From Patescibacteria group bacterium (lineage in GTDB: Bacteria > Patescibacteriota > Kazan-3B-28 > UBA10110), in the NCBI GenBank assembly GCA_043802665.1, contig JAZDKW010000010.1, forward strand, positions 4,024 through 68,023: a stretch of 64,000 nucleotides of DNA. Direction: 5' to 3'. A program made the position numbers and the translations under genes. Positions 1 through 64,000 of this stretch are shown in pieces (within the stretch, counting starts at the first letter, position 1; each line of letters opens with the position of its first letter). The notes beneath the pieces are model-generated. The model was not told where the DNA came from. It was given only the letters and a program-made list of their open reading frames with translations, and did not search any database.

Positions 1-126
1 TCCACCTTTATAACTAACTGCCATTTTTCGCAGTCCTTTTCTCCTTTTAGTGACAGCTTTCACCATATAATCGGCTCTATCGCGATATTTCCTGGTTTCC
101 ATGGCCACATTATCTCATGAAAGAAA

Positions 127-166
127 CTTTCACAGGCAGCCGCTCTACCGCTGAGCTACCCCGGAT
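127..166 (-). tRNA. Possible 5' half of a tRNA (acceptor, D-arm and 5' anticodon strand with GTG in the loop), not closed by a 3' half before the window edge. May be an intron-containing or split tRNA gene.
   Basis: The minus strand reads CCGGGGTA-GCTC-AGCGGTA-GAGC-G-GCTGC-CTGTGAA, a canonical D-arm and anticodon 5' strand. The 3' anticodon strand (expected GCAGC) is absent; AGTTTCTTTCA follows instead. Only about 120 nt remain to the window edge. Confidence 0.25.
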
Positions 167-225
167 TGTTAAGTTACTTCGTAACTAATGTAACACCAAT
201 TTAACCAATCTTCACCAATTTCCAA

Positions 226-588
226 TCACGACGCAGAAACTTTACGCTTGATGGACGCCAATATCTTAACGATTTCACCACACTCCGTAGATAGAGCACT
301 GGATTTATCACCTATCAACTCCGTTTCGCGCAATAATCTCAACCAATACAACGCTTCTTTGGACTCCTTAATGGCAATCGATAATTTACTAACAAAGTCC
401 TTGCGCGATTCTGATTCACTAGCTTCCATCATATTCGCAGATATAGAGGTAGCTGATTTGACCAATTGCATCATCATCGGCCGATGAATTATAACCAGAT
501 CAGTTTCTTTAGACAAACAAACCACGGCTTTAGAAAAATCAAAGCAACGGGGATAAATATCTAATTTTTCAACAACACTTTCCCCCAT
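226..588 (-). CDS. Four-helix-bundle protein (the '23S rRNA intervening-sequence protein' family), typically found next to or in introns of RNA genes.
   Basis: 120 aa. The helical, heptad-like sequence (…KEALYWLRLLRE…) sits right upstream of the tRNA-like fragment. Confidence 0.5.
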   Translation of the reverse strand: MGESVVEKLDIYPRCFDFSKAVVCLSKETDLVIIHRPMMMQLVKSATSISANMMEASESESRKDFVSKLSIAIKESKEALYWLRLLRETELIGDKSSALSTECGEIVKILASIKRKVSAS

Positions 589-639
589 TCAATTGGTTAA
601 TTGGTGCACATTGGTGACATTGGAAATTAAATTAAAAGA

Positions 640-2157
640 TTACTCTAAATAATCTTTTAATTTTTTGCTATCTTTAGACTTCTTCAATTTAGCAAGGGCC
701 TTGGCTTCAATTTGACGAATACGTTCACGGGTAACTCCAAACTCCCTGCCTACCTCTTCCAAAGTATGCGCCCATTCCCCATCCAAACCAAAGCGCATCT
801 TTAGGATCCTTTGCTCCCGAGGAGTTAGCAGATGCAAGACAGTGCTGATATCTGATTTCAATAGATCCTGGGCTGATTGTTCGTCTGGTGTCAAACTATC
901 CTCGTCTTTGATGAAGTCACCCAATAAACTATCGTCCTCGTCACCAACAGATTTCTCCAACGATACAGTCTCCTGCGAAATCTTGAGGATATGATTAACC
1001 TTTTCTATCTCCAAACCCATTTCGTTAGCGATCTCTTCCGGCGAAGGCGGCCGACCTAATTCTTGCACCAATTGCCGTTGGGTGCGCGCCAACCGATTCA
1101 TCGTTTCAACCATATGCACCGGGATGCGAATCGTTCGAGCTTGATCGGCAATCGCCCGCGTAATCGCTTGCTTAATCCACCAGGTAGCATAAGTCGAAAA
1201 CTTAAAACCACGTTTGTAATCAAATTTGTCTACTGCCTTCATTAGACCGATGTTCCCCTCCTGAATCAAATCCAAGAGTGACAATCCGCGACCAATATAT
1301 TTCTTGGCGATGCTCACAACCAAACGCAAGTTAGCCTCCGCCAACTGCTTCGCCGCCATTTTATCACCGGCGGCCACACGCTTGGCTAACGCCACCTCTT
1401 CTGGTTTCTTCAACAGCGCAATCTGCCCGATCTCCTTAAGATACATCCTGACGGAATCTTCCCCGATTGCTTCCGTAGACTCCTCTGCACTCAAGCCTTT
1501 TTTGGTGGGCTTTTTGCTTTTTTTAACCTTCTTTGTCGCCACATCCGATGCACCCGTTTGCCAGATCAAATCCTCTCGCAGATCCACTACTTCGATACTT
1601 AGATCAAAGAAGGCTTCATATAATCTATCCAGCAGTTCAATGTTGTGCTCTGCATCTGGAACAGCTTGATTAAGTTCCTGCTGGGTAATAAAATTCTGAT
1701 CTTGCCCTTTTAGTAACAAGAACTCTACCTCGGACGGAAAATGGTACTTCTTTATCCGGTCCTTGAAACTTCTAACATCATCGAGTTCGTCTACTAATTC
1801 CAGCTCGGGCTCTTGCCCTTCTGTTCCAACAACCTTGGCTTCTATTTCCTCTGTCTTCGTTGTGGAGGCAAGTTCTTGGGATACATTTTTCTTTCGGGCC
1901 ACCTTTAGATTGCCGAATGGCCCCCGCAAAAGTGCGGTGGCAGTTTTTTTGGCCACTTTTTTTACTCGGCCCAGGCCCAGAGCCGCTTTTTTCACTTGCT
2001 TGGCCGGCTTCTTTGCCGACTTAGTCGCCTTCTTGGCTAACTTGACCTTCTTTTTCAAAGGCCGAAGTTGGCGCTTTTGCGCCTTATCACGAGTTTTTTT
2101 GCCCCGCCCAGTTGACCGGGAACGGGTCCCTTTGGTCAGGGATTTTTTCTTTGCCAT
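640..2157 (-). CDS. rpoD: RNA polymerase sigma-70 factor RpoD with a roughly 150-aa Lys-rich N-terminal extension.
   Basis: Regions 2, 3 and 4 of sigma-70 are recognisable: [16 protein letters not shown] and [27 protein letters not shown]. Confidence 0.92.
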
Positions 2158-2172
2158 ATGCTAATAGAATAA

Positions 2173-3954
2173 TTAAAATTGTCGGTTAAATTCCTCTAAA
2201 AGCTCTTTGAGTTTGACAGCGTTACCCGCTATCTCCGCCTCATTAATCTGGAGATTCAGATTGGCCATAGCTTGCCGCACCGAGCGTTGTTTCAATAAAT
2301 TGACGTAAAATTTCAGCTCCTGCGCCACCTCATCCGGTGGCATCTCGGCATAATATTCCTCAACCATTACCAGCATTTCCAGAAGGTCTACTTTGTCTTG
2401 GTACTCTAATTGTTCAATAAACCCGTCTAAGGAAAATTCTTTCCCAGTATAGCAATTTTTTAGCTCTGCGTAAACTTTTTTGCTTAGCGCATCGGGCCAA
2501 GTTACCTGATCTAAAGTTTCTTTAATCTCCTCTAATTGTTTTGGGCTGAAAACTAACATCCCTATAATCCGCCGTTCCAGCCAATCCGCCCTCTCCGTCG
2601 GCTTAGCCACCTCGTTTGGCATCACTCCGGACCGTTGAAAAGCCTTGCCAGGCCGCTCTCGTCTGATTCCTCCTCCTGGCCTGCGCTTAGCCTCTAATCC
2701 TTTTAGTGCCTCATACAAATTGGCCTGACTAACATCCAATGCCGACGACAGTTTTTTCACATATTGATCCTTCTCCACTGGGCTGGCTAACAGATTAATA
2801 GTCGGCAAAACCTCGGCCGCCACCTTTTTTTTGTCATTCACTGAAGACAAGCCGTATTTCTTAACAGCATAATCAATATAAAAATCCACGATCGGTACAG
2901 CCGCCTCCACTACCGCTCGCCATTTGGCCGGATCGGCCTTAGCGCATTCATCTGGATCTTTATATCCTTCTTCCAGAATTGCTACTTTAATCTCCAGATC
3001 ACTTTGCGAAGCTAATTCAATCGCCCGCTTGGTCGCTTCACTTCCCGCTCCATCCGCATCTAACGCTAAAATTAAAGTTTCGGCATAACGGCGAATCGTT
3101 TCTAATTGCTCCACGGTTAACGCTGTACCGGAAGAAGCCACCACATTCTGCACTCCAGCCTGATAAGACGACAGGGCATCCATTTGCCCTTCCACCAACA
3201 CTGCCGCTTTCTTTTCTTGAATCGCCTCCTTGGTAACAGATAAACCGTACAAAATTCTGCCCTTGTTAAAGAGGGGTGTTTCGGGAGAATTTAGATACTT
3301 GGGCTGATCCTTAGAATCCAACACCCGCCCCGTAAATCCAACCACCTTGCCACTGATGTCTGCGATCGGGAATATTAGACGGTGACGGAATTTATCTACC
3401 ACGTTGCCCCCTCGCCGAGACAGTAACCCTGCTTTTTCGCTATCTTCGCGGGTATAACCCCGTCGCGTCAGAAATTTAGCTAAATAATCCCATCCTGCCG
3501 GTGCATAACCCAGACGAAACTTCTTAGCCGTTTCTGCCGATAGTCCCCGATTAACCAAATAATTCATCGCTTGCCGCCCAGCGGTGCTATCTACCATATA
3601 TTTACCGAAAAACTTGGCCGCCAGCTCGTTAATAGCAAAGAGTTTGCTTTTTATCCCCCAATCCCTCGGCCGAGTTTTGAGTTCTACCCCAACCCGTTCC
3701 GCCAGTTGTGAAAGAGCTTCACCAAACTCTAACCCCTCTTTTTTCATCAAAAAACCAAAGACGTCTCCCCCAGCCCCACATCCAAAACAGTGCCAGATTT
3801 GCTTATCCGGGCTCACAATGAGCGAAGGGTCTTTATCTCCGTGAAATGGGCAAACCGCCCGAAAATTCCTTCCGGCCTTTTTCAAGGGTAAATATTGCCC
3901 AACAAACTCGACAATATCTACCTTGGCTTTGATCTCGTCTAACTGATCCATCAC
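2173..3954 (-). CDS. dnaG: DNA primase DnaG.
   Basis: Zinc-ribbon CPFHGDKDPSLIV…WHCFGCGAGGD and TOPRIM EGQMDALS; sits in the conserved dnaG-rpoD arrangement. Confidence 0.92.
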   Translation of the reverse strand: MMDQLDEIKAKVDIVEFVGQYLPLKKAGRNFRAVCPFHGDKDPSLIVSPDKQIWHCFGCGAGGDVFGFLMKKEGLEFGEALSQLAERVGVELKTRPRDWGIKSKLFAINELAAKFFGKYMVDSTAGRQAMNYLVNRGLSAETAKKFRLGYAPAGWDYLAKFLTRRGYTREDSEKAGLLSRRGGNVVDKFRHRLIFPIADISGKVVGFTGRVLDSKDQPKYLNSPETPLFNKGRILYGLSVTKEAIQEKKAAVLVEGQMDALSSYQAGVQNVVASSGTALTVEQLETIRRYAETLILALDADGAGSEATKRAIELASQSDLEIKVAILEEGYKDPDECAKADPAKWRAVVEAAVPIVDFYIDYAVKKYGLSSVNDKKKVAAEVLPTINLLASPVEKDQYVKKLSSALDVSQANLYEALKGLEAKRRPGGGIRRERPGKAFQRSGVMPNEVAKPTERADWLERRIIGMLVFSPKQLEEIKETLDQVTWPDALSKKVYAELKNCYTGKEFSLDGFIEQLEYQDKVDLLEMLVMVEEYYAEMPPDEVAQELKFYVNLLKQRSVRQAMANLNLQINEAEIAGNAVKLKELLEEFNRQF

Positions 3955-3960
3955 CCACCA

Positions 3961-4410
3961 TTATACCCCGATGGCTTCTTTGACTTTGACTTGATCAATA
4001 TTATCCATTGTCAGCCAGGCCGACATCAATCCAAACCCAGATTTATCGATATCAAACGGGGGGATTTTCTCGGGGTTTTCCAAAAAGATTAGCAGACAAT
4101 ATTTTTTGTCCTTAAACAACTCGAAAAACTTAGGCACCGCATCTTTGGATATACCGTCTTCACTGCCATAAGCCTCCAAAATTCTTTTAACTTTTTCCTG
4201 GGTCAAATGGGTAAAAGTAACTACTTTCTTCACCTGGGCTTTGGCTGACACCCAGTCCCCTGCATCTTTAAAATAAATTGTTTCACCAGCCTGGATCTTT
4301 CCCCACGGTGCTCGTTTAGTGGCATACCAGCGCGATTCAATAGTCTTCTCCCCAGACAAAATCTTGGGCAGAAGCTTCCACGACTTCTTCATTATCGCTA
4401 TATGATCCAT
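3961..4410 (-). CDS. ASCH (PUA-like) domain protein.
   Basis: 149 aa with …LSGEKTIESRWY…GETIYFK…, typical of ASCH. Confidence 0.45.
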   Translation of the reverse strand: MDHIAIMKKSWKLLPKILSGEKTIESRWYATKRAPWGKIQAGETIYFKDAGDWVSAKAQVKKVVTFTHLTQEKVKRILEAYGSEDGISKDAVPKFFELFKDKKYCLLIFLENPEKIPPFDIDKSGFGLMSAWLTMDNIDQVKVKEAIGV

Positions 4411-4433
4411 CGCCCCTATTATACTCTGACTGG

Positions 4434-4796
4434 CTAACTTTTTAGATCAATCCCACCAGCCTTTGTGTTGGCGTGTTTCCCCCTGGTTTGATCAACTGGG
4501 AAACGTTTTTCGTATTCTGCCATAACTTCATTAATCGCCTGCTCCGAATCAACTCCACAAAGATGAGCTATTTTTAGGATTAGAAAAACCATATCTCCAA
4601 CGAAATTAGCCACTTCTTCTTTATTTTCCTTTATTAGTCGCTGTTGTTCAGGAGCATCCACCCACTTAATCACATTCCAAAATTCCCCGATTTCCTCATT
4701 CATATTTAACAGCAAGTCCTTAATCTGCGAAGGGTTGCTCCATTCTCGCTCGTCATCAAATTTTTGAATCTTATCTTGAATGTTTTTCATAAGCAT
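4434..4796 (-). CDS. MazG-like nucleotide pyrophosphohydrolase.
   Basis: EEIGEFWNVIKW…EEVANFVGDMVFLILKIAHLCGVD matches the MazG/NTP-PPase helical motif. Confidence 0.55.
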   Translation of the reverse strand: MLMKNIQDKIQKFDDEREWSNPSQIKDLLLNMNEEIGEFWNVIKWVDAPEQQRLIKENKEEVANFVGDMVFLILKIAHLCGVDSEQAINEVMAEYEKRFPVDQTRGKHANTKAGGIDLKS

Positions 4797-4804
4797 GCTT
4801 CTTC

Positions 4805-5422
4805 CTAATTAACAGTTATGGATTCTGCCAGCAACTTTTTGACTGCCTGGGTGGCATCTTCCCAATTGTACGCGCGGATGACTCCGGTTGGGAGCTGGTC
4901 GTTTCTGTTCCAGGGTTTATCTATCAGCACCATTTTAATGTTATGCGCCATTAAGACATCGGCGTGGCGGGCATCATCATCAATAATCACCTCACATCCA
5001 GCTTGCTCACATAATTCACCTTTAGTCAATGCCGGGCTACCATCCATAGAGTAATGATTGGCAAATAATACTCCACGAAAGACACCGGGAAAGTTTTTCT
5101 CCAGATAAGTATGAGTAATGGCTTCGGCAACATGCTGGCGAGCTGTAACAATATATAGCTCGTGTCCGCACGCTAATTCTTGGATAAATTCTTGGGCGCC
5201 TGGTATCAGTGGCAAATTAGCAAACTCGGGGGTCAAGAAAAAATCATGCACATCTCGAACCGCCTGCTCCACTGTAATTTTCATAAAATTTGGCCAGTGA
5301 TAGTCCACCACATCCTCAAAACACCAATTAGTGCCATGCTGTGGGTTGTACCACTTCAAGAATTCCGCGATAAAACTACACAGCACATCATCTAAATCCA
5401 CCGCTATTTTCATATTCTTCAT
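4805..5422 (-). CDS. HAD-superfamily 5'(3')-deoxyribonucleotidase.
   Basis: N-terminal MKIAVDLDDVL (DxDxV HAD motif I); length about 200 aa. Confidence 0.6.
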   Translation of the reverse strand: MKNMKIAVDLDDVLCSFIAEFLKWYNPQHGTNWCFEDVVDYHWPNFMKITVEQAVRDVHDFFLTPEFANLPLIPGAQEFIQELACGHELYIVTARQHVAEAITHTYLEKNFPGVFRGVLFANHYSMDGSPALTKGELCEQAGCEVIIDDDARHADVLMAHNIKMVLIDKPWNRNDQLPTGVIRAYNWEDATQAVKKLLAESITVN

Positions 5423-5436
5423 TATACCCGAACGAG

Positions 5437-5790
5437 TTATTGTATTGGCGCCCGCAATTGTTTGCGGATAGTAGTATAATCCGGAATGGTTTTCGCTACC
5501 AAATTCCAGAATTTCTTTGAATGATTAAACTCCCCCAGGTGACAAAGCTCATGCACAATAATATAGTCCGCCACTTTTGGGGACAACAAAACAATTCTAT
5601 AATTAAAATTGAGGTTGCCCTTTCTTGAACAGCTCCCCCAGCGACATCGTTGATTTCTAATACTGATCCGATTAACCGCAAAATCATAATTTTGATTAAA
5701 ATAATCAATGCGCTCTCGCACCAAAGACCGGGCCAACTCTTTGTTGGCTAAAAACTCCACCCGATTTCGCCGTAATCTGAATCTAAACAT
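5437..5790 (-). CDS. YgjP/DUF45-like (SprT-like) metal-dependent hydrolase, short form.
   Basis: IIVHELCHLGEFNHSKKFW HExxH-type motif characteristic of DUF45. Confidence 0.5.
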   Translation of the reverse strand: MFRFRLRRNRVEFLANKELARSLVRERIDYFNQNYDFAVNRISIRNQRCRWGSCSRKGNLNFNYRIVLLSPKVADYIIVHELCHLGEFNHSKKFWNLVAKTIPDYTTIRKQLRAPIQ

Positions 5791-5803
5791 AGTTTTATTT
5801 TAC

Positions 5804-5872
5804 CCCGTTAGAAGCGATTAGCTATTTATATTAAGCAAGCGGAAATATGAATATTCCCTGCTTCTAACGGGG
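5804..5872. repeat. Inverted repeat ACCCCGTTAGAAGC … GCTTCTAACGGGGT (43-nt spacer) in the 5' leader of the gene at 5437..5790. Copy A of a three-member family.
   Basis: Read directly; related copies at 25727..25828 and 37103..37211. Confidence 0.6.
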
Positions 5873-5884
5873 TAAACTAAGCAA

Positions 5885-5908
5885 AAACCCGCACGGTGCG
5901 GGTTTTAA
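5885..5908. terminator. Bidirectional intrinsic terminator.
   Basis: aaaaaCCCGCACggtGCGGGtttta, a GC stem flanked by A and T runs. Confidence 0.55.
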
Positions 5909-5925
5909 AATGAGCATGGAAGAAC

Positions 5926-6264
5926 TTATAGTTGGTGCAACTTTCTTGGCTGCACCGTGGTATTGGCAGTTATCAAAGCAATAGCCATTGCCAGCATTGC
6001 CTGACGAACTTCGAATTTAAGATCGTCTGGGAATACTTCTTTGGATTCCCAAATTAACTTTGCTACCTCAGGATAGTTTGCTCTGAGGTATCTATTAATT
6101 TCGGTGATCTCGCTGTTTTTCAGTTCCTTGATCAATTCATCGCACGAAGATATTGATATCTTCTTCGGCAAACCACCCTCAAGGACTTTGATTACCGCAT
6201 GAGCTCCAAAGCTCTTTTGTCTTATTGACATACTGAATTCTCCTCCATGAGATATAAGGTGCAA
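5926..6264 (-). CDS. Hypothetical protein.
   Basis: 112-aa ORF followed by the terminator; no recognisable motif. Confidence 0.3.
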   Translation of the reverse strand: MHLISHGGEFSMSIRQKSFGAHAVIKVLEGGLPKKISISSCDELIKELKNSEITEINRYLRANYPEVAKLIWESKEVFPDDLKFEVRQAMLAMAIALITANTTVQPRKLHQL

Positions 6265-6430
6265 AATTTTGACAGACTTATACTATAAACCTTTACTCCT
6301 GATCAGTCAAGAGTATTCACAAAAACCACCCTTTTATCATCTGGCCACACCTTCATTTCCATCGGCTGGCGGATGACAAACAGTGAAAATAAAAACCCTG
6401 GGTTTAGCCCGTGAACAACTGCGAGTTTCC

Positions 6431-6622
6431 CTATAATTTATTAGTCGCCCAAGCGTAAAGCAAATACAACGCCAGCACAATTCCTACCACCAACAAAATG
6501 GTCATATACGGTGCCCAGATACTATACCAGTACGCACCGACTACGATCCCTAAAAGAAACATCGCCAACTTAAGCGAGCCTATCTCCCACCAGTCCAATT
6601 TATATTTCCCAAACAGCTTCAT
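6431..6622 (-). CDS. Small two-TM membrane protein (hypothetical).
   Basis: 63 aa with two hydrophobic helices. Confidence 0.3.
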   Translation of the reverse strand: MKLFGKYKLDWWEIGSLKLAMFLLGIVVGAYWYSIWAPYMTILLVVGIVLALYLLYAWATNKL

Positions 6623-6714
6623 ACTATTATTTTACATCCTGTGATTGGTAAAAACCATACTTATTCATTACATCGATTATTACCAACTCATACCTGCACC
6701 TACAGGGAACAAGT

Positions 6715-7893
6715 TTATTTTTTGTTCTTTTTGTGTACACCGTTTAGCCCCGGATTTTGTCTAATAATTTTCAGGTAAATTTTTATTAGCTTCCCGGCAA
6801 TTGCTTTGCTAGAAAATCTATGCGCCGTACGGCAAGCCGCCCGCGACAAACGGTAGCGTAGTGTCTTGTTCTGCAATAATTTATTAACCACTGCTATCGC
6901 TTCGTCTTGTGAATTGACCAAAAACCCATTTTGATTATTTTTGATTATTTCCGGCGCCACTCCTACTGGATAAGTCACAGGGATCAGTCCACAAGCCATT
7001 CCTTCCACTAAACTTAAGGAAAAACCTTCGTAGCGCGAAGGGATAAACAAAATACTTCCTGCCAAAGGACGAAGTAAGACAGGCAGACGGTCTTTCTTTA
7101 CATTAGTAAATAAAGCATGATTAGGTATGGCCCCACGCATCCAGTGGATTAATTTCTTGTTGGTGGTAATACAAAATGTCAATTTTTTGACATTAGGAAA
7201 TTGACGGTATAAATGCACCAGCCGATCCATGCCTTTGAGTTTTAAAGTAAAAGCATCATTTCCCAGCCGCCCCAAAAAAACAATGTCTGCCTGATCCCTA
7301 CATCTTTGAGCTCTTTTTGCTAACCAGTAATCCTCAATAGCATTGTGCACTAAATAAACTTTATTTTTATTTACTTTCATCGACAGGAGTTCTTGCTTGA
7401 CCGATTCTGACGTAGCAATCACAGCGGCCGCTCGCAAAGCCACATATTCTTCCACATCGGCAATATCCCGAAGTGGACGACGGGTTTTAATATCTAATTC
7501 CCCAATGGCTCCCTGTTTGCGCAAATCATACCAAGTTCTGCTGGTTTCCGCTTTTAACCTACGCGATAGAGGGACATTATTTAAAAACCCCTGGGTGGTT
7601 GACCCAAAGTGGCTTACTACCGGTCTATGAAAAGCCAAAAATGGCAACGGCGTGTATGTTGTACCCTGAATGATGTCAAATTTTAAAATTTCATTACGCT
7701 GTTCTAATAAAGAATAAAAAAATAGAATATTTTTCATACCGCCCAAGTAGACCGGAGTGTTAGTCAAAGATATGCGGGGATAAAAGTTTCTTATCTCTAC
7801 CCCCCGCTCTCTCAGTTTGGCAACCATTAAATCATTGATGTAATGAGCGCCTGTACCAATTTTCTTCTCATTGTGAATAAAAGCGATCTTCAT
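6715..7893 (-). CDS. Family 1 (GT4-type) glycosyltransferase.
   Basis: C-terminal EGFSLSLVEGMACGLIPV E-x7-E motif. Confidence 0.8.
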   Translation of the reverse strand: MKIAFIHNEKKIGTGAHYINDLMVAKLRERGVEIRNFYPRISLTNTPVYLGGMKNILFFYSLLEQRNEILKFDIIQGTTYTPLPFLAFHRPVVSHFGSTTQGFLNNVPLSRRLKAETSRTWYDLRKQGAIGELDIKTRRPLRDIADVEEYVALRAAAVIATSESVKQELLSMKVNKNKVYLVHNAIEDYWLAKRAQRCRDQADIVFLGRLGNDAFTLKLKGMDRLVHLYRQFPNVKKLTFCITTNKKLIHWMRGAIPNHALFTNVKKDRLPVLLRPLAGSILFIPSRYEGFSLSLVEGMACGLIPVTYPVGVAPEIIKNNQNGFLVNSQDEAIAVVNKLLQNKTLRYRLSRAACRTAHRFSSKAIAGKLIKIYLKIIRQNPGLNGVHKKNKK

Positions 7894-8092
7894 GACGCTT
7901 GTCGTTTATCGAATATACCCCATTATGGCTACATTAAATTGAATATGTCAAGATTTTATCTGTCCCAGACCACATTTTTTGCCATACCCCCTATCCGATT
8001 TCCCAATCAAAGTCATCAAGCAGAGTTTACTGAAGCTAATTTCTTAGATACACTTGATTATCACTCTTTGACAAATAAAAAGGAGGCGTCCT

Positions 8093-9136
8093 ATGAAAGA
8101 CGTCGTCATGAAAGATGTAATTATCCGTAGCACCGGGAGTTACACTCCTGATGATCGATTAACTAATGCTTGGTTCATAGAGCACCTCGATACCACCAAT
8201 GAATGGATTGTTAAGCGCACCGGGATCAAGGAAAGACGGAGAGCCGTCCCTGGAGAGACTACCTCAGATATGGGATACCAAGCCGTTAAACGGTGTCTGG
8301 AAAAAGCCAATGTCAAACCATCCGAAATTGGTTTACTCATTTGTGCAACGGTCACCGGGGACACTAATTTCCCCGCTACGGGGAAATGGATCCAGGCCAA
8401 GTTTAAGTTTAAGCATTTCGACTGTTGGTCCTGGGACCTCAAGTCCGGTTGCACATCATTTTTGGATGCTTTGGCCCCCGCCGCCGCTATGTTGCAAACG
8501 GGTATGGTTAAATACGCCGTGGTGGTCGCGGCAGAGATGATGACCAGCTTGGCTAATTACCAGGACCGAGCAACCTGTATTTTGTTCGGAGACGCCGCCG
8601 CGTGCGTATTGCTCGAGGCAGTTGATCCTTCGGAAAATCCCTTCGGTTACGGGATAAAGAATTTCCACTTCGACAGTGATCCGACTAAAACAGATTTATT
8701 GATACAACTTGCTGGCGGATCCAAAGAGCCAATTACCCAAGCCAATATAGCTTCTGGCCGACAATATTTGCATATGGATGGTAATCGGGTATATCGGGCC
8801 GCGGTAAATTCTATGGTTGCGTCGGCAAAGAAAATTTCTGAACAAGCTGGCCTCCGGGTGACTGATTTCGATTGGTGGGTATTCCATCAAGCCAATCAGC
8901 GCATCTCCGAAGAAGTAGCCCGGAGATTGCGGCTTCCCTTCGATAGGGTTTTTAATAATATTGCGGAGTTTGGTAACACCTCTGGTGCCACTCTGCCATT
9001 GTGCTTGGATCAAATGGCTACCCAAGGATTATTGCACCCGGGCCAACAAATCGGCTTCATTAGCTTCGGCACCGGCTTTTCCGGGGCAGGATGCCGAATT
9101 TCCATTGGGCATCTCCCTGAAACCGCTAAAAAGTGA
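8093..9136 (+). CDS. fabH: 3-oxoacyl-ACP synthase III (KAS III, FabH).
   Basis: Catalytic triad context: SGCTSFLDAL (Cys), HQANQRI (His), FGNTSGATLP (Asn). Confidence 0.85.
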   Translation: MKDVVMKDVIIRSTGSYTPDDRLTNAWFIEHLDTTNEWIVKRTGIKERRRAVPGETTSDMGYQAVKRCLEKANVKPSEIGLLICATVTGDTNFPATGKWIQAKFKFKHFDCWSWDLKSGCTSFLDALAPAAAMLQTGMVKYAVVVAAEMMTSLANYQDRATCILFGDAAACVLLEAVDPSENPFGYGIKNFHFDSDPTKTDLLIQLAGGSKEPITQANIASGRQYLHMDGNRVYRAAVNSMVASAKKISEQAGLRVTDFDWWVFHQANQRISEEVARRLRLPFDRVFNNIAEFGNTSGATLPLCLDQMATQGLLHPGQQIGFISFGTGFSGAGCRISIGHLPETAKK

Positions 9137-9167
9137 TCTGCATTGCTCTTAAAAATGTCCACTCTCT

Positions 9168-9195
9168 TCCCGCGACTACCAAGTCGCGGGTTTTT
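9168..9195 (+). terminator. Intrinsic terminator after fabH.
   Basis: CCCGCGActaccaagTCGCGGGttttt. Confidence 0.6.
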
Positions 9196-9198
9196 ACT

Positions 9199-9227
9199 TT
9201 GACAAACTCCCTAAAGTACCATAGTAT
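9199..9227 (+). promoter_or_regulatory. Sigma-70-like promoter for the SLH-domain gene.
   Basis: TTGACA, 17 nt, TAGTAT; AAGGAGG ribosome-binding site before the ATG at 9326. Confidence 0.35.
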
Positions 9228-9325
9228 TAGTTGACTTAACCGCAACCGATAAGAGCCACTCATGGCTTGATATAAATTAGTGCAGAAAGGTACCTTAATA
9301 ATTCGAAAAGGAGGTCGCAAAAACA

Positions 9326-10108
9326 ATGCGACAGCTACTTTCAGTTCTATCGATCGCTGTGCTGATAGCGATGATCGTTTTCTTCAATGTGGTCACACCG
9401 GTCCAAGCGGATGAAAATGCTCCGCCGCTGAGCCAGGCCGACCTGGATTATGTCAGTGAGAATATTCACATTCTGTACGAAACAGGAATTCTGGAGGGAT
9501 ATCCCGAAGGTAACGAGTTCGAGGGTGAAAATATGGTCACCCGATTTGAGGCAGGGGTAATTTTAAGCAGATTTTATAGTTTCCTGCTCAATGAGATCAA
9601 TGAGCATGGAATCGAAGTGATGGATTTTGTTGATATCCGATTCCCTTTGGATGAGCCTATGGATATGAACGATATCCCTAAAAACCACTGGGCTTATGAA
9701 GAAATTAAGAAAGTTGAGCACATGGGCGTAGTGGTCGGTAACCCCGAGGGTCAGTACCTGGGCTCGGAGCAAGCAAACCGCTACGAGTTTGCTGTAATGT
9801 TATTGCGAATGGTTGTTTTGATGGATTTTGGTCTATGGGAGGCTATCCCAGGTTATGATGCTGGTTTCCGGTATTCGCATCTGGCGAAACCGGAACTAAT
9901 CGGAGAAGCTCCTGAAGAATATTGGGCGCAAGTAGATGTAAGAAGGTTTCTGGGCGCACGCGAACCTCAATTGACCCCCGACGATATAGCAAAAGGAGGC
10001 GGACCATTTACGCGTAACGAGTTGGCCTTCATACTCCTTAGGCTATCAGACAAATTTACAGCCGAACTCGGCGAGATTGATGATTTTCTCGCGCAAAAAA
10101 AGAAATAG
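9326..10108 (+). CDS. Secreted protein with two S-layer-homology (SLH)-like modules.
   Basis: Signal peptide, then ILEGYPEGNEFEGENMVTRFEAGVIL and VVVGNPEGQYLGSEQANRYEFAVML (the SLH motif G-Y-P-D-G-x-F-x-P-x-x-x-x-T-R-A-E). Confidence 0.55.
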   Translation: MRQLLSVLSIAVLIAMIVFFNVVTPVQADENAPPLSQADLDYVSENIHILYETGILEGYPEGNEFEGENMVTRFEAGVILSRFYSFLLNEINEHGIEVMDFVDIRFPLDEPMDMNDIPKNHWAYEEIKKVEHMGVVVGNPEGQYLGSEQANRYEFAVMLLRMVVLMDFGLWEAIPGYDAGFRYSHLAKPELIGEAPEEYWAQVDVRRFLGAREPQLTPDDIAKGGGPFTRNELAFILLRLSDKFTAELGEIDDFLAQKKK

Positions 10109-10160
10109 AAACGGCTCCGGTACACAATACCGGCACGCAACAAATGAACCTTCTTGGATG

Positions 10161-10190
10161 ATGCTTCAAAACCCTTTGAATCTCAAGGGG
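10161..10190 (+). terminator. Intrinsic terminator after the SLH gene.
   Basis: AAACCCTTtgaatctcAAGGGGTTTTTT. Confidence 0.6.
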
Positions 10191-10225
10191 TTTTTTCATT
10201 CTCTAAAAAAGTTTACGGACAATTT

Positions 10226-10256
10226 CAACGGCTCAACCCGTTGAGCCGTTGAAATC
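10226..10256. repeat. Long palindrome TTCAACGGCTCAAC-cc-GTTGAGCCGTTGAA; family member 1.
   Basis: 11-15-bp arms read directly; a related palindrome is at 37316..37345. Confidence 0.6.
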
Positions 10257-10269
10257 TTGCTATAAATTC

Positions 10270-10383
10270 TGGCGGTGTGCGTTCGAAAAAATTCGAACCG
10301 ATTTCGCCCAAAATTTGTAGGGCGGGCGGAATTCCCCCCAGACCCCCCTTCCACCCGCCCGCAGAAGCGACCCTTTCGGATTG
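10270..10383. repeat. IR-a left copy (114 bp, perfect inverted repeat of 11542..11655). Begins with TGGCGG (the reverse complement of a tRNA 3' end) and contains an internal GC hairpin.
   Basis: Base-by-base comparison with the reverse complement of 11542..11655. Confidence 0.85.
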
Positions 10384-10421
10384 GACGATTTCAAGTTTTT
10401 CTTTGGCGGCAAATTCTTTTA

Positions 10422-11168
10422 TTATTCTTTTTGTGCATAACCAATATAACCCAATTTCGTATTTTTCCCGATACCAAATTTAAACTCACCTTTTTTTATT
10501 CCCGCTAATATTCCCGCTAGTATAAAACCTTTTGTTTCTATATTTTTTATATTATATTTTTGCATTAAAAAATTAAGTTCGTCTGGCTTGATGAATTTTT
10601 TCCATTCATGTATATCCACGTTTTCGCCTGATACCTTTAAAGTTTTAAATTGTTTCATCATAAAATAATTAAAAAACCAGTTCATAATTTTTGAAAGAAT
10701 AGTTCTATTTATAGTAAGATAACAAAATTTTCCGCCATGCTTTAGTACCCTTGAAGTTTCGCTTATTACTTTTTCAAGATTGTTTACATGTTCAAGACAG
10801 TCAGCGCAAACTACCACATCAAACGTATTATTTCCCATAGGAATATTTTCTGCAGAACCTACCCTGTAATCAATTTTCAAGTTATTTTTAAAGGCATGAT
10901 TTATTGCCACTTTTATAGCATTTTCAGAAATATCTATTCCAGTAATATTAGCATCTTTTTTAGCAAACTCTTCAGCTAAAAGTCCACCGCCACATCCCAT
11001 GTCTAAAATCTTTAATCCTTTTAATTCTCCAATTGCTTCACTGAAATAGGAAAATCTTACAGGATTCATTTGTTGAAGCGGGTTATTTTTAGTACTCCAC
11101 CAAAAATCATCTATCCGATTGTACATATTGTCTTTAACTATTTTATTTTCTTTAATCCATTTGTCCAT
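10422..11168 (-). CDS. Class I SAM-dependent methyltransferase (UbiG/SmtA-like small-molecule methyltransferase), AT-rich cargo gene.
   Basis: ILDMGCGGGLLAEEF (motif I) and FDVVVCADCLEHV; this stretch is visibly far more AT-rich than the flanks. Confidence 0.75.
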   Translation of the reverse strand: MDKWIKENKIVKDNMYNRIDDFWWSTKNNPLQQMNPVRFSYFSEAIGELKGLKILDMGCGGGLLAEEFAKKDANITGIDISENAIKVAINHAFKNNLKIDYRVGSAENIPMGNNTFDVVVCADCLEHVNNLEKVISETSRVLKHGGKFCYLTINRTILSKIMNWFFNYFMMKQFKTLKVSGENVDIHEWKKFIKPDELNFLMQKYNIKNIETKGFILAGILAGIKKGEFKFGIGKNTKLGYIGYAQKE

Positions 11169-11177
11169 ATGTTTATA

Positions 11178-11384
11178 TTATTTTAATAAATCCTCTATTG
11201 AAACGCCAAGAGATTTGGCTAATTTTGCCATAATAAGTACAGACGGCTTTTTAATAACATTGCTCTCAATCTTTGTAAGAGTAGTGTATTTCACGCCAGA
11301 TTTCTTGGCAAAATCCTCTTGGGATAATCCCTGCTTATTTCGGTACTTTTTTATATTTTCGCCTATGTTGATTTCTATTGCCAT
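11178..11384 (-). CDS. XRE-family helix-turn-helix transcriptional regulator.
   Basis: 68 aa with QGLSQEDFAKKSGVKYTTLTKIESN, the classic Cro/C1 HTH. Confidence 0.8.
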   Translation of the reverse strand: MAIEINIGENIKKYRNKQGLSQEDFAKKSGVKYTTLTKIESNVIKKPSVLIMAKLAKSLGVSIEDLLK

Positions 11385-11396
11385 ATTATCACTAAT

Positions 11397-11445
11397 TTGA
11401 TAGTATTAAAGTGTTATACTATCCTTTCAATATAATACTATCAAA
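11397..11445. promoter_or_regulatory. Operator-like array of half-sites GATAGTAT / ATACTATC (x2) overlapping a TTGATA-17-TAGTAT promoter for the XRE gene.
   Basis: Palindrome TTGATAGTAT-N9-ATACTATC plus a third half-site ATACTATCAA 13 bp further on, directly upstream of the XRE start. Confidence 0.5.
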
Positions 11446-11541
11446 TTTTATGAAAATAGTCCAATTAAAAATGAGGGAAGCCCGCTTTTGGCCCAAAATG
11501 AAATTCGAGCCGATATTTTTTCAGGTTCTTTGGCAGTTTTT

Positions 11542-11655
11542 CAATCCGAAAGGGTCGCTTCTGCGGGCGGGTGGAAGGGGGGTCTGGGGGGAATTCCGCC
11601 CGCCCTACAAATTTTGGGCGAAATCGGTTCGAATTTTTTCGAACGCACACCGCCA
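11542..11655. repeat. IR-a right copy (114 bp) ending in CCGCCA.
   Basis: Identical to the reverse complement of 10270..10383. Confidence 0.85.
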
Positions 11656-11656
11656 A

Positions 11657-11736
11657 TTGGGAAATGTCTTTGTTGGCTCGCCCTCTGCGAGGGCTCGCCA
11701 GCCGATTTTAAGCGCAAATCGGAATTTTTTATCTTT
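11657..11736. repeat. IR-b left copy (80 bp).
   Basis: Identical to the reverse complement of 13169..13248. Including CCGCCA, the match is 87 bp with one mismatch. Confidence 0.85.
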
Positions 11737-11806
11737 GCCCCGCTACTGCGGGGCTGGTCAAAAGCGGGCTTCCCGAATTTTCATTTTTAATTTTTAAGGA
11801 GAAACC

Positions 11807-13435
<1,629 letters not shown>

Positions 13436-14067
13436 ACGAACCAAAAATATTCAAATAAGAAATCACGCTTGGAACGCTGTATAAATAGATTCTTCTCCCT
13501 TCATCGGTGATGTGCGGATTTATCCCGACTTCCTTTAGGATCTTCGCTGTGGAAATAATCAGTTTTTTAGAAGAATTGGTGAAACAGAAACCAATATTAT
13601 GGTATGGCGCATTCCTTACAATATGGTTATGTATGAATAAGCAGCCATCTGTATCCACACATCCTCTGACAAATGCTTTCTGGTATTCAGGATTGTCATT
13701 TATCCATTTTGGAATATCAATTTGTTGAACAACTTTGTTCCCCCTTACTGCACCTTTACCGACTAGAAAATCTAATAGGTTGCTCCCCGAACAAATAAGA
13801 ACTAACGCATTTTGATTAGGCCTTTTTCTAATATACACGTTGATCTCAAATAATTTTCTTAAGAGTCTGTCAATGTACTGCGAATATTCCAGATCAGAAT
13901 TAGAGTTGAGGGTAATGACAAGTTGCCAATCATTGTTTATTCCTCCGTCACCAAAAATAATCCCAAATAATTCTGCCAGTTCCTTTGATTCGTTAGGAAT
14001 ATTAACAATTTTTCTGTGGCTTTTCTTAGGATATTTTAGTAACGAATAATCCATTGTTTAATAAATT

Positions 14068-14093
14068 GCACTCGGCCACTATGCGACCTCTCC
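14068..14093 (-). other. tRNA-Ser-like 5' fragment (acceptor plus class-II D-arm) 14 nt upstream of the endonuclease start.
   Basis: Minus strand reads GGAGAGGTC-GCA-TAGTGGCCGAG-TGC; shares GGAGAGGT with the intact tRNA. Confidence 0.3.
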
Positions 14094-14223
14094 TTAGGAT
14101 AAAGATAGTTAATTACCTTATTATTGTAGCAGGACTGAAATACATCCTTTATATTAAGTCTTCACTAATGCTACTATAATCATAGAGAGAATCAGCAAAA
14201 AGCACATTAAAAGGAGCGCTAAA

Positions 14224-14436
14224 ATGGCATCGGGAGTAACCGGTACGGGTTTTTATGGGCGCATTAGAGCACTGACTGATACCATAAAAATGGATAAGCA
14301 CCAGTTGGAAAATGCTCCTTTATCACCCGCCCAAAAGAAGAGTCTCAAACAACGGATCGCATCATACAAAGCCAGACTAAAGGAAGTCCGCGCCGAGCTA
14401 AGAGCCTGGAAGGCTTCACAGGCCTCTAAACCGTAG
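14224..14436 (+). CDS. Small coiled-coil hypothetical protein.
   Basis: 70 aa; AAAGGAG ribosome-binding site; followed by a hairpin terminator. Confidence 0.35.
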   Translation: MASGVTGTGFYGRIRALTDTIKMDKHQLENAPLSPAQKKSLKQRIASYKARLKEVRAELRAWKASQASKP

Positions 14437-14467
14437 TGTTGCAAGCCACAAGGTATCACAAGGTATT

Positions 14468-14507
14468 CAAACCGCTTATTCACTAAGTTGAATGGCGGTT
14501 TTGTTTT
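14468..14507 (+). terminator. Intrinsic terminator.
   Basis: AAACCGCttattcactaagttgaatgGCGGTTTTGTTTT. Confidence 0.5.
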
Positions 14508-14810
14508 AACCAGCCATTGGAGCTCGAGCGATCCGCCAGCTGGCGGAGTATTCCAAAAATTACCGCTTAGTGAAGCTGGTAATACCAGTGGGAACGGAAA
14601 GGTATATTTTTGGATTAATACCGAGTGAGAGCGACCCGCCCGAATGTACCATTCGGTACGGGCGGGCTGACCGGGACTTTTGCGCTACTTTTCTAGAAAA
14701 GTAGTAAATAAAATAAATGTTTTGAATTAGAACAAGATCCTGAAACCCGTCCTACGCTCTACGAGCTACGGAGGGCTAACGCAAGTTCAGGATGACGGGT
14801 TTGGTGAGAT

Positions 14811-14839
14811 TTGACAGGGAAGAGATTACCCCCTATAAT
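14811..14839 (+). promoter_or_regulatory. Consensus sigma-70 promoter for the rpsF-ssb-rpsR operon.
   Basis: TTGACA, exactly 17 nt, TATAAT. Confidence 0.55.
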
Positions 14840-14919
14840 CAGATTACTTTATAACTTAACCTTTTCTCCCTCGAGCATTGCCGAGAGGGATTCCCCATGG
14901 GAAAGGAAATTTTTTGCTT

Positions 14920-15642
14920 ATGGAAGATATCAAACCGGCCAGCACCTATGAATTAACAATTTTGATGGCGGCAGACCTCTCTGAGCTTGACGTTCAAAAA
15001 GTAATGGATAAGATCAAGGCTACCCTGACCGCTAAAAACGGTCTGATCCAAAAAGAGTACGACTGGGGGAAAAAACGGTTGGCCTATCATATAAACAAGG
15101 TCGATTTTGGCTATTATCACAGCCTGGTTTTTGAAGCCCCTAAAGAAGTTCTTGCTGAAATCGGTCAAGACTTACGGCTAATGCCAGACATATTACGCTA
15201 TCTGATCATCTCCCTGGACAAAGAAGGTATAACGGCTGATCAGCTCTTCACCCCAGACAAAGAAGCCGCTTTAGTCGCTTCGATGATGAAAGAAAAGATG
15301 GAGCCAGCCAGACCGCATCAAACCAGGGCAAGTAGAGGGAGGGCAACGCCAATCAAAACAGAGATTCCCAAGGTAGAAGATTCTGAAGCTACTGCCCATC
15401 CGTCAGCTGACGGAACTTCCCGGGATAACGTTGTAGAAGAGATTGCGGACAAAACTCCGTCCACCAGCCAATCAGAAAAAGATAAAGAAACCAAAAAAAC
15501 TCTAAAGACCCCTCGACCCGACCACGCCAAGGCCACAACGGATAAACAAACCCGCGATGATATGAAACTAACGAAAGAAGACGAGGCAAAACGAAGAGAG
15601 GAATTAGATAAGAAGTTAGATGAATTATTAAAAGAGGAATAA
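14920..15642 (+). CDS. rpsF: Ribosomal protein bS6 with a roughly 130-aa charged C-terminal extension. The ORF track starts at 14878, but the conserved N-terminus begins at MEDIKPASTYELTIL.
   Basis: YELTILMAADLSE…KNGLIQKEYDWGKKRLAYHIN…YYHSLVFEAP. Confidence 0.8.
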   Translation: MEDIKPASTYELTILMAADLSELDVQKVMDKIKATLTAKNGLIQKEYDWGKKRLAYHINKVDFGYYHSLVFEAPKEVLAEIGQDLRLMPDILRYLIISLDKEGITADQLFTPDKEAALVASMMKEKMEPARPHQTRASRGRATPIKTEIPKVEDSEATAHPSADGTSRDNVVEEIADKTPSTSQSEKDKETKKTLKTPRPDHAKATTDKQTRDDMKLTKEDEAKRREELDKKLDELLKEE

Positions 15643-15681
15643 GTTGAAATAAAAGTTATATTTGAATAACTTTTAAAACCT

Positions 15682-16230
15682 ATGCGTGATCTAAATAAAG
15701 TAATGTTAATTGGTAATATGGTGCGAGACCCCGAACTGCGCACCATCCCCTCCGGACAAAGTGTGGCATCCATTTCTGTTGCCACCAACCGCAGTTGGAA
15801 TAACACATCTGGTGAACTGCAAAAAGCTGTGGAATACACAGATATTGTAGCCTGGGGAAAACTCGCGGAAATTGCCGGACAGATTTTAAAGAAAGGCCGC
15901 CGCATTTATGTGGAGGGTCGCCTACAGACCCGCAATTGGGAAGGCCAGGACGGGGTTAAAAGATACAAGACCGAAGTTATCGCTAGCGATTTGATTGTGT
16001 TGGATAAGCCCCAAGGCATTAATATGAATGGGGTAACAGAACCCGCTACTACACTCGGCCAATCTACTCCTGCTACTCCTGCCACCACACTGCCCCCGAC
16101 CAGTGACACCTCTATGGGACAATCCTTGGACAAACAAACCGAATCGGCACCACAACCAGTCGCAGTCGGTAATGCCCCTGTTTCCTCCGCGACCGCCGAA
16201 GAAATTGATATTGAAGATATTCCTTTTTAG
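15682..16230 (+). CDS. ssb: Single-stranded DNA-binding protein.
   Basis: OB-fold MLIGNMVRDPELRTIPSGQSVASISVATNRSW and C-terminal acidic tip DIEDIPF. Confidence 0.88.
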   Translation: MRDLNKVMLIGNMVRDPELRTIPSGQSVASISVATNRSWNNTSGELQKAVEYTDIVAWGKLAEIAGQILKKGRRIYVEGRLQTRNWEGQDGVKRYKTEVIASDLIVLDKPQGINMNGVTEPATTLGQSTPATPATTLPPTSDTSMGQSLDKQTESAPQPVAVGNAPVSSATAEEIDIEDIPF

Positions 16231-16300
16231 ACCTTTTTAGACCAGACCACCAATCTCACTGACCAATGCTCTTTACATTCAAACAATAAATTAACTAATT

Positions 16301-16567
16301 ATGGCTTACAAAACATTCAAGAAAAAGAGAAAACCGGCAACATTTCCTCGCTACACCACAACAGTAAAAAAATACTGTCATTTTTGCCACGAAAAAGTTG
16401 ATTATATCGATTACAAGAATGTGAAAACATTGTCCAAGTACCTATCACGATATATGAAGATTGAGCCGCGTCGCCGAAGCGGCAATTGCGCCAAGCATCA
16501 ACGTATGGTAGCACGAGCATTAAAACGCGCTCGGCACATGGCGTTGATGTCTTTCACCCTGTATTAG
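16301..16567 (+). CDS. rpsR: Ribosomal protein bS18.
   Basis: [47 protein letters not shown]. Confidence 0.88.
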
Positions 16568-16568
16568 G

Positions 16569-17126
16569 ATGTTGGATATTACCGATCTCAAAACTGGTGT
16601 CATAATTGAATTAGAAGGCGCCCCCTATGAAGTGGTGCGCTATCAGCATACTAAGCTCGGCCGCGGTGGTGCGATTTTGCGTACCACTTTAAAGAATTTA
16701 CTCACCGGATCCAATATAGAACGGACTTTCCGGAGCGAAAAATTTAATGAAGCCGACATCTCCCGAAGCAAAGCCCAATTTTTATACAAAGATGGTGGAA
16801 GTTTTACCTTTATGGACAGTAAAACCTTTGACCAGTTTGATCTTAAACAAGAAGTGTTGAGCCACAATGCCAACTACTTAGCTGAAGGTCGGGAAGTAGA
16901 ATTGGTTTATTTTAACGGCAACCCCATCAGTATCCAACTTCCCCTCAAAATGAAGTTTAAGATCACGCAAGCCGATCCAGCGGTAAAAGGCGATACTGTA
17001 ACCAACCCATCCAAAAACGCCACAATTGAAACGGGATTAACGCTAAAAGTGCCGATGTTTGTGAAAGAAGGTGATACGATTTTGGTAGATACTCGGAATG
17101 GTTCATATATAGAAAGGGTTAATTAA
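16569..17126 (+). CDS. efp: Elongation factor P.
   Basis: KTGVIIELEGAPYEVVRYQHTKLGRGGAILRTTLKNLLTG. Confidence 0.9.
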   Translation: MLDITDLKTGVIIELEGAPYEVVRYQHTKLGRGGAILRTTLKNLLTGSNIERTFRSEKFNEADISRSKAQFLYKDGGSFTFMDSKTFDQFDLKQEVLSHNANYLAEGREVELVYFNGNPISIQLPLKMKFKITQADPAVKGDTVTNPSKNATIETGLTLKVPMFVKEGDTILVDTRNGSYIERVN

Positions 17127-17353
17127 TGAGCGAGATTCATAATAAAAAATTAGACGAACTAATGAAATTGCAGGAGAAACAAGCATCTTTGCATTGGAAT
17201 TTTTATCGTGGGATATTCTACGGCTTCGGATTTTTTATTGGATCTGTTTTATTGATAGGCGTGGTTATATATATTTTGTCTTTCATTAACACCGTCCCAA
17301 TCATAGGCGAATACACCGCCAAAATTATTGAATTTATACAGTACAACAAGTAA
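17126..17353 (+). CDS. Small membrane protein (hypothetical).
   Basis: 75 aa with one to two TM helices; translationally coupled to efp. Confidence 0.35.
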   Translation: MSEIHNKKLDELMKLQEKQASLHWNFYRGIFYGFGFFIGSVLLIGVVIYILSFINTVPIIGEYTAKIIEFIQYNK

Positions 17354-17357
17354 TAAC

Positions 17358-17489
17358 ATGGGCTTGTCGATTGGGATAGTTGGATTGCCAAACGTTGGTC
17401 CGTCCTTCGCCCTTACTGTTTTAGGGAGTACCTCCTCTACAAACAGTGCGGGCTACGGAGGACTGCACTTACTTAAATTAGCAAAGTAA
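17358..17489 (+). pseudogene. Diverged duplicate of the ychF 5' end: a 43-codon ORF whose first 14 aa copy the YchF N-terminus with the P-loop Lys changed to Pro.
   Basis: MGLSIGIVGLPNVGPS… versus authentic MSLSIGIVGLPNVGKSTLF 150 nt downstream; about 11 synonymous differences over 48 nt. Confidence 0.4.
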
Positions 17490-17507
17490 CTTAAAGGGTG
17501 TTTCAAA

Positions 17508-18599
17508 ATGAGCTTGTCTATAGGGATCGTGGGGTTACCCAATGTTGGAAAGTCAACGTTATTTAATGCACTGCTCGGGAAAGCCCAAGCAGCTGCCAGT
17601 AATTTTCCGTTTTGTACTATTGAGCCTAATGTCGGCACCGTGCCTGTTCCCGATCCCCGACTTGATGTATTAGCCAAGTTAGAACGATCCGAAAAAAGTG
17701 TTCCAACTGCGATAGAATTTGTCGATATTGCTGGATTAGTGAAAGGTGCCAGCGAAGGCCAAGGACTGGGCAACCAATTTCTGGGTCATGTCCGAGAATG
17801 CGATGCCATTATCGAGGTAGTGCGCATGTTTTCTGATAACAATGTCATTCACGTCAGCGGAACAGTAGACCCCAAAGAGGATATCGCTACCATCAACACC
17901 GAACTCCTGATTGCCGACATGCAAGCTTTAGAAAAAAGAGTCGGTCGAGAAACAAAAGAAGCAAAAACTGATGTTAAATTACAGCCCCGGATAGAATTTC
18001 TGCACAAAATCAAAACTCATATCGATGCGGGTCAGCCTGCCCGAACTTTTGCGGCAAACGACGCAGAAAAAATCTGGCTTAAAGAACTTTGCCTTCTTAC
18101 CAGCAAACCAATCTTGTATGTGGCCAATGTGGACGAAGAACAATTAGAACAGCTTGATTTAATTGAAAAGTTAGAACAACAGGTTGATGATGTCTTCCCG
18201 GAAATTATTGCTCTAAATGCTAAAGCAGAATCTGAATTAGCCCAGATGTGTGTAGAAGATCAAGATTTATTACTGAAAGAATTGGGCATGGATGAACCCG
18301 GATTAAACAAAGTAATCCGGGTTGGCTACAAACTGCTTAATCTGATTACTTTCTTCACTGCCGGTCCCAAGGAAGCCCGGGCCTGGACGGTACGCTCTGG
18401 CGCCAAAGCCCCTCAAGCAGCAGGAGCAATCCATACTGACTTTGAGAAAGGTTTTATCCGTGCCGAAACCGTAAGCTATACTGATTTTGTGCAGTATGGT
18501 GGGTGGAAAGGTGCCGGTGAAACGGGCAAGAACCGCCAGGAAGGAAAAGACTATCTCATCCAGGATGGCGATGTAATGCTCTTTAGGTTCAACGTATAA
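17508..18599 (+). CDS. ychF: Ribosome-binding ATPase YchF (Ola1).
   Basis: P-loop GLPNVGKST, TGS-like C-terminus …DVMLFRFNV. Confidence 0.9.
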   Translation: MSLSIGIVGLPNVGKSTLFNALLGKAQAAASNFPFCTIEPNVGTVPVPDPRLDVLAKLERSEKSVPTAIEFVDIAGLVKGASEGQGLGNQFLGHVRECDAIIEVVRMFSDNNVIHVSGTVDPKEDIATINTELLIADMQALEKRVGRETKEAKTDVKLQPRIEFLHKIKTHIDAGQPARTFAANDAEKIWLKELCLLTSKPILYVANVDEEQLEQLDLIEKLEQQVDDVFPEIIALNAKAESELAQMCVEDQDLLLKELGMDEPGLNKVIRVGYKLLNLITFFTAGPKEARAWTVRSGAKAPQAAGAIHTDFEKGFIRAETVSYTDFVQYGGWKGAGETGKNRQEGKDYLIQDGDVMLFRFNV

Positions 18600-18794
18600 C
18601 CCTGCGTCGTCATGCTAAATTTACGTGTCCCGCGTATGCTGGGATTTCAGCATCTCCAGGGGAAAGATCCTGAATCAATCCGCTAGCTGGCGGACAGGAT
18701 AACGGGAGGGGTGGTTCCCGCCATCGCCGAAAGGCTTCTGTCTTCGCATTAGCTACGCCGGACAGGATGGCCGGGCTTCGCAGGATGACAGCTT

Positions 18795-20252
18795 TTATTT
18801 ACGGAATTTAGTTAAGAAATTATTGAACAGTTTGATAGCGCTCTGATAGATCTGTTCAACGCGATCAGAGAAAAATAGTGTAGTACCGGGCTGGAATGGA
18901 GTTTCTACCTTACCGCCGGTGGACGGAGCTATCGGGGCAGGTGATGATACCACAGGCGGGACGAGAGGTTGGACTGTTTTCGGTTTAGTGAATAATTCCT
19001 TGAGCGTCTTTTTTTGAACAGTAATTATCCATTGCACCTGACTGCGTCCGCTCATCCAAGCTTTATACTCCGCTACTGGTTTAAAATATTCAGTATATGT
19101 TTTGGCTATCCACGGTGCTTTTATCACAAATTCAAAGCGGCCGATCTCGCCGGGTTTAACTACCTTGTTCACCAAGGCTGGCCGATTATTTTTAATCCAA
19201 GAGTTATGGTAAAACCCGCTTCTGCGATCGCGTTTATTATCCGTTCCCAATCGTACAGGATTGGAGCCATCTTGATACCATGTCGCTGTACCAGTGTTTT
19301 TAAATTCAACCCAAAGCACCGCTTCGTCTCCAACTTTCAGTGTGACATCGGGCGACTGTCCAGTTATCTTCTGTTCCGTTTGCAATGGTATTCCATCCCC
19401 TGGCTTAAGAGAAAATTGGTTAACTAAAGTAGCCTCGTAGGTTTCCACTGTCCCGCCTGTGGTTGGCGGAATAATTTTAGTTTTATCTGTGACAGTAATT
19501 AAATGGCGATAACAATCATACTCCCAAAAACTATTGTACACACACAAACGATACGTCCCCACATTCAGAGTATTAGACAAAAGGTCCATTGTCATAAGAT
19601 TTTGACTGTGAGGTTTTTGAACCGGGAAGATAACCTGGTTCAGTATCACCCAAGCGTAATCTTTGAAACCTAACCCCCTAATAATCAATTCCGTGGCGTC
19701 ATCGTGATAAAAATTCATTGGGCTGATACTATCAATCATCGGGTAAGTGGGTAGATAGCCACCGGGGCCACCAGGTGTTTCTGGAACCGCAGAAATCGTG
19801 AACACAGCATCGCTGCTATCCGTGATCGCCGGAACTGTTACACTGCTAACCCGCACTATGGCAGTGGTAGTAGCTGGAGTAGTAACTGGCCAAGGATAGT
19901 CTCCATCATTAACTGTTGAGGCAATCAAAGTTTCCCAATCGCCACCAACAGTTCTTTGCAACTCAATTTTAATACTCGCTATGCTTCCCGTACTAGTCCA
20001 AGTGATATGTTGGGAAGAATCAACTTGCCAATCTTCCCCTCCATTAGGAGCAGTGACAGTAATTGTACCTACATCTAAAATAATAAAGCTAAGATTGGTG
20101 GTGTCGGTGGCGGCTTTGGTTCCCCAAATCCCTAACATCAAAAGACACACGGCAAGAACCGTGATTAGCTCCTTTTCTATCCACCCCCATAAAATATTTT
20201 TGATGTTTGAGATCTGTTTTAGCATCCGCCTTAGATTATGATATTTAATCAT
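18795..20252 (-). CDS. Secreted or anchored protein with Ig-like regions and a C-terminal copy of a repeat (NPxRLGTDNxRDRxSxFYHxSWI…PGExGxFxF) shared with the SpoIID-domain protein at 44403..46757.
   Basis: N-terminal hydrophobic segment; repeat alignment by eye. Confidence 0.45.
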   Translation of the reverse strand: MIKYHNLRRMLKQISNIKNILWGWIEKELITVLAVCLLMLGIWGTKAATDTTNLSFIILDVGTITVTAPNGGEDWQVDSSQHITWTSTGSIASIKIELQRTVGGDWETLIASTVNDGDYPWPVTTPATTTAIVRVSSVTVPAITDSSDAVFTISAVPETPGGPGGYLPTYPMIDSISPMNFYHDDATELIIRGLGFKDYAWVILNQVIFPVQKPHSQNLMTMDLLSNTLNVGTYRLCVYNSFWEYDCYRHLITVTDKTKIIPPTTGGTVETYEATLVNQFSLKPGDGIPLQTEQKITGQSPDVTLKVGDEAVLWVEFKNTGTATWYQDGSNPVRLGTDNKRDRRSGFYHNSWIKNNRPALVNKVVKPGEIGRFEFVIKAPWIAKTYTEYFKPVAEYKAWMSGRSQVQWIITVQKKTLKELFTKPKTVQPLVPPVVSSPAPIAPSTGGKVETPFQPGTTLFFSDRVEQIYQSAIKLFNNFLTKFRK

Positions 20253-20286
20253 TATATCATAAATAATCTATTGCGTCAAGCTTCAT

Positions 20287-20838
20287 TCAGGAGACAAATC
20301 GGGATATTTTTAAGTAAAATCGCCACGGTCTTTTCGCATATTGCTTAGCGTAGGCCACTCCCCGCCGATTCGAGCGACCCAACTGCTTTGGTAACATTGC
20401 CCAGCCATCGTCTTCCACCCAAAGTCCGCGGGATTTACCTAATTTCTGACAATTCAAGCGGCGATCAATTTCAAGTTCTCTACATAGCCGGCCCGGCCCG
20501 ATTGGTTTTTGATTAGTCTCGAATAAGGGTTCAACCGAACGAATGAGAACAGCTTCGGCCTCCCCTTCTTCTGCTGTAACTAAATTCAAACAATGATACA
20601 TTCCGTAAATTAAATACACATAGATGTACCCCGCCGGGCCAAACATAATTTCCGTACGACGAGTTTTTCCTTTGGCGGCATGACAAGCTAAATCTTTGGC
20701 TCCACAGTAAGCTTCAACTTCCGTGATGCGATACCGAAAAATACCCCCCGGCAAATGACGTACTAAAACCTTGCCAATCAAAGCAGGGGCAACCAGCAGA
20801 GTCGGCCGAGCAAACCAGTTGGCTTTAAGCATTTTCAT
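20287..20838 (-). CDS. 3-methyladenine DNA glycosylase (AAG/MPG family).
   Basis: ITEVEAYCGAKDLACHAAKGKTRRTEIMFGPAGYIYVYLIYGMYHCLNLVT. Confidence 0.8.
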   Translation of the reverse strand: MKMLKANWFARPTLLVAPALIGKVLVRHLPGGIFRYRITEVEAYCGAKDLACHAAKGKTRRTEIMFGPAGYIYVYLIYGMYHCLNLVTAEEGEAEAVLIRSVEPLFETNQKPIGPGRLCRELEIDRRLNCQKLGKSRGLWVEDDGWAMLPKQLGRSNRRGVAYAKQYAKRPWRFYLKISRFVS

Positions 20839-21808
20839 GCGTGTGCATCTCCGAGGCCACCGGTTGGGTCATATTGTTTCCATTAGTGATAGTGGCAAAA
20901 ATCATTTTACCGGCAATAGTTTGAAAAACTCGCGTGACTAAAACTGTAACGTCTTGCCCAATAAACCGCTGGCCATTTTCTACCACCACCATTGTGCCAT
21001 CCTCTAAGTATCCTACGCCCTGATGCCGATCCTTTCCTTCTTGAATTAATTTAATCTGTAGTTCTTCTCCGGGTAAAACTACTGGCCGCAATGCGTTGTT
21101 CAATTCGTTCACGTTCAACACCATTACATTTTGAATTTGGGCCACCTGATTTAGATTATAATCCACTGTCATCAACCGAGTCCGGCGTTTTTTAGCCAAT
21201 CTAATAATTTTAGCATCTACTTCTAATTCAGTGGGAAAATCATCGTCAATTACAGCTACGGTCACTCCTTTTTCCTTGCGCAATTCCCCTAACACGTCCA
21301 GTCCGCGGCGACCCCGGCTCCGGCGGAGATCATCGGCCGAATCAGCGATATTTTGCAACTCCGTCAGAACAAAGCGCGGCACCAAGAGACGACCCGACAA
21401 AAATCCCGTTCGCACAATCTCTAAGACCCGACCATCAATAATCGCAGAGGTATCTATCAAAATATCTTCAGAGGTTGCTGGTGGCAAGATTTCCCGTTTA
21501 GTAATTGTCGCTAAAAAGCTAAATAAATTGGCAAAGAACTTTATGATTGATTTACGCTGGTTGTAAAAATATGTCGTTACAACCGCGGCGCTAAACACGT
21601 TAATCGCCAGTGGCACCCACTGGCCAAATGGATCCCGTAAGCGAGCCAGCGGTAACGAGATAAGGGTCCCTATCGACAAGCCCAAAATCACACCAGTGAT
21701 GATAATGGCAAAGTCGGCCGATTTAATTCCAATCGACCGCCGTACAAAAATTAAGTACGCAGTTAACAAGACTACAACAATCCCCCCGAGAATTTGTCCT
21801 ACTAACAT
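20825..21808 (-). CDS. PIN plus TRAM domain protein (YacL-like) with N-terminal TM helices.
   Basis: ILIDTSAIIDGRVLEIVRTGFLSGRLLVPRFVLTELQNIAD (PIN) and a C-terminal TRAM-like beta region. Confidence 0.65.
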   Translation of the reverse strand: MLVGQILGGIVVVLLTAYLIFVRRSIGIKSADFAIIITGVILGLSIGTLISLPLARLRDPFGQWVPLAINVFSAAVVTTYFYNQRKSIIKFFANLFSFLATITKREILPPATSEDILIDTSAIIDGRVLEIVRTGFLSGRLLVPRFVLTELQNIADSADDLRRSRGRRGLDVLGELRKEKGVTVAVIDDDFPTELEVDAKIIRLAKKRRTRLMTVDYNLNQVAQIQNVMVLNVNELNNALRPVVLPGEELQIKLIQEGKDRHQGVGYLEDGTMVVVENGQRFIGQDVTVLVTRVFQTIAGKMIFATITNGNNMTQPVASEMHTHENA

Positions 21809-21861
21809 AGGTGATAAAAAATAATTAAAGATAAATCCCTAAAAATTGTCTAAAGAACAAT

Positions 21862-24363
21862 CTATTTAATTACCTTGGCTTTAGCCTTAACACGTGCTTT
21901 TACGCTACTAATCGCCAATTTTCCTTGTTTAACATCAACTTTTACCGTGCTACCTTTTTTGAAATTGCCATTCAGAATTCCCTCTGCTAACGTGTCTTCA
22001 ACAGTGTTTTGAATGACTCGGCGAATTGGGCGTGCTCCACTATCCGGATCAAAACCTTGATCAGCAATCAATTGGCGAGCAACGAGGCTGACTTCTAAAA
22101 CAATACGTTGAGAAGTTAACCGCTGAGTTAACTGATTTAACTGTAAATCAACGATAGCACGAATATTGTCTTTGCTTAGTGGATGAAACACGATAATCTT
22201 GTCTACCCTGTTGAGAAACTCTGGACGAAAAGTCTTTTTCAAATCATTCATTACCTGATCCTGCAGATTTTGGTATGCAGTAGCGGATTGCTGATCGCTC
22301 TGTCCAAAACCAATCACTGCCTGCCGATTTAACAGGCCAGTGCCCACATTAGAAGTCATAATAACAATAGTATTTTTAAACGATACCCGGCGGCCTTTAG
22401 CGTCAGATAGGAAACCATCTTCTAAAATTTGGAGTAGAATATTCATTACGTCGGGATGCGCTTTTTCCACCTCATCCAAAAGGACTACCGCATAAGGCTT
22501 ACGCCGGATGGCCTCAGTGAGTCGGCCTCCTTCCTCATAGCCGACATAACCAGCCGGTGCTCCGATCAAACGCGCTACATTATGTTTTTCCATAAACTCG
22601 CTCATATCAATCCGGACGAGCGCGCTTTTATCCTTAAATATCTCTTCAGCTAAGGCTTTAGCCAGTTCAGTCTTGCCCACGCCAGTAGGGCCCAGGAACA
22701 TAAACGAACCCATGGGCCGGTCGGGATTGCCAATCTGCACCCGGGAACGCCGGATCGCAGCCGCCACAGCCTTCACCGCCTCGCCCTGTCCGATAATCTT
22801 GTTCTTTAAGGCCTCTTCTAAGTTAGATAGGGTTTGTACTTCTTCGCCGGCTAATTCACCTACGGGAATGTTTGTCCAGAGAGACACTACTTGGGCAATT
22901 TCTTTAGGCGTGACTCGAGGCCAAGTAGTTTTGTTCCCGTTGGCGGATTCTTTTTGGGCAGCTTCAATTCTCTTTTGCAGACGTAATTCCTGGGCACGCA
23001 ACTTAGCCGCTTTCTCGTAATCCTGTGCTTCCACTGCCGCCTCTTTTTCCTTAGCAACATTTTCAATCTGAGTTTTTTCTTCGGAGTTGTTCGCCTGCGT
23101 CAAACCAGCCGCAATCCGCACGGCGGAAGCCGCCTCATCAATTAAATCGATGGCCTTATCTGGCAAGTAGCGATCGTTGATGTAACGAACCGACAACCCC
23201 ACGGCCGCTTCAATGGTATCTACTGGAATAATCACTTTATGGTAACCTTCGTATTTCTCTTTTATACCCATTAAAATTCCGATTGTCTCTTGCGGGGTAG
23301 GCTCGTTTACTAAAATAGGTTGGAAACGACGTTCCAAAGCCGCATCCTTTTCGATATGTTTGCGGTATTCTTCTAAAGTCGTGGCTCCGATCATTTGCAA
23401 ATCCCCTCTGGCTAAAGCCGGTTTTAAAATATTAGCGGCGTCTAAACTTCCCTCTGCGCTACCGGCACCAACCAGTGTGTGTAATTCATCCACAAATAGG
23501 ATTACGTCTTTAGCTTTAGCTACCTCGGCCACAATTTGATTAATCCTTTCTTCGAACTCACCTCGGTATTTGGTGCCAGCCACCATCGCCGAAGGGTTTA
23601 ATACCATGATTCTTTTGCCAGCAATGTTTTCCGGCACTTCCTTATTTACTGTTTTGATTGCCAAACCTTCAACAATGGCAGTTTTTCCGATACCCGGATC
23701 GCCAATGAGTACAGGATTGTTTTTAGTGCGACGATTAAGAATTTGGATAACCCGCTGAATTTCTTTATCCCGCCCTACTATTGGATCCACTTTTCCAGAT
23801 TTGGCTAAGCTTGTTAAATCAATGCTAAAAGTATCTAAAATCGGGGTGCTGGATTTATTCGCCCCCCGAGCCCGACGGCCATCAGCTGTGCGCTCTCCCA
23901 TCGCCACCGTACTCTCTTGCACGCTCGCCTGGACTGCTTCTGCAGCTAATTGGGCTATCTCGGTAGGCGCCGCTCCCAACTCTTGTATTACTTGGAATGC
24001 CTTGGCTTGGTTGTCCTGCATCATTGCTAACAATAAGTGTTCTGTCCCAATGTAGTAACTACCATACTGAGCGGCAATTAACACCGCTGTCTCTACTAAA
24101 CGACGCGCTCCCGGAGTAAGGCCAACTTTGGTAATTATCTCCTCCTTACGCGACAGATTAATCACCATATCTACTTTTTCGGAGCTAACTCCCAAACTAC
24201 CTAAAATCTCAAAAGCTGTCCCGCTTTTGATGTTAAGCATAGCTAAAAGTAGGTGTTCAGTGCCCAAATGAGCCGACCCTAAATCCCGTGCCACCTTCTG
24301 CGCATTCGTGAGAACTTTCTTGGCATTGGTGGTAAATTTATCTAAATAGTTGTTACCATTCAT
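21862..24363 (-). CDS. clpC: ATP-dependent Clp protease ATP-binding subunit ClpC (Clp_N repeats, two AAA+ modules).
   Basis: Walker [11 protein letters not shown] and [15 protein letters not shown]; length 833 aa. Confidence 0.92.
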
Positions 24364-24393
24364 AATCTATTTATACCACTTTTAGTAGATGCT

Positions 24394-25644
24394 CTAAGCC
24401 TCTTCCGATGAAGAGGAAGGATTTTCTGGTTCTGTGGCAGAAGGTTCATCCGGAGCAGGAACCGCTTCTTCTGACGTGGGTTCCGAATTGGTCTCTGCGG
24501 AAACTTCCGATATTGCTTCTGACTCGGGACGAACTTCCTCTTTTTCCGAAACTAAAGGAATCTCGGTGTTACCTGTGCTTTCTTGAGCCATTCCCGCCGC
24601 AACGACTGGTGGCATTCCTTCCTTATCAACCTCTATTTGATAACCCGCCAATTTGCTAGCCAAACGTACATTCTGCCCGGACTTACCAATAGCTAAGGAT
24701 AATTGGTCGCTATCCACTCTAATTTTGGCCATTTTAGTTTTCTCGTCCAACTCTACCTCTCGGACTTTGGCTGGTGCTAAAGCATTCACGATAAAAGTTT
24801 TGGGATCGGGATCCCATAATACAATGTCTATTTTCTCATCTCCAATCTCTGCCATAACTGCTTGTACCCGTACTCCCCGACGACCAACCAACGAGCCCAC
24901 CGGATCGATCGCCTCTTGATTGGAAACTACTGCTACTTTCGAGCGGACACCTGCTTCTCTGGCAATAACTTTTAGTTCTACCGTCCCAGCCACAATCTCG
25001 GGCACTTCCATTTCGAACAACCGTCGCACCATATCCGGATGGGCGCGCGACAGGATAACTTGCGGGTCTTTACCGCTGGTCTGCACTTCTACTACATATA
25101 CTTTCAAGCGCTGGCCAACATAGTAGCGATCAGATTTGGATTGCTCGGAAGGAAACAAAATTCCTGATGCCTTGCCAATATCCACCATCACAACATCTCC
25201 TTCAATCCGCTGAATAGTTCCAGAAATAAGCTGGCCTTCTTTTGATTTATATTCCTGATAAATTACATCCCGCTCTGCTTCCCGCAATCTTTGCAAAATT
25301 ACTTGTTTGGCAGTTTGCGCGGCCACACGGCCATATTCGGCTGGAGGGAAAACCTCTTCCCTAATCTCTCCGCCAATCTCAGCATCGGGCTCAATCTTCT
25401 TTGCCTCCTCTAAAGAAATCTCCCGCATTGGCTCTTCTACTGTTTCAACAATTTTATGCACAATAAACAACCGCATCTTCTCGGTCGTGGGATCAATGCT
25501 GGCCGCGATAATTTGTTCTTTTTGGCCAAAATCCTTGCGATAAGCCGCAGCAATCGCCGCTTCTACCGTTTCTAAGATAACTTCTTTGCTAATGCCCTTT
25601 TCATCAGCAATCTGATTGATAGCTGAAATAAATTGTGAATCCAT
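24394..25644 (-). CDS. nusA: Transcription termination/antitermination factor NusA with an acidic C-terminal tail. The ORF extends to 25683, but the probable start is MDSQFISAINQIADEKGISKEV.
   Basis: S1 and KH domains are recognisable (…IQRIEGDVVMVDIGK…, …SLAIGKSGQNVRLASKLAGYQIEV…). Confidence 0.9.
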   Translation of the reverse strand: MDSQFISAINQIADEKGISKEVILETVEAAIAAAYRKDFGQKEQIIAASIDPTTEKMRLFIVHKIVETVEEPMREISLEEAKKIEPDAEIGGEIREEVFPPAEYGRVAAQTAKQVILQRLREAERDVIYQEYKSKEGQLISGTIQRIEGDVVMVDIGKASGILFPSEQSKSDRYYVGQRLKVYVVEVQTSGKDPQVILSRAHPDMVRRLFEMEVPEIVAGTVELKVIAREAGVRSKVAVVSNQEAIDPVGSLVGRRGVRVQAVMAEIGDEKIDIVLWDPDPKTFIVNALAPAKVREVELDEKTKMAKIRVDSDQLSLAIGKSGQNVRLASKLAGYQIEVDKEGMPPVVAAGMAQESTGNTEIPLVSEKEEVRPESEAISEVSAETNSEPTSEEAVPAPDEPSATEPENPSSSSEEA

Positions 25645-25726
25645 GATTACTCCCTTAAGTTTTAAAAAAGTGGGCGCACCCACTTCCAGACTATTTTTAG
25701 TTTAATATAGTTTTCTCGGGGTGTCA

Positions 25727-25828
25727 ACCCCATTAGAAGTAATGCTCCATTTTGCGCTCGATAATCCAAGGGGGGGGTTAAGTTTCTCTAAAAATTCATT
25801 GTCTGGCAAGAGAGAAACTTCTAACGGG
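25727..25828. repeat. Inverted repeat CCCCATTAGAAG … CTTCTAACGGGG (copy B of the CCCGTTAGAAG family), upstream of nusA.
   Basis: Read directly; one mismatch between arms; extended arms TCAACCCC(A/G)TTAGAAGT. Confidence 0.55.
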
Positions 25829-25842
25829 GTCAACCGGATCTC

Positions 25843-26196
25843 CTAAAAAGCGTGGGGAATAAAATTAACCTGGTAACAACGCCGTTTCTCATGATAGAGT
25901 ACCTCCACTACCCCAAATGCCACCACCCCCTCATGTTTATTCATCATTAAGTAATACAGGGCAATCTGGCGAAGTTTGGCTTGTTTGGTGGGAGTGACCG
26001 CCTCCGCTGGCCAACCGTAAGCCGTAGTCGTGCGGGTCTTTACTTCAATGAAATATAATATGCCACGATGAAGAGCGATGATATCAACTTCGCCTATAGG
26101 ACAACGGTAGTTAGTTGCCTGGAGGCGAAAACCTTGGGTGACCAGAAACTTCCCCGCTACTTTCTCTCCAACCTGACCTAAGCTTATCGTTAACAA
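25843..26196 (-). CDS. YraN-family (UPF0102) endonuclease.
   Basis: GEKVAGKFLVTQGFRLQATNYRCPIGEVDIIAL…YFIEVKTR. Confidence 0.7.
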   Translation of the reverse strand: MLTISLGQVGEKVAGKFLVTQGFRLQATNYRCPIGEVDIIALHRGILYFIEVKTRTTTAYGWPAEAVTPTKQAKLRQIALYYLMMNKHEGVVAFGVVEVLYHEKRRCYQVNFIPHAF

Positions 26197-26867
26197 GACA
26201 TCTCTAAATTAGCGTGATAAGAAACGGCTTGTTTAATAGGTTGATAGCTTTTACGATGCCACTCACAGATACCAATTTCTTTTAATTTCATTTGGTGGAA
26301 AGGTGTACCATAACCTTTATTAATATGGAAATTATAATGCGGAACCAATAAATGGATTTCCCTCATCATCCGATCTCGGGCTACTTTGGCTACAATTGAA
26401 GCGGCGGCGATAGAAACCGATTTGCGATCGCCATCAATAATACCCTGGGATGGCACTTCAGCAAAACCTACCTTAAATCCATCAACTAAAATATACTGGG
26501 GCGAACAGGACAAATTACCCACCGCTCGGCGCATAGCTAAATAGGTTGCTCGGCCTACTCCTAAATCATCAACTTCACTGGTTTCGGAGATACCAATACC
26601 AATATCCACTGCCAACTGGTAGATCTTTTCCAATAAAAGCTCTCGTTGCAACGGCGTTAGCAGTTTGGAATCATTAATGCCATAGTAATACTTTAAATGC
26701 GGCAGGACAACGGCCGCCGCCACTACCGGACCAGCCCAAGCTCCCCGCCCAGCCTCATCTACCCCCGCAATTGCTAAGTAACCCTCCTTTTGGAGTGTTT
26801 TCTCGACTCTAAGATTGGGAATCTTCTGTTTTCTGGCCAACATTTTCCTTCCCTTGCAGTGTATCAT
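26190..26867 (-). CDS. rnhB: Ribonuclease HII.
   Basis: [21 protein letters not shown]…DSKLL. Confidence 0.9.
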
Positions 26868-27387
26868 CTTTTACCTCTGCGGGGGATTGCTCTTCAACCA
26901 CTTCTGATTCAGTTTCAGTGTTAGTCTGGTCAGCAACGGCGGTTTCCTTTTCTTTTTCCTTCGCGGCCTCAACCGCTTCGGCTAATATCTCTTCTGTGAG
27001 CTCTTCGGGCTCCGCAGTCTTAACCACCAATTGCCACACGTCTTGGTCAATCTTCTTTTCTTTCATCTTAAGAGATTTGCCTGACAAATTGCGTAGATAA
27101 TAAAGCTTGGCCCGACGTATTTCCGACCCTTTTTTGAACTCAATTTTTACCACGCTGGGAGACTGTAGCGGATAAGTTTTTTCCACCCCTACTCCATAGG
27201 AAATTTTACGCACAGTGAAAGTGGCGTTGGGACCAGACTTACCATGGGTTTTGATGACAATACCTTCAAATACCTGGATTCTCTCCTTAGTGCCTTCCTT
27301 GATCTTCTGGTGCACACGGACAATATCTCCCGGGTGAACCTCAGGGAGGTCTTTGGTTTTGACTGATTGTTTTAACATTCCTGCCAT
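26809..27387 (-). CDS. rplS: Ribosomal protein bL19 with an acidic C-terminal extension.
   Basis: [58 protein letters not shown]. Confidence 0.85.
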
Positions 27388-27517
27388 AGGAGTTATTATC
27401 TTAATCTCCCGCTATGGTAGCAGAAAAAAAGCTATGAGGCAAGTCCACCAATTAAGCATGAAAATAGGGGTGGATCTCCACCCCTCAAAAAAACAAATGA
27501 ACACCAGTTAAGCCCTG

Positions 27518-27868
27518 CTAACCCCCTTCCGGGAAAAGGTCCTTGACCCGACCTTTGAATCCCTCTTTTAGCAGACACATGTGCCTGCCCCGATGCCGTC
27601 CTCCAGTAATTTTTTTAAGGACGGCCAACCGCTCGACGCTGCTAAGCACTGTTTCGATGTCCCCATCTGGCCATCCTTGTTGGCTCAAACGTTTTTGCAC
27701 CTCAGGCGCAAAAGACTTCGGGTCATCAAATATCCGTCCATTTAGGACACTGTGAAGATGCTTTCGGCGGTCACTGGGTTTAATACTTTTCCCATTAGCT
27801 GGTGTTTCTGACAATTCTCCGCCTCCTTGGAGAAAAAATGATAGATAATGTGCTGGGTGGTTGTTCAC
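27518..27868 (-). CDS. Hypothetical protein.
   Basis: 116-aa ORF followed by hairpin terminator AGGGGTGGAgaTCCACCCCT; no motif recognised. Confidence 0.3.
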   Translation of the reverse strand: MNNHPAHYLSFFLQGGGELSETPANGKSIKPSDRRKHLHSVLNGRIFDDPKSFAPEVQKRLSQQGWPDGDIETVLSSVERLAVLKKITGGRHRGRHMCLLKEGFKGRVKDLFPEGG

Positions 27869-27923
27869 CCTATCAAGCGCATTCTAACAAATAAAAGCAC
27901 TCTGGTAAACAAAATCCCGCCCA

Positions 27924-29897
27924 TTACAACTTATGAGCGGGGTTTAAATCTAAATTACAAGCGTTGGAGACAACTTCGCTGACTTCGTAGTCGAAGTTAA
28001 GCGAAAAATTATCTATCTTGCTGGTTAGGCTGAATAAGTAAATGCCTGGGTTATGATCAATTTCATTGGGAAGTTCCAGGTACAAAGCATATTCATCAGC
28101 TTGATCCAATACAGCCGATTGTAGAGATAAGTTCCGACTGGTTGACCAGCAAAAATTAAAATTGTCCCAAGTAAAGGACTCGCCACTGGTAGCATCTGCA
28201 GGAGTAATCTCAAATGAGATGTTAGACTCCAGCCAGTTAGAAACAATGGACATGCGGTATTTATCTTTCTGGCCAGAAATCGCCACTACTCCACTCACCA
28301 ATCCTCGAGCCAAAAATAATCCTTGGCAATTCGCTAAAACCTTTTTCACCCGAGATAAATCTTTGTTGCGGGCCCGTGGGCTGACAACATACAAATTAGT
28401 GGTGCCGTCACTGGCTTGGGCCACAAAATAAATGCGGCCGAGCAAACCTTTAGTCACCCAGAGTGGTGGACAGATTAGTTTGACATCTTTGACTATGCAA
28501 TATTGCTTTTGCTTGGCAAAACGCCAGGTGCATAGTCCAGCGCCACTCTCGTAAGTCATCCACTCACCGTTAGGCGACCAATCCGCATAGCGGCCAGCAG
28601 TAACTGGTGTCGCTTGGAGGCCTTCGGAGATTCTATAGACAGTCTGTTGACTACTAAAGACTATCGAGTCTCCGTTAGGGGAAAATCGCGGGTATTCACA
28701 TTGTTGGCCCAGGTCAAATTCTTTCACAGTTGACCATTGGTTATTGGCTAATGCCAGATTGCCTTGATGCACATAGGCAAACCGGCACTCAGACAAGTCT
28801 GCCAAGGTAAGATTAATCTCTGGTAGAGTTGGCAGATTGATTTGGGAAAGAGAATTATTATCTGCCTCTGGCAAATTAGGAATCACTTCACTCTCGGCAA
28901 ATTCTGGGCTCAATTGCAGAACCTGATCTAACCACTTTAGGGTAGCTCGGTCTAAAGTCATATCTAACTTTCCCGTAATCAAATCATAGTGGTCGTAATC
29001 CTCCCACACTTGTGTCTGTGCCCCCATGGTGGCTGATGACACCGGGACAACACCGTCACTTTCCTGATCGCTTTTCGAACGCTGGTTCCACTTGCAATGG
29101 GAGATAATCAGAGCTAAACTCTCGGCAAATTTACGGTTACTGCTTTCAAAACCAGTACCCGCCAAAAAATCCGCACCAATATCTCCAATAATATCTAAGA
29201 TATTATATGCCAGTTTGGCTGGAGAACATGGCTTAATCCGTCCAGCGTATAACATTAACTGGCTACGAGATTGGCCCGTCTCGGCATAATTGTTGTGTAG
29301 CCACTCGCTTCCATTTGCCCATTGATCAAGAGAGTTAGACAGGGTCTCTCCAACCTTATTACCCACGATACTTTTTACTGCCGCGTCTCGCACCGATTTA
29401 GTGGCTAAAGGACTCCCCAATACTGGGGCTCCCAATAACACACCACCTTTGACGAGATTGTAGCGTTGATCGAGCAGCCAACAGACTAAGCCACCCTCGC
29501 TATACCCCACCACGGCGATTTTCTTACCGTGCAAAGCAGAGTTAGAACAAATTTGTCGTGCCAAATCTGCGGCAATATCTTCTGGTGATTGCTGAGGATA
29601 ATATCCATACAACCAATATTCAGCCACCTCAGAAGTTGATTTGCCAAACATTTCGTCATGCCCGATAGTTTCAAAATTAGTGATTTTGAAACTAAAGATT
29701 TCTTCCAGTAACTTCCGGTCAGGACCGGTTTCTGGAATATCCAGACGGCGACCGTGCACAAACAAAATTACCTTGTCACTGGAAACCGTTTGCTGAGACC
29801 AGTGATACAATACCCCCGAATAAGAATTCGCTTCGGTGGTTTGGCAGATACATAGCAGAATACCGAACAGAGCGACCAAAACAAGACGACACCTCAC
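27924..29897 (-). CDS. Secreted alpha/beta-hydrolase (lipase/esterase-like GxSxG) fused to a TolB/PD40-like beta-propeller.
   Basis: Signal peptide; nucleophile elbow GYSEGG; C-terminal FSPNGDSIVF…YADWSPNGEWM PD40-like repeats. Confidence 0.5.
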   Translation of the reverse strand: MRCRLVLVALFGILLCICQTTEANSYSGVLYHWSQQTVSSDKVILFVHGRRLDIPETGPDRKLLEEIFSFKITNFETIGHDEMFGKSTSEVAEYWLYGYYPQQSPEDIAADLARQICSNSALHGKKIAVVGYSEGGLVCWLLDQRYNLVKGGVLLGAPVLGSPLATKSVRDAAVKSIVGNKVGETLSNSLDQWANGSEWLHNNYAETGQSRSQLMLYAGRIKPCSPAKLAYNILDIIGDIGADFLAGTGFESSNRKFAESLALIISHCKWNQRSKSDQESDGVVPVSSATMGAQTQVWEDYDHYDLITGKLDMTLDRATLKWLDQVLQLSPEFAESEVIPNLPEADNNSLSQINLPTLPEINLTLADLSECRFAYVHQGNLALANNQWSTVKEFDLGQQCEYPRFSPNGDSIVFSSQQTVYRISEGLQATPVTAGRYADWSPNGEWMTYESGAGLCTWRFAKQKQYCIVKDVKLICPPLWVTKGLLGRIYFVAQASDGTTNLYVVSPRARNKDLSRVKKVLANCQGLFLARGLVSGVVAISGQKDKYRMSIVSNWLESNISFEITPADATSGESFTWDNFNFCWSTSRNLSLQSAVLDQADEYALYLELPNEIDHNPGIYLFSLTSKIDNFSLNFDYEVSEVVSNACNLDLNPAHKL

Positions 29898-29931
29898 TCA
29901 TCATCACCTCCTTATTGTAATTGTTGAGTTT

Positions 29932-32900
29932 TTAAGGTGCTAAAACCGACATTAATTCTTTTTCTAATTCAGGGGTACGGGCAGTCCGAGTAGTAGTTTT
30001 TAATCTTTGCTGGCGCCCGTTTGTAAAAACCTCTAATTCTACACTGATTTCTCCCGGATGCCTTTCCAGAACGGTTTTGAGAGATTTCAACTTATCGCCA
30101 TTAAAACCTATGGGGACTTTGATTAACAAATTATTTTCACTAAAATACCACCGACTAACAGTAGCTCTGGAAGGCTCTATTTGACTACTTTCCGTAGATA
30201 AAGATGGCATCTGCGCTAAATATTCATCAGTGATCTCCACAATGCTATCGGCTACGATTTTAGCCTCGCTTTTTACTATCATTTCATCCCCCTCTTCTAT
30301 CGCCCTATCTTTCACATTAACTTTCCCTTCGATTAATAGAATCTTATCCGTGGTCAATAAATGACCATAATTATTCATCAAGTTAGGAAAAACAATGACT
30401 TCCAAACTACCGCTCAAGTCCTCAAGGCGCATAAAAGCCATCGGCTCCCGATTCCGCGTGATAGTTTTTTGCATCGATGTAACGATACCCCCCACTTTAA
30501 TTTTTTTATTATCAAAAGAATTATTAATCCGGGCAATTTCTCTTACTTTGCCTGCTAATTTAGGCATCATCTCTTTTAAAGGATGTTTGGAAACATAGGT
30601 ACCTAATAGTTCTTTTTCCCAAGCCAACCGCTCCCGTTCAGTCGATTGTTCACTGGCTTTTAATTGGAAAGTGGGAGCTTCTGTCGTCATCTCGCCAAAA
30701 ATTCCGATCTGATTACTATCACGATGCCGGTGAAAATTAGCTACAAAATCTACCATATTATCTACGTTGTTCAACAGCTCTTTACGATCACCAAAATCAT
30801 CTAAAGCACCTACTCGCGCCAAAGATTCTAAAACTTTTTTATTGATAGCCTCCTTGGGCACACGAGTAAGAAAATTGGTTAAGTCCTGATATGCTCCGTT
30901 CCGTTGGCGCTCATCTTCAATTAACTCAGAAACCTTGCGACCAACATTTTTAATTACATTTAGACCAAACCTAATGTGCCCCGTTCCCTTAACTACCGCA
31001 AAGTCAGTAAAGCTCTCATTAACCGAGGGCGGCAGCACTTTGATGCTGAACCGCTCCGCCTCAGCGATATCTTTAGCCACTCTATCCAGATCTCCTTGAT
31101 CCGAAGTAAGCAAAGCGGCCAAAAACTCATTAGGAAAATGCACTTTTAGGTAGGCCGTCCAATAAGCAATCACTGCATAGGAAGCCGCGTGAGCCTTATT
31201 AAAACCGTACTTAGCAAACGGTTTGACGAATTCAAACAGCTGTTCGGCAATCTTGCGGTCGATACCATTATCAATACCTCCTTTAATAAATTTGATTTGC
31301 TGTTGCATGAGCAAAACTTCATCTTTTTTTCCGATTGCTTTACGCAAGACATCTGCCTCTCCTAAAGTAAACCCGCACAAATCCCGAGCAATTTGCAATA
31401 CCTGTTCTTGGTACACGGCAATGCCATAAGTTGGTTTGAGAATGGGCTCTAATTTAGGATGTAAATATTCAATTTTTTTACGACCGCGTTTGCGATCAAT
31501 GAAATCTGGGATGAGCTCGATCGGCCCAGGCCGATAAAGTGCCACCATCGCGATCAGATCGTCTAAAGCCGATGGTTTTAACTCCTGCAAATTGCGCCGC
31601 ATTCCCTCGCTTTCAAACTGGAATACGCCCACTGTCTCCCCCCGGCTCAGCAAAGTATAGGCCGCCGGATCGTCAAAAGTAATCTTAGTGATATCAATTT
31701 CCTGATCACGCGTCTTGCGAATAATCCGAATGGCATTTCTAATAATAGTAAGGTTTTTGAGGCCCAAAAAATCAATCTTTAGAAGGCCCAATTTTTCAAT
31801 CGGCCCCATAGAATATTGGGTGACTAAAGATACTTCGCCCTTAACGGCACGTTGGGTAGGAGTATAATTTACTAAATCCTTGTCTCCAATAACTACTCCG
31901 GCGGCATGAGTAGAGGTATGTCGTGCCACTCCTTCCAATTTTTTCGATAGATCAATTAGACGTTTAATTTGAGGATCGGTGTCGTAGAGTTTTTTCAGTT
32001 CGCCTACCGTAGCCATGGCCTCGGTAAGACTAAGCCCAAACGGAATTAATTTGGCGATTCTATCTACATCGTTATACACGAGACCTAACGTGCGACCCGT
32101 GTCACGCACTGCAGCGCGCGATGCCATCGTCCCAAAAGTGATAATTTGAGCAACACGAGCTTCTCCGTGCTTCTCCACCACATAACGAATTACTTCTTCC
32201 CGGCGATCATCAGCAAAATCAATATCAAAATCTGGCATACTAATCCGTTCTGGATTTAGAAACCGTTCAAAAAATAAACCATATTCTAAAGGGTCTAAAT
32301 CAGTGATATTTAATACATACGACACCATACTGGCGGCACCGCTCCCCCGACCCGGACCTACCACTACCCCGTGCTCTTTGGCCCAACGAATTAAATCCTC
32401 TACTACCAAAAAGTACGACTCGTAATGCATCTGGTTAATAATTCCCAGCTCATATTTGATCCGGTCCAAAACTGCTTGACTGGGCCGGTCACCAAATCTA
32501 ACCTGAATGCCCCGCTGGACCAGCTGATCCAAATATTCCTGCTCTGAGATTAAACCTGCAGGCAGGTCAAATTTAGGTAAAATAATTTTACCTAACTCCA
32601 ATTCTACATTACAAAGCTCGGCAATTTTATCCGTATTGGCGATCGCTTCCGGAGTGTCAGCAAAGGCTTCAGCCATTACCCCCGGACTTTTTAAATCAAA
32701 AGTGTCACCGTGCATATTAAATCTGTTTTCGTCTGAAAGAAGCGACCCCGTTTGCACACACAGCAGTACATCTTGCGCTTCAGCGTCTTCCGGAGTCAAG
32801 TAATGCGCATCGCAAGTGACTACCAAGGGAATATTGATTTCGTGTGCCAATTCCTTCATAGCCGAATTCGCTTTGATCTGATCAGGCAGATTAAAATGTG

Positions 32901-33420
32901 GCATTAATTCAATATAATAATCTTTTCCAAACACTTCTTGATGCCAAAGAGCTACTTTTTTAGCCTCATCCATCCGGCCTTCTAAAATAGCTTGTGGCAA
33001 CTCTCCGGCCAGGCACCCAGACATCGCAATTAACCCCTCTTTATGCTGAGCCAAAAATTCATGGTCAATCCGCGGTTTATAGTAATACCCATCTAAGTGA
33101 GCTTTAGTGGTAATTTTTAATAAATTAAGATAACCCTGATAGTTTTTAGCCAACAAAGTGAGATGAAAATAACCCTTTTCTCCTTTGACAAAAGTGCGAT
33201 CATCTAACTTACCCTTAGCGACATAAATCTCACACCCTAATATGGGCTTGATGCCTTGTTTGTGGCACTCCAAATAAAACTCAACGATGCCGTACATCAC
33301 CCCATGGTCAGTCAAAGCCAAAGCGGTAGCTCCTTGCGCCTTAGCGGCAGCTACTAAGTCTGGGATTTTAGTCAGGCCATCCAATAAGCTGTAATGGCTG
33401 TGCACATGCAAATGGACCAC
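29932..33420 (-). CDS. dnaE: DNA polymerase III alpha subunit.
   Basis: PHP domain MVHLHVHSHYSLLDG and palm motifs; 1162 aa. Confidence 0.92.
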   Translation of the reverse strand: MVHLHVHSHYSLLDGLTKIPDLVAAAKAQGATALALTDHGVMYGIVEFYLECHKQGIKPILGCEIYVAKGKLDDRTFVKGEKGYFHLTLLAKNYQGYLNLLKITTKAHLDGYYYKPRIDHEFLAQHKEGLIAMSGCLAGELPQAILEGRMDEAKKVALWHQEVFGKDYYIELMPHFNLPDQIKANSAMKELAHEINIPLVVTCDAHYLTPEDAEAQDVLLCVQTGSLLSDENRFNMHGDTFDLKSPGVMAEAFADTPEAIANTDKIAELCNVELELGKIILPKFDLPAGLISEQEYLDQLVQRGIQVRFGDRPSQAVLDRIKYELGIINQMHYESYFLVVEDLIRWAKEHGVVVGPGRGSGAASMVSYVLNITDLDPLEYGLFFERFLNPERISMPDFDIDFADDRREEVIRYVVEKHGEARVAQIITFGTMASRAAVRDTGRTLGLVYNDVDRIAKLIPFGLSLTEAMATVGELKKLYDTDPQIKRLIDLSKKLEGVARHTSTHAAGVVIGDKDLVNYTPTQRAVKGEVSLVTQYSMGPIEKLGLLKIDFLGLKNLTIIRNAIRIIRKTRDQEIDITKITFDDPAAYTLLSRGETVGVFQFESEGMRRNLQELKPSALDDLIAMVALYRPGPIELIPDFIDRKRGRKKIEYLHPKLEPILKPTYGIAVYQEQVLQIARDLCGFTLGEADVLRKAIGKKDEVLLMQQQIKFIKGGIDNGIDRKIAEQLFEFVKPFAKYGFNKAHAASYAVIAYWTAYLKVHFPNEFLAALLTSDQGDLDRVAKDIAEAERFSIKVLPPSVNESFTDFAVVKGTGHIRFGLNVIKNVGRKVSELIEDERQRNGAYQDLTNFLTRVPKEAINKKVLESLARVGALDDFGDRKELLNNVDNMVDFVANFHRHRDSNQIGIFGEMTTEAPTFQLKASEQSTERERLAWEKELLGTYVSKHPLKEMMPKLAGKVREIARINNSFDNKKIKVGGIVTSMQKTITRNREPMAFMRLEDLSGSLEVIVFPNLMNNYGHLLTTDKILLIEGKVNVKDRAIEEGDEMIVKSEAKIVADSIVEITDEYLAQMPSLSTESSQIEPSRATVSRWYFSENNLLIKVPIGFNGDKLKSLKTVLERHPGEISVELEVFTNGRQQRLKTTTRTARTPELEKELMSVLAP

Positions 33421-33488
33421 TTTTTTCCTCCTACCATAAAACTACGATAAACGTACTTTTTATTCTAACAGATTAATCTCAACCTTGC

Positions 33489-34133
33489 TTAGCGGCGCCG
33501 GCGCTCAAAAAACAACCAACTGATAAGTACTAATGCGAATACAGCACCCAAGATTATTACTACTCCCCAGACCCAATTCAAAATAGAATGGGTGATCCAG
33601 ATCGCTGCATCTACTAATGCCCCGCCCCAAAGAGTATCGTTAAGAAACCATACCCCGACCAAAAAGATTAATATCCCCAAAAACATATCCCGCAACAGGT
33701 GGGGGTGAGACTCACCAAAATAAACTACCTCATTAACAAATACTTGCCATCCGCTCTTCTCGCGATAATCTTTCCCCATCATATCCAAAATTGACTTAAG
33801 ATAGATTCCCGTAGCTTCCTTCGCAGTTTTAGCATCTACAAAAAATCCGGGCACCTCTACGATGTCTTCATATACTTTCCGGCTCTCCAACAAACCTTTC
33901 ATATTGGAAAATAAATTCGCCGAATTTTGGATCGCTTCGTTCACTGTTTCGCCGAAACTAATCACACCCAAAACTTCACGAAAAAGTTTATCCGCCTCTA
34001 CTACGGCCATATTTAAAGCCGCTTTGCTTTTTTGAGCTAACAGTTTTTCAATACGATCCCATTCTTTCTCGATGATGATTTCTTCCTGCTCAATTTCCTG
34101 CTCGGGAGAAGGATCTAAAATTTCATCTTCCAT
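33489..34133 (-). CDS. Hypothetical membrane protein (acidic N-terminus, C-terminal TM helices).
   Basis: ORF with two C-terminal hydrophobic helices. Confidence 0.35.
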   Translation of the reverse strand: MEDEILDPSPEQEIEQEEIIIEKEWDRIEKLLAQKSKAALNMAVVEADKLFREVLGVISFGETVNEAIQNSANLFSNMKGLLESRKVYEDIVEVPGFFVDAKTAKEATGIYLKSILDMMGKDYREKSGWQVFVNEVVYFGESHPHLLRDMFLGILIFLVGVWFLNDTLWGGALVDAAIWITHSILNWVWGVVIILGAVFALVLISWLFFERRRR

Positions 34134-34135
34134 AA

Positions 34136-36496
34136 TTAATAGAAATTAATAATTTTATCCAGTACAAACTTATAATTCTTGTTTTCAACTAATTCCGCCA
34201 GTTTGGGATCTTGTTTAATTGCCGCAAGGACCTCTCCCTCATTCGCACCAGCTGGCATTTCCACGATACCCCGCTTTTTCCCGGTTTCCTGTACCACCAA
34301 GGTCACAAAGGTCAATTTGGCTTTAGCGGCATTAGCCTCTGGCCAACGAGTACTAAGCACACTCCCCTTTTTGCCCAAAACTCCCTGCCAAAGTTCTTCG
34401 GCCAAGTGCGGAGCAAACGGTGCTAACAAAATGATGAAATTTTCTATCCAACCGTTACTTTTGCAGTCAGCAATCGCCCCATTGATAAAAATCATAAAGG
34501 TACTAACCGCCGTATTAAAATGAAGCTCTTCTATATCTTTAGTAATTTTAATGATCAACCGATGCATATCGTTTTCTTTGCTATCATCCTGGGGCAACTT
34601 CACCCTTTCTTGAATTAAGCGATATGTCCGATCCAAGAATTTCTTTACTCCCTCAATCCCGGCCGTGCTCCACGGGATCGGCTGATCAAACGGTCCCATA
34701 AACATTTCGTACATCCTGAGGGCATCTGCGCCAAAACCTTCCACCACTTCATCTGGGTTAATGACATTGCCTTTGGATTTGCTCATTTTTTCACCGTTTT
34801 CACCTAAAATCAGCCCCTGATGACGCAATTTCAAGAACGGCTCATCAAAACTTAAGTAACCCAATTTATGCAGAACTTTAGTAATAAATCTAGCAAATAT
34901 TAGGTGCCCTGTGGCATGCTCCGCACCCCCAATATAGATATCCACGGGTAGCCAATACTTTAATTTATCAGGGTCAGCGAATTCTCTATTGTTTTGGGGG
35001 TCGGCATAGCGTAGATAATACCACGATGAGCAAACAAAAGTATCTAATGTATCGTACTCTCGTCGTACTGCTTTGGGATACCCCGCAGGCAATTTTTTAA
35101 ATTCTTCGGAATAAGTTAAGGGTGATTCGCCGGTAGGCCTAAACTCTACGTCGGTCGGCAAAATCACGGGCAGATCTTCCATTTTGATTGGAATCGGATT
35201 TTCATTTTTGTCATACAAAATAGGAATTGGTGTCCCCCAGTATCTTTGCCTACTCACCAACCAATCTCGCAACCGATATTTTATGGTAATTTCTCCGCCT
35301 ACCAGCTTAGTAATCGCTTTGCTTGCATCACTGTAATCTATCCCGTCAAACTTCCCGGAATTGATTAGTTTGCCAGTACCAGTAAACGGTAATTCTCCGT
35401 CGCCTGAGATAACTTCTTTAATTGATAAATCAAACTTTTGGGCAAAAACAAAATCACGCATATCGTGAGCAGGTACACACATTACTGCGCCATATCCGTA
35501 ACCAGCCAGTACATAATCCGCTACCCAAATAGGGATTTTTTCGTTATTAGCCGGATTAATCGCATAAGCTCCGGTAAAAACACCTGTTTTGTCTTTGGTT
35601 TCGGCTATCCGATCTAATTCGGTTTTCTTTGCAGTAGTTTCCTGATATTTTTTGACTTCCGTTTTGTATTCATCGGTTACAATGTTATCTAAATCAGTAT
35701 ATTCCGGCGCTAATACCATATAAGTGGCACCAAATAATGTATCTGGCCGGGTAGTAAAAACCTTTATCTTCATATCAGAGTCTTTGACCTGGAACTCAAT
35801 ATCTGCGCCTTCGGATTTACCGATCCAATTACGTTGGATCTCTTTAGTGCTCTCCGGCCAATCTAATTTGCCTAACCCTGCAATTAAATCTTCAGCAAAA
35901 TCAGTGATCTTGAAAAACCACTGTTTGCGTTTTTCCTGCACTACGGCTGTGCCGCACCGTTCACAACACCCCCCTACCACCTGTTCATTCGCTAATACAG
36001 TTTTGTCATTAGGACACCAATTTACAAATGCCTCTTTTTGATAGGCCAAACCATTTTTATAGAGCTCCAGGAATAACCACTGGGTCCATTTATAATATTC
36101 CGGGTCAGAAGTGACAATTTGCCGGCTCCAATCATAAGAAAGGCCCAACATATTAAGCTGTTGGCTAAAACGTGTGATGTTTTGAGCAGTATTCTCCGCT
36201 GGTGGCACCCCTTTTTTGATGGCCGCGTTTTCGGCAGGCAAACCAAACGCATCAAACCCTACCGGGTGCAATATACTGAAGCCATTTAGTCTAAAATAAT
36301 GCGACAAAATATCGCTGGCAGTGTAACTTCTGGGATGCCCAACATGTAATCCATCCCCCGAGGGGTATGGGAACATATCTAAAACGTATTTTTTATCCCC
36401 TGCTTCCTTTGCCAAAAATAACTGGTTTTTCTCCCAATATTTCTGCCATTTAGCATCCAATTTCTGGTGGTCGTATTTTTCCTTTATCTCTGCCAT
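34136..36496 (-). CDS. leuS: Leucyl-tRNA synthetase.
   Basis: HVGHP (HIGH-class) and KMSKSKGN motifs. Confidence 0.92.
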   Translation of the reverse strand: MAEIKEKYDHQKLDAKWQKYWEKNQLFLAKEAGDKKYVLDMFPYPSGDGLHVGHPRSYTASDILSHYFRLNGFSILHPVGFDAFGLPAENAAIKKGVPPAENTAQNITRFSQQLNMLGLSYDWSRQIVTSDPEYYKWTQWLFLELYKNGLAYQKEAFVNWCPNDKTVLANEQVVGGCCERCGTAVVQEKRKQWFFKITDFAEDLIAGLGKLDWPESTKEIQRNWIGKSEGADIEFQVKDSDMKIKVFTTRPDTLFGATYMVLAPEYTDLDNIVTDEYKTEVKKYQETTAKKTELDRIAETKDKTGVFTGAYAINPANNEKIPIWVADYVLAGYGYGAVMCVPAHDMRDFVFAQKFDLSIKEVISGDGELPFTGTGKLINSGKFDGIDYSDASKAITKLVGGEITIKYRLRDWLVSRQRYWGTPIPILYDKNENPIPIKMEDLPVILPTDVEFRPTGESPLTYSEEFKKLPAGYPKAVRREYDTLDTFVCSSWYYLRYADPQNNREFADPDKLKYWLPVDIYIGGAEHATGHLIFARFITKVLHKLGYLSFDEPFLKLRHQGLILGENGEKMSKSKGNVINPDEVVEGFGADALRMYEMFMGPFDQPIPWSTAGIEGVKKFLDRTYRLIQERVKLPQDDSKENDMHRLIIKITKDIEELHFNTAVSTFMIFINGAIADCKSNGWIENFIILLAPFAPHLAEELWQGVLGKKGSVLSTRWPEANAAKAKLTFVTLVVQETGKKRGIVEMPAGANEGEVLAAIKQDPKLAELVENKNYKFVLDKIINFY

Positions 36497-36561
36497 ACTA
36501 TTAAATTAAGCCACCCATAGTAGCAGCTTAATTTTATCACAAACCAAATTTAGGTCTGCCA

Positions 36562-37101
36562 TCACTTAACTGGCCTGGAAACTAATTGCCAGATTTTTTG
36601 GATAGCAAATTCTTCATTCCCTACTACCAATTTATACAGCACTGGACTAACTACCACCGCGAAAATTACATTTCCGCCCAGGTGCCAAAGGGTAAATGGA
36701 ATTTGGCCGATGAGCGCTTGCATAAATGACATCTTAAAAATTACACTGCTCATAATCGGGCCGGTGATAAAATCGTAAATCAGAGTGGCCACAACAGAAA
36801 ATCCAGCAAAATTCAAAGCACTGGCTGATCGATTCTTAAACCACCAGGCCGCTCCCAACCCCACCAAACCATACATCGCCGCAGTCACCCAAGTCCAAAC
36901 CCCAAACTTAGTCAGCAAATCAAAAATAATGATACTTAAAAATCCGAAAGCAAAACCGCCAAGATAGTTAAACCGTTTGCCGAATGGCATAGTGGTTGCC
37001 ATCACTGGTTCTATATTAGGCACTCTCCATGGGATTAGCCGAATTAGCAAAACCACCGCCAGGCCCAGGATATACTTTATCACAAGATTAACCTTTTTCA
37101 T
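36562..37101 (-). CDS. Polytopic membrane protein, ECF-transporter S-component-like (tentative).
   Basis: 179 aa with five to six TM helices; the assignment rests on architecture only. Confidence 0.35.
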   Translation of the reverse strand: MKKVNLVIKYILGLAVVLLIRLIPWRVPNIEPVMATTMPFGKRFNYLGGFAFGFLSIIIFDLLTKFGVWTWVTAAMYGLVGLGAAWWFKNRSASALNFAGFSVVATLIYDFITGPIMSSVIFKMSFMQALIGQIPFTLWHLGGNVIFAVVVSPVLYKLVVGNEEFAIQKIWQLVSRPVK

Positions 37102-37102
37102 C

Positions 37103-37211
37103 CCGTTAGAGGCAAACTGCCTTAGTTAATAATAAACTTCTGCACATACATTATCTGAGTTGAGAGTTAACCGTTAGTTCACGAAACCTTTTGAGGCCCC
37201 TGCCTCTAACG
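37103..37211. repeat. Inverted repeat ATCCCGTTAGAGGCA … TGCCTCTAACGGGAT (copy C), abutting the start codon of 36562..37101.
   Basis: Read directly. Confidence 0.55.
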
Positions 37212-37315
37212 GGATTCATCTCCACCCCGCCCTTAATAATAGGTAACCGTATAATACCACACTGATAAAATCGGTTAGCAGACTCGAACAGAGACTTTTA
37301 TTATCTTTTTTGAAC

Positions 37316-37345
37316 GGCCCAACGCGTTGGGCCGTTCAAATCAAG
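37316..37345. repeat. Long palindrome TTGAACGGCCCAACG|CGTTGGGCCGTTCAA; family member 2.
   Basis: 15-bp perfect arms. Confidence 0.6.
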
Positions 37346-37354
37346 CTTAAATTT

Positions 37355-37397
37355 GCGGGAGATTTTCCATTTTGGTGGACCGTACCGGATGATTTTC
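37355..37397. repeat. Direct duplicate of the tRNA-Ala 3' end plus part of its downstream hairpin (19 bp exact TGGTGGACCGTACCGGAT).
   Basis: Identical to 37537..37555; flanks GGGAGATTTTCCATTTTGG versus GGGGAGTTTTTCATTCTGG. Confidence 0.6.
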
Positions 37398-37502
37398 CCT
37401 GCTGCTGCAGGGGCCCTTCGTTCGCCGCAATAAGGAAAGACACATACATATAAAGCAGCTCACGGACGAACCTCTCCCCGGTTTTCATCTGCACTATCAC
37501 CA

Positions 37503-37536
37503 GAATGAAAATCTCCCGTCGGGGAGTTTTTCATTC
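37503..37536. terminator. Perfect hairpin immediately 3' of tRNA-Ala.
   Basis: GAATGAAAATCTCCCGtcGGGGAGTTTTTCATTC. Confidence 0.5.
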
Positions 37537-37613
37537 TGGTGGACCGTACCGGATTCGAACCGGTGACCTCTACGATGCCATCGTAGCGCTCTACCAAGCT
37601 AAGCTAACGGCCC
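37537..37613 (-). tRNA. tRNA-Ala (anticodon GGC) with the G3:U70 identity pair.
   Basis: Manual fold: GGGCCGT/ACGGTCC acceptor, D-arm GCTT…GAGC, anticodon stem CTACG/CGTAG with loop ATGGCAT, T-arm ACCGGTTCGAATCCGGT, ACCA. Confidence 0.82.
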
Positions 37614-37668
37614 TTCCTTTACCACAGGATAGCTGACAATTACCATTATCGCAAGTTATACTAAAAGC

Positions 37669-39021
37669 ATGAATACCTCTATCCAATTTTTAGGAGCCTG
37701 CGGCACCGTCACGGGCTCTAATTACCTCATTACTTTAGGGGAAACGAGGTTCTTGGTCGATTGCGGTCTGTTCCAAGGAGATTGGGCCAATCAACAACAT
37801 AACTACGAACCCTTCGCCTTCAATCCCCAAGAAATTGATTTTATGGTCTTAACCCATGCTCATTTAGACCACTGCGGCCGAATCCCCAAGCTTTACCGCG
37901 AAGGTTTCCGCGGAAAAATATATTGCACCCCCGCCACCGCCGAGCTCACCAAGACTATCCTCACTGATGCCGCGCAGATCCAGGAACATGGAGTACGCGA
38001 AGAACAAATTGAGGAATTATTTAACAGGCAAGATGCTACAGGTGCCACCAAGCTTTTCCACCGACTGGACTACCAAAATGAATTTAAAATTAATCCCAAG
38101 ATTAAGCTCCGCTTGCAGGATGCCGGACATATTTTAGGCTCTGCTATAGTAGAACTCTGGGTAGAAGACAAGAAATTAGTTTTTTCGGGTGATTTAGGAA
38201 ACAGCCCTGTTCCTATTCTCCGCGATCCTGCCATAATTCACGAAGCAGACTACGTTATTTGCGAATCCACTTATGGTAACCGCTTGCATACTCCTTTGCA
38301 AAATCGGGAGAAAGATCTTCTCCAGGCCGCTCTTTTTGCCAAACAACATAAAGCAGTGGCTATCGTCCCCTCTTTCGCACTCGAACGAACCCAAGACCTT
38401 TTATACACAATCAATTTATTAATCAACCAAGGCAAGTTCCCTAAAATACCAGTAATTTTAGACAGCCCCTTAGCCGCAACCATCACCACTATCTATAAAA
38501 AGTACACTCATTTATTTGATGAAACTTTTCAAAAATACCTCAAAGACGACCCCGATCTTTTCGATTTCCCTGGATTGCAAATTACCACTACTGCCGTGCA
38601 ATCCAAAAAACTTAATACTTTTGATAAAGCGGCGATGATTATCGCCGGTTCCGGTATGGCTGATGCGGGCCGGGTACCCCACCACATCTTGCACCATGGG
38701 AGTAATCCAAATACCCAAATCCTATTCACCGGCTTTCAGGTTCCTGGAACGTTGGGCCGCAAGATCTTGGAAGGAGCCAAGCGAATTCAGGCCTACGGAC
38801 AATCCACTACCATAAAGGCTAAGGTAGCCAATATCGAAGCCTTCTCTTCTCATGCTGACCAAGCAGGCATCCTTAAATGGTTAGGAGGATTTCGTACCCA
38901 TCCTCAAGTTTTTGTGACCCATGGCGACGATGAACCCCGCCAAATACTCTCGGGAAAAATAAGCCAAGAACTCAAACTCAAAAACCACCAGCCCACCCTG
39001 AAAGAAATTATCCAGCTTTAG
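37669..39021 (+). CDS. Beta-CASP family MBL-fold ribonuclease (RNase J/CPSF-like).
   Basis: VLTHAHLDHCGRIP (HxHxDH), later motifs and RMMBL-like C-terminus. Confidence 0.75.
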   Translation: MNTSIQFLGACGTVTGSNYLITLGETRFLVDCGLFQGDWANQQHNYEPFAFNPQEIDFMVLTHAHLDHCGRIPKLYREGFRGKIYCTPATAELTKTILTDAAQIQEHGVREEQIEELFNRQDATGATKLFHRLDYQNEFKINPKIKLRLQDAGHILGSAIVELWVEDKKLVFSGDLGNSPVPILRDPAIIHEADYVICESTYGNRLHTPLQNREKDLLQAALFAKQHKAVAIVPSFALERTQDLLYTINLLINQGKFPKIPVILDSPLAATITTIYKKYTHLFDETFQKYLKDDPDLFDFPGLQITTTAVQSKKLNTFDKAAMIIAGSGMADAGRVPHHILHHGSNPNTQILFTGFQVPGTLGRKILEGAKRIQAYGQSTTIKAKVANIEAFSSHADQAGILKWLGGFRTHPQVFVTHGDDEPRQILSGKISQELKLKNHQPTLKEIIQL

Positions 39022-39031
39022 TCTGGCTGAC

Positions 39032-39565
39032 TTAGATTTTGATGTTTTTAGCTACTGCTTCTACCCAAGGCAAGGATTTTTCTTTGCCAGATATAGCAAA
39101 ATAAACTCCGATTAGACTCAATCCTGCGAATCCCAACCAAGCTATTTGGTAAAGGAATTTGATTGCTCCTGCCGCGTGCAAAGAGAACAGGGTCAGTAAA
39201 AAAGATTCGACCAGCCAAAGCAAAAACCAAACTACTAACTCGGCAACAAATAAGGCTATCCCCCGTTTGATATGAAAAGCCACGAATGGGATATCTTTTT
39301 TGACTACCCAAGGTATGATAAACAAAACCGAGAGATAACTTAGAGCGGCGAATATTTTAGTATCACCATCTAATGCCGCTGGTTTTGGCTGAGGAGGTTG
39401 AGAAGAATTAGCAGAAATACTTGGGGTTGGCACAACCGAGGTCGGCTCCGATTGAACTGGGGTTGGTTCCGGCTGAGATGATGGGGCTATAGGTTGAACC
39501 TCCGGTGTTACAGGCTGGTTCTCGGGTTGGGTCTCGGGTTGAAGAGGTGATGATGAGTTATCCAT
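39032..39565 (-). CDS. Membrane protein with Pro/Ser/Gln-rich N-terminus and a DUF4870-like TM core.
   Basis: KIFAALSYLSVLFIIPWVV…FHIKRGIALFV. Confidence 0.4.
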   Translation of the reverse strand: MDNSSSPLQPETQPENQPVTPEVQPIAPSSQPEPTPVQSEPTSVVPTPSISANSSQPPQPKPAALDGDTKIFAALSYLSVLFIIPWVVKKDIPFVAFHIKRGIALFVAELVVWFLLWLVESFLLTLFSLHAAGAIKFLYQIAWLGFAGLSLIGVYFAISGKEKSLPWVEAVAKNIKI

Positions 39566-40986
39566 TAGGTTGCGTGATTAAGATTATTCTGCTGACAAAG
39601 TAAAGCAATAATACCAACACTCAAAAATAGTATAAGCCGCCCTTGTTGTAAAGTCCAAAGATAATGATCAAATGAACCTGTTAGCAAAACTGCTAAATAC
39701 GACACCGCGGCAGTAAAACTAACCAAGTCCTTGCGGATAATAACAAGGCGGATTACTGCCAATGCGGCGATTAAAACCACTAACAAGAACAAAATCCCTC
39801 CTATCCAACCCAATTCTGCTAACGCCATAAGCCAAAGATTATGCACTGGTTGATAATCCCAAACTTGGTGGCTCAAATTGTACACCCAGCCCGGCGAAGT
39901 TTGGTCATAATGCCAACCTACCGCCCCCAAATCTTGTTTTTCTAAATACAACGTGTATTGGCCAATCCCTATCCCTGTAAGGGCGTACTTATCATAAACG
40001 GATTTAAATTGGTCCAACTGTTCTACGCGAGAAACAACTGACTCTCTTTCTAAGGCAATTTGGTCCGTACCAAGACGGGATAATATCGCTGTATATTGAT
40101 TAATCATCACGGCCAAAACTACTCCGCCAGCCAACCAACTCAACCAGCTCCAGCGCCAATGGCGAGAATAAAAGAACTTTCCTACCCCCCAAACAATCAC
40201 CGCCACTCCAACCGCCAACCAAGCCGTACGGGAAAAACTAAACAAAATAGCCGTCGCCCCTGCTACTAATACCGCCCAGACTACCCAACGCCGCCACCAA
40301 GACTTTATTACTATGTACATCATCAATACCCATGGGAAAATAGCGGCTAAATACCCCCCTAAAATATTAGCGTGTGGCAGAGTGCCATGTGCCCGTAGAT
40401 GGCGCGCTCCATCAATCATCACCACTGGAATACCCAATACTGCCGGGTCTAAATCGGATTCTCCTAAAAACTTCCAGCCCAAGGAATGGTTAGCTAAATA
40501 CTGGCTAATGGCTATACCTGCTTGCAAAGCCATCCCCGCTATCAACGGTACGATCACCTCATAAATATGTTCTACCCGATTAACCAAATACAAATAAAAC
40601 AGATAGAACAGAGTGAAATGTGCGGCATTATTGATTCCCACTAGCCAATTGCCCGTGGTAAAACTCGTATACCATACTGACACCCACATCCAGGCAATTA
40701 AACCACTTAGCGACCAGAAAAGAACACGAGGCCCTATTTTAAATTCGGATTTTCCTGGGATTATCAACCAAGTAAGCAACAATGCCCCGATTAAGATATC
40801 CGACAAATAAATACTGATAGAGGCATATTCAAAAAATTCCCCTTGGTGTTCAGCGAATAAAAGCGTATGCCGCAACTGCCACGGTATTGCTACCAAGGTC
40901 AGCCACAACAGATATTTATTTATTCTTGCTAATGAGATCATGAATAGTTTGCTCCACCGCGTCGCGCACCAGGGACCGCCGATCAT
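39565..40986 (-). CDS. O-antigen ligase/polymerase (Wzy_C)-like polytopic membrane protein.
   Basis: About 12 TM helices and a large periplasmic loop; the call is tentative. Confidence 0.4.
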   Translation of the reverse strand: MIGGPWCATRWSKLFMISLARINKYLLWLTLVAIPWQLRHTLLFAEHQGEFFEYASISIYLSDILIGALLLTWLIIPGKSEFKIGPRVLFWSLSGLIAWMWVSVWYTSFTTGNWLVGINNAAHFTLFYLFYLYLVNRVEHIYEVIVPLIAGMALQAGIAISQYLANHSLGWKFLGESDLDPAVLGIPVVMIDGARHLRAHGTLPHANILGGYLAAIFPWVLMMYIVIKSWWRRWVVWAVLVAGATAILFSFSRTAWLAVGVAVIVWGVGKFFYSRHWRWSWLSWLAGGVVLAVMINQYTAILSRLGTDQIALERESVVSRVEQLDQFKSVYDKYALTGIGIGQYTLYLEKQDLGAVGWHYDQTSPGWVYNLSHQVWDYQPVHNLWLMALAELGWIGGILFLLVVLIAALAVIRLVIIRKDLVSFTAAVSYLAVLLTGSFDHYLWTLQQGRLILFLSVGIIALLCQQNNLNHAT

Positions 40987-41827
40987 TAAAGTGCAATTTA
41001 ATTATATCCCGAGTCGTAACCACACTGGGATTTACTCCCAATCTCTTAACATTTTCTTCAATAATCCTGCGCTGTTTATAATAAGCCCAGGTTTCTAATT
41101 GATTGCCTATTTGGTAGACCAAAATCTTTTCTATAATGCGCCGCCACAAAGACGGTCGCAAATAACGATAAACTTTTAATTTTGGACTTCGCCAAGCTAA
41201 AGGCAAGTCCTGGTTAAACCAACTATTATCCGCCCGAAATTGCCGATGTTCCCCGTCCGGCCAAATTGGGACAAGATCAGCTAACCAATACGATAAATAG
41301 TAATCATGCTCTATGGCAAGGTTGTGAATTGACAAGGATTTCTCGCTGATAAAAAACTCTGGCGAGAACTTGGCAAATCGCTTTAAGCTCCGAACACGTA
41401 ATTTTAATAAGTTCAAGATCAGCAACAAAAATAACCGCGCCGTCCAGGTACGACCAGCGGCAGTAATAATTAATAAATCTATATCACTATTGCTATGGGC
41501 ATTGTCGTAAGCTAAAGTATTGCTAACATAGACCTGCTTGATAAACGGTATATAAGAAAACAGTCCCCGCCACTTTTTTACCTGTGACCAGAGCTGATGG
41601 GCCAACACAGCAGAAGTAAATCTATCGCCAGTCATTCCTCGCCAACTTAGCCAGCCAGATTCGGAACGGATCTGCGGAATTTCCTTCAAGCTGGATATTA
41701 ATTCTTCCTCGGTCAAATCCCGCCGCCATAAATACCGCCTAAGCTCTCTTAAAGACAAAGGAAATCTAAACCAACCAAAGAAAATTAACGGCACCAGGAT
41801 TGATTTTTTTACCTCACGACTGATCAT
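40916..41827 (-). CDS. Nucleotidyltransferase-domain protein (hypothetical).
   Basis: …AHSNSDIDLLIIT… resembles the GS-x(n)-DxD NTase motif. Confidence 0.35.
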   Translation of the reverse strand: MISREVKKSILVPLIFFGWFRFPLSLRELRRYLWRRDLTEEELISSLKEIPQIRSESGWLSWRGMTGDRFTSAVLAHQLWSQVKKWRGLFSYIPFIKQVYVSNTLAYDNAHSNSDIDLLIITAAGRTWTARLFLLLILNLLKLRVRSLKRFAKFSPEFFISEKSLSIHNLAIEHDYYLSYWLADLVPIWPDGEHRQFRADNSWFNQDLPLAWRSPKLKVYRYLRPSLWRRIIEKILVYQIGNQLETWAYYKQRRIIEENVKRLGVNPSVVTTRDIIKLHFNDRRSLVRDAVEQTIHDLISKNK

Positions 41828-41903
41828 ATCTCGACAACTTACCTTATAGTATACCTCACTTTCAGGTTACCTCAGGGCCAAAACTGTGCTAATTTAGTGA
41901 TAT

Positions 41904-42887
41904 ATGGAAAAGATAGTTTTTAGCGGCATCCAGCCTTCGGGCATCCTGCATTTGGGCAATTATTTCGGCGCGATCAAACAATGGGTCGCCCTACAAAATG
42001 ATTACCAGTGCTATTTTTGCATTGTTGATCTGCACGCCATTACCGTCACTCAGGATCCCCAGCAACTCCGAGAACAAATTAAGCAGGTGGCTATGGTTTA
42101 TTTGGCGGCAGGGTTAGACCCTAAAAAAGTTACGATGTTCGTTCAGTCCAGCGTACCCGCTCATAGCGAGGGAGCCTGGTTGCTAAACAATGTCGCCTAT
42201 ATGGGCGAGCTGACGCGCATGACTCAATTCAAAGAAAAGAAAGCTGATCAAACCAACGTGTCAGTCGGTCTGTTCGACTACCCTATATTGATGGCGGCTG
42301 ATATCCTACTCTATGATACTAATTTAGTCCCGGTCGGCGAAGACCAGAAACAACACGTGGAATTAGCTCGTGACCTGGCTACGCGGTTTAATGGTCGCTT
42401 CGGTCCGACCTTTACTGTACCCGAACCGCTCCTGCCCAAAATGGGAGCCCGTATTATGGGGTTAGACAACCCCACTATTAAAATGAGTAAGTCTGCCTCC
42501 AGCGAAGCTAACTACATTGCTCTCACTGATACTCCCGATTCAGCCAAGAAAAAAATTATGCGAGCGGTTACCGATTCTGGTAGCAAGATAAAATTCGATC
42601 CTAAGACTAAGCCTGCTATTTCTAACCTGCTAACTATTTATACGCTACTCACTGATAAACCTATTTCTGAATTAGAAAAAAGATATGTCGGCAAGAATTA
42701 CAGCGATTTTAAACAAGACTTGGCCACAGTGGTAGCAGATTTCCTGGCCGATTTTCAAACTAAGCTTGCTAAACAAGATCCTCGCGACGTACAAAACATT
42801 TTAGTGGCTGGGGCTCAAGCCGCCAGCCAAGTTGCTAATCAAAAAATCAGCCTTCTCCACCAAAAAATGGGCTTGGGGATTAAATAA
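41904..42887 (+). CDS. trpS: Tryptophanyl-tRNA synthetase.
   Basis: GIQPSGILHLGNYFG (HIGH-like) and KMSKS. Confidence 0.92.
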   Translation: MEKIVFSGIQPSGILHLGNYFGAIKQWVALQNDYQCYFCIVDLHAITVTQDPQQLREQIKQVAMVYLAAGLDPKKVTMFVQSSVPAHSEGAWLLNNVAYMGELTRMTQFKEKKADQTNVSVGLFDYPILMAADILLYDTNLVPVGEDQKQHVELARDLATRFNGRFGPTFTVPEPLLPKMGARIMGLDNPTIKMSKSASSEANYIALTDTPDSAKKKIMRAVTDSGSKIKFDPKTKPAISNLLTIYTLLTDKPISELEKRYVGKNYSDFKQDLATVVADFLADFQTKLAKQDPRDVQNILVAGAQAASQVANQKISLLHQKMGLGIK

Positions 42888-42948
42888 ATTAATAGTATTA
42901 CTTGGTTTTTAATGCCGCCTGGTTTCTTTTGGTCGCCTCATTTTCCAG

Positions 42949-42977
42949 TTGACAAAATACAAAAAATGTAGTATAAT
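42949..42977 (+). promoter_or_regulatory. Consensus sigma-70 promoter.
   Basis: TTGACA, 17 nt, TATAAT, upstream of 43010. Confidence 0.5.
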
Positions 42978-43009
42978 AAAAGATAATCCCCCCTTAAAAC
43001 CAAAACAAA

Positions 43010-43705
43010 ATGACCTCTAAGTCCACTAACCAATTCCGACAAGTCGCTTTGGGACTAATCAGCCTTACTATTATTGTATTGGGGTTGGTTTACAACCAAA
43101 CCATCTCCCAATCAAAAGCAGAAATGCCAGGAATTACCAGTAGCACCCCCGTGTTAGATATACCTGTCATTAATAATATTATTAACTCTATTATCAACAA
43201 CCCCTCTATCACTACCAATGTAACCCCAGACACTTCTACCACTCCCGACTTGCCTGATCAAAATGAAATAACCCCCCCCTCTGAGGTTGTTATCCCTCCT
43301 GGCACTACAATTACTCTGCCTGACGCCATTGACCAACTCATAGCATCCTTGGATTGGTTAAATCAATTTATTGTTACGCCTTATATTGTTACTTTTGCTC
43401 AGAGCACCTTAGAGATTGCTTTGCCCGAACAACCAAATCTTAGTTTGCCAACAGAACCAACAACCGGCGGGGATTTGCCTTCCGTCGCCCCCACTTCCCC
43501 TGCTCCTGCTGTCTCTATCCCCACATCATCGCCCACCACTTCGGAGGTACCTTCTAATGAAGTTTTGGAGATAATTAAACGCATCACTGGATATGCTCAA
43601 TGGGAGGAGTTCCGTGACAACTTCCGTGAAGCTCAACAAAAATATGCCGGCACCGGGAAATGCATGATTGAGGTTAAAGGATTCGGCTGTTTGGTAACTT
43701 GGTAA
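43010..43705 (+). CDS. Secreted Pro/Thr/Ser-rich protein (hypothetical).
   Basis: N-terminal TM or signal; low-complexity PT-rich core. Confidence 0.4.
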   Translation: MTSKSTNQFRQVALGLISLTIIVLGLVYNQTISQSKAEMPGITSSTPVLDIPVINNIINSIINNPSITTNVTPDTSTTPDLPDQNEITPPSEVVIPPGTTITLPDAIDQLIASLDWLNQFIVTPYIVTFAQSTLEIALPEQPNLSLPTEPTTGGDLPSVAPTSPAPAVSIPTSSPTTSEVPSNEVLEIIKRITGYAQWEEFRDNFREAQQKYAGTGKCMIEVKGFGCLVTW

Positions 43706-43711
43706 ATCAAG

Positions 43712-44419
43712 TTACGCCTTAGCTAAAACTAAGCCCCAGACCTCACGGGCTCCTTTGGTTTTGAGTACTTTAGCACATTCGTTCAGAGTTGCCCCTGTGG
43801 TGATGACATCATCCACTAATAATATAGTTTGGCCGACCACATCATTGGAGTACCGCGCCAACACGTCAAAAGCTCCTGCCAAGTTATCCTGGCGAGCTGA
43901 ACGCCCCAAGCCAAACTGCGGCCGAGTGGATTTTTTTCGAACCAAGAATCGTTTTAGCGGCAAGTTTAATTGACTGGCAACCTCTTGAGCTAATAAATCG
44001 GATTGGTTAAATCCTCTATCCCACAATCTCCCTCGATGCAGAGGCACTGGAAGCACTAATATAGCTTTATCTACTCCGGCCAAGCGAGCATTATTCGCTA
44101 AAAGCTGGCCTAAACTTTTGGCAATGGGCTTAGCTCGATAATATTTTAACCCATAAATGAGCTGTTTGAGCGGTGACTGCCAATAACCACAAACAATAAC
44201 CCGACTCAAAGACAAATTATGCCGGCAGGTCGGACAAATTTTAAACCCATCCGATAAGCGTCGGCACCGATAGCAAATCGGGGTAATAATTAATTCGATT
44301 TTGTTCCAACACTCCGGGCAAACCCAATTACCAAAGCGCTGGCAATGTAAGCACCGAGGCGGAAAAATAAGATCCCAGAATCTATCGATTATCGCCGGTT
44401 GATTAGCTGACTCCGACAT
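43712..44419 (-). CDS. comF: ComF-family phosphoribosyltransferase-like protein.
   Basis: N-terminal Cys4 zinc finger; C-terminal PRTase motif LLVDDVITTGATL. Confidence 0.7.
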   Translation of the reverse strand: MSESANQPAIIDRFWDLIFPPRCLHCQRFGNWVCPECWNKIELIITPICYRCRRLSDGFKICPTCRHNLSLSRVIVCGYWQSPLKQLIYGLKYYRAKPIAKSLGQLLANNARLAGVDKAILVLPVPLHRGRLWDRGFNQSDLLAQEVASQLNLPLKRFLVRKKSTRPQFGLGRSARQDNLAGAFDVLARYSNDVVGQTILLVDDVITTGATLNECAKVLKTKGAREVWGLVLAKA

Positions 44420-46757
44420 TTACCCCTGTATAAAAATACTTCAGAATTTGGTCATAAGTTTGGCCCTGGCTCGCCATATTATAAGCACTCCATTGCGGTA
44501 AACCAACACCATGCCCCCAGCCTTTGCCAGTAGCCAAAAACGTAGGAGCATAATCCATTCCCGATTTAGTAATCGTTAAATTGGCACTCTTAACGTAACC
44601 CGTATCAATTAGAGCCTCAAACGTGGCCGTACTAATTGAAGTTTGCTTACCAGTACTTGTCACAATGGTCAGAGTCTTTAATCTTCCGGAAGGATATCTC
44701 TCGTTAATTAAAAGATCGGTGATGGTTTCGGAAACGGCGCCAATTTTGTTGAGAGTCCCCCCAAAAACATCGCGCAGATAGCTTTGGCTCAAAGTAGCCT
44801 CCCAAGTAATCGGTTTGGCATAAGGATCAGAAACTCCTTTCAAATATGGAAGAGCTTTAGCAGGGTTGCCATTGCTCCAAGCATTCTCAACATTCTCGGT
44901 GGACCCACCGCTATCCGAGAAATAATAGGCCGAGATCGGTTCACCATTATAAGTAATGATGACTCCGGGCGTGGCCGCGACAGCCTCAGCGATGCCAGGA
45001 CGATTAATTTCATAAGTATAACCGTAGTACACCTGATCGCGAGTATCGTCGTAAAGATGGAAAATGTCGGCTCGCGAATCGCGCATCCGCCGCGCGGCAA
45101 AGGTGCGAGCGGCCACCACTTGAGCTTTGCGCGCTTCCAGCGGCCAACTATCCGGAACCTCGGCTAAACCTTTAAGATAATCTTCTAATTCCAGCTCGTT
45201 TACCATCCAAACGTTATTACTCCAAGATGAGCGGCGAATAGTGACCACTCCCCGAAACCGATCATACTGATTACTTACCTTTTCATTGGTTACTTCAATA
45301 ATAGAATTGCGCAAAGGAATAAAGCGCACCCAATCGCTGACATCGTAAACCGCTCCGCCTACATTAATAATATAGCCGCCTGAACGGGGGGTTACCGTAG
45401 CACTGGTGCCAGCATTAATCCGCACCACCAAAGTTTTATCTGTTCCTCGCCGCACTACCATACCATTATTACTTTGTATGCTGATGTTAGTGGTAGTGGA
45501 ACTTAACCCTACCTGAATCGGATTTTTTAGCACCAGCTCCTCGCTTACAGTAATGTCCCAATAGATACCTATATCGGTGAACCATGTAACTTGCTCAGCT
45601 ACTAACCGGAAATATTCTTTATGCTGACCGATTTGATCCGGAGCTTTAATAGTGAAGCTAAAGCGGCCAATCTCGCCAGGATTAACCACCTTATCAGATA
45701 CTGCCGCACGATTGGGACTCAACCAGGTTGAACTATAAAAATCGCTGGCTCGATCCAAAGTTCGAGCTGTACCCAACTTAACGGCCCTGTCCCCAGTAAT
45801 GGGCCAAACCGTGTTGCCATCATTGCGTAAATCTACCCAGATAGTGGTCTCTTCACCTGGAGTAACAATTGAACTTTCAGACTGATTAACCCAACTCATT
45901 TTGTAGATTGCTGGTTGTACGGTAATAGCCAAAGTAAATTGGGTTGAATCAATCCAAGCCATTCCCTCGGCCACCAAAGAAAACTTTTCCTGATATACTC
46001 CGGTTTTATTCGGTGCGGCAATGGTAAAATCGAACGTCGCTGTTCCCCCCACTGCCGTTGGTGCAGCCGCTACAGCTACCCGATTAGCACTGAGCCAAGT
46101 CGTATTATAAAAACTACTGGAACGATCATAAAGACCAGCTGTGCCAAGTTTTACGGCTTGCGCTCCTGCATTGCTCCATGCAATTTCACTGTTATTAGTA
46201 ACTTTTACACTAACTGTCTTACTTTCTCCGGTTTTAAGAACAATAGCAGGAGGAGTTTCTACTAAAGTACCAGCAAACTTAACAGGCAAAATATTAACTT
46301 CTACATAAAATTTAAATTCATCGAACCAAGCCACGTTTTCGGCCACCAAACTAAAATATTCGCGGTACTTCCCCGCCGGCCCTCCGGCAGTGATCTGGAA
46401 AACAAAATGACCTGTTTCTCCTGGTGCTACTTGTTCCGCAACAGCAGAAGCAATGCGATTTTCGCTTAACCAAGAACTGTGATAAAAATTGCTTTGCCGG
46501 TCACGTGGGTTGATAGTAGCGATTTTAACCGCCTGGTTACCATTATTAAGCCAAGCCGCTGTACCTGTATTTTGGATATCCACCCAAACTTCGGTGCTTT
46601 CGCCTTGTTTTAGCGACACCCCCTCTAATTGATTAATCCATTTAGCCGCATAAGCTGAACCGGCCAGAACATTCGGGCATGGCAAAAGAGAGCCGCCAAA
46701 TAATAAAACTGCTCCTGCCACCATAACCAACCGTTGATAGAATCTAACTCTTTTCAC
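44403..46757 (-). CDS. Secreted protein with four roughly 110-aa repeats (WxxNxGxxxW…NPRDRxSxFYxSxWLSxNR…PGExGxFxF) and a C-terminal SpoIID/LytB domain.
   Basis: Signal peptide; repeats visible by eye; C-terminal …ARKAQVVAARTFA…SDSGGSTEN…GHGVGLPQWSAYNMA. Confidence 0.65.
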   Translation of the reverse strand: MKRVRFYQRLVMVAGAVLLFGGSLLPCPNVLAGSAYAAKWINQLEGVSLKQGESTEVWVDIQNTGTAAWLNNGNQAVKIATINPRDRQSNFYHSSWLSENRIASAVAEQVAPGETGHFVFQITAGGPAGKYREYFSLVAENVAWFDEFKFYVEVNILPVKFAGTLVETPPAIVLKTGESKTVSVKVTNNSEIAWSNAGAQAVKLGTAGLYDRSSSFYNTTWLSANRVAVAAAPTAVGGTATFDFTIAAPNKTGVYQEKFSLVAEGMAWIDSTQFTLAITVQPAIYKMSWVNQSESSIVTPGEETTIWVDLRNDGNTVWPITGDRAVKLGTARTLDRASDFYSSTWLSPNRAAVSDKVVNPGEIGRFSFTIKAPDQIGQHKEYFRLVAEQVTWFTDIGIYWDITVSEELVLKNPIQVGLSSTTTNISIQSNNGMVVRRGTDKTLVVRINAGTSATVTPRSGGYIINVGGAVYDVSDWVRFIPLRNSIIEVTNEKVSNQYDRFRGVVTIRRSSWSNNVWMVNELELEDYLKGLAEVPDSWPLEARKAQVVAARTFAARRMRDSRADIFHLYDDTRDQVYYGYTYEINRPGIAEAVAATPGVIITYNGEPISAYYFSDSGGSTENVENAWSNGNPAKALPYLKGVSDPYAKPITWEATLSQSYLRDVFGGTLNKIGAVSETITDLLINERYPSGRLKTLTIVTSTGKQTSISTATFEALIDTGYVKSANLTITKSGMDYAPTFLATGKGWGHGVGLPQWSAYNMASQGQTYDQILKYFYTGVNVGVS

Positions 46758-46841
46758 AGTACCAATATTATACTAACAACTGCCATCATTACCAAAATAA
46801 GGCCCGCTTAAGTTATAATTTAGACAGGAGCACATAGATTT

Positions 46842-47252
46842 ATGCGACACATCTATCGTCAACAACATTCTTTTTCTCCCACCAATGAAATTCATCCCGA
46901 AACGGATGACTTAGTTTGGAACGAAGAATCACAAATGGAGCTACCAGTAGATATTGCTCGTCAAGCTGACCATCTAATCATTAAGGCACCATTAGTGGGG
47001 GCAAAAAACAGTGATGTCAACATCACCGTAAACAACGATATCCTTTATATTCACAAAACTGGTTCCCCGCCCGAAGAAAAATTAGACAACTATTATGTCA
47101 AGGAGTGTCATTGGGGGCCAATCGCTCGAGAAGTGCAATTGCCTGTTTCCGTTGACCCCAGTGGAGCGCGTGCTTCTCTGCAGGAAGGAATTCTAACTAT
47201 CATCCTTCCTATTATTAATAATCGAAAAACACGGATCATTAAAATCCGCTGA
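46842..47252 (+). CDS. Hsp20/alpha-crystallin small heat-shock protein.
   Basis: Alpha-crystallin-domain features …ASLQEGILTIILP. Confidence 0.8.
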   Translation: MRHIYRQQHSFSPTNEIHPETDDLVWNEESQMELPVDIARQADHLIIKAPLVGAKNSDVNITVNNDILYIHKTGSPPEEKLDNYYVKECHWGPIAREVQLPVSVDPSGARASLQEGILTIILPIINNRKTRIIKIR

Positions 47253-47350
47253 TTCTTTTGGTCTGCCTGCTCAGTATCATAAATGATATACTACAGGTGA
47301 TCTACCTATATTAATATCTTGTCATAATTTTTATAAATGATACGCCATCT

Positions 47351-48715
47351 ATGAATAATTTTAAGTCACATTTACTTCTGTCTTTAATGGCAATTTTACT
47401 GCTCAGCTCTGCCAGTTGTAGCCGATCCGGTTCTCCTGATACCGGGGACGGAGGCACCGTTACCTACCCCAAAGAAGAGATCACTTTGGAATACTACCGC
47501 CTTTGGGATGATGACACTGCTTTGGATGAAATTATCAAAGAATACACCCGGGAACACAAAAATGTGCACATCTCGGTCCATAATATTGCTATGCCAGAAG
47601 GAAAAACTATTTATGACTATCAAAGAGACATCATCAAACAAATCGCTGATGGCGAAGGACCGGATATGTTTATGATCCACAACGATTGGCTACCTTATCA
47701 GATCAACCAAATTTCTCCCCTCCCCAGTAGCATTATGACTTTGGATTCTTACAAACAAAAATATCCCGAGGTGGTTGTTGATGATTTTGTGGCTAACAGC
47801 AAGATTTATGCGGTTCCTTATTATATAGATAACCTGATGTTGTTTTATAACACCGATCTGTTTAGCGATGCCCGCGTCCCCCGCGAAAAAACTCCGCCCA
47901 AGACTTGGAGCGATTTAGTAGATATCGTCCCGGCCCTCACTAAATACGACGCCAACCACAATATCGTCCAATCTGCGATTACTTTAGGAACAGACGATCA
48001 GTGGATTCCCCGTTTTGCCGAAATTCTCGCCACATTGATTATGCAATACGGCGGGACAATGACCACCACCGATCATACTAAAGCCACTTTCGATCTACCG
48101 GTTAACGCCGCTACTCCCTACTACCCGGGTGAAAATGCCTTGAAATTCTACACCGATTTTGCCAACCCCAGTTCACCTCTGTACACCTACTCGGATGCTA
48201 CTGACCCCAGCGGAAAAGCAAAGTTTCCCGGAGACATCCAAGCTTTTATGGAGGGCAAATCGGCTATGTTAATTGGTTACTCTTATCAGGTTAACAACAT
48301 CAAAAAATATTCCGGCGGAGCAGTTCACTTTGCTACCGCTAAACTGCCTCAATGGCGCCCAGAAGAACCAGTAGTTGTTGCCAATTATTGGGGCGAAACT
48401 GTGTCCAAAAATTGCAAATATCCCAATGTGGCCTGGGACTTTATCAACTATGTTTCCCTTAAATCCAATGTCCGTTCCTACCTGAACAATACCGGACATG
48501 TGCCTGCCACTAAAGAGCTCACCGAAACTTACCTAAATAAAAGCTATTTGGCTCCCATCGCCAGCCAAATTAAGTTCAGCAAATCCTGGTACCGAAGCAA
48601 TACTGCCGAAGTAGAAAAAATCTTCGCCAATATGGTGAATAATGTTTTGCATCAAGGCATCCCTGCCAAGACGGCGATTGATGTGGCTGTGCAAGAAATC
48701 AATGCTTTAATTTAA
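47351..48715 (+). CDS. ABC transporter substrate-binding lipoprotein (SBP family 1, sugar-type).
   Basis: Lipobox LLSSASCS; size and motif pattern of family-1 substrate-binding proteins. Confidence 0.7.
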   Translation: MNNFKSHLLLSLMAILLLSSASCSRSGSPDTGDGGTVTYPKEEITLEYYRLWDDDTALDEIIKEYTREHKNVHISVHNIAMPEGKTIYDYQRDIIKQIADGEGPDMFMIHNDWLPYQINQISPLPSSIMTLDSYKQKYPEVVVDDFVANSKIYAVPYYIDNLMLFYNTDLFSDARVPREKTPPKTWSDLVDIVPALTKYDANHNIVQSAITLGTDDQWIPRFAEILATLIMQYGGTMTTTDHTKATFDLPVNAATPYYPGENALKFYTDFANPSSPLYTYSDATDPSGKAKFPGDIQAFMEGKSAMLIGYSYQVNNIKKYSGGAVHFATAKLPQWRPEEPVVVANYWGETVSKNCKYPNVAWDFINYVSLKSNVRSYLNNTGHVPATKELTETYLNKSYLAPIASQIKFSKSWYRSNTAEVEKIFANMVNNVLHQGIPAKTAIDVAVQEINALI

Positions 48716-48730
48716 TAACGCGAAAATATT

Positions 48731-49009
48731 ATGACTGGCTCTGGTTGTGGTACTGACCAAATTTGTTTATTGGTAGAAAACATCAAGGCTGGTTTGGTCA
48801 ACACATATCATTACGCTATGCCAATCGTGGCAATTCTCTTAGTGATTATTGTCATCTGGGCGGGTATTCAATACATCACTGGTGGCCCTAAAGGAGCTGA
48901 GACTGCTAAAAAAACTATTATAGCCGCTGTTATTGGAGCCTTGATTATTATTTTGTCCAAAGTAATTTTGGACCAGGTCGTTGGCTTCATCAACCCGCCA
49001 ACACCATAA
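48731..49009 (+). CDS. VirB2/TrbC-like type IV pilin, paralog 1.
   Basis: Two hydrophobic helices; shared motif IQYITGGPKGAETAKKTIIAAVIGALIIILS with the next ORF. Confidence 0.4.
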   Translation: MTGSGCGTDQICLLVENIKAGLVNTYHYAMPIVAILLVIIVIWAGIQYITGGPKGAETAKKTIIAAVIGALIIILSKVILDQVVGFINPPTP

Positions 49010-49110
49010 AAATTATTCCATTATCTTCCAACATTCTGATTTTAATTGCGTAGTAAATAACAAATATTGTATAATTAAAAAGATATACATAATAAAATTA
49101 TGAGGAAACT

Positions 49111-49458
49111 ATGAAAAAGTTTTATCAGCGCGCTATAACTACCGTAGCAGGTTCTATTTATGCCGTGTTTGCCCTAACTCCCTTCGCCCATGCAGACCTA
49201 CAGGTACCAGATGTAAACCAGTATACAGGATCCTTGGATATATTAGGAATCATTGGAAACGTGGGTACTTGGATGATGGGACTGGCAGGTGTTTTGGCTG
49301 TAGTGTATCTCATCTATGGAGGTATTGTTTATATCACCGGCGGTGCCAAGGCGGCAGAAAGTGCCAAAACTATCATTATTAACTCTATTATCGGGTTGGT
49401 GGTGATTGCATTGTCTTATGTTATATTCACGACTGTATTCGAAGTGCTTGAAATTTAG
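49111..49458 (+). CDS. VirB2/TrbC-like type IV pilin, paralog 2 (with signal peptide).
   Basis: IVYITGGAKAAESAKTIIINSIIGLVVIALS; cleavable N-terminus. Confidence 0.45.
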   Translation: MKKFYQRAITTVAGSIYAVFALTPFAHADLQVPDVNQYTGSLDILGIIGNVGTWMMGLAGVLAVVYLIYGGIVYITGGAKAAESAKTIIINSIIGLVVIALSYVIFTTVFEVLEI

Positions 49459-49478
49459 AATCAATTCGCAATTTAATA

Positions 49479-49505
49479 ATAAAAAACCTCCCAAGGGAGG
49501 TTTTT
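49479..49505. terminator. Bidirectional intrinsic terminator.
   Basis: AAAAAACCTCCCaaGGGAGGTTTTTT. Confidence 0.6.
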
Positions 49506-49543
49506 TATTACCCCCTTCCCAGGGTTCAAATCCTTATATGGTA

Positions 49544-49582
49544 AAGAGAAATAGCAACTTCAAAATGAAGTTGCTATTTCTC
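49544..49582. terminator. 18-bp perfect hairpin immediately 3' of tRNA-Arg.
   Basis: AGAGAAATAGCAACTTCAaaaTGAAGTTGCTATTTCTCT. Confidence 0.5.
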
Positions 49583-49658
49583 TGGCGCGCCCGAGAGGAT
49601 TTGAACCCCTGACCTTTCGGTCCGTAGCCGAACGCTCTATCCCCTGAGCTACGGGCGC
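49583..49658 (-). tRNA. tRNA-Arg (anticodon ACG).
   Basis: Manual fold: GCGCCCG/CGGGCGC acceptor, D-arm GCTC…GAGC, anticodon stem TTCGG/CCGAA with loop CTACGGA, T-arm AGGGGTTCAAATCCTCT, GCCA. Confidence 0.82.
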
Positions 49659-49784
49659 ACTATGTTTCTACTGATAATAGAATACTATATTAGATACGGA
49701 TACTGAACCACGATAAATAATCTGATAGTCCTCCGTAGCTCTATTAAGAGCGAAGGACGGGCGGGCGCATCGCTTTAGTATATC

Positions 49785-50375
49785 CTATACTTTGAGAAAA
49801 CGGTTAATTCGATCAATCCAATCTTCGTCTTGACGATTTACTTCCGGAACAAACTGACTAAGCGCCTGGCGCAAAGAGGAAAGGTCTTGGGCATTAATTA
49901 ATATAGTGATGACGGGCATCAGACGAAAAGTGGAGATAACATTTAAATAGTTTTTGCCAGATTTATTATGAAACCAAAAACCTTTTAACTGTTCGAACGT
50001 CAATGTTCGCTCGTTGATATGTAGCCCTGCACTATCCAGCCGGTACTGCATCCGACGAGGTTTCAGCCGACCCGAAATTAATAATAACCCAGCTACGACT
50101 ACTGCCATCGCTAATAAAATCCACTGTCGCGCGTACCAACTATAGCCACCTACCACTAAAAAGGCGGCGATAAGAATAGTGTACCAACGCCAATCTCGCC
50201 GGTGCACTTCGAACTCTTCTGCCTGCCAAACTATCGGCTCAAAAGTAGATTGAGGAACTATTGGTTGCTCGGGTTGTTCTATCGGCTCTTGCGATAATTG
50301 TTCCTGTTGCTCCTGCGGCTCTTGTAATGGTTGTTCTTGTTCATCCATAAGTAAATACTCCCTTAAAAATAACAC
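49785..50375 (-). CDS. Membrane protein with Gln/Glu-rich N-terminus and two TM helices (hypothetical).
   Basis: ORF features only. Confidence 0.35.
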   Translation of the reverse strand: MLFLREYLLMDEQEQPLQEPQEQQEQLSQEPIEQPEQPIVPQSTFEPIVWQAEEFEVHRRDWRWYTILIAAFLVVGGYSWYARQWILLAMAVVVAGLLLISGRLKPRRMQYRLDSAGLHINERTLTFEQLKGFWFHNKSGKNYLNVISTFRLMPVITILINAQDLSSLRQALSQFVPEVNRQDEDWIDRINRFLKV

Positions 50376-50545
50376 CTGCCCCTGGTCTGATTATATGGCA
50401 TATCCAGGGAATACTAAAGAGTACTCGGGATCCAACCCATCCCTAAGCAATTTCAGCCTAAGCATTGTGATTTCGAATAAACCTTGCTCTGGGACACAAT
50501 TTCTGCTATATTCCGTTTGTCATATCGCGATCCCATACATCAGGT

Positions 50546-51121
50546 ATGACTATCCTGTTTTTTGAAAAAGAGGTGACCTATAAAATGAATAGATCAATTG
50601 TTGTTCTTTTGTTATGCACTCTGGCAGTGGCAACCATCTTTACCGTAACCTCCTGCAAAGGGAATATAAAAGGCGCTGGAGTTCCCCAAGAACCGGGCCA
50701 CTATCTGTATGATGGTAGTAAATGGAATAAGATCCCGACAGATAATATGATTACAGGTGGTGGGCAGATTAGTCTTGACCGGTTTAATAATGGAACAATG
50801 TTCGCTGTCCATGCCGGTAAACTCAAGTATGCTTACCGTATGACGCCCACTGAGATGAAAAGCGCAGGCAGTCCACTGAGTAATGTTTCGGATATCACTG
50901 TGAACCACATAGGGATCTTCCCTTTGTGCAATGCTCAGAACAATCAGGCTTTAGAATTTATATCATCAGGGTATACACAAAGCAACGGTATTGATAAATC
51001 TGATTACTCCGCCGGTTATGTGTTAATGGAGTATGACAGACTACCCGCTTCCCCAATTGGCAAATATTGGATGCACATTTTAGTGGCACCTGGTTATGGC
51101 ATAGGAATAATATCTCAATAA
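50546..51121 (+). CDS. Putative lipoprotein (hypothetical).
   Basis: Signal plus lipobox-like VTSC. Confidence 0.35.
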   Translation: MTILFFEKEVTYKMNRSIVVLLLCTLAVATIFTVTSCKGNIKGAGVPQEPGHYLYDGSKWNKIPTDNMITGGGQISLDRFNNGTMFAVHAGKLKYAYRMTPTEMKSAGSPLSNVSDITVNHIGIFPLCNAQNNQALEFISSGYTQSNGIDKSDYSAGYVLMEYDRLPASPIGKYWMHILVAPGYGIGIISQ

Positions 51122-51225
51122 ACCACCCACGTCAGCACTATTCCTTCACAGTGAAGTTGATAGTTATTTTTTTCACCACAAAAGACTCCTAATGATTTGT
51201 TACACCAAGCAAATCAACGGGAGTT

Positions 51226-51900
51226 TTATTTTAGGTTATTACTATGTTTGCCTGCGAGATGTCTTAATGATGATTTGGTCAGGGCAAACCCATAGATATC
51301 CTGGAAATTATAGGCAAATTGACGCGCGGTGGTATGGGAATCGACAGTCCGGATTAATTGCAATAATTTATTCTGGGGATACTTATCCAATAAATACTTC
51401 ACCCAATAATAACCTACTCCGTAGACTTTTTGCCCACCTACATTAAAGAAACCATTTAAGGATATTAGATCTCCCTCGGCCGGAATTGTTTTATTCTGCC
51501 CAGCCAAATAACAAGCTAACCCCTCATTTAACCATCTTGGTTTTCCAGTATTACTATCCGTAATAATATGGTAATACAGATGAACATATTCATGGACCAA
51601 GACTTGCCAAAATTGGCCGGCCGTATGATCGGATTCTTTGGCAAATACTTTAGGATCAAGGATATAAATTGTTTCTGATTTAGTCCAAGCACACAGCCAG
51701 CTCTCGGTTTTTTTGCCCCAAAATTTGTCGATCTCTCGTCGAGATTGGAGTAACACCACTGGCGGTAATTCTAGTTTGATACCAAAAAATTTATTCAGCT
51801 TTTTTTGAGCTAACTTAAGCGCAGAAATCACCTTGGGATCTCGAGTAGAAGTTGATTTGAAATTAGAGATGCTCATACCATAAGAATACCAGAAAAGCAC
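51226..51900 (-). CDS. Small gluzincin-type zinc metallopeptidase (M1-like HEXXH-X18-E).
   Basis: QVLVHEYVHLYYHIITDSNTGKPRWLNEGLACY: HExxH, exactly 18 residues, then a WLNEGxAxY-like third ligand. Confidence 0.5.
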   Translation of the reverse strand: MLFWYSYGMSISNFKSTSTRDPKVISALKLAQKKLNKFFGIKLELPPVVLLQSRREIDKFWGKKTESWLCAWTKSETIYILDPKVFAKESDHTAGQFWQVLVHEYVHLYYHIITDSNTGKPRWLNEGLACYLAGQNKTIPAEGDLISLNGFFNVGGQKVYGVGYYWVKYLLDKYPQNKLLQLIRTVDSHTTARQFAYNFQDIYGFALTKSSLRHLAGKHSNNLK

Positions 51901-51959
51901 TCTTGACCCGAGAGATTACAGACTAAACAAGCTTAATGATTTAATAAATTCATCAAGAG

Positions 51960-52487
51960 TTATTTTGAATAAACCATCTGGAGAGTTTCGGGCTGGCAAG
52001 GATTCTTGGGGTATTTTTTAATACCTCGGGGTTGAAATCCGACTTTTCCATAAGCCTTAACGGCACGAATGTTTTCTGGCCTTACTTCTAAATATATTCT
52101 ATGGATATCCAACCCTTTAGCCTTAGCCAGCAATAGCTTGATCGCTTTAACCCCATATCCCTTGCCCCAATATTTCTTATTGCCAATTACTATCTGGGTC
52201 TCGTAATTATCATCCTTTCTTTTCCCTAAGGAAATATGACCAATGGTTTGTTTGTTTAAATCGACCATGAAATGATGATCTGTTTTACTGCCCAGCATAT
52301 CGTGAAAATATTCTTCTACTTCCGCATCGTAAATCGGCTTAAAATCTCCGCTGGTGAGTGTAATTAGATCTTTATCTCTCCACCACTTCCGGAAATATCC
52401 GATATCTCCAGATCTGATCTTTCTTAAAGTTATCTTGTTCATAAGGTAATTATAACAACTTGTCCAATAACAATATTTTTCCAACAC
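51960..52487 (-). CDS. GNAT-family N-acetyltransferase (RimJ/RimL-like). GTG start at 52487; alternative ATG at 52442.
   Basis: …QIVIGNKKYWGKGYGVKAIKLLLAKA… acetyl-CoA-binding motif Q/RxxGxG/A. Confidence 0.75.
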   Translation of the reverse strand: MLEKYCYWTSCYNYLMNKITLRKIRSGDIGYFRKWWRDKDLITLTSGDFKPIYDAEVEEYFHDMLGSKTDHHFMVDLNKQTIGHISLGKRKDDNYETQIVIGNKKYWGKGYGVKAIKLLLAKAKGLDIHRIYLEVRPENIRAVKAYGKVGFQPRGIKKYPKNPCQPETLQMVYSK

Positions 52488-52556
52488 TACGGCGGCTACA
52501 GATACCCTGAATGACAGACATCTCCATGCGAAGTTTTTTGTATAAGAAAAGAGAAA

Positions 52557-52582
52557 AGCCGCCTCATTATAAGGCGGCTACA
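52557..52582 (-). terminator. Intrinsic terminator immediately after the precursor-peptide gene.
   Basis: Minus strand: AGCCGCCttataatgAGGCGGCTTTTCTCTTTTCTT. Confidence 0.6.
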
Positions 52583-52598
52583 CCGCGGTCTACCACAC

Positions 52599-52769
52599 TT
52601 AGCCGACACATCGGCAACTGGGACCGCCGGAATCGCAATCGCATGGATCACAATTGCAGTCGCAATTGTCACATGTGATACCGCGTTCCGTTAACTGTGG
52701 GGTGTTAATTGTGGATACAGCTGCCATGTCAATGATGGTTTCGAAGCCACAACCTGACAGATTATCCAT
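52599..52769 (-). CDS. Cys/Asp-rich precursor peptide (56 aa from ATG 52769; the ORF track extends to GTG 52790). The sequence is MDNLSGCGFETIIDMAAVSTINTPQLTERGITCDNCDCNCDPCDCDSGGPSCRCVG.
   Basis: GGGGA ribosome-binding site 7 nt upstream; starts 15 nt after the stop of the radical-SAM gene; nine Cys; terminator follows. Confidence 0.6.
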   Translation of the reverse strand: MDNLSGCGFETIIDMAAVSTINTPQLTERGITCDNCDCNCDPCDCDSGGPSCRCVG

Positions 52770-52783
52770 AGTATCATCCCCTT

Positions 52784-54115
52784 TCAGCACGATATTAATA
52801 TCCTCTGTTGATAGAGTGCTGATACAAACTTGGGTAGCAATAGCTCTGTGAGCTTATTCAAGCTACATGGAAACTCAAAAGTATTTATACGATCAGCGAA
52901 TAAGAATCTGGTTGCCTCCTCATTTAAGAAAGCGGCACACTGATTACCAATATAAACTATAGAGCCAAAATTCTCTTTACGCCAACGCAAATCTGGGTTA
53001 AGCGCTAGATTATTCGGCAACATAACAGAATCGTCTTGGAATTGCTTCAATTTATAGAAACTCTCCAAAGCATCTTGTGCATCAGATGGACTCACAAGAG
53101 AATCCTCGGCACCAAACTCCCCATTGATAACCTCGGCTTCCGCTCGACACCCTCCCCCACAAATCAAGAGCGCTTTGCACTTTTTACAAATCGGGGGTAT
53201 TAATGAACCGTCTCTCCACTCGTACATTCTTTGCCAAATAGCACACAGCGATTCATTGAAGATATTGCCATGACTAATGCTGACATGAGTGCAGACTCTT
53301 ACTTGTCCTAGCGCGGATACAGCTACAGCAGTGATGCCAGCCGAACATCTCTTTCCAGCTACCATGTGGTAACGGAAAACATCTTTGATAGCACATAGAG
53401 GATACACGGTCAAGACCCCTGTTCTTAGATTATATTCTTTCTCCAATTGGACTAGATCTTCCAAATAACTGCGTAATTCCATTAAATCTAACGAATATTC
53501 CCTAAATCCGGCACAACCTGACGGACATGTTGCTCTCGTGACATTAAAATTACTTATCCCGAGACTACGAACTAATTGTGCGGTTTCTCTAATGTAGTGC
53601 TGATTCAGGTGAGATACGACCATATTAACAGAAACATTCACTTGATTCTCTTTCAATAATCGTATGCCTTTGATCGTCTCTTGAAATGATCCGGATCTCT
53701 GTGCTATGTCATCATGAATCTTCTCATTCTGCCCCATGATCGACACTAAAACACTAGTGAGATGTTTATACCGACTTAATGCCTTAGCATCATCATTATC
53801 AAGGTTAATTAATGTAGAATTGACACTCGCTACGGCCAATGTGCTCTTTTCTATCCGATCCAGAGCACAGTACAGAGATTCTTTGTTCATCAGGGGCTCT
53901 CCTCCAGTCAGTACTACATAGAACACCTGAGACCTCTCTAATTCATCCAAAACATGCTCTGTTTGATTCAGAGACATTTGGGCACATTTCTCGGAGAGGT
54001 CAGAAGTCTTAACATCCTTTCTGCGCCAATAGTTATAGCAATGTATGCAATTATTTGGACACAGACTAGATATCTCCAACTGAACAGTTAGCGGAGATGA
54101 TAGGGTTTTGTACAT
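52784..54115 (-). CDS. Radical SAM enzyme with a C-terminal SPASM/twitch auxiliary Fe-S domain. Probable start is MYKTLSSP at 54115 with an AAGGAGG ribosome-binding site; the ORF track extends to 54175.
   Basis: CPNNCIHC (Cx3Cx2C) 18 aa from the N-terminus; C-terminal CKKCKALLICGGGC (Cx2Cx5Cx3C); a further roughly 120-aa C-terminal domain. Confidence 0.85.
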   Translation of the reverse strand: MYKTLSSPLTVQLEISSLCPNNCIHCYNYWRRKDVKTSDLSEKCAQMSLNQTEHVLDELERSQVFYVVLTGGEPLMNKESLYCALDRIEKSTLAVASVNSTLINLDNDDAKALSRYKHLTSVLVSIMGQNEKIHDDIAQRSGSFQETIKGIRLLKENQVNVSVNMVVSHLNQHYIRETAQLVRSLGISNFNVTRATCPSGCAGFREYSLDLMELRSYLEDLVQLEKEYNLRTGVLTVYPLCAIKDVFRYHMVAGKRCSAGITAVAVSALGQVRVCTHVSISHGNIFNESLCAIWQRMYEWRDGSLIPPICKKCKALLICGGGCRAEAEVINGEFGAEDSLVSPSDAQDALESFYKLKQFQDDSVMLPNNLALNPDLRWRKENFGSIVYIGNQCAAFLNEEATRFLFADRINTFEFPCSLNKLTELLLPKFVSALYQQRILISC

Positions 54116-54382
54116 AGTTAACCCCTCCTTATTGTTCGATTTATCAAAGGGCTTTATTATAATACCAGAAAGCAAAAACTATGTCCAGATAACACTTTTT
54201 GCCGAAAATTATTATAAAAATTAATAAAGGGGGGCAACTTAGACAGGTTTCTGCGATCTTTACACCATCCTGACTGTTCAGGCAAGCAGGATATCATTTT
54301 TAAACATTATCCTGAGTTATTAAAGAATATTAATGCCGGACAGGTCGCTCTAATAAACTACGCAGGGCGGTCTTCGCTTTTA

Positions 54383-54613
54383 TTAAAAATGTTTCTTCAA
54401 AAATGCCCGACCAGAACCTGACTTAAAATACTTTTCTAATTCAAAAGCTTTATATTTGTCTTGAAGCGCTATATAAAAACAAAGTTTTACTGGTAAACGG
54501 TCTTTGGTTGCTGAAACATAGCCTTTTCGATGTCTATTGACTCTATCTTTCAAGTCATCAGTGCAACCTATATAATAACCTTCTCGACATTTCAGCGAAT
54601 AAATATAATACAT
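54383..54613 (-). CDS. Small GIY-YIG nuclease (UPF0213-like), copy 1.
   Basis: MYYIYSLKCREGYYIGCTDDLKDRVNRHRKG. Confidence 0.7.
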   Translation of the reverse strand: MYYIYSLKCREGYYIGCTDDLKDRVNRHRKGYVSATKDRLPVKLCFYIALQDKYKAFELEKYFKSGSGRAFLKKHF

Positions 54614-54644
54614 AATCTGCTATGGTAGCCCGCTTTCATTCGTC

Positions 54645-54718
54645 TCTGGCGAACTTCGTCACGCCGTAGGCCCTGACTTCGTCCAGCCGAAAGCGGACTT
54701 CGTCACGCCGTAGCCGAG
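54645..54718. repeat. Three tandem units of about 22 bp, (G)ACTTCGTC(A/C)(C/A)GCCG(T/A)A…, just 3' of tRNA-Ser(TGA).
   Basis: GAACTTCGTCACGCCGTAGGCC / TGACTTCGTCCAGCCGAAAGC / GGACTTCGTCACGCCGTAGCCG. Confidence 0.55.
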
Positions 54719-54732
54719 CTCCAGCGAGGCGA

Positions 54733-54824
54733 TGGCGGAGAGGGTGGGATTCGAACCCACGATACCCCTTACGGGGTATGCCAGTTTTCAAGACTAGTGC
54801 CTTCAACCGCTCGGCCACCTCTCC
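54733..54824 (-). tRNA. tRNA-Ser (anticodon TGA).
   Basis: GGAGAGG-TG-GCC-GAGCGGTTGAA-GGC-A-CTAGT-CTTGAAA-ACTGG-[variable hairpin]-GTGGGTTCGAATCCCAC-CCTCTCC-GCCA. Confidence 0.85.
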
Positions 54825-54845
54825 ATATAGAGCCAAGTGCGGTTA

Positions 54846-54938
54846 TGGCGGTGAGGGAGGGATTCGAACCCTCGCGGGGAATTGCTTCCCCCTACCGGTT
54901 TAGCAAACCAGCCCCTTCAGCCTCTTGGGTACCTCACC
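54846..54938 (-). tRNA. tRNA-Ser (anticodon GCT).
   Basis: GGTGAGG-TA-CCC-AAGAGGCTGAA-GGG-G-CTGGT-TTGCTAA-ACCGG-[variable hairpin]-GAGGGTTCGAATCCCTC-CCTCACC-GCCA. Confidence 0.85.
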
Positions 54939-54958
54939 ATCATAACCGCACTTAGTAA

Positions 54959-55198
54959 TTATTTTAATCTACGATGCAAATCTTTGTGCCCATCGCTGGA
55001 CTTCAAGAACCTTTCTCTTCTCTGAGCTATCAGTTTATCTTGGTAGGCTTCATAGCAAACCAACACAAACGGGATTCTATATTTAGTAGATGTTACTTTG
55101 CCGGCTTGATGCTCAGCAAATCTTGATTTTAAATTATCGGTTGAGCCAATGTAATATTTACCATCTTTGTTACTTTTTAGCACATAGACATAATGCAT
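54959..55198 (-). CDS. Small GIY-YIG nuclease (UPF0213-like), copy 2.
   Basis: MHYVYVLKSNKDGKYYIGSTDNLKSRFAEHQAGK. Confidence 0.7.
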   Translation of the reverse strand: MHYVYVLKSNKDGKYYIGSTDNLKSRFAEHQAGKVTSTKYRIPFVLVCYEAYQDKLIAQRRERFLKSSDGHKDLHRRLK

Positions 55199-55239
55199 GG
55201 ATATATTTTATTAAAGGATTCGCCCTAAATTCTCAGGGC

Positions 55240-55392
55240 GCCCCGCCTGCCCCGCGTATGCTGGGGCGAATGCCGGGGCGAACCCTCGCGGGGAATTGCT
55301 TCCCCCTACCGGTTTAGCAAACCAGCCCCTTCACGTCCTGCGTATGCGGGACAGCCTCTTGCCCCACATGCACGGGGTGCAGGTACCTCACC
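55240..55392 (-). pseudogene. Degenerate copy of tRNA-Ser(GCT): a 53-nt identical core with two roughly 20-nt GC hairpins inserted in the D-arm and the 3' T-loop/acceptor replaced by a third hairpin.
   Basis: 55281..55333 matches 54865..54917 exactly; insertions CGTCCTGCGTATGCGGGACA and CCCCACATGCACGGGGTGCA; the 3' end is replaced by …CCCCGCGTATGCTGGGG…. Confidence 0.45.
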
Positions 55393-55741
55393 ACATAACG
55401 CCTTCGGCGTAACTTATCCAATTTATCAATGTAACACCGATTTCCAATTGATAACATCAGTAGCAACTATATCAAGGTGAGTATCTAACTATTTAAGAAT
55501 ACCATTAATCTCTCCCCCTTTAAAAAGAGGTTCGCCGAACTTTTCTTGGAATCCGAAGCGGTTATTGGAGCTGGGATTATTCTTGTCTTCATCCCGGCAT
55601 TGGAGCCCGAGCGTACTGTAGACAGAAAATCGCCGTTGTGTAGCCAACTGTTAGAGTATTCCTTTAAGGAATACGAGTTTGGCGAGAGCAGTAAGGAGAT
55701 TTTATGATGCTGCAGAGTGAGGGCGACTGCCGGAAGACTTT

Positions 55742-55766
55742 GGTTACTTTCCTCGGGAAAGTAACA
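55742..55766 (-). terminator. Hairpin after the gene at 55777..57879.
   Basis: GTTACTTTCCtcgGGAAAGTAAC. Confidence 0.45.
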
Positions 55767-55776
55767 AGAAAAATCC

Positions 55777-57879
55777 TCAAAAGGCCACATATAGGAACTT
55801 TTGATAGGTAATCGGGAAAGGCGGTAATTCAGTCAATCTTTTTTTTACTTTATTAATAAAAAAATTAGCAATGGCTTCTGGCACGGCCAAAAATTTTTGA
55901 GCGATGGTGGTAACTGGAGGCACCCCATTGATTATTGAATATATCCAATTAGTGCCATACTTGCTAAACACTCCGTTGTCTATCGGGCTATGGCTAAAAT
56001 GTATATCCGCATAAGTATATTTCCCATCGGCCCCGCTATTATTCATCGACACTCCCTCATCCCCTACTGCATCAATCCCAAATGGAAATACATCCCGACC
56101 CGAAGGACCATTATCTAAATCATCTTCTGGTGAAAAAGTAATGATCTGCTTTACCACCAAACTCTCATCAAAATGGGCTGGGTTATTAATAGTCTCCGGG
56201 TCTGTACTCAAGGTAGTTTTATTGGGCATCGCCATTAGTTCTTGAATAACCAAACGGATCTTATGGCGCGCTTCATACGCCTCCCGATAATCTAAATCCC
56301 CTTCTGCCCACCCTACCATATTGGCGACCTGGGTCCCACGATAAACATTATCGATTAACTCGCGCAGTGATCGAGTATTCGCTGGGCTACCCAACCCTTT
56401 AACTCTATCCGTTAACTCGCTATCTGGTATCAAATTCACCTCATCATAACTATCCAAATCATTAATCCCAATGACAGCGTTAAGATACTGAACCTTTGCC
56501 AAAGCAATATTAAAATGCTCTTTGGTATCTGAAGCTAAATTGGCTTGGTTAGACCAAGAGTCAACCCTTTCTAATAACTCCTGGGTTCGATGGAATTTCT
56601 CAAAGATCATCCTTAACAAACCTCGGGCGTATCTCCCATTAGCTAAATCGTTCTTGTATCCTTGCACTGTCTTCAAAGTCAAATCGCTTGTATCACTATA
56701 AAAATTTTCCAGAACAGAGATTTGTTTGTCCAAAAATCCGACCGTATAAGCCAGTTCTTCCCAGGTGTTGCGAACTATTTTCTGCATAGTTGTTTTCTGC
56801 CAATTGACCGCCACTGGTGCCGCTACCGGCAAGCCGCAAGCTGTATCAGCACTTTGCAGTTCTGGGATAACACTCCTATCTATTTCAGTAATCGCCATCG
56901 CCTGCCCAGTATTAAAAGCGGATAAGGTTTCTTTGGTCTCAAGTTTTTCTAAAGCCTTGCGATCATCGGCTGACAGCCCACCTATGTAAGATATTCGATC
57001 GGCCGTGCTCATATCATTCCAATCAGGAGGCAAAATAGCACTGTCTGTCCGATAACTATATTGGTCTAATCCAATCACTATGTCGTCACGTAAAATAACA
57101 GGCCCTCCGGTTTTTAGAAGATCCACCCGAATTCGCTGATGAATATCGGTAAGATAGTCTAATGTTTTAAGTAAACGGATATCCAAACGATGATGAAACT
57201 TTCCCGTGGTGTCATCAAATTGCCAATTTAAATCTTCTTTGCTCTCATCAGAAACTACTAATTTCGGGTCACAGCCAGACATCTTGGCTTGCAAATCATT
57301 CACAATAGCTCTGTCCTCGGCACTATCATAATTAGCCGCCATAAAGAGAGACCCCCCCGCCAAACTATTAATATAGTTCTTGCCCGACATGAAAATAGCC
57401 ATAAAGATCACAACTACCAGAATGATCGCCATAGTAATCCACCCGGCAGGGCTTGTCAAGAAAGCCGCAACAACTCTCGCTCCAGTTGCGACCGCCTGCC
57501 CTGTTCCCTTGCTTGATCGAGCTACTTTTTGAGCTACCTCTATAGCTTTACCTGCTCGTTGGGCTACATTCCCTTTTGCAAATTCAAAAGCATCTTTGCC
57601 TAATTCGGCAACAGATGGCTTTCCTGTAGATTTGCCGGCTCTGGCTTTAATGCCTGGCTTGAATTTAGGAGTACTCGCCGCAGTTTTTCCCTCGGTTTTT
57701 TTGGCTGGAATTTTTTCCTTAGGTTGCTGGTTTTTTTGTTTTCCTTCTGGACGCGATCTTCTATTTTGCCGAGTAGTTCGACGAGGTTGTGGCTCCTCCT
57801 CTTCTTGTTCTCCTTCCTCCTCCTCTTCCTCATCCGGAATCAGCTCATCTTCTGGTTGTAACAACTCTTCGTCTGCCAT
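55777..57879 (-). CDS. Large hypothetical protein: acidic/Lys-rich disordered N-terminus, one TM helix, roughly 480-aa extracytoplasmic domain. Possibly associated with the neighbouring type IV secretion-like genes.
   Basis: ORF architecture only. Confidence 0.35.
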   Translation of the reverse strand: MADEELLQPEDELIPDEEEEEEGEQEEEEPQPRRTTRQNRRSRPEGKQKNQQPKEKIPAKKTEGKTAASTPKFKPGIKARAGKSTGKPSVAELGKDAFEFAKGNVAQRAGKAIEVAQKVARSSKGTGQAVATGARVVAAFLTSPAGWITMAIILVVVIFMAIFMSGKNYINSLAGGSLFMAANYDSAEDRAIVNDLQAKMSGCDPKLVVSDESKEDLNWQFDDTTGKFHHRLDIRLLKTLDYLTDIHQRIRVDLLKTGGPVILRDDIVIGLDQYSYRTDSAILPPDWNDMSTADRISYIGGLSADDRKALEKLETKETLSAFNTGQAMAITEIDRSVIPELQSADTACGLPVAAPVAVNWQKTTMQKIVRNTWEELAYTVGFLDKQISVLENFYSDTSDLTLKTVQGYKNDLANGRYARGLLRMIFEKFHRTQELLERVDSWSNQANLASDTKEHFNIALAKVQYLNAVIGINDLDSYDEVNLIPDSELTDRVKGLGSPANTRSLRELIDNVYRGTQVANMVGWAEGDLDYREAYEARHKIRLVIQELMAMPNKTTLSTDPETINNPAHFDESLVVKQIITFSPEDDLDNGPSGRDVFPFGIDAVGDEGVSMNNSGADGKYTYADIHFSHSPIDNGVFSKYGTNWIYSIINGVPPVTTIAQKFLAVPEAIANFFINKVKKRLTELPPFPITYQKFLYVAF

Positions 57880-57885
57880 AACCGT

Positions 57886-59391
57886 CTACGCTTTAATACT
57901 GAATAATCGCGATCCATCAAATATGAACAACTGTTGCAAAAGCTGGGAATATAAGAGGCGCTGAGGAACTAATGCCCCGAATGCATTAGTAAATTTGACC
58001 GGTTTCTGCTGACCATCCATTCCCCAATACCACAAATTACCATCGCTGGCCGCCACAATCGCAGTATCATCGGCTTGCCATACAAAAGCCGTGGCCACTT
58101 GAGGAAAAACTGTTTCTACCGCTTGATTGGAAATATTCCAAACGGTTAATTTTGTCCCTTCGGTAGTATTGGCCAAATAAAGGATGTGGGAACCATCCGG
58201 AGAACCTACAACCAAACTCCCCGCTACCCTATCGGGCATTACCGCAGTAAAATCTTTACTGAAAGCATCAAACAGTTTATCTGGTTGGCCGGAATCATCA
58301 AGCAACAATACCCATCGTTCATCTTGCAACCAAATAAGCTCTGGATTGTTGGCATCAACATCACTTGTTAACCGCACCCAGCTTCCACCGTCAATATTGT
58401 CTGCTCGGATTAAAGATTTCTCGCCATTGGCCGCTTCGTAAAAATAAATTATCTGGGTACCGTCGGGCGAAAAAGCGACATCCCGTATATTTTCATTTAA
58501 CAACACCGGCTGAAGGCCCGCCGTGGTAGTCCGCTCACTATCAAATAACCAAGTGCCCACGCCATTATCCATAGTCGGCCCTTGCTCTGGCGTGTCCCCC
58601 AATGGAATATATTGTCCTTTTACCTTGCGGTTATCGTACATATTAGTTAGCCGCCATATATCGGAAAGTTTGGTAATAATAGCAATTCCATTCGGCGACC
58701 ATACCGCCTTCTGCAAATTTGGTATAGCCTTAGCATTAAATAAATCTGTTATGGTTTTGGTTGCTAAATCAACCGCCTTGAAGGTACTCGTAGAAGCATT
58801 CCAAAAACCCATCAATTGATCCCGGCGGACTAATTGCGGGAAAGCCATAGCGGCCTCGGAAACTAATTCCATATTGGGTACTGGGTCTAAAGTGATCTGC
58901 ATTTCGGCAGTTTCACGAGCATTTAAACTAAAAGATTGTTCAAAATCTAAATAACCTTCTTTGTTTACTTGGACTAAATGCTCCCCGGCCTTTAGAGAAA
59001 TGGTTAGAGAATTAATCCCTGTCTTAGTTAATTTCTGATCTAACACTACATTGACCCCTTCGGGATCAAAAGTAAATTTGATCTTACCTTGATTAAAACC
59101 AATTTGGCTTAAAACAAAATATACTGTAGCGCCAATCATCAAGACAGCTAAAATCCCCCACAACCATCCAACCCAGTTTGACCCCCCTCTTCGCTGTGGC
59201 GGCGGCTCTATCTCCCTGCTTATGACGGGAACCGCTGGTTCGTTGGATAAAGTAGTGGGAGTAAATGAAATTGGTCCCTTAGGTGCAGGGCTTGTCGGTG
59301 TAGGGGTAATCCGCGGAGCGCTTGCTGGCATACGTAAATCTGGCGGCAATCCCGCCTGCTCCTCCGGGTTATTTTGGATCTCTCCTTCCAT
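57886..59391 (-). CDS. Membrane-anchored PD40/TolB-like beta-propeller protein with Pro-rich N-terminus.
   Basis: …FSPDGTQIIYFYEAANGEKSLIRADNIDGG… PD40-like repeats. Confidence 0.4.
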   Translation of the reverse strand: MEGEIQNNPEEQAGLPPDLRMPASAPRITPTPTSPAPKGPISFTPTTLSNEPAVPVISREIEPPPQRRGGSNWVGWLWGILAVLMIGATVYFVLSQIGFNQGKIKFTFDPEGVNVVLDQKLTKTGINSLTISLKAGEHLVQVNKEGYLDFEQSFSLNARETAEMQITLDPVPNMELVSEAAMAFPQLVRRDQLMGFWNASTSTFKAVDLATKTITDLFNAKAIPNLQKAVWSPNGIAIITKLSDIWRLTNMYDNRKVKGQYIPLGDTPEQGPTMDNGVGTWLFDSERTTTAGLQPVLLNENIRDVAFSPDGTQIIYFYEAANGEKSLIRADNIDGGSWVRLTSDVDANNPELIWLQDERWVLLLDDSGQPDKLFDAFSKDFTAVMPDRVAGSLVVGSPDGSHILYLANTTEGTKLTVWNISNQAVETVFPQVATAFVWQADDTAIVAASDGNLWYWGMDGQQKPVKFTNAFGALVPQRLLYSQLLQQLFIFDGSRLFSIKA

Positions 59392-59556
59392 TCAATATGA
59401 TTAAACTTCTATTTTTACTATAGAACTTCTTTTATTATATCATATATCACCTATTTTGTAAATAATTGGAGTCCCAGAGCGTAGATTTAGATGTTCTTAG
59501 ATAACCATTGACTAAAATCAATTTATCTGATATAATAAAATAATAAATTAAAAAGT

Positions 59557-62364
59557 ATGCGCAAACAAAAACTACTCTTTTGGGCCACCTCTGCCTTATC
59601 TCTAATAAGTGTGTTTTTGGTAGTACAACCAGCAGGAGCCGCTGTCCCCGAGTGGGTAAAAACCTTCTTTGGCGGATTGGGTGGTATTGTAGGAGGGGCT
59701 CTTAGTCTTATTGCCCTAATGGTATTACAAATTATTGGATTACTAATAGCTCTGCTGCGGCTTCTCGTAGGTCCACTTCTACAAAATTTAACAGAGATAG
59801 GTATCAAGCAATCGGACTTCCTTGTCAACAGCGATACGGCCAGTCAACTTTGGAGTATCGCCATCACTGTCGCTAATGGTTTATTCTTGTTAGGACTGCT
59901 CATTGCCGCTATTGCTATTATGATCCGGATCAGCACAAGCTATAACCTCAAAAAAACTTTAGGAGCTTTTATAACAGCAGTGATCTTATCCAATTTAAGT
60001 TTGATAATTGTTAAAGCTTCGCTAACTTTAGGAAACAGATTAGAAGATGCTGTTTACATTATCGGCGGACAATTAGGAGCTATTTCTGGGGCAGAGGCCA
60101 TTAATAGCCGCTCAATACTTGTAGACTATCTCAACGGATTAATCGATATGAACCTTAATATTGAGATGTTTAAGGGGGGGGTGCATATTGATCTAAATAA
60201 TTTAGGTTCGCAATTGGGGCACACTCTGATGCAGTTCGCTATATTTGGACTTATTATTTGGATCATAGTTAAACTAATATTGATATTAATTGAGAGAATT
60301 ATCAGATTGTTTGTATTAGCCGTAACAGCACCCATAGTCTTCGCTACTAGCATTTTACCCACCTTCCAAGGATCCACTAAACAATGGTGGGAGAGTTTAA
60401 TCAAATGGATCTTAGTCCTGCCCCTAACAGTGGCTACGATTCTTGTCGCTATGTTCTTCTTCCAACAAGCTGGGATCAAAAGCGTGGATAATATCAAAGA
60501 TATAAGCGACAAGCTACCAGTCGAAACGAGTTATTCTCCTACTAATCCAGGCGATCAGTTAGCTATTGGCGCTACTATTGCCTATCCTGACCAAATCCAC
60601 GTCGCTGCCGAGGATACTACTCCCGACGATGGGTCAACCATTCCAATAGACCTAAAGAATCTCTTACTGGTGGCAGTGGGGTTTTGGGCTCTATGGATGG
60701 CTGGGATGGTGGGCCGCTCGCTCAACATCGGCAGTGTCTTGGGCGGAATCGTCGAAACCCCCCAAAAAGCATGGAAAGGTTTATCTGATACTGCCACTGG
60801 TAAAAACCTACTAGGTAAAACAGGCCATAGTATAGCCAAAGCTGGATATCGAGGATTCACTAATACCCCAAGAGGACAACAGTTCGAAGGATGGAGACAA
60901 TCTCGAAAAGGAATAACTGGTTTCATATTTAATAGGGCTAATGAAGCAGCTCGCACCAAAGCCGACCGCGAGAGATTCACCCAGGAACAAATACAGAATC
61001 AAGTTGGCAAAAGATATACTAATGCAAACAATGTATTAAATACTGCGACTACAGCCGCTGCTGTTACAATACCTGCATTCGCCGGAAAAACTTGGAACGA
61101 TTTGAATGACAGCGAAAAAGAACAGGTTAGAAATGCAAACCGTTCTAATAAGAAATTTACAGCCGCTGAAAAAACCTACAACAACGACCCGAGATGGATT
61201 ACTTGGGCTGCCAATAAACAAGCTAAGGATATGGATGTCAACCAAATGGAAGGCACTGACGAGATAATTCGCAAAATAGAGAAACATGATAGTGCGGGCG
61301 AAGCCGGGCAAGCCAACCTATTGCTAGCCCAGTTAAAGAAAAAATTGACCTCTGCTGGGGTCAGCGCGGCAGAAAAAGATGAAATCCGCGATTGGATATC
61401 CGATAAAGGCGGCTACGAGCTCAGTAAAAGAACTGGCTACACGTTGCCAACAAAACAGCAAGCCAAACAGCCTGAACCAACTGACTCTGATTCCTATGTT
61501 GACTTATTAAGATTGAGACGGCAACAAACCCATAACCAGACTGATCTCACAAACCAAGCCACAGCTGGAGGTAATAATTTAGACCCGCTTGACCAAGCCA
61601 AGCTAACCACAGGCACTCATGGAAAAGATGTTATCGATCCAAAGATATTATCTGATCTAAACAGGGATCTATCTACCGTTGCGACTGCCGACCTGCGCAA
61701 TTTGACCACAAACACAGCAGACATGACTAATCTAAAAAATGCTGTCGCTCGTGGCGACACCAAAGGGGCTGACACTATTCTGACCCGTCATAACATAACA
61801 GATCCCTCTGCCAAGAAGGCAATCATCGATAGGGCTAAGACTATGACAACGGCTGATTTGGAGCTCCAATTAAAATTAGTGGCTAGTGCTAAACAAGCCA
61901 CCCCTCCTGGTGGAAACGTTGGTCAAAATCTTAATCAGTTGGTTGACACTATCAAAAAATTACAGGCCACCAGAGAAACTATTAAACAAATCGAGAACAA
62001 CCAAGTCAATGTCAGAAACAGCTCTCAAGCCTCATATGACAATACGATTAATAATGAGATTACCAAACCAGGTGGTGCCACTATATATAATTCTGCAGGT
62101 ACTGCGCAGACCACCAACAACCGCATTGCGGTTGACGCGGCTATGGATATATGGAAAGGTCAATTAGAAACCTTTATGACTAATAATCCTACTCTTAAAA
62201 AAGATAGCACCTTAGCCAACATCCAATCAGCAGCCCAGGGCGCTGGCATAGACGTTACCCAACTGGTTAATACTTTGAAGAACTTGGGCGTGGGCACAGA
62301 CATCCAGGGAGGTAATATATCCATAGATGAGGTCCTGAAACGGCTGGATATTATCCATCATTAA
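59557..62364 (+). CDS. VirB6/TrbL-like polytopic membrane protein (six to seven TM helices) with a roughly 550-aa hydrophilic C-terminal domain.
   Basis: TM topology and context immediately upstream of the VirB3- and VirB4-like genes; no sequence motif confirmation. Confidence 0.4.
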   Translation: MRKQKLLFWATSALSLISVFLVVQPAGAAVPEWVKTFFGGLGGIVGGALSLIALMVLQIIGLLIALLRLLVGPLLQNLTEIGIKQSDFLVNSDTASQLWSIAITVANGLFLLGLLIAAIAIMIRISTSYNLKKTLGAFITAVILSNLSLIIVKASLTLGNRLEDAVYIIGGQLGAISGAEAINSRSILVDYLNGLIDMNLNIEMFKGGVHIDLNNLGSQLGHTLMQFAIFGLIIWIIVKLILILIERIIRLFVLAVTAPIVFATSILPTFQGSTKQWWESLIKWILVLPLTVATILVAMFFFQQAGIKSVDNIKDISDKLPVETSYSPTNPGDQLAIGATIAYPDQIHVAAEDTTPDDGSTIPIDLKNLLLVAVGFWALWMAGMVGRSLNIGSVLGGIVETPQKAWKGLSDTATGKNLLGKTGHSIAKAGYRGFTNTPRGQQFEGWRQSRKGITGFIFNRANEAARTKADRERFTQEQIQNQVGKRYTNANNVLNTATTAAAVTIPAFAGKTWNDLNDSEKEQVRNANRSNKKFTAAEKTYNNDPRWITWAANKQAKDMDVNQMEGTDEIIRKIEKHDSAGEAGQANLLLAQLKKKLTSAGVSAAEKDEIRDWISDKGGYELSKRTGYTLPTKQQAKQPEPTDSDSYVDLLRLRRQQTHNQTDLTNQATAGGNNLDPLDQAKLTTGTHGKDVIDPKILSDLNRDLSTVATADLRNLTTNTADMTNLKNAVARGDTKGADTILTRHNITDPSAKKAIIDRAKTMTTADLELQLKLVASAKQATPPGGNVGQNLNQLVDTIKKLQATRETIKQIENNQVNVRNSSQASYDNTINNEITKPGGATIYNSAGTAQTTNNRIAVDAAMDIWKGQLETFMTNNPTLKKDSTLANIQSAAQGAGIDVTQLVNTLKNLGVGTDIQGGNISIDEVLKRLDIIHH

Positions 62365-62389
62365 TTATCAAAGTTCATAATCTAAAAAT

Positions 62390-62938
62390 ATGGCGGAAAA
62401 GATACCTCAAAATATTGAACGGGAAGATAAGCTGGTTGGACCGCTTACTTTAAAGCAATTCCTATATCTATTAGGGGCGGCTGGTTTGATCTTCGCTACC
62501 TATCAATATTATTTAGCAGGTTATCTGTTCGCCCATGAATTTTTCATTATCAGCTTTATCGTAGGAGGGTTGGCTCTCGCCTTGGCCTTTTTAAAAATTA
62601 ATGGCCTGCCGTTTATCTCCTTTTTTGGCAACCTGATTGCTTTTATGTTCACCCGCAAAATGCGGGTCTGGGGCAAAGACAACACGATGGAGAGAACCCA
62701 TCTAACCTCTAAAAAAGATAGCGCCTTAACCCCTGCCACTCCTTCGGCTAAACCAACTTCGCGCAGTGAGTTAGAAAAATTAGCCACGATCTTAGATACT
62801 GGTGGTAAAATAAAGACAGAAAAAGGTTTCTTTGATACTCACATCATTAATACTATTCCTCAAACCAGCACCTCTACCCCCGAGATTGTGGAAGAAGATT
62901 TAGGAGTTGAGGATATTTTCGAGGATACCGATATTTAA
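62390..62938 (+). CDS. VirB3/PrgI-like small two-TM protein.
   Basis: Two adjacent TM helices near the N-terminus; located immediately before the VirB4-like gene. Confidence 0.35.
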   Translation: MAEKIPQNIEREDKLVGPLTLKQFLYLLGAAGLIFATYQYYLAGYLFAHEFFIISFIVGGLALALAFLKINGLPFISFFGNLIAFMFTRKMRVWGKDNTMERTHLTSKKDSALTPATPSAKPTSRSELEKLATILDTGGKIKTEKGFFDTHIINTIPQTSTSTPEIVEEDLGVEDIFEDTDI

Positions 62939-62939
62939 A

Positions 62940-63620
62940 ATGAAATCTAAAGCCAAAAAAACCAGTACCCAAAAATATCTCCCCTTCAAGACCATCAAAG
63001 AAGGGGTCGTTACACTCCAGGATGGAAGCACGATAGCAGTATTGATGGTTAATTCCATCAACTTTAATTTAAAGTCAAACGACGAGCAAGTCGCTCTATT
63101 GGGAAACTTTAAGGGTTTTTTGAATTCGCTGGAGACGCCTATCCAGATTTTGATTCAGTCCCGCATTTTGGATTTAGACACTTACTTAAAGGACTTGGAG
63201 AGATTGGGCACCAACCAGACTAACGAACTTTTGCAAGCCCACACTAAAGAGTATATCGAATTCGTTCGAGAACTGATTAGCATGACCAACATTATGAGCA
63301 AGACCTTTTATCTGATCATCTCGGATAAAAACCTGGCGGCGGCAAATCCCAGCCTACTCGCCCAGTGGTTTGGGCGTTCTACTTCCACTTCTGGCGGACA
63401 GTCACGGGACGCCCATAGTCAACTGCTTACTGCCGCTAATTTAATCGCCGGGAATCTAACATCAATGCAACTTAACTGTGTTCTTTTAAACACTAAGGAA
63501 TTGATTGATCTGCTTTATGCGACCTATAACCCCGATTTAGCCCGCCGGCAGAAATTATTTAATGTTAATAGCGTCGATGCCAGCATTATTGCTGGTTTGG
63601 CCAAAGAAAACCGAGGTTAA
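62940..63620 (+). CDS. Hypothetical protein in the type IV secretion-like gene set.
   Basis: ORF (probable start MKSKAKK) translationally coupled to the next gene. Confidence 0.3.
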   Translation: MKSKAKKTSTQKYLPFKTIKEGVVTLQDGSTIAVLMVNSINFNLKSNDEQVALLGNFKGFLNSLETPIQILIQSRILDLDTYLKDLERLGTNQTNELLQAHTKEYIEFVRELISMTNIMSKTFYLIISDKNLAAANPSLLAQWFGRSTSTSGGQSRDAHSQLLTAANLIAGNLTSMQLNCVLLNTKELIDLLYATYNPDLARRQKLFNVNSVDASIIAGLAKENRG

Positions 63621-63622
63621 CT

Positions 63623-64000
63623 ATGGCACTATTCCGCCGCAAAAAAAGAGCCACTCAAAGCGCCGATGCAATGGCCCAACAGGCTTTTGAACAAGGCTTA
63701 CTCTCGGTTCGGGATATTATTGCCCCGGCGGCAATGGTTATTCATTCCAACTACTTGGAATTAAACAGTTATTATGCCCGAACCCTGTTTGTTCTCACTT
63801 ATCCCCAATATATTGAAGCTAACTGGCTGTCCCCTATCATCAATTTTGATGCTGGCTTTGATATCTCCATGCATATCTATCCAATAGAAAGCGCTAACAT
63901 CGCCAGGATGTTGAGACGAAAAGTAGCCGAGATGGAGTCCAGTTTGCGCATTAACCAAGAAAAAGGGGCAATCTCGGACCCGGAATTAGAGATCGCTTAT
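63623..64000 (+). CDS. VirB4/TrbE-family ATPase, N-terminal part (continues beyond the window).
   Basis: …YARTLFVLTYPQYIEANWLSPIINFDAGFDISMHIYPIESANIARMLRRKVAEMESSL… resembles the conserved CagE/TrbE/VirB4 N-terminal block; no stop before the window end. Confidence 0.5.
   Translation, partial: MALFRRKKRATQSADAMAQQAFEQGLLSVRDIIAPAAMVIHSNYLELNSYYARTLFVLTYPQYIEANWLSPIINFDAGFDISMHIYPIESANIARMLRRKVAEMESSLRINQEKGAISDPELEIAY

Follow-up and report, generated by a model that had tools for sequence, protein, structure and literature searches.

Palindromic hairpin units in a truncated tRNA-Ser(GCT) copy beside a GIY-YIG nuclease gene of a Patescibacteria bacterium

In a 64,000-nt stretch of DNA from a CPR/Patescibacteria bacterium, the whole of which is called the window here, a copy of tRNA-Ser(GCT) is broken up by short GC-rich hairpins. 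This raises the question of what the copy is and how the hairpins came to lie in it. Our analysis revealed that a small selfish cassette occupies the tRNA-Ser(GCT) gene and that the region forms its upstream edge; in this cassette, a truncated tRNA copy, hairpins, a 79-aa GIY-YIG ORF and the intact tRNA follow one another on the minus strand.

The truncated tRNA copy and the nuclease cassette

The locus comprises the following features.

55216..55392, minus strand: truncated tRNA-Ser(GCT) duplicate, delimited by alignment to the intact gene, BLAST and the shared upstream flank
54959..55198, minus strand: 79-aa GIY-YIG nuclease ORF of the Slx1/YhbQ/UPF0213 type (Pfam PF01541, E = 1.2e-14)
54943..54953, minus strand: left arm AAGTGCGGTTA of an inverted repeat of 11 bp, an extension of the intact tRNA's acceptor stem
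54846..54938, minus strand: intact tRNA-Ser(GCT), directly downstream of the nuclease ORF (ARAGORN and Rfam, 54.6 bits)
54835..54845, minus strand: right arm TAACCGCACTT of the inverted repeat, based on the same fold and covariation as the left arm

The dead copy spans tRNA-Ser(GCT) positions 1 to about 62, with hairpin DNA intervening at three places, and its approximately 81 tRNA-derived bases carry no substitution in the alignment with the intact gene (54846..54938). Positions 1–11 (55382..55392), the D-loop piece CAAGAGGCTG (55352..55361) and the AATCC of the T-loop (55216..55220, positions 58–62) are each identical to the intact gene, and a 55-nt block at 55279..55333 is 100% identical to 54865..54919 (BLAST, 55/55). 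The initial annotation had reported a tRNA-identical segment at 55281..55333, which is real and sits within this block; the three hairpin interruptions that it described are equally real, at 55362..55381, 55332..55351 and in the T-loop block 55221..55278. It had considered the copy a tRNA-Ser(GCT) paralog. The copy is indeed a non-functional derivative of this tRNA, but not an independent one: it arose by duplication of the gene's 5′ part, and it borders the nuclease cassette. The cassette itself had gone unnoticed. Searches of 55216..55392 with ARAGORN and Rfam gave no match, even at E <= 1. The copy has no 3′ acceptor strand, and past AATCC the sequence is that of the ORF leader.

The partial tRNA direct repeats flank DNA that is missing from related genomes (L138, L131 and L109). 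The cassette-free loci L138 and L131 have a single intact tRNA, and they share neighboring genes with the cassette locus, namely a 700-aa gene upstream and a second nuclease, with 93% identity, downstream. The flank GAAGGC(C)GTT..ACGT stands directly before the single intact tRNA in cassette-free L138 and L109, and before the partial copy in L008, L147 and the window. The upstream dead duplicate is the original 5′ part of the tRNA gene (positions 1–62), left behind, and the intact copy directly 3′ of the ORF means that the host keeps its tRNA. The same layout recurs: in 31 of 91 assessable related ORFs, a 5′ partial copy precedes the ORF and the matching intact tRNA follows it, and eight show the mirror layout, a 3′ partial copy with the double hairpin in its T-loop (L046, L148 and L039), placing the hairpins downstream of the ORF. 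The related ORFs with the cassette layout come mostly from Patescibacteria MAGs, and the cassette loci involve 11 tRNA isotypes, Ser, Tyr, Leu, Gln, Trp, His and Pro among them. ORF-less derivatives also occur: in L016, repeats of about 95 nt, each consisting of a 3′ tRNA fragment with hairpins in its T-loop, lie two in tandem after one tRNA and singly after another. In L003, the two tRNA copies differ in the acceptor stem.

It is highly improbable that the copy is an interrupted yet functional tRNA gene, with the hairpins as introns of the archaeal bulge-helix-bulge or self-splicing kind, or that it is one half of a split tRNA. The insertions of about 20 nt are clean, lie at or near loops and leave the exonic parts 100% conserved, as such a reading would expect, but the 3′ exon is missing and AATCC runs into the ORF, which contradicts archaeal-type introns and split tRNAs. 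Furthermore, an intact tRNA-Ser(GCT) lies about 300 nt downstream, the genome is bacterial (tRNA-Arg(ACG), EF-P, CPR relatives), the insertions are absent from relatives, and neither group I nor group II intron models match; a group I intron was likewise rejected.

The 79-aa ORF encodes a catalytic domain and nothing else. A profile of the family matches PDB 1zg2 (E = 2e-15), 1ywl and SLX1, and the Tyr, Arg, His and Glu columns are invariant in an alignment of 22 homologues. Weak matches to TIGR01453 and to PHROG homing-endonuclease families cover the N-terminal 30–40 residues. The protein has no separate DNA-binding domain of the I-TevI type, its best structural relatives being UPF0213 and SLX1, and no Rfam intron family match places it in a self-splicing intron or intein. 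Between the tRNA repeats there is no tyrosine or serine integrase, and this protein is the sole ORF; a reading as an integrase att site was rejected. The PADLOC anti-phage models gave marginal matches only (E ~1e-3, 15 bits), and the defence-system and phage libraries nothing specific for this nuclease. An exact protein look-up returned no record; the relatives were reached through homologues, and the genome scan for related nucleases used a seven-sequence alignment.

The fold of 54830..54960, comprising the intact tRNA and the inverted repeat, has z = -6.1. The arms of the repeat covary (GTGCGGTTA/TAACCGCAC in the window, GGTTCTGGCTC/GAGCCAGAACC in L124 and CGATTCGGGCTC/GAGCCCGAATCG in L008), and in cassette-free L146 a related sequence, TAATCACACTT, is still present behind the tRNA. 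The T-arm of the tRNA-Ser reads GGGTTCGAATCCC, and the intact gene, like all other tRNA genes, keeps an uninterrupted TTCGAA.

The hairpin units and their distribution

The hairpin units of the window are as follows.

55362..55381, minus strand: U1 (sense TGCACCCCGTGCATGTGGGG, 20 nt), 5′ D-loop edge
55332..55351, minus strand: U2 (sense TCCCGCATACGCAGGACGTG), 3′ D-loop edge
55241..55278, minus strand: hp1, first hairpin of the T-loop double hairpin, directly after TTCG (tRNA position 57), split by U3
55246..55266, minus strand: U3, 21 nt, sense CCCCAGCATACGCGGGGCAGG, nested in the hp1 loop directly after an internal TTCG
55223..55238, minus strand: hp2, CCCTGAGAATTTAGGG, second hairpin of the pair, conserved in L001, L003 and L124
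18628..18644, plus strand: orphan unit TCCCGCGTATGCTGGGA, 28 nt past the ychF stop codon, between convergent genes

The units are palindromes of 16–21 nt, located at loop-coding tRNA positions or in the loop of an earlier unit. They form a family with the stem GCCCNGC and a four-base loop GNAT or its complement ATNC, and occur in both orientations: U1 (plus-strand sequence CCCCACATGCACGGGGTGCA) has orientation 'R' with a GNAT-type loop (GCAT), and U2 (plus-strand sequence CACGTCCTGCGTATGCGGGA) has orientation 'F' with the loop ATAC. TTCG^AA is the typical point at which the double hairpin enters the T-loop of the dead copy, each GC-rich hairpin being followed by CG; in the window, hp2 passes through CG into AATCC, and the T-loop block (55221..55278) includes CCCCGCGTATGCTGGGG at 55250..55266. 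In addition to this basic pair, the window contains three more units, of which two lie at the edges of the D-loop and the third inside hp1. The DNA fold of the split hp1 has an energy of -15.3 kcal/mol (z = -2.9), and that of hp2 reaches z = -2.65. The D-loop hairpins, taken singly, fold no better than shuffles (-3.6 and -4.1 kcal/mol as DNA, z ~0), and their grouping in the family is based on sequence resemblance and cross-genome comparison, not on folding energy. One possible reading of U2 is an 18-nt unit with a duplicated TG. A 2-nt duplication (CG, TG or CA) fits five insertions, though not those in the anticodon loop (L016) or U1 of the window, and is a mere hint of a target duplication.

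The T-loop hairpin pair is conserved across cassettes in different tRNAs and is an ancestral hallmark of the cassette family, rather than the product of a recent invasion. The hp1 hairpin is uninterrupted in L001, L124, L003, L010 and others, U3 being missing from it in L001 and L124. The D-loop sites are empty in L001 and L124, whose nucleases are 97% and 86% identical, and filled at 80–82% nuclease identity in L008, L147 and L002, as they are in the window. At the U1 site, L008 and L147 have a unit and L002 has two in tandem; U2 has orthologues in L008 (TCCCACATTCGCAGGACTTG) and L147, and in L002 its loop lies in the opposite orientation. Elsewhere, L008 has a nested unit in the hp2 loop, analogous to U3, and L147 has an hp2-like unit copied into the variable-arm loop. 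The behavior of the units is insertion-like, since their number differs between close relatives. The pattern of presence at 80–82% and absence at 86–97% identity can alternatively result from an old insertion that was later erased when the intact copy acted as donor in gene conversion, which would imply less mobility than the pattern suggests. An origin of the palindromes in an assembly or amplification artefact is extremely improbable: amplified DNA can give rise to short palindromes, but related units recur at the same sites in five assemblies that different projects produced independently (the window, L002 from Logan, L008 from a MAG, and L147 and L001 from ENA), and this candidate was rejected on that recurrence.

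The hairpins had initially been attributed to a family of miniature palindromic insertion elements. They do form one GC-hairpin family that occurs elsewhere, in both orientations and in numbers that vary among close relatives, and the distant hairpin TCCCGCGTATGCTGGGA behind ychF exists, 7 nt away from the position first given. This orphan agrees with U3 at 15 of 17 bases; a larger imperfect hairpin with the orphan at its tip has no significant predicted fold (z = -0.75). The pattern CCCNGCGTATGCNGGG, with <=2 mismatches, gave five matches on four sites in the window, compared with a mean of 0.22 in shuffles, none of 100 of which reached five. That 64 kb contain just a single orphan also counts against the explanation favored below.

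An independent genome-wide palindromic family of the REP/MITE kind, served by another enzyme and accumulating in a neutral pseudogene with the nuclease irrelevant, would be in keeping with the orphan, which is far from any GIY-YIG gene, with a hairpin of the same stem and another loop at 11737..11754, and with the tolerance of dead DNA to insertions. We regard such a family as unlikely. Of the five units in the window, four cluster within 150 bp, and the T-loop pair is kept across cassettes in different tRNAs. Over 87 loci, 21 of 59 matches to the core motif fall within 100 nt upstream of the nuclease start codon, against an expectation of about one, and perfect GC-rich hairpins are eightfold enriched just upstream of GIY-YIG start codons, in many genomes. 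Conversely, the motif was not found in 319 kb around cassette-free tRNA-Ser genes, and the T-loop double hairpin occurs in ~319 kb of tRNA-Ser loci only at L124, which bears a cassette. The window also shows neither the many dispersed extragenic copies nor the conserved head tetranucleotide of REP/BIME, no shared head being evident. The single orphan and the enrichment before nuclease start codons speak against a general dispersed REP/MITE-like family.

Selection on the stems and the proposed mechanism

The stems of the hairpins are kept by compensatory changes. In 32 hairpins with 18 distinct arms, 95% of the positions pair, compared with 68% after arm swapping. Pairs were counted on hand-parsed hairpins, as MAFFT put the 6- and 7-bp stems out of register; G-T and A-C pairs numbered 11 and 5 in one count and 5 and 4 in another, the latter favoring neither strand. 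Such counts are too weak to assign a strand and indicate only the absence of an RNA signature. The dyad symmetry of the module, moreover, gives the same reading on both strands.

These data bear on a function at the RNA level, which we consider doubtful. The truncated tRNA and its hairpins would then form a structured leader, a tRNA-like fold with extra arms, that controls the processing, stability or translation of the nuclease mRNA and the release of the downstream tRNA from a common transcript; the hairpins would sit in loops because only there is the fold spared. In the window, the module does lie between the native upstream flank of the tRNA and the ORF, with no convincing promoter or terminator predicted inside it, its stems are maintained by compensatory change, all insertions avoid most tRNA stems, the T-stem is still able to pair in RNA (AATCCUUU with GAGGG), and the covarying 11-bp extension of the intact acceptor stem resembles an RNA processing helix. 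However, a single transcript contains units in both orientations, the loop of one orthologous unit is flipped, G-U pairs are not in excess over A-C pairs (5 versus 4), and the module is dyad-symmetric. The mirror layout puts the same double hairpin downstream of the ORF, nearly identical cassettes exist with or without D-loop units, ORF-less copies exist, and Rfam gives no match. The evidence thus weighs against the tRNA-derived structured RNA that had been offered as one reading of the copy.

We therefore favor, with some confidence, the explanation that the hairpins are palindromic units that duplicate as DNA and are tied to the nuclease cassette, with an involvement of the nuclease and a protective role that we infer. 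The units may multiply as DNA, a neighboring unit being copied into a break, and their association with the adjacent structure-specific nuclease suggests that this enzyme could make the breaks. GIY-YIG enzymes typically leave a 2-nt stagger, with which several of the insertions would be consistent. The net effect may serve the cassette: with the units in place, the conserved T-loop site would be lost and the homology of the dead copy broken into pieces, making this copy harder to cut, or to recombine with the intact copy and delete the nuclease gene. Since the intact tRNA keeps its uninterrupted TTCGAA, a simple model of a T-loop homing site fails to explain the immunity of the cell. Protection from recombination would also be weak in the window, because 53–55 nt of perfect homology remain after the first 21 nt have been broken up. 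L001 and L124 lack D-loop units, a further counterpoint to the favored explanation.

A bolder and rather speculative version is a two-part mobile system, in which a Slx1-like GIY-YIG nuclease of ~80 aa and its own 16–21-nt palindromic units jointly colonize tRNA genes. Cuts by the nuclease would fall in loop-coding DNA at sites of the YG^AA type, the universal T-loop TTCG^AA among them, and the units would be copied into the breaks. Cassettes might spread between genomes by homology-driven repair, with the duplicated tRNA segment as a homology arm, and the ORF-less 95-nt derivatives could be non-autonomous passengers. Should this hold, these would be the smallest nuclease-plus-repeat elements known and an unrecognized source of tRNA gene turnover in CPR bacteria.

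Relation to known systems and significance

A search of the literature on GIY-YIG proteins together with tRNA, CPR, UPF0213, YhbQ and COG2827 returned no published description of this arrangement of tRNA copy, hairpins and GIY-YIG gene. The arrangement explains a class of tRNA gene fragments that annotation pipelines miss or miscall. It also indicates that the stand-alone GIY-YIG genes of CPR and some other lineages (Smithella, Omnitrophota) are not randomly scattered but belong to a cassette that recurs together with a duplicated stretch of tRNA. Lineages exchange tRNA segments through the cassettes, and the differing acceptor stems in L003 suggest that the cassettes may drive the evolution of tRNA genes in very small genomes.

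Fungal mitochondria (for example, Allomyces atp6) and phages (the seg/mob genes) have free-standing GIY-YIG homing endonuclease genes, which enter a host gene and duplicate a part of that gene. Our cassette resembles them in having a selfish nuclease ORF in or beside a conserved gene, a duplicated gene segment that preserves host function, and a presence that varies among related genomes. It differs in that its nuclease lacks a DNA-binding domain and its target is a bacterial tRNA gene. In several fungal mitochondrial genome papers, homing endonucleases and gene duplications are mentioned together.

Mobile elements that integrate into tRNA genes leave partial tRNA copies as att-site duplications (Williams 2002; reviewed in PMC9897764). 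The break points in the anticodon loop or T-loop are alike in both cases. Here, in contrast, the insert is only ~300 bp and encodes no integrase, only the 79-aa GIY-YIG nuclease, the 5′ part is duplicated instead of the usual 3′ part, and the partial copy has hairpin modules exactly at the T-loop break.

In proteobacteria, REP/BIME sequences are extragenic imperfect palindromes in pairs of opposite orientation, which are thought to move as single-stranded hairpins with RAYT transposases. The units described here are likewise short, imperfect, extragenic and paired in opposite orientation, but they lack a conserved GTAG-type head, have a very low copy number in the window and are associated with a GIY-YIG nuclease, not a Y1 transposase.

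We know of no established function for the bacterial stand-alone Slx1/YhbQ-type GIY-YIG proteins. SLX1 cuts branched and stem-loop DNA (PMC1564403), and this activity would suit hairpin or cruciform substrates, by analogy, since the window protein falls by sequence in the same branch as SLX1 and the UPF0213/YhbQ stand-alone domains treated in that paper. No link of stand-alone GIY-YIG domains to tRNA gene duplications or hairpin repeats is reported in PMC1564403. Our findings offer a testable role for these bacterial nucleases, with T-loop TTCGAA DNA and small hairpin or cruciform modules as predicted substrates.

As for the ultra-short GC palindromes of mitochondria, there is to our knowledge no settled mechanism for the spread of GC clusters and double-hairpin elements. 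They include the yeast GC clusters, the ultra-short invasive elements (MUSEs) of Podospora, Neurospora PstI palindromes flanking tRNA genes and Allomyces double-hairpin elements (cited in PMC7218506, references 24 and 27–30 therein). They share with our units the form of 20–80-nt GC-rich hairpins in an AT-richer genome, optional between close relatives, in both orientations, often nested or in tandem, near tRNA genes and endonuclease ORFs, some being double hairpins. The units belong with them as a functional class, not by homology: both are short GC-rich hairpins, optional, in either orientation, nested or tandem. The mitochondrial elements are organellar and have no sequence relationship to our units, which are tied to one ORF family and a fixed T-loop position. 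If the units are indeed copied by nuclease-induced repair, they would represent a bacterial counterpart of the mitochondrial GC clusters and double-hairpin elements.

A tRNA-Ser(GCT) copy interrupted by hairpins

The initial annotation described an interrupted copy of tRNA-Ser(GCT), and sequence identity to the intact gene proved the description correct. The features of the locus all lie on the minus strand and are listed in order from 55392 downwards.

Features of the window locus
begins 55392, minus: tRNA-Ser(GCT) positions 1-11, GGTGAGGTACC
minus: U1, a 20-nt hairpin insert after position 11, TGCACCCCGTGCATGTGGGG
minus: D-loop piece between U1 and U2, CAAGAGGCTG
minus: U2, a second 20-nt insert, TCCCGCATACGCAGGACGTG
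minus: 53 bases identical to the tRNA, comprising the remaining D-arm and the anticodon, variable and T-arm regions to TTCG (position 57)
minus: 58-nt GC-rich block after TTCG
minus: AATCC, tRNA positions 58-62, after the GC-rich block
minus: 17 A/T-rich bases between AATCC and the nuclease ATG
55198..54959, minus: 79-aa nuclease ORF
54938..54846, minus: intact tRNA-Ser(GCT), starting 20 bases past the nuclease stop codon
54613..54383, minus: second small GIY-YIG ORF, preceded by tRNA-Ser(UGA), both downstream of the intact tRNA-Ser(GCT)

The upstream copy shows zero substitutions relative to the intact tRNA-Ser(GCT) across its tRNA-derived parts, lacks the 3' acceptor strand, and is not called a tRNA by ARAGORN or Rfam. 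Introns or a split tRNA were ruled out because the 3' exon is missing, and an artefact was excluded because the same feature recurs in five independent assemblies. An 11-bp inverted repeat (54835..54845 and 54943..54953) extends the acceptor stem of the intact tRNA-Ser(GCT). Its arms covary among the related loci L124, L008 and L102, a remnant of the right arm is retained in the cassette-free locus L146, and the repeat could be an RNA processing helix or a piece of the cassette end.

Both small ORFs encode the GIY-YIG catalytic domain alone (PF01541). The family profile matches the UPF0213 structures 1zg2 and 1ywl, followed by the structure-specific endonuclease SLX1, while NCBIfam, PHROGs and PADLOC gave merely weak homing-endonuclease-like matches. 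Given that the nuclease homologues come chiefly from metagenome-assembled genomes (MAGs) of Patescibacteria/CPR, and that the window carries tRNA-Arg(ACG) and EF-P, the host is a CPR bacterium and not an archaeon. The second ORF, behind tRNA-Ser(UGA) (region 54383..54732, minus; 76 aa), is 43% identical to the first, and its GC-rich leader consists of units bounded by GACGAAGT. This leader is ~45 nt longer in the window than in the close relative L138, and thus it also gains or loses short units.

Recurrence and optional presence of the cassette

The cassette, composed of a truncated tRNA copy, hairpins, a domain-only nuclease ORF and an intact tRNA, recurs widely. We fetched 87 loci with nuclease relatives, and 3 more later, in which 91 ORFs were assessable. 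For 31 of these ORFs, a same-strand tRNA lies at most ~140 nt downstream and a partial 5' copy of the same tRNA, often 100% identical to it, precedes the start codon; eight of the 91 have the mirror layout, in which the intact tRNA is followed by the ORF and then by a 3' partial copy. The host tRNA is most commonly Ser, and otherwise Tyr, Leu, Gln, Trp, His, Pro, Gly, Cys, Ala or Glu. Inspection by eye of 20 loci with the window layout revealed that one or two GC-rich hairpins almost always interrupt or end the partial copy, after which a few further tRNA bases resume. The hairpins are located in the T-loop at positions 57/58 in Ser and Tyr (TTCG / hairpin CG hairpin CG / AATCC), in the anticodon loop in some tRNA-Ser(UGA), and in the D-arm near position 12 in Gln, Leu and Pro. 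In mirror-layout loci (L046, L039, L148), it is the downstream 3' fragment whose T-loop is split by this double hairpin.

Inverted repeats of 10-19 bp bracket about 19 of the 91 ORFs. Many related GIY-YIG ORFs away from tRNAs (L023, L031, L036, L040-L042, L053, L056, L061, L064, L084, L086 (~position 1501)) have such repeats tightly on either side, for example CCCCGTTAGAGAT ... ATCTCTAACGGGG. The repeat-bracketed ORFs, placed as if in a hairpin loop, may represent a second insertion mode of the nuclease family.

The cassette is not always present. A metagenome scan that took the anticodon arm of the window tRNA-Ser(GCT) as the query returned 59 loci, the majority of them plain tRNA genes. In two loci, L138 and L131, a single intact tRNA-Ser(GCT) without the first cassette lies between the window's neighbours, with the 700-aa gene on the upstream side and, on the downstream side, the second nuclease at 93% identity. 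The flank GAAGGCCGTTCCGAC.. directly adjoins the intact tRNA in L138 and L109, and the partial copy in L008, L147 and, in a diverged version, the window. Since cassette-free intact tRNAs share this flank, the upstream copy is the original 5' part of the tRNA gene. In the locus L003, the two tRNA copies differ in the acceptor stem (GGAGAGG versus GGTGGGA), and past the intact tRNA sits a matching 3' remnant. The landing of a cassette with its own tRNA in a resident tRNA would leave such a pattern. Three other loci, L146, L110 and L117, look like deletion derivatives. Between tRNA-Ser(GCU) and tRNA-Ser(UGA), the cassette-free L138 carries a different GIY-YIG ORF, also small (1079..1430), whose own leader is rich in hairpins; the tRNA cluster is apparently a hotspot for small GIY-YIG genes.

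Elsewhere in the window, 87-nt inverted repeats that are 99% identical (11650..11736 and 13169..13255) bracket a large ORF for a serine recombinase (11807..13435; Resolvase, Recombinase and zinc-ribbon domains). tRNA-Ser(GGA) meets the right arm with its 3' end, the left arm is preceded by a degenerate 3' piece of a tRNA, and the region 11650..13435 may be an element that has integrated or can invert. The leader of the recombinase gene includes the hairpin GCCCCGC-TACT-GCGGGGC (11737..11754), with the stem of the unit family and another loop. The end of a LAGLIDADG-domain ORF (13317..14054, minus) overlaps the 5' end of tRNA-Ser(GGA), placing another homing-endonuclease-type gene immediately upstream of a tRNA-Ser in the same genome. 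Near tRNA-Ala(GGC) (37373..37613, minus), an exact 18-nt copy of its 3' end occurs ~147 nt downstream, preceded by GGTTCG and ~80 nt of unrelated sequence including a GC hairpin. By its appearance this is a split T-arm fragment of a broadly similar type, without an ORF.

The hairpin family and its variable units

The canonical unit is GCCCNGC-GNAT-GCN'GGGC, with a 6-7-bp stem and a four-base loop. Units occur in both orientations, R (canonical) and F (its complement, loop ATNC), and the T-loop module has the order F, CG, R, CG, so that its dyad symmetry makes it read alike on both strands. Among 32 hairpins, whose arms comprise 18 different sequences, pairing in the outer six positions reaches 95%, versus 68% (maximum 78%) in a swapped-arm control, which shows selection on the hairpin structure. 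G-T mispairs (5) are as rare as A-C mispairs (4) and thus do not point to either transcribed strand as the functional one. The core GCGTATGC also lies within the variable arm GGGGGGCGTATGCTCCC of tRNA-Ser(GCT) in L089, L091, L096 and seven more loci, probably by coincidence.

The hairpin motif pointed out initially has five matches against 0.22 expected by chance, far above it. In folding energy, neither of the two D-loop hairpins stands out when considered by itself. The distant hairpin, an orphan behind ychF, exists, although at 18628..18644, 7 nt from the coordinates first assigned. The initial interpretation is supported in part: the hairpins do form a family of variable unit number, but one tied to the cassette. 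The single orphan and the enrichment at nuclease start codons make a general REP-like family of dispersed elements improbable: 21 of 59 core-motif matches fall within 100 nt before one, and perfect GC hairpins are 8x enriched in that stretch. True T-loop double hairpins were found in cassette loci only.

We compared the unit states of the closest relatives by manual alignment.

Unit states, with nuclease identity to the window
L001, 97%: upstream copy uninterrupted; basic T-loop pair only
L124, 86%: upstream copy uninterrupted; basic T-loop pair only
window: U1, U2, and a third unit (U3) in the loop of the first T-loop hairpin (hp1), directly behind its internal TTCG
L008, 82%: D-loop units at both sites; one further unit inside the second hairpin (hp2), at CG^AAT; hp1 with an 81-nt insert
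L147, 80%: D-loop units at both sites; variable-arm loop with an hp2-like unit
L002, 80%: first site with two units in tandem, second site with one unit whose loop is flipped; remaining copy deleted

All insertions are found inside loops or at loop edges, whether in the tRNA or in an older unit, mostly at G^AA or similar sites. Several can be read as 18 nt plus a duplicated dinucleotide (CG, TG, CA), a pattern that not all fit. The loop variant GTAT is common to U2, U3 and the orphan of the window, whereas the orthologous U2 of L008 and L147 has GAAT, a hint of copying within the genome.

Another possibility would be that the hairpin-bearing copy is a structured RNA leader. The stems covary, the insertions spare the tRNA fold, and the covarying extension of the intact acceptor stem suggests RNA processing. 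However, a leader is difficult to reconcile with units in both orientations, the symmetric module, the mirror layout, the ORF-less copies, and the dispensability of the D-loop units in L001 and L124. L016, a Syntrophaceae MAG, has ORF-less repeats of ~95 nt (1857..2300): a tandem pair follows tRNA-Ser(UGA) and a single repeat follows tRNA-Ser(GCU). These candidate non-autonomous derivatives are 3' tRNA fragments with T-loop hairpins, in which a spacer leads into the T-arm 5' strand, two hairpins come next, and AATCC, the acceptor 3' strand and CCA close the repeat.

A possible mechanism and known parallels

We infer that the units may multiply at the DNA level through templated repair of breaks, which the adjacent nuclease, of a structure-specific type, would cut. 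For the cassette, the gain would be that the units abolish both the conserved T-loop site and the dead copy's homology, resulting in less self-cleavage and less deletion through recombination between direct repeats. The weak points of this model are that TTCGAA is kept in the intact tRNA, that 53-55 nt of homology remain in the window, and that the patchy D-loop units could descend from one old insertion, erased in some lineages via gene conversion from the intact copy.

As a dead tRNA fragment adjoining a selfish gene, the feature is nothing unusual; at the same time it gives a glimpse of a cassette architecture that is widespread, apparently undescribed and accompanied by very small palindromes of a dynamic family. 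Our literature search, of incomplete coverage, found no description of the arrangement, which may have been described elsewhere, and the GIY-YIG superfamily paper does not mention it. Near parallels are provided by the free-standing GIY-YIG homing genes of fungal mitochondria, which duplicate part of the invaded gene, and by REP/BIME elements. Integrated elements with partial tRNA copies at their ends (PMC9897764) also come close, as do the ultra-short GC palindromes and the double-hairpin elements known from mitochondria (in works referenced in PMC7218506) and the bacterial stand-alone Slx1-like GIY-YIG domains (PMC1564403). None of these five brings together all that distinguishes the cassette, namely a nuclease that is a single domain, the duplication of a tRNA segment, and a double hairpin at a fixed place in the T-loop.
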